NCBI GenBank assembly: GCA_964586355.1 | Contig: CAZPGO010000053.1 | Location: forward strand, 1-5,127 | Length of the DNA: 5,127 bases | Source of the DNA: an uncultured archaeon | Lineage (GTDB): Archaea > Iainarchaeota > Iainarchaeia > Iainarchaeales > CSSED10-239 | Direction: 5' to 3' | Shown here: positions 1 to 5,127 of the stretch, in pieces | How the letters are laid out: each line of letters opens with the position of its first letter | How positions within the stretch are numbered: the stretch's first letter is position 1 | Notes under the pieces: model-generated | The model's input: only the letters and a program-made list of their open reading frames with translations | Told to the model about the DNA's origin: nothing | Database searches by the model: none | Position numbers and translations under genes: made by a program

Positions 1-61
1 TTTTCTTTTATACTTCTTATATTTTAAAAACTTTAATCATCAGAATTATAAATGTGAATAT

Positions 62-101
62 ATGTGTTTAAAAATAAAAAAGGTCAAATCTCAATAGAAT
101 T
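62..101 (+). repeat. Conserved 5' block, copy A (dispersed repeat with 3358..3397; 37/40 identical, first 22 nt identical)
   Basis: atgtgtttaaaaataaaaaaggTcaaAtCtcaatagaatt versus atgtgtttaaaaataaaaaaggAcaaGtAtcaatagaatt, compared base by base. Confidence 0.9.
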
Positions 102-162
102 TTTATTAGTCTTATCAATATTGGTTGTAGGTGGTGTTTTATTTGGTGTTTATTATCTACAA
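64..162 (+). other. Class III (prepilin-type) signal peptide plus hydrophobic pilin N-terminal helix; predicted prepilin-peptidase cleavage between Gly7 (82..84) and Gln8 (85..87)
   Basis: Short basic leader MFKNKK, Lys at -2, Gly at -1, Gln +1, Ser +3, Glu +5, then about 25 mostly hydrophobic residues. This is the pattern described for PibD/EppA-type archaeal prepilin peptidase substrates. Confidence 0.75.
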
Positions 163-3100
163 TCAATTGGAAAAAATAGGCAAGAAGATGTAAGTACTGA
201 TGTTTTAGATAATCTTATTACAGATTTTGCATCAGATGTTAATATACAAGAATTACCCACAAACCCGACTGGTTTTTTTAGTATTTCTTTAAATTTAGAT
301 CCTAATGGACCCACAGAAGAAAATAATGATTTTAATATAATTGTAAGAGCTTTTAATGATACAGAACATACATCTTCTAGAATTACTTCTGTTTATATAT
401 ATGATAATGGATTTAATTCAACAACAGAGTGTAGTTTGAATAGCTTACCAAATCAAAGTGTTTATAACAATTTAGATTATTATTTTGTTACTGATCTTTA
501 TGATTTAACTTTTAACTGTGATAATTCAGGAACATATAATGTTCTTGTGTTTGCTGATATTGCTGATGATCCTAGTTATAATGATTCCGAATTAATTTCT
601 AAAATAATTGTTCCTCCTATTGTTCCTCCTCCACTTTATCAAACATTTAGTATTGATTTAGAATTAGATCCTGATAGTTCTAGTCAAGTGGGTGCTGATT
701 TTGGAGTAGTTGTTTCTGTTGATGAGAACACAATTTATAATGATCCAGTAATTGATCAGATTTCTATTTTAAAAGAGGGTGTGGCTACCCGTGATTGTAG
801 TTTGATTGGTGTTTTTTTTTTAGGTGGTCAATCAACATATAATGTAAATCTTCCTTTTGATAGTGATACCAATAAGCACACATTGTTTTTTAGATGTAGT
901 CATGAAGAGACAACTTCTCAAACATATTCTATTTCTGTTGATGCAGAAATAGATAGTAATAATGATTTTACTGATAATGCTTTAATACAAAAAAATATTG
1001 ATCCATTAGATACTTCTGGTTGTGTGTCTTTTACAGGAGATATTATTTTTGATCTGCCTTCTGGTGTTTATAATAATTCTCAAAATTTGACTTTATCTTA
1101 TAGAAATGATCCCGATTGTGTGGGTCAAATTTATTATACCATTGATGGCACTACCCCAACAACTTCTTCTGCTGAGTTTGTTGGTTCTCCAATTGTTTTA
1201 AATGGAAATGAAACAAATGAAATAGAAACAAATGTAAAAGTAAAAGTATTTGGAACTGATTCCTCAAATCAAGAGATCTCAACAAATGTTAGTGAGAGTG
1301 TATATAGTTTTAAAGTAGCTAATCCAGTTTTCAGTCCTTCAGGAAACACACACACTAATCCCTTTCCATCTGCTGTTAGTGTGTCTTTGTCTAATAATAC
1401 TACTGGTGCAGAAATGTGGTGGGTTTTAAATCAATTTATAGATCCTTTGATCACACCTGAACCACCAAGCACAGGTCAAATTTATTCAACACCTATACTT
1501 ATTAATTCTACAAAACAATTAAACGTTAAAGCTTATAAAAATAATTATATCCCAAGTAATGTTATAAGAAAAACCTATCATATAGGAGAAGAAGAAGAAG
1601 ATATTTGTCCACCAATGGGTGGTTTAGAGATATGTTCTAGTATTTCTGGAGAAGGTACTGAAAATAATCCTTTTTTAATAAATTCTGCTGAAGAGCTTTA
1701 TTGTGTTAGAGAACACCAGCTTCGTATGAGTTTAGGTATTTGGTACCAATTAAGAGATGCTAATGCGATTAATATTTTTAATTATGAAGATGGTTGGACT
1801 CCTACTTATGATGGTTCTGGAAATTTAATTGCTTGGGCGAATACTTCTGAAGAGGTTCTTTCTGCGGGACGCGGTCAAACCCCATCTGCTTGGTGGGAAA
1901 TTGGTGCTCCACTGTGTCATTATAAATTAACTCATGATATTGATCTGAGCCATGATTTATTATCATCAGAAGATTGGTATTCTGAGGAGCAAGGATTTCC
2001 AAGCATTGGTGGTTTATATACTACTAATGACGCAGGTGGTATTCATGGCTGTAGTGTTTTAGATTTTAGTTTTTATGGTTTTTTTGATGGTGATCATCAC
2101 ACCATATCTAATTTATATATGAATAGATCTGATGTTATGGTGGAAGAGAATATAATCCAGTATGGTTGTTTTGGTCCTTCTGGTTTAGAAACTTATGATT
2201 TCTTTTTACATCAGGGTTTTCCTCTTTTTGGTAGTTTACCTTCAAGGGGGGGTACTTCTACTGTAATTAGACAATTGAATTTAGATAATCCAAAACTTGT
2301 TTTTATTGATCAGGGAGTGACAGATAAAGGGATTATGACTGAGTATATTAGGCCAAACACATATATTTTTAGAATAAATATTAATGATGCAAATATTTTT
2401 GTAGATTGTTCTGATTGTGATATTGATAATTTAGGGGGTGTTGCTGGGGTAAATAATGGAGGAGAAATAAAGGATGTTTCCGTTAGTGGTAATTTTATCA
2501 TTAATGCAGATTCTTCATATGTTGGTGGCATTGTCGGTATTAATAACGCCTTAGACCTAGATGTTGTGGGTAAGATAATAGAGTCTGAATTTAATGGTTA
2601 TATAAATCTTATTCCAAAAGAAGAATCACAACCCTATTATCATGGCGGTATAGCTGGCTATAATTCTGGTGAAATACTAAAATCTAAATTTATAGGTGAT
2701 TTAAATTCATCTGGAGCTTATGTTGGTGGTATTGCTGGTGAAAATAAAAACTTAATTTCTTTAAGTTTTGTAGATGCAAATATTTCTGGAGCTTCAGAGG
2801 TTGGGGGGATTGCTGGTAGTCAATTTTGTAACCAGAATTATAATCCAAAGATTGAAAATTCTTATGCAAAAGTAACCTTTTATTTCTCTGAAAATAATTC
2901 CTTGCCATCTTATTTACATCCAAAATTTGGGGGTCTATCAAGTAAATTTGATCGTGATTATATTCCATCACCTCCTGTCCCTCATCCTAACAGTATAGTT
3001 AATTCTTATGCTGTTGCAAATTTTGAAAACATAGACATTTCTATTGAACATGTTAGATATTGTGGTGGTGTTTCTAATCCTAATTATTCTAGATGGTCGA

Positions 3101-3315
3101 ATATTTCAAATTCTTTTTTTAGTTCTACTGCATGTGAAAATTGTTCTCCTTACTATCTTTATGATGAAACCACAGGAAATTATGGTGTGTTTGCTTTAAC
3201 AGATGAAGACTTGAAAGTTAAAGAATTAAATTTTTGGAATTTTAATACAATTTGGGATAGAAACGATGAGATAAATGAGGGCTATCCTTATTTAAGAAGC
3301 AACGTTCCTAATTAA
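64..3315 (+). CDS. Modular archaeal type IV pilin-like surface adhesin, 1083 aa (class III signal peptide + 2 internal beta-sandwich-like repeats + 2 CHB_HEX_C-like domains + GLUG-repeat domain)
   Basis: Uninterrupted 3252-nt ORF in an AT-rich sequence where off-frame stops are frequent. In-frame TGA at 55..57, so GTG at 64 is the first usable start; TAA stop at 3313..3315. The N-terminus MFKNKKGQISIEFLLVLSILVVGGVLFGVYYLQ matches the QxSxE class III signal peptide (DUF361/PF04021). Downstream motifs are recognisable by eye (IYYTIDGTTPTTSS, GEGTENNPFLINSAEEL, FYGFFDGDHHTISNL, repeated VGGIAG, C-terminal WNFNTIW...GYPYL). Confidence 0.9.
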   Translation: MFKNKKGQISIEFLLVLSILVVGGVLFGVYYLQSIGKNRQEDVSTDVLDNLITDFASDVNIQELPTNPTGFFSISLNLDPNGPTEENNDFNIIVRAFNDTEHTSSRITSVYIYDNGFNSTTECSLNSLPNQSVYNNLDYYFVTDLYDLTFNCDNSGTYNVLVFADIADDPSYNDSELISKIIVPPIVPPPLYQTFSIDLELDPDSSSQVGADFGVVVSVDENTIYNDPVIDQISILKEGVATRDCSLIGVFFLGGQSTYNVNLPFDSDTNKHTLFFRCSHEETTSQTYSISVDAEIDSNNDFTDNALIQKNIDPLDTSGCVSFTGDIIFDLPSGVYNNSQNLTLSYRNDPDCVGQIYYTIDGTTPTTSSAEFVGSPIVLNGNETNEIETNVKVKVFGTDSSNQEISTNVSESVYSFKVANPVFSPSGNTHTNPFPSAVSVSLSNNTTGAEMWWVLNQFIDPLITPEPPSTGQIYSTPILINSTKQLNVKAYKNNYIPSNVIRKTYHIGEEEEDICPPMGGLEICSSISGEGTENNPFLINSAEELYCVREHQLRMSLGIWYQLRDANAINIFNYEDGWTPTYDGSGNLIAWANTSEEVLSAGRGQTPSAWWEIGAPLCHYKLTHDIDLSHDLLSSEDWYSEEQGFPSIGGLYTTNDAGGIHGCSVLDFSFYGFFDGDHHTISNLYMNRSDVMVEENIIQYGCFGPSGLETYDFFLHQGFPLFGSLPSRGGTSTVIRQLNLDNPKLVFIDQGVTDKGIMTEYIRPNTYIFRININDANIFVDCSDCDIDNLGGVAGVNNGGEIKDVSVSGNFIINADSSYVGGIVGINNALDLDVVGKIIESEFNGYINLIPKEESQPYYHGGIAGYNSGEILKSKFIGDLNSSGAYVGGIAGENKNLISLSFVDANISGASEVGGIAGSQFCNQNYNPKIENSYAKVTFYFSENNSLPSYLHPKFGGLSSKFDRDYIPSPPVPHPNSIVNSYAVANFENIDISIEHVRYCGGVSNPNYSRWSNISNSFFSSTACENCSPYYLYDETTGNYGVFALTDEDLKVKELNFWNFNTIWDRNDEINEGYPYLRSNVPN
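274..606 (+). other. Internal repeat module R1 (probable beta-sandwich/Ig-like domain with a Cys pair)
   Basis: FFSISLNLDPNGPTEENNDF...CSLNSL...QSVYNNL...LTFNC...TYNVLVFADI...ELISKII aligns by eye, with only small indels, to R2: TFSIDLELDPDSSSQVGADF...CSLIGV...QSTYNVNL...LFFRC...TYSISVDAEI...ALIQKNI. Both cysteines are conserved. The fold assignment is inference. Confidence 0.6.
607..630 (+). repeat. Perfect 2 x 12-bp tandem duplication ATTGTTCCTCCT encoding the IVPP-IVPP(P) linker between R1 and R2
   Basis: 607..618 and 619..630 are identical and in frame (ATT GTT CCT CCT twice, followed by CCA). Confidence 0.95.
643..999 (+). other. Internal repeat module R2 (diverged copy of R1)
   Basis: See R1. 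Shared FSI-L-LDP, DF, CSL, QS-YN, F-C, TY and LI-K-I positions. Confidence 0.6.
812..821 (+). repeat. T10 homopolymer inside the adhesin CDS (GTT TTT TTT TTA = VFFL)
   Basis: Direct reading of 811..822. It lies in a segment of R2 that is 4 residues longer than the equivalent part of R1. Confidence 0.95.
1027..1317 (+). other. CHB_HEX_C-like (chitobiase/beta-hexosaminidase C-terminal-type, Fn3-associated) domain, copy 1
   Basis: SFTGDIIFDLPSGVYNNSQNLTLSY...GQIYYTIDGTTPTTSSAEFVGSPIVL...VKVKVFG...SVYSFKV matches the remembered PF13290/PF13287 pattern (F-PxGxY...v-Ls...IyYTtDGstPtxsS..Y.gPI.l...vka.a...S.v....Y). Confidence 0.6.
1318..1584 (+). other. CHB_HEX_C-like domain, copy 2
   Basis: ANPVFSPSGNTHTNPFPSAVSVSLSNNTTGAEMWW...GQIYSTPILINSTKQLNVKAYKNNYIPSNVIRKTYHI follows the same consensus. 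It is followed by a (GAA)4 GAT acidic linker EEEED at 1588..1602. Confidence 0.7.
2246..2252 (+). repeat. G7 homopolymer inside the adhesin CDS (AGG GGG GGT = RGG)
   Basis: Direct reading of ttcaagggggggtact. It is the longest G run in an otherwise G-poor window. Confidence 0.95.
2431..2817 (+). repeat. Array of five GLUG motifs at protein level (LGGVAG, VGGIVG, HGGIAG, VGGIAG, VGGIAG) spaced 26-40 residues apart
   Basis: Motifs at 2431..2448, 2521..2538, 2641..2658, 2722..2739 and 2800..2817. Each is followed by N-x-G-x-I and alternating hydrophobic residues, as in PF07581 (GLUG). A degenerate sixth copy FGGLSS lies at 2926..2943. Confidence 0.75.
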
Positions 3316-3357
3316 TATTATTAAAAAATTAATTTAATAAAAAATAAAAAAGATTAA

Positions 3358-3397
3358 ATGTGTTTAAAAATAAAAAAGGACAAGTATCAATAGAATT
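3358..3397 (+). repeat. Conserved 5' block, copy B (pairs with 62..101)
   Basis: See copy A. Confidence 0.9.
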
Positions 3398-3458
3398 GAT
3401 AATGGTTTTAGCCGTGTTAATTATAGTTGCAACTTTATTAGGTATTTACTACATACAA
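3360..3458 (+). other. Class III signal peptide plus hydrophobic pilin helix of the short pilin; predicted cleavage Gly7|Gln8 (3378..3380 | 3381..3383)
   Basis: KKG|QVSIE: Lys -2, Gly -1, Gln +1, Ser +3, Glu +5, followed by a hydrophobic stretch. Confidence 0.75.
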
Positions 3459-3605
3459 ACATTTAATTCAAAAAAAGCAATAGGTTCAGGAGACGAATCT
3501 GGATCAATTAATGATACTGTTAGTGATTATGATGATTATTTTAATAACCCATCAGTTCCTTTAATTTTTTTTAAAAAATATTATTTTAGATCTAATTACC
3601 TTTAA
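3360..3605 (+). CDS. Short archaeal type IV pilin-like protein, 81 aa (class III signal peptide; mature about 74 aa)
   Basis: GTG start at 3360 is the first possible start after the in-frame TAA at 3345..3347; TAA stop at 3603..3605. MFKNKKGQVSIELIMVLAVLIIVATLLGIYYIQ is paralogous to the N-terminus of the 64..3315 product (identical leader MFKNKKGQ; GVYYLQS versus GIYYIQT). Same strand, 44 nt downstream of gene 1. Confidence 0.8.
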   Translation: MFKNKKGQVSIELIMVLAVLIIVATLLGIYYIQTFNSKKAIGSGDESGSINDTVSDYDDYFNNPSVPLIFFKKYYFRSNYL

Positions 3606-3661
3606 CTAATTAAAGTTAATAAAAAACAGGTTTTAAAAACATTCTTGTTCTTATTTTATTT

Positions 3662-3724
3662 ATGAACAAACTACATATTTTATTAATTTTTTTACTACTT
3701 TTCAACTCTACTTTTCTTTATGCC
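3662..3724 (+). other. Sec-type signal peptide of the metalloprotease (MNKLHILLIFLLLFNSTFLYA | NTSE)
   Basis: One basic residue, a 15-residue hydrophobic core, and a small residue at -1 (Ala). No Cys, so no lipobox. No QxSxE, so it is not a class III signal. Confidence 0.65.
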
Positions 3725-5127
3725 AATACTTCTGAATCCTTATCTTTAAACAATCATCCAGATGTATTTTATTTACCAGAAGCAGAGTTAGCAAAAGACG
3801 GTTTTACTCTAGAAAGTTATCTTGATTCTCTAAAAGAATCTGTGCCAAAAAACCGAGACTCCTTATCCAGTGTAGACAATATTTGGGGCACTTCTCCTTT
3901 AAGTGGTACTGTTCATATTCCTGTTTTGTTAGTTCAGTTTCCAGATAACCAGTCAAACACATCCTCTTTAGATCTTTCCTTAGCTTTCAATTCTGAAAAT
4001 TATTTAAACGGTTCTGGCATTAGTGTTAGCAAATATTTTAATAAGCAATCCTATGGCGATTTCAATTTAGTTTTTGATATTTATGGTTGGCAAACCCTTT
4101 CTCAACCATATTCTTATTACTCTCAAGATAGTTACAATGAATTTTTATTAACCTTAGACAGCATGTCTGCTTTTAACTCTATAGTAAATTTTTCCGATTA
4201 TGATTCAGATAATGATGGTCGTATTGATGGAGTTGTTTTAGTATATGCCGGAAGGGGTATACAAGGAAGTGGAGGAATTTGGCCACAAGCCAGAATCTTT
4301 AACGGTTATACAAATTATTCTTATGATGGTAAATATATTGGCAATGTTGCCTATGTTCCAGAACGCGGTCTTAGTTCCACTGATTCTTTTAGAATTTCTA
4401 TTGCTACTCATGAATTTAGTCATGTTTTGGGTTTACCAGATCTTTATGCTAACTCCACAAGTGGTCAGTTAAATCCAGGTCCTATGAACGGCATGAGTAT
4501 GATGATTTTTCAGGATAGTTATTGTTCCCAAAAGCCCATAAATTTAGATGTTTGGTCTAGATATTTTTTTGGTTGGGTTGATCCAATAACCTTAACTGTA
4601 GATTCTCCAAAAGAGATTAGTTTGCGAAGTATTAATGATTATCCTGATTCTGTTATTTTAAGAAATAATAATATGGGTCCCAGAGAATTTTTTATAATTG
4701 AAAATCGTTATAGAAATCATAACGACCCCAACAACCTAGACAACTGTATGTTTTTAAATGGCTCAACCAACTATGGTGGTTTTGCTATTTATCACATAGA
4801 TGAAAATAAAATAGAATTTGATTACCCAATCAATGCTATTAATTGGGATCGTGATAACAACTATTACTCAGATGTTACTTGGCCAGGAATAACTTTTGAA
4901 GAAAATTTTGTAAATAGTTTAAATACTAATCCTCTGATTTTTCAAAACGATCTTTATTTTAACGAAATAATTTCTGGGTGTAATACTTTTGCTTACTTTG
5001 ATGAAACCCCAAGAATCTGTTCTGATCTTGGTCAAATTTTTGATCGCACTACTTCCACATATACAGGTGTTTCTAATCCTTTTATTAGTTTTCGTGCTAT
5101 TAACTCTAATCAATACACTATGACTGC
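3662..5127 (+). CDS. Secreted M6-family (immune inhibitor A-like) zinc metalloprotease, 3'-truncated by the window edge (488 complete codons, no stop)
   Basis: Not in the supplied ORF track. Codon-by-codon hand translation from ATG 3662 (first ATG after the in-frame TAA at 3620..3622) shows no stop through 5125. M6-domain landmarks appear in order: VHIPVLLVQFPD, SKYFNKQSYGDFNLVFDIYGW, DSDNDGRIDGVVLVYAG...GGIWPQA, HEFSHVLGLPDLY, LDVWSRYFFGWVDP, REFFIIENRY...GGFAIYHIDEN. Confidence 0.88.
   Translation, partial: MNKLHILLIFLLLFNSTFLYANTSESLSLNNHPDVFYLPEAELAKDGFTLESYLDSLKESVPKNRDSLSSVDNIWGTSPLSGTVHIPVLLVQFPDNQSNTSSLDLSLAFNSENYLNGSGISVSKYFNKQSYGDFNLVFDIYGWQTLSQPYSYYSQDSYNEFLLTLDSMSAFNSIVNFSDYDSDNDGRIDGVVLVYAGRGIQGSGGIWPQARIFNGYTNYSYDGKYIGNVAYVPERGLSSTDSFRISIATHEFSHVLGLPDLYANSTSGQLNPGPMNGMSMMIFQDSYCSQKPINLDVWSRYFFGWVDPITLTVDSPKEISLRSINDYPDSVILRNNNMGPREFFIIENRYRNHNDPNNLDNCMFLNGSTNYGGFAIYHIDENKIEFDYPINAINWDRDNNYYSDVTWPGITFEENFVNSLNTNPLIFQNDLYFNEIISGCNTFAYFDETPRICSDLGQIFDRTTSTYTGVSNPFISFRAINSNQYTMT
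4409..4441 (+). other. Zinc-binding and catalytic motif HEFSHVLGLPD (HExxHxxGxxD)
   Basis: CAT GAA TTT AGT CAT GTT TTG GGT TTA CCA GAT read directly. HExxH followed by GLPD-x-Y is the signature I associate with the M6 / TIGR03296 metalloprotease domain. Confidence 0.85.

What the first reader, a model, noticed from the sequence alone, without database searches (positions are those of the whole stretch)
64..3315. Giant modular pilin: archaeal class III signal peptide fused to about 1,050 aa of adhesin modules
Seen: the ORF opens MFKNKKG-QISIEFLLVLSILVVGGVLFGVYYLQ (basic leader, Gly -1, Gln +1, Ser +3, Glu +5, long hydrophobic helix). I see no other hydrophobic anchor or C-terminal sorting signal (it ends ...GYPYLRSNVPN), so the pilin-type N-terminus is the only visible attachment device. 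Established: the QxSxE core defines the DUF361/PF04021 class III signal peptides of archaeal type IV pilin-like proteins processed by PibD/EppA-type prepilin peptidases. Ordinary archaeal pilins are typically on the order of 100-200 aa. There are precedents for cargo on a pilin stem: Sulfolobus bindosome sugar-binding proteins, bacterial modular pilins such as Streptococcus sanguinis PilB/PilC, and the tip minor pilins TcpB/CofB. To my knowledge a >1000-aa archaeal pilin combining Ig-like, CHB_HEX_C-like and GLUG modules is not a characterised class. Inference: a pilus-displayed adhesin, probably at the tip or in low abundance, for attachment to a polymer, surface or partner cell.
Basis: partly seen in the sequence, partly recalled or inferred. 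Interest (0 to 1): 0.75.

Follow-up and report, generated by a model that had tools for sequence, protein, structure and literature searches.

The report
Giant archaeal pilin-type surface adhesin
The gene is real and encodes a 119-kDa surface protein whose only anchor is a pilin-type N-terminus, and it belongs to a recurrent, uncharacterised family of strain-variable adhesins in small uncultured archaea that usually sits next to a secreted protease.

Summary
ORF 64..3315 (GTG start, 1083 aa) begins MFKNKKG|QISIE followed by the protein's only hydrophobic helix. After it come two orphan all-beta modules, two CHB_HEX_C Ig-like modules and a 570-aa GLUG beta-helix whose fold matches the N-terminal domain of IgA1 proteases. 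It has no catalytic motif.

The class III signal scores just under Pfam's cut-off. Support comes from elsewhere. The same roughly 60-aa module heads the adjacent 81-aa helix-only pilin (3360..3605). A 150-nt promoter-plus-signal duplication links the two genes. The K-G-Q...E core is invariant in six relatives, and ATG, GTG and TTG starts alternate at the same codon.

The architecture is not unique. At least ten relatives occur on low-GC contigs, several with archaeal marker genes, usually next to an M6 metalloprotease as here. Bacteria hold prepilin-plus-GLUG analogues.

Between near-identical flanks the gene is replaced by a 35%-identical allele, and its dN/dS is 0.62 against 0.11-0.21 for its neighbours.

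No pilus ATPase, platform or peptidase gene lies in any locus examined, so display on a pilus versus a helix anchor in the membrane is unresolved.

Verdict: a new variant of a known kind (modular pilin / class III-signal surface protein), of moderate interest.

The parts
19..168 (+). First copy of a 150-nt direct repeat. It covers 45 nt upstream of the start codon plus the first 105 nt (leader and hydrophobic helix) of the giant gene.
   Evidence: the repeat finder family D1: 19-168 versus 3315-3464, 71% identity. Upstream and start regions compared.
64..3315 (+). Giant ORF: 1083 aa, GTG start, TAA stop. The mature protein is about 118.7 kDa with pI 4.2.
   Evidence: The same protein exists as an NCBI record on a 5127-bp contig (P0090).
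64..84 (+). Short basic leader MFKNKKG, ending in Gly at -1. The predicted prepilin-peptidase cut lies between Gly7 and Gln8.
   Evidence: K6, G7, Q8 and E12 are invariant in six family N-termini. The start codon at this position is GTG, ATG or TTG in relatives. PF04021 matches aa 5-31.
85..183 (+). Alpha-1 helix (aa 8-40). It carries QISIE with Glu at +5 followed by the only hydrophobic segment of the protein.
   Evidence: Hydropathy. AlphaFold2 predicts a helix at residues 11-40, with mean pLDDT 88-89 over residues 11-30.
196..237 (+). Short second helix (aa 45-58, VLDNLITDF...) that completes a roughly 60-aa helix-only 'pilin module' shared with stand-alone short pilins.
   Evidence: Alignments A1/A3. 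AlphaFold2 predicts a helix at 45-58 but with low confidence.
271..633 (+). Module A (aa ~70-190): an orphan all-beta, Ig-like module with two Cys residues.
   Evidence: 32% identical to module B, E 2e-10. No Pfam family. Homologous modules occur in the class III proteins of L006 and L026. All-beta in the model, at low confidence.
664..1008 (+). Module B (aa ~201-315): a paralogue of module A, following a VPPIVPPP linker.
   Evidence: 39% identical to L026 residues 78-200.
1057..1269 (+). CHB_HEX_C_1 / Fn3_assoc Ig-like module 1 (aa 332-402).
   Evidence: PF13290 at 49-51 bits, cut-off 22.
1318..1578 (+). CHB_HEX_C-like module 2 (aa ~419-505), more divergent than module 1.
   Evidence: PF13290 at 20.5 bits and PF13287 at 22.1 bits, just under their cut-offs, when scanned alone. 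It aligns to the CHB_HEX_C modules of P0122.
1606..3312 (+). C-terminal GLUG / Peptidase_M26_N-like right-handed beta-helix (aa 515-1083). The GLUG motif lies at nt 2428-2493 and there are five GG[IV][AV]G turns. No HExxH motif is present.
   Evidence: PF07581 at 29.1 bits. 592 hits in an exhaustive phmmer search. AlphaFold2 pTM 0.77, with a confident beta-helix core. Foldseek: 3n6z E 1.8e-6, 6xja E 4.3e-4. Motif scan.
3315..3464 (+). Second copy of the 150-nt repeat: the upstream region plus the signal and helix of ORF2.
3360..3605 (+). ORF2: an 81-aa helix-only class III pilin (MFKNKKG|QVSIEL...). It is the candidate main filament subunit or partner of the giant.
   Evidence: PF04021 at 22.2 bits. 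TIGR04205 E 1.8e-6 over aa 6-36. Weak match to the Geobacter short pilin 9egp, E 0.016. 93% nt identity to the window's ORF2 in each of four other contigs, dN/dS 0.21 (window vs L011).
3662..5127 (+). 5' part (488 aa) of a secreted M6-family metalloprotease (Sec-type signal, HEFSHVLGLPD). It is a conserved neighbour of this adhesin family.
   Evidence: TIGR03296 at 126 bits, cut-off 110.8. The pairing with class III GLUG giants recurs in L016, L019 (twice) and L020, and both gene types also occur, not adjacent, on L024.

Best explanation
The gene encodes a modular minor pilin, that is, an adhesin delivered and held by a type IV pilin-type N-terminus, in an uncultured low-GC archaeon (probably DPANN-type).

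Proposed mechanism:
- The short basic leader MFKNKKG is removed by an EppA/PibD-type class III signal peptidase, leaving Gln8 as the new N-terminus.
- The roughly 60-aa helix-only module (hydrophobic alpha-1 with Glu+5, then a short second helix) docks with subunits carrying the same module. The prime candidate is the adjacent 81-aa pilin ORF2.
- The giant therefore sits at the tip of, or sparsely along, a thin Epd/Tad-like filament.
- Four Ig-like spacer modules hold out a 570-aa GLUG beta-helix, which is the ligand-binding head.
- The head is swapped or diversified between strains, which suggests it recognises a variable target such as a host or partner cell surface or a polymer.
- The neighbouring secreted M6 protease probably acts on the same target.

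Status of each step:
- Shown: the architecture, the shared N-terminal module, the beta-helix fold, the absence of a catalytic motif, the conserved protease neighbour and the strain-level variability.
- Inferred: cleavage of the leader, incorporation into a filament, the binding function, cooperation with the protease and the archaeal host.
For: N-terminus:
- G-1, Q+1, S+3 and E+5 are followed by the protein's only hydrophobic helix.
- PF04021 is the best or second-best Pfam hit, at 20.5-23.5 bits over the whole model, for all seven family N-termini.
- K-G-Q...E is invariant in six otherwise divergent proteins.
- ATG, GTG and TTG starts alternate at the same codon.
- QXSXE with Q at +1 is the EppA-substrate motif (PMC2910488).

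Shared stalk module:
- ORF2 is 81 aa. By hand count its first 33 residues are 19/33 identical to the giant's, and most other differences are conservative (sequences).
- A 150-nt repeat includes 45 nt of upstream DNA.
- Stand-alone versions of the module exist (P0241 and P0242, 84-99 aa).
- P0242 occupies the spot, next to the same KaiC-like ATPase, that the 1118-aa P0122 occupies elsewhere. KaiC-family ATPases are associated with archaeal type IV pilus loci (PMC4858521).

Cargo:
- CHB_HEX_C and GLUG Pfam hits.
- The beta-helix model matches 3n6z and the IgA1-protease N-terminal domain.
- No HExxH motif.

Surface-interaction signature:
- Allelic replacement of the gene between conserved flanks.
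- dN/dS of 0.62 against 0.11-0.21 for neighbours.

Archaeal context of relatives:
- ATP-dependent DNA ligase, archaeal-type ProRS, Trm5/TYW2 and an NCBI title reading 'MAG: archaeon'.
- A ribosomal-protein gene cluster starting with L3 and deoxyhypusine synthase.

Precedents:
- Bacterial modular pilins (PMC8179133).
- Large predicted adhesins or minor pilins in archaeal type IV pilus loci (PMC4858521; preprint 10.64898/2026.04.22.720090).
Against: - No pilus ATPase, platform or prepilin peptidase gene lies in the window, in its upstream extension, or in the related loci annotated here, which total a little over 100 kb.
- PF04021 stays below Pfam's cut-off.
- There is no recognisable globular pilin domain packed on alpha-1. 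The N-terminal model is confident only for the helix (mean pLDDT 46).
- In most related loci the giant is not accompanied by an ORF2-like short pilin.
- A 1,040-aa cargo may simply remain membrane-anchored.
- The taxonomic origin of this contig is inferred, not shown.
Confidence: 0.45

Rival explanations
1. The protein is a membrane-anchored surface adhesin. The class III signal serves only for export and as an anchor. The leader is cleaved, but the N-terminal helix stays in the cytoplasmic membrane or in a short pseudopilus or bindosome-like stub. The Ig-like stalk pushes the beta-helix head beyond the cell envelope, and no long pilus is involved.
For: - Class III signals on large non-pilin proteins, such as sugar-binding proteins and proteases, are well known in archaea, and no pilus has been seen for the bindosome (PMC2910488; preprint 10.64898/2026.04.22.720090).
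- No type IV pilus machinery lies next to any family member examined.
- Most relatives lack an adjacent short pilin.
- Many paralogues occur per locus, as in L019, L016 and L024, which looks more like a surface-protein repertoire than a pilus operon.
Against: - The helix-only module is shared with 81-99-aa proteins that have no cargo and are hard to explain except as filament subunits.
- Glu+5 and the G|Q site are invariant.
- The promoter and signal are co-duplicated with ORF2.
Confidence: 0.33
2. The N-terminus is an ordinary uncleaved signal-anchor (type II membrane protein) or a Sec signal. Its resemblance to class III signals is compositional.
For: - PF04021 falls below the gathering threshold.
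- The sequence is AT-rich and Lys/Ile-rich, which favours such N-termini by composition.
Against: - K-G-Q at -2/-1/+1 and Glu at +5 are invariant across six proteins that are only 30-41% identical to the giant over the N-terminal module.
- Seven of seven N-termini have PF04021 as their best or second-best Pfam hit, each covering the full model, at E of about 1e-4.
- Leaders are only 5-9 residues long and end in Gly, or in Ala in L019 and L024.
- No AxA-type cleavage site, lipobox or twin-arginine motif can be seen in the sequence.
Confidence: 0.1
3. The protein is an extracellular enzyme (a protease or polysaccharide-active beta-helix enzyme) and not an adhesin. The GLUG beta-helix or its unique insertions would carry a catalytic site, working together with the M6 protease.
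For: - Right-handed beta-helices include pectate lyases, glycosidases and tailspikes, which appear as weak Foldseek hits at E of 0.1 or above.
- GLUG domains occur in M26 IgA1 proteases.
- Two large insertions are modelled with low confidence and have unknown function.
Against: - The significant fold matches are only to the non-catalytic N-terminal domain of IgA1 proteases and to 3n6z.
- There is no HExxH motif and no catalytic Pfam or NCBIfam hit.
- Hits to enzymatic beta-helices are not significant.
Confidence: 0.07
4. The contig is bacterial (for example from a candidate-phyla-radiation or Elusimicrobia-type organism) and the N-terminus is a Flp/Tad-type prepilin signal processed by a TadV peptidase.
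For: - A 55-aa Flp-like protein, MKFKNKKGQASVEY, in an Elusimicrobium MAG matches residues 2-31 at 57% identity.
- M6 orthologues of 57-59% identity occur on 55%-GC bacterial contigs.
- Bacterial prepilin-plus-GLUG giants exist.
Against: - Every low-GC relative with informative neighbours is archaeal: DNA ligase, ProRS-C_1 and Trm5, the NCBI title 'archaeon', a ribosomal-protein gene cluster starting with L3, and deoxyhypusine synthase.
- The motif is QxSxE, not the Flp motif G|xxxxEY, and not the bacterial N_methyl motif found in P0113.
Confidence: 0.05

Closest known systems
EppA-processed DUF361/PF04021 pilins of Methanococcus maripaludis (Epd pili; archaeal type IV filament 'system 1')
   Same: Both have a short basic leader, cleavage after Gly with Gln at +1, a QxSxE core and a long hydrophobic helix. 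The main Epd pilin is helix-only, like ORF2, and system 1 is reported in some DPANN archaea (PMC2910488; preprint 10.64898/2026.04.22.720090).
   Different: Those pilins are small and lie in an operon with the peptidase, ATPase and platform genes. Here roughly 1,040 aa of cargo follow the module, and no machinery gene is nearby. The Pfam score is just under the cut-off. Position +9 is Val rather than the Leu of QXSXEXXXL.
Bacterial modular type IV pilins (Streptococcus sanguinis PilB with vWA and PilC with lectin; catalogue of about 1,200 proteins in 264 architectures, PMC8179133)
   Same: The design principle is the same: an N-terminal pilin module joined by a linker to a functional binding module and presented by the filament, probably at the tip.
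   Different: The bacterial proteins carry the N_methyl (IPR012902) motif and a full globular pilin module, usually with one cargo domain. The largest catalogued example is 860 aa. The protein here has an archaeal QxSxE signal, a helix-only module, five cargo modules and 1083 aa.
Sulfolobus bindosome sugar-binding proteins and other archaeal class III-signal non-pilin proteins (FlaFind set, PMC2910488)
   Same: In both cases a class III signal peptide is attached to a large functional extracellular protein, and processing by PibD-type peptidases is expected.
   Different: In those proteins the cargo is a solute-binding protein or an enzyme, whereas here it is an adhesin-like Ig-module stalk with a beta-helix head. 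The leader and motif subtype also differ.
N-terminal GLUG beta-helix domain of M26 IgA1 proteases (6xja, 7uvk) and BACOVA_03286 (3n6z)
   Same: The C-terminal 570 aa share this fold and the GLUG repeats. In IgA1 protease this domain is non-catalytic.
   Different: There is no M26 catalytic domain and no HExxH motif. The anchor is a pilin-type N-terminus. The helix carries two large lineage-specific insertions.
Uncharacterised metagenomic relatives: P0122 (1118 aa), the L016 giant (1151 aa), the L020 giant (904 aa), the two L019 giants (~910 aa) and L024 (875 aa); and the bacterial analogues P0113, P0102 and P0210
   Same: The archaeal relatives combine a class III N-terminus (with or without CHB_HEX_C modules) with a GLUG beta-helix ending in ...W..IW...N.GYPYL, and often sit next to an M6 protease. 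The bacterial analogues combine an N_methyl prepilin signal with GLUG repeats.
   Different: Similarity to the window protein is only 23-39% and confined to individual modules. The A/B modules are found only in L006 and L026. None of these proteins has been studied experimentally.

Membership tests
PF04021 Class_IIIsignal (DUF361-type archaeal class III signal peptide) | Short basic leader ending in Gly or Ala at -1 | tested here: met
   The leader is MFKNKKG (7 aa). Relatives have leaders of 5-9 aa ending in G or A.
PF04021 Class_IIIsignal (DUF361-type archaeal class III signal peptide) | QXSXEXXXL core with Gln at +1 (PMC2910488) | tested here: inconclusive
   Q+1, S+3 and E+5 are present. 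Position +9 is Val in both the giant and ORF2, and Ile in P0122, which are conservative replacements of Leu.
PF04021 Class_IIIsignal (DUF361-type archaeal class III signal peptide) | Score at or above Pfam's gathering cut-off (23.7 bits) | tested here: not met
   16.9 bits on the whole protein and 22.3 bits on aa 1-62, with E 1.3e-4 over the full model length. All seven family N-termini score 20.5-23.5 bits.
PF04021 Class_IIIsignal (DUF361-type archaeal class III signal peptide) | Cleavage by an EppA/PibD-type peptidase | not testable with these tools
   This requires co-expression or an N-terminal proteomics experiment.
Type IV pilin (subunit of a type IV filament) | Hydrophobic N-terminal alpha-1 helix with Glu at +5 | tested here: met
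   Hydropathy peak at aa 6-36 only. AlphaFold2 helix at residues 11-40, with mean pLDDT 88-89 over residues 11-30. E12 is invariant.
Type IV pilin (subunit of a type IV filament) | Globular beta domain packed on the C-terminal half of alpha-1 | tested here: inconclusive
   The model shows a second short helix and then separate all-beta modules, but pLDDT is below 50 there. Helix-only pilins such as Epd, Flp and Geobacter PilA-N lack this domain anyway.
Type IV pilin (subunit of a type IV filament) | Genome encodes an assembly ATPase, a platform protein and a prepilin peptidase | not testable with these tools
   The window is a whole 5127-bp contig. Exact-DNA scans of the genome, metagenome and viral collections found nothing longer. 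None of these genes lies in the related loci examined.
Type IV pilin (subunit of a type IV filament) | Physical incorporation into a filament | not testable with these tools
   This requires microscopy or biochemistry.
Modular pilin in the sense of Raynaud et al. 2021 (PMC8179133) | N-terminal pilin module that also exists on its own, fused by a linker to domains not specific to pilus biology | tested here: met
   The same module occurs alone in ORF2, P0241 and P0242. The linkers are followed by the CHB_HEX_C and GLUG modules.
Modular pilin in the sense of Raynaud et al. 2021 (PMC8179133) | IPR012902 / PF07963 N_methyl prepilin motif, the criterion used for that catalogue | tested here: not met
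   There is no PF07963 hit on the giant, whereas the bacterial analogue P0113 does hit it. The signal here is the archaeal type.
GLUG / Peptidase_M26_N-like beta-helix | GLUG motif above the Pfam cut-off, and a right-handed beta-helix fold like 3n6z and 6xja | tested here: met
   PF07581 at 23.5 and 29.1 bits, above the 20.5 cut-off. Foldseek E 1.8e-6 and 4.3e-4 with probability 1.0, although TM-scores are modest at 0.30-0.55.
M26 IgA1-specific metalloendopeptidase | Catalytic zinc-binding HExxH domain | tested here: not met
   No HExxH motif anywhere in the protein, and no Peptidase_M26_C or other catalytic hit.
TIGR04205 class III signal protein associated with archaeosortase D / PIP-CTERM | Full-length match at or above 65 bits to a small (~67-aa) protein | tested here: not met
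   21.6 bits, over the signal region only. There is no C-terminal hydrophobic sorting signal.

The most novel reading that the evidence does not exclude
These giant class III-signal proteins are the host- or partner-recognition organ of ultrasmall episymbiotic archaea. A minimal helix-only pilin module carries interchangeable beta-helix 'heads' at the tip of a thin Epd/Tad-like filament. The heads are exchanged as cassettes between strains and so set host range, and they work together with a co-encoded secreted M6 protease that opens the target's surface layer. A more speculative extension concerns the in-frame TAA codons found exactly in inter-module linkers of two relatives (L006 and L015). 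These could be leaky stops that set the ratio of short stalk protein to full adhesin.
Probability: 0.15. Interest if true: 0.8.

Novelty: new variant of a known kind. Interest (0 to 1): 0.5.

Why it matters
How DPANN-type archaea and other ultrasmall symbionts find and hold their partners is largely unknown. Pilin genes in these genomes are usually not annotated at all (PMC9563170, PMC6393860).

This locus yields a concrete, recurrent candidate with four useful properties:
- It has a recognisable rule: a helix-only class III module followed by an Ig-like stalk and a GLUG beta-helix head.
- It has a conserved partner gene, the M6 protease.
- Its head shows strain-level cassette replacement and elevated dN/dS, as expected for a specificity determinant.
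- Bacteria hold analogous proteins, which points to convergent use of the same design.

The rule can be used to mine MAGs for adhesin repertoires and to choose domains for binding assays. If the protein is only membrane-anchored, it is still a new class of archaeal surface adhesin, but the link to pili would fall away.

Tried and rejected
- **Exact 47-nt pattern searches.** Scans of GTDB genomes, JGI metagenomes and IMG/VR gave no hits, so the source genome could not be recovered.
- **Exact-protein look-ups.** Look-ups of the giant and of ORF2 found nothing on record. Only a 338-aa fragment, P0088, led to a contig (L001). That contig extends the window 1.1 kb upstream and then diverges, probably as a chimera.
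- **Full-length homologue search.** It returned only CHB_HEX_C hits covering about 17% of the protein. The N-terminal 325 aa found only itself.
- **Profile of six N-termini against 5.8 billion proteins.** Only two small pilins were returned. The word index is too coarse for such short modules, so no census of cargo types was possible.
- **GTDB scan with the N-terminal alignment.** The pattern was very narrow and gave two loci: the P0122 contig and a bacterial Flp-like pilin.
- **AlphaFold2 of aa 1-330.** Mean pLDDT was 46, usable only for the helix. No fold search was run on it.
- **PDB sequence search with the giant.** No meaningful hit was found.
- **Sigma-70 promoter and terminator scan.** Counts matched the shuffled expectation and were uninformative.
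- **Small circular element.** This was considered because the gene upstream of the giant (in L001) resembles the C-terminus of the M6 protease. It was rejected for three reasons. Identity to the L027 M6 C-terminus is 75%, against 88% for the N-terminal part. L027 has different genes downstream of M6. Tandem giant-M6-giant-M6 arrays exist in L019.
- **Alternative genetic code.** This was considered because of the in-frame stops in L006 and L015. It was rejected for the window because the 1083-codon ORF is intact under table 11 and ends in TAA, the same codon as the internal stops in L006 and L015.
- **C-terminal ...GYPYLRSNVPN as a sorting signal.** Rejected because the same motif closes an internal module in P0122.

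Full report
**1. The observation**

The window holds an uninterrupted ORF at 64..3315 on the + strand, with a GTG start and 1083 codons. A Kyte-Doolittle scan with 19-residue windows exceeds 1.5 only for windows starting at residues 6-18, so there is a single hydrophobic segment.

| Family | Score | Cut-off |
|---|---|---|
| PF13290 CHB_HEX_C_1 | 51.1 bits | 22 |
| PF13287 Fn3_assoc | 43 bits | 23 |
| PF07581 Glug | 23.5 bits (29.1 on the C-terminal part alone) | 20.5 |
| PF04021 Class_IIIsignal | 16.9 bits whole protein; 22.3 bits, E 1.3e-4, on aa 1-62 | 23.7 |

The one caveat is that the class III hit sits just under Pfam's threshold.

**2. Is the N-terminus a genuine class III signal?**

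Four independent lines say yes.

- **Shared module with the next gene.** ORF2 (3360..3605, 81 aa) starts MFKNKKG-QVSIELIMVLAVLIIVATLLGIYYIQ. By hand count it is 19/33 identical to the giant, and most other differences are conservative. Nothing else in the two proteins is alike.
- **DNA-level duplication.** A 150-nt direct repeat (19-168 versus 3315-3464, 71% identity) covers 45 nt of upstream DNA plus the first 35 codons of both genes.
- **Invariant core in relatives.** In six proteins with this module from five different contigs, K-2, G-1, Q+1 and E+5 are invariant, while identity to the giant over the module is 30-41%. Each of seven family N-termini has PF04021 as its best or second-best Pfam hit at 20.5-23.5 bits, six of them over the full 27-position model.
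- **Start-codon turnover.** The start codon at the homologous position is GTG, ATG or TTG in different relatives. This fixes the start and the 5-9-residue basic leader.

The QXSXE(XXXL) motif with Gln at +1 is the signature of substrates of the Methanococcus prepilin peptidase EppA (PMC2910488). Here position +9 is Val. No lipobox, twin-arginine motif or AxA-type site can be seen in the sequence.

**3. Anatomy of the protein**

| Residues | Feature | Evidence |
|---|---|---|
| 1-7 | Leader | |
| 8-40 | Alpha-1 helix (AlphaFold2 helix 11-40; mean pLDDT 88-89 over residues 11-30) | |
| 45-58 | Short second helix, low confidence | |
| ~70-190 and ~201-315 | Two paralogous all-beta modules, 32% identical to each other (E 2e-10), each with two Cys; no Pfam family | |
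| 332-402 and ~419-505 | Two CHB_HEX_C Ig-like modules | |
| 509-513 | Acidic linker | |
| 515-1083 | GLUG domain | |

The two all-beta modules have relatives only in other class III proteins, in L006 and L026.

The GLUG domain was modelled with a nine-sequence alignment. The result had pTM 0.77 and mean pLDDT 68, with a confident right-handed beta-helix core. Foldseek against the PDB gave two significant matches:
- 3n6z (BACOVA_03286, 'putative IgA1 protease'), E 1.8e-6.
- The Streptococcus pneumoniae IgA1 protease chain 6xja, E 4.3e-4. From the Pfam family Peptidase_M26_N, which matches relatives of this protein, and from my own knowledge of that structure, I take the aligned part to be its N-terminal, non-catalytic domain.

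Enzymatic beta-helices appear only at non-significant E-values. The protein has no HExxH motif and no catalytic family hit.

The conserved W..IW...N.GYPYL ending is the cap of the module. It also closes an internal module in P0122, so it is not a sorting signal. The mature protein is 118.7 kDa with pI 4.2.

**4. Surroundings**

Downstream of ORF2 lies the 5' part of a secreted M6-family metalloprotease: TIGR03296 at 126 bits, a Sec-type signal and HEFSHVLGLPD.

A JGI contig that overlaps the window's first 1058 bases (99.9% identical; aligned part L001 1108-2164) extends it 1.1 kb upstream. The gene there ends with CHB_HEX_C and DUF5018 modules and is 75% identical to the C-terminus of the complete M6 protease of a close relative, L027. 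The giant is therefore flanked by M6-type genes on both sides.

**5. Relatives and how common the architecture is**

The window is a complete 5127-bp NCBI contig. Exact-DNA scans found no longer version. Full-length and N-terminal searches found no close homologue.

An exhaustive phmmer search with the C-terminal domain gave 592 hits, mostly giant bacterial GLUG-repeat proteins. Two groups among them matter here.

- **P0122.** This 1118-aa protein starts MFKNKKNKG-QVSIEIL..., followed by three CHB_HEX_C modules and two GLUG modules. It lies on a 29%-GC contig titled 'MAG: archaeon', with ATP-dependent DNA ligase, archaeal-type ProRS, Trm5/TYW2, LonB and ScpAB. A second class III protein of 443 aa follows it.
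- **Bacterial analogues.** P0113, P0102 and P0210 have typical prepilin N-termini, and P0113 scores on the N_methyl family. P0102 and P0210 also score on Glug, and all three were recovered as hits to the GLUG domain.

Scanning metagenomes with the M6 fragment returned 69 loci. On the low-GC ones the pairing 'class III GLUG giant followed by M6 protease' recurs:
- L016: an 1151-aa giant with four CHB_HEX_C modules plus GLUG; its M6 is 60% identical to the window's.
- L020: a 904-aa giant.
- L019: two tandem giant-M6 units.
- L024 carries both gene types, but about 4 kb and four unrelated genes apart: class III proteins of 548 and 875 aa, the larger one with GLUG.
- L026: M6 followed by a 476-aa class III protein carrying A/B-type modules, then a ribosomal-protein gene cluster (L3 confirmed by Pfam, the rest read from the N-termini).
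- L015: another relative lies beside a deoxyhypusine synthase gene.

The architecture is thus a recurrent, uncharacterised family in low-GC archaea of DPANN type. Archaeal origin of the window itself is an inference from these relatives.

M6 orthologues of 57-59% identity also occur on 55%-GC bacterial contigs without class III giants.

**6. Strain-level variation**

Four other contigs, from four samples, carry ORF2 at 93% nt identity and the M6 gene at 88-93% nt identity. The 3' end of the gene upstream of ORF2 differs among them:
- In L011 it is 86.7% nt and 77-78% aa identical to the window.
- In L010, L012 and L013 (the P0093 allele) it cannot be aligned at the nucleotide level. It is only 35% aa identical in L012 and L013, and 48% over the 52 residues present in L010, although it is the same kind of module with the same ending.
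- In L023 a different, C-terminally anchored protein occupies the position and ORF2 is absent.

Nei-Gojobori dN/dS between the window and L011 is 0.62 for the giant's head, against 0.21 for ORF2 and 0.11-0.13 for M6. This is a single pairwise estimate. It fits a surface-exposed head evolving under relaxed or diversifying selection and exchanged by recombination.

**7. What could not be shown**

No prepilin peptidase, pilus ATPase or platform gene lies in the window, in its extension, or in any related locus annotated here.

The only pilus-linked neighbour is a single-domain KaiC-like ATPase. It lies divergent from P0122, and at the same position beside the 84-aa short pilin P0242. KaiC-family ATPases are known associates of archaeal type IV pilus loci (PMC4858521). 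Stand-alone pilin genes are common in archaea (PMC4858521), so the absence of machinery genes weakens the pilus reading without refuting it.

**8. Mechanism**

The best-supported reading is a modular minor pilin:
- The leader is removed by a class III peptidase.
- A helix-only module docks with ORF2-type subunits.
- Four Ig-like spacer modules hold out a variable beta-helix head.
- The M6 protease is a likely functional partner.

The main rival is the same protein held in the membrane, or in a bindosome-like stub, without a long filament. The tools available cannot separate these two readings. An uncleaved anchor, an enzyme function and a bacterial origin are minor rivals.

**9. Comparison with known systems and novelty**

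The design matches bacterial modular pilins (PMC8179133) and the archaeal practice of putting class III signals on large functional proteins (PMC2910488). Large predicted adhesins or minor pilins are already described in archaeal pilus loci (PMC4858521).

Four things are new here:
- the specific combination of a helix-only QxSxE module, orphan beta modules, CHB_HEX_C modules and a GLUG beta-helix, in a protein of more than 1000 aa;
- its recurrence in DPANN-type contigs;
- the conserved M6 protease partner;
- cassette-like replacement of the head between strains.

I rate it a new variant of a known kind, with interest 0.5.

Noticed in passing
window 3662-5127; L016, L019, L020, L024, L026, L027: The M6 metalloprotease downstream is a conserved neighbour of class III GLUG giants. 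The pair recurs at 54-60% M6 identity, twice in tandem in L019. The complete protease is about 900 aa and carries three CHB_HEX_C modules, a DUF5018 domain and a Ser/Thr-rich tail. The gene upstream of the giant (L001 3-1097) is a second M6-type C-terminus, 75% identical to that of L027.
   Followed up: partly
window 2323-3315 versus L010, L011, L012, L013, L023: The flanks (ORF2 and M6) are 88-93% identical in nucleotides across samples. The giant's 3' end, by contrast, is either 87% identical (L011), replaced by an allele only 35% identical in protein (P0093 type), or replaced by an unrelated C-terminally anchored protein with ORF2 absent (L023). dN/dS is 0.62 for the head against 0.11-0.21 for the neighbours.
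   Followed up: yes
L006 nt 684-686; L015 nt 153-155: Two relatives carry an in-frame TAA exactly in an inter-module linker. The frame continues into the next module, and the downstream part has no start codon or signal of its own. These could be pseudogenes, sequencing errors or leaky stops. Both come from single-run Logan assemblies.
   Followed up: partly
window 3540-3605 versus P0241 (L010-L013): The last ~12 residues of ORF2 differ between strains (...FFKKYYFRSNYL versus ...FFKKEIILGKFPLTN), directly after a T/A homopolymer tract (tttttttt aaaaaa). The difference could come from length variation in that tract, though no nucleotide comparison was made. In those contigs an upstream ATG makes gene callers extend ORF2 to 99 aa, but the TTG at the homologous start position argues for the short leader.
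   Followed up: partly
L002 9167-9877 (-) and L014 748-1458 (-): A 236-aa single-domain KaiC-like ATPase lies divergently upstream of the 1118-aa class III giant P0122. At the same position in another assembly it lies upstream of the 84-aa short pilin P0242. The syntenic slot therefore holds either a bare pilin module or a module with cargo.
   Followed up: partly
L027 1937-2404 and 2413-2751: In a close relative (M6 88% identical), two more small class III-signal genes of 155 and 112 aa follow the protease. The window ends before this region, so the source organism may carry them too.
   Followed up: no
L017, L018, L022 (55% GC): M6 orthologues of 57-59% identity sit on contigs I read as bacterial from the N-termini of the neighbouring genes (UvrB-, NDK- and PurL-like; not checked against any family library), with no class III giants nearby. 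This suggests transfer of the protease gene between bacteria and these archaea.
   Followed up: no
L016 705-3473 and 3510-6248: Two ~920-aa proteins upstream of the L016 giant share the N-terminus MNSKAQMEVIILIG... (Ala at -1, Gln at +1, Glu at +3). One has six GLUG repeats and the other a CHB_HEX_C module. This may be a further variant of the signal. A DUF285 protein precedes them, so the region is a surface-protein island.
   Followed up: no
L008 ~9995-10159: A 55-aa Flp/Tad-like prepilin (MKFKNKKGQASVEY...) in an Elusimicrobium MAG matches residues 2-31 of the giant at 57% identity. This illustrates how close this archaeal signal subtype is to bacterial Flp pilins.
   Followed up: no
L001 ~2165-3119: The JGI contig that overlaps the window's first 1058 bases stops matching it after window position 1058 and truncates the giant at 338 aa. 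It is probably an assembly chimera.
   Followed up: partly
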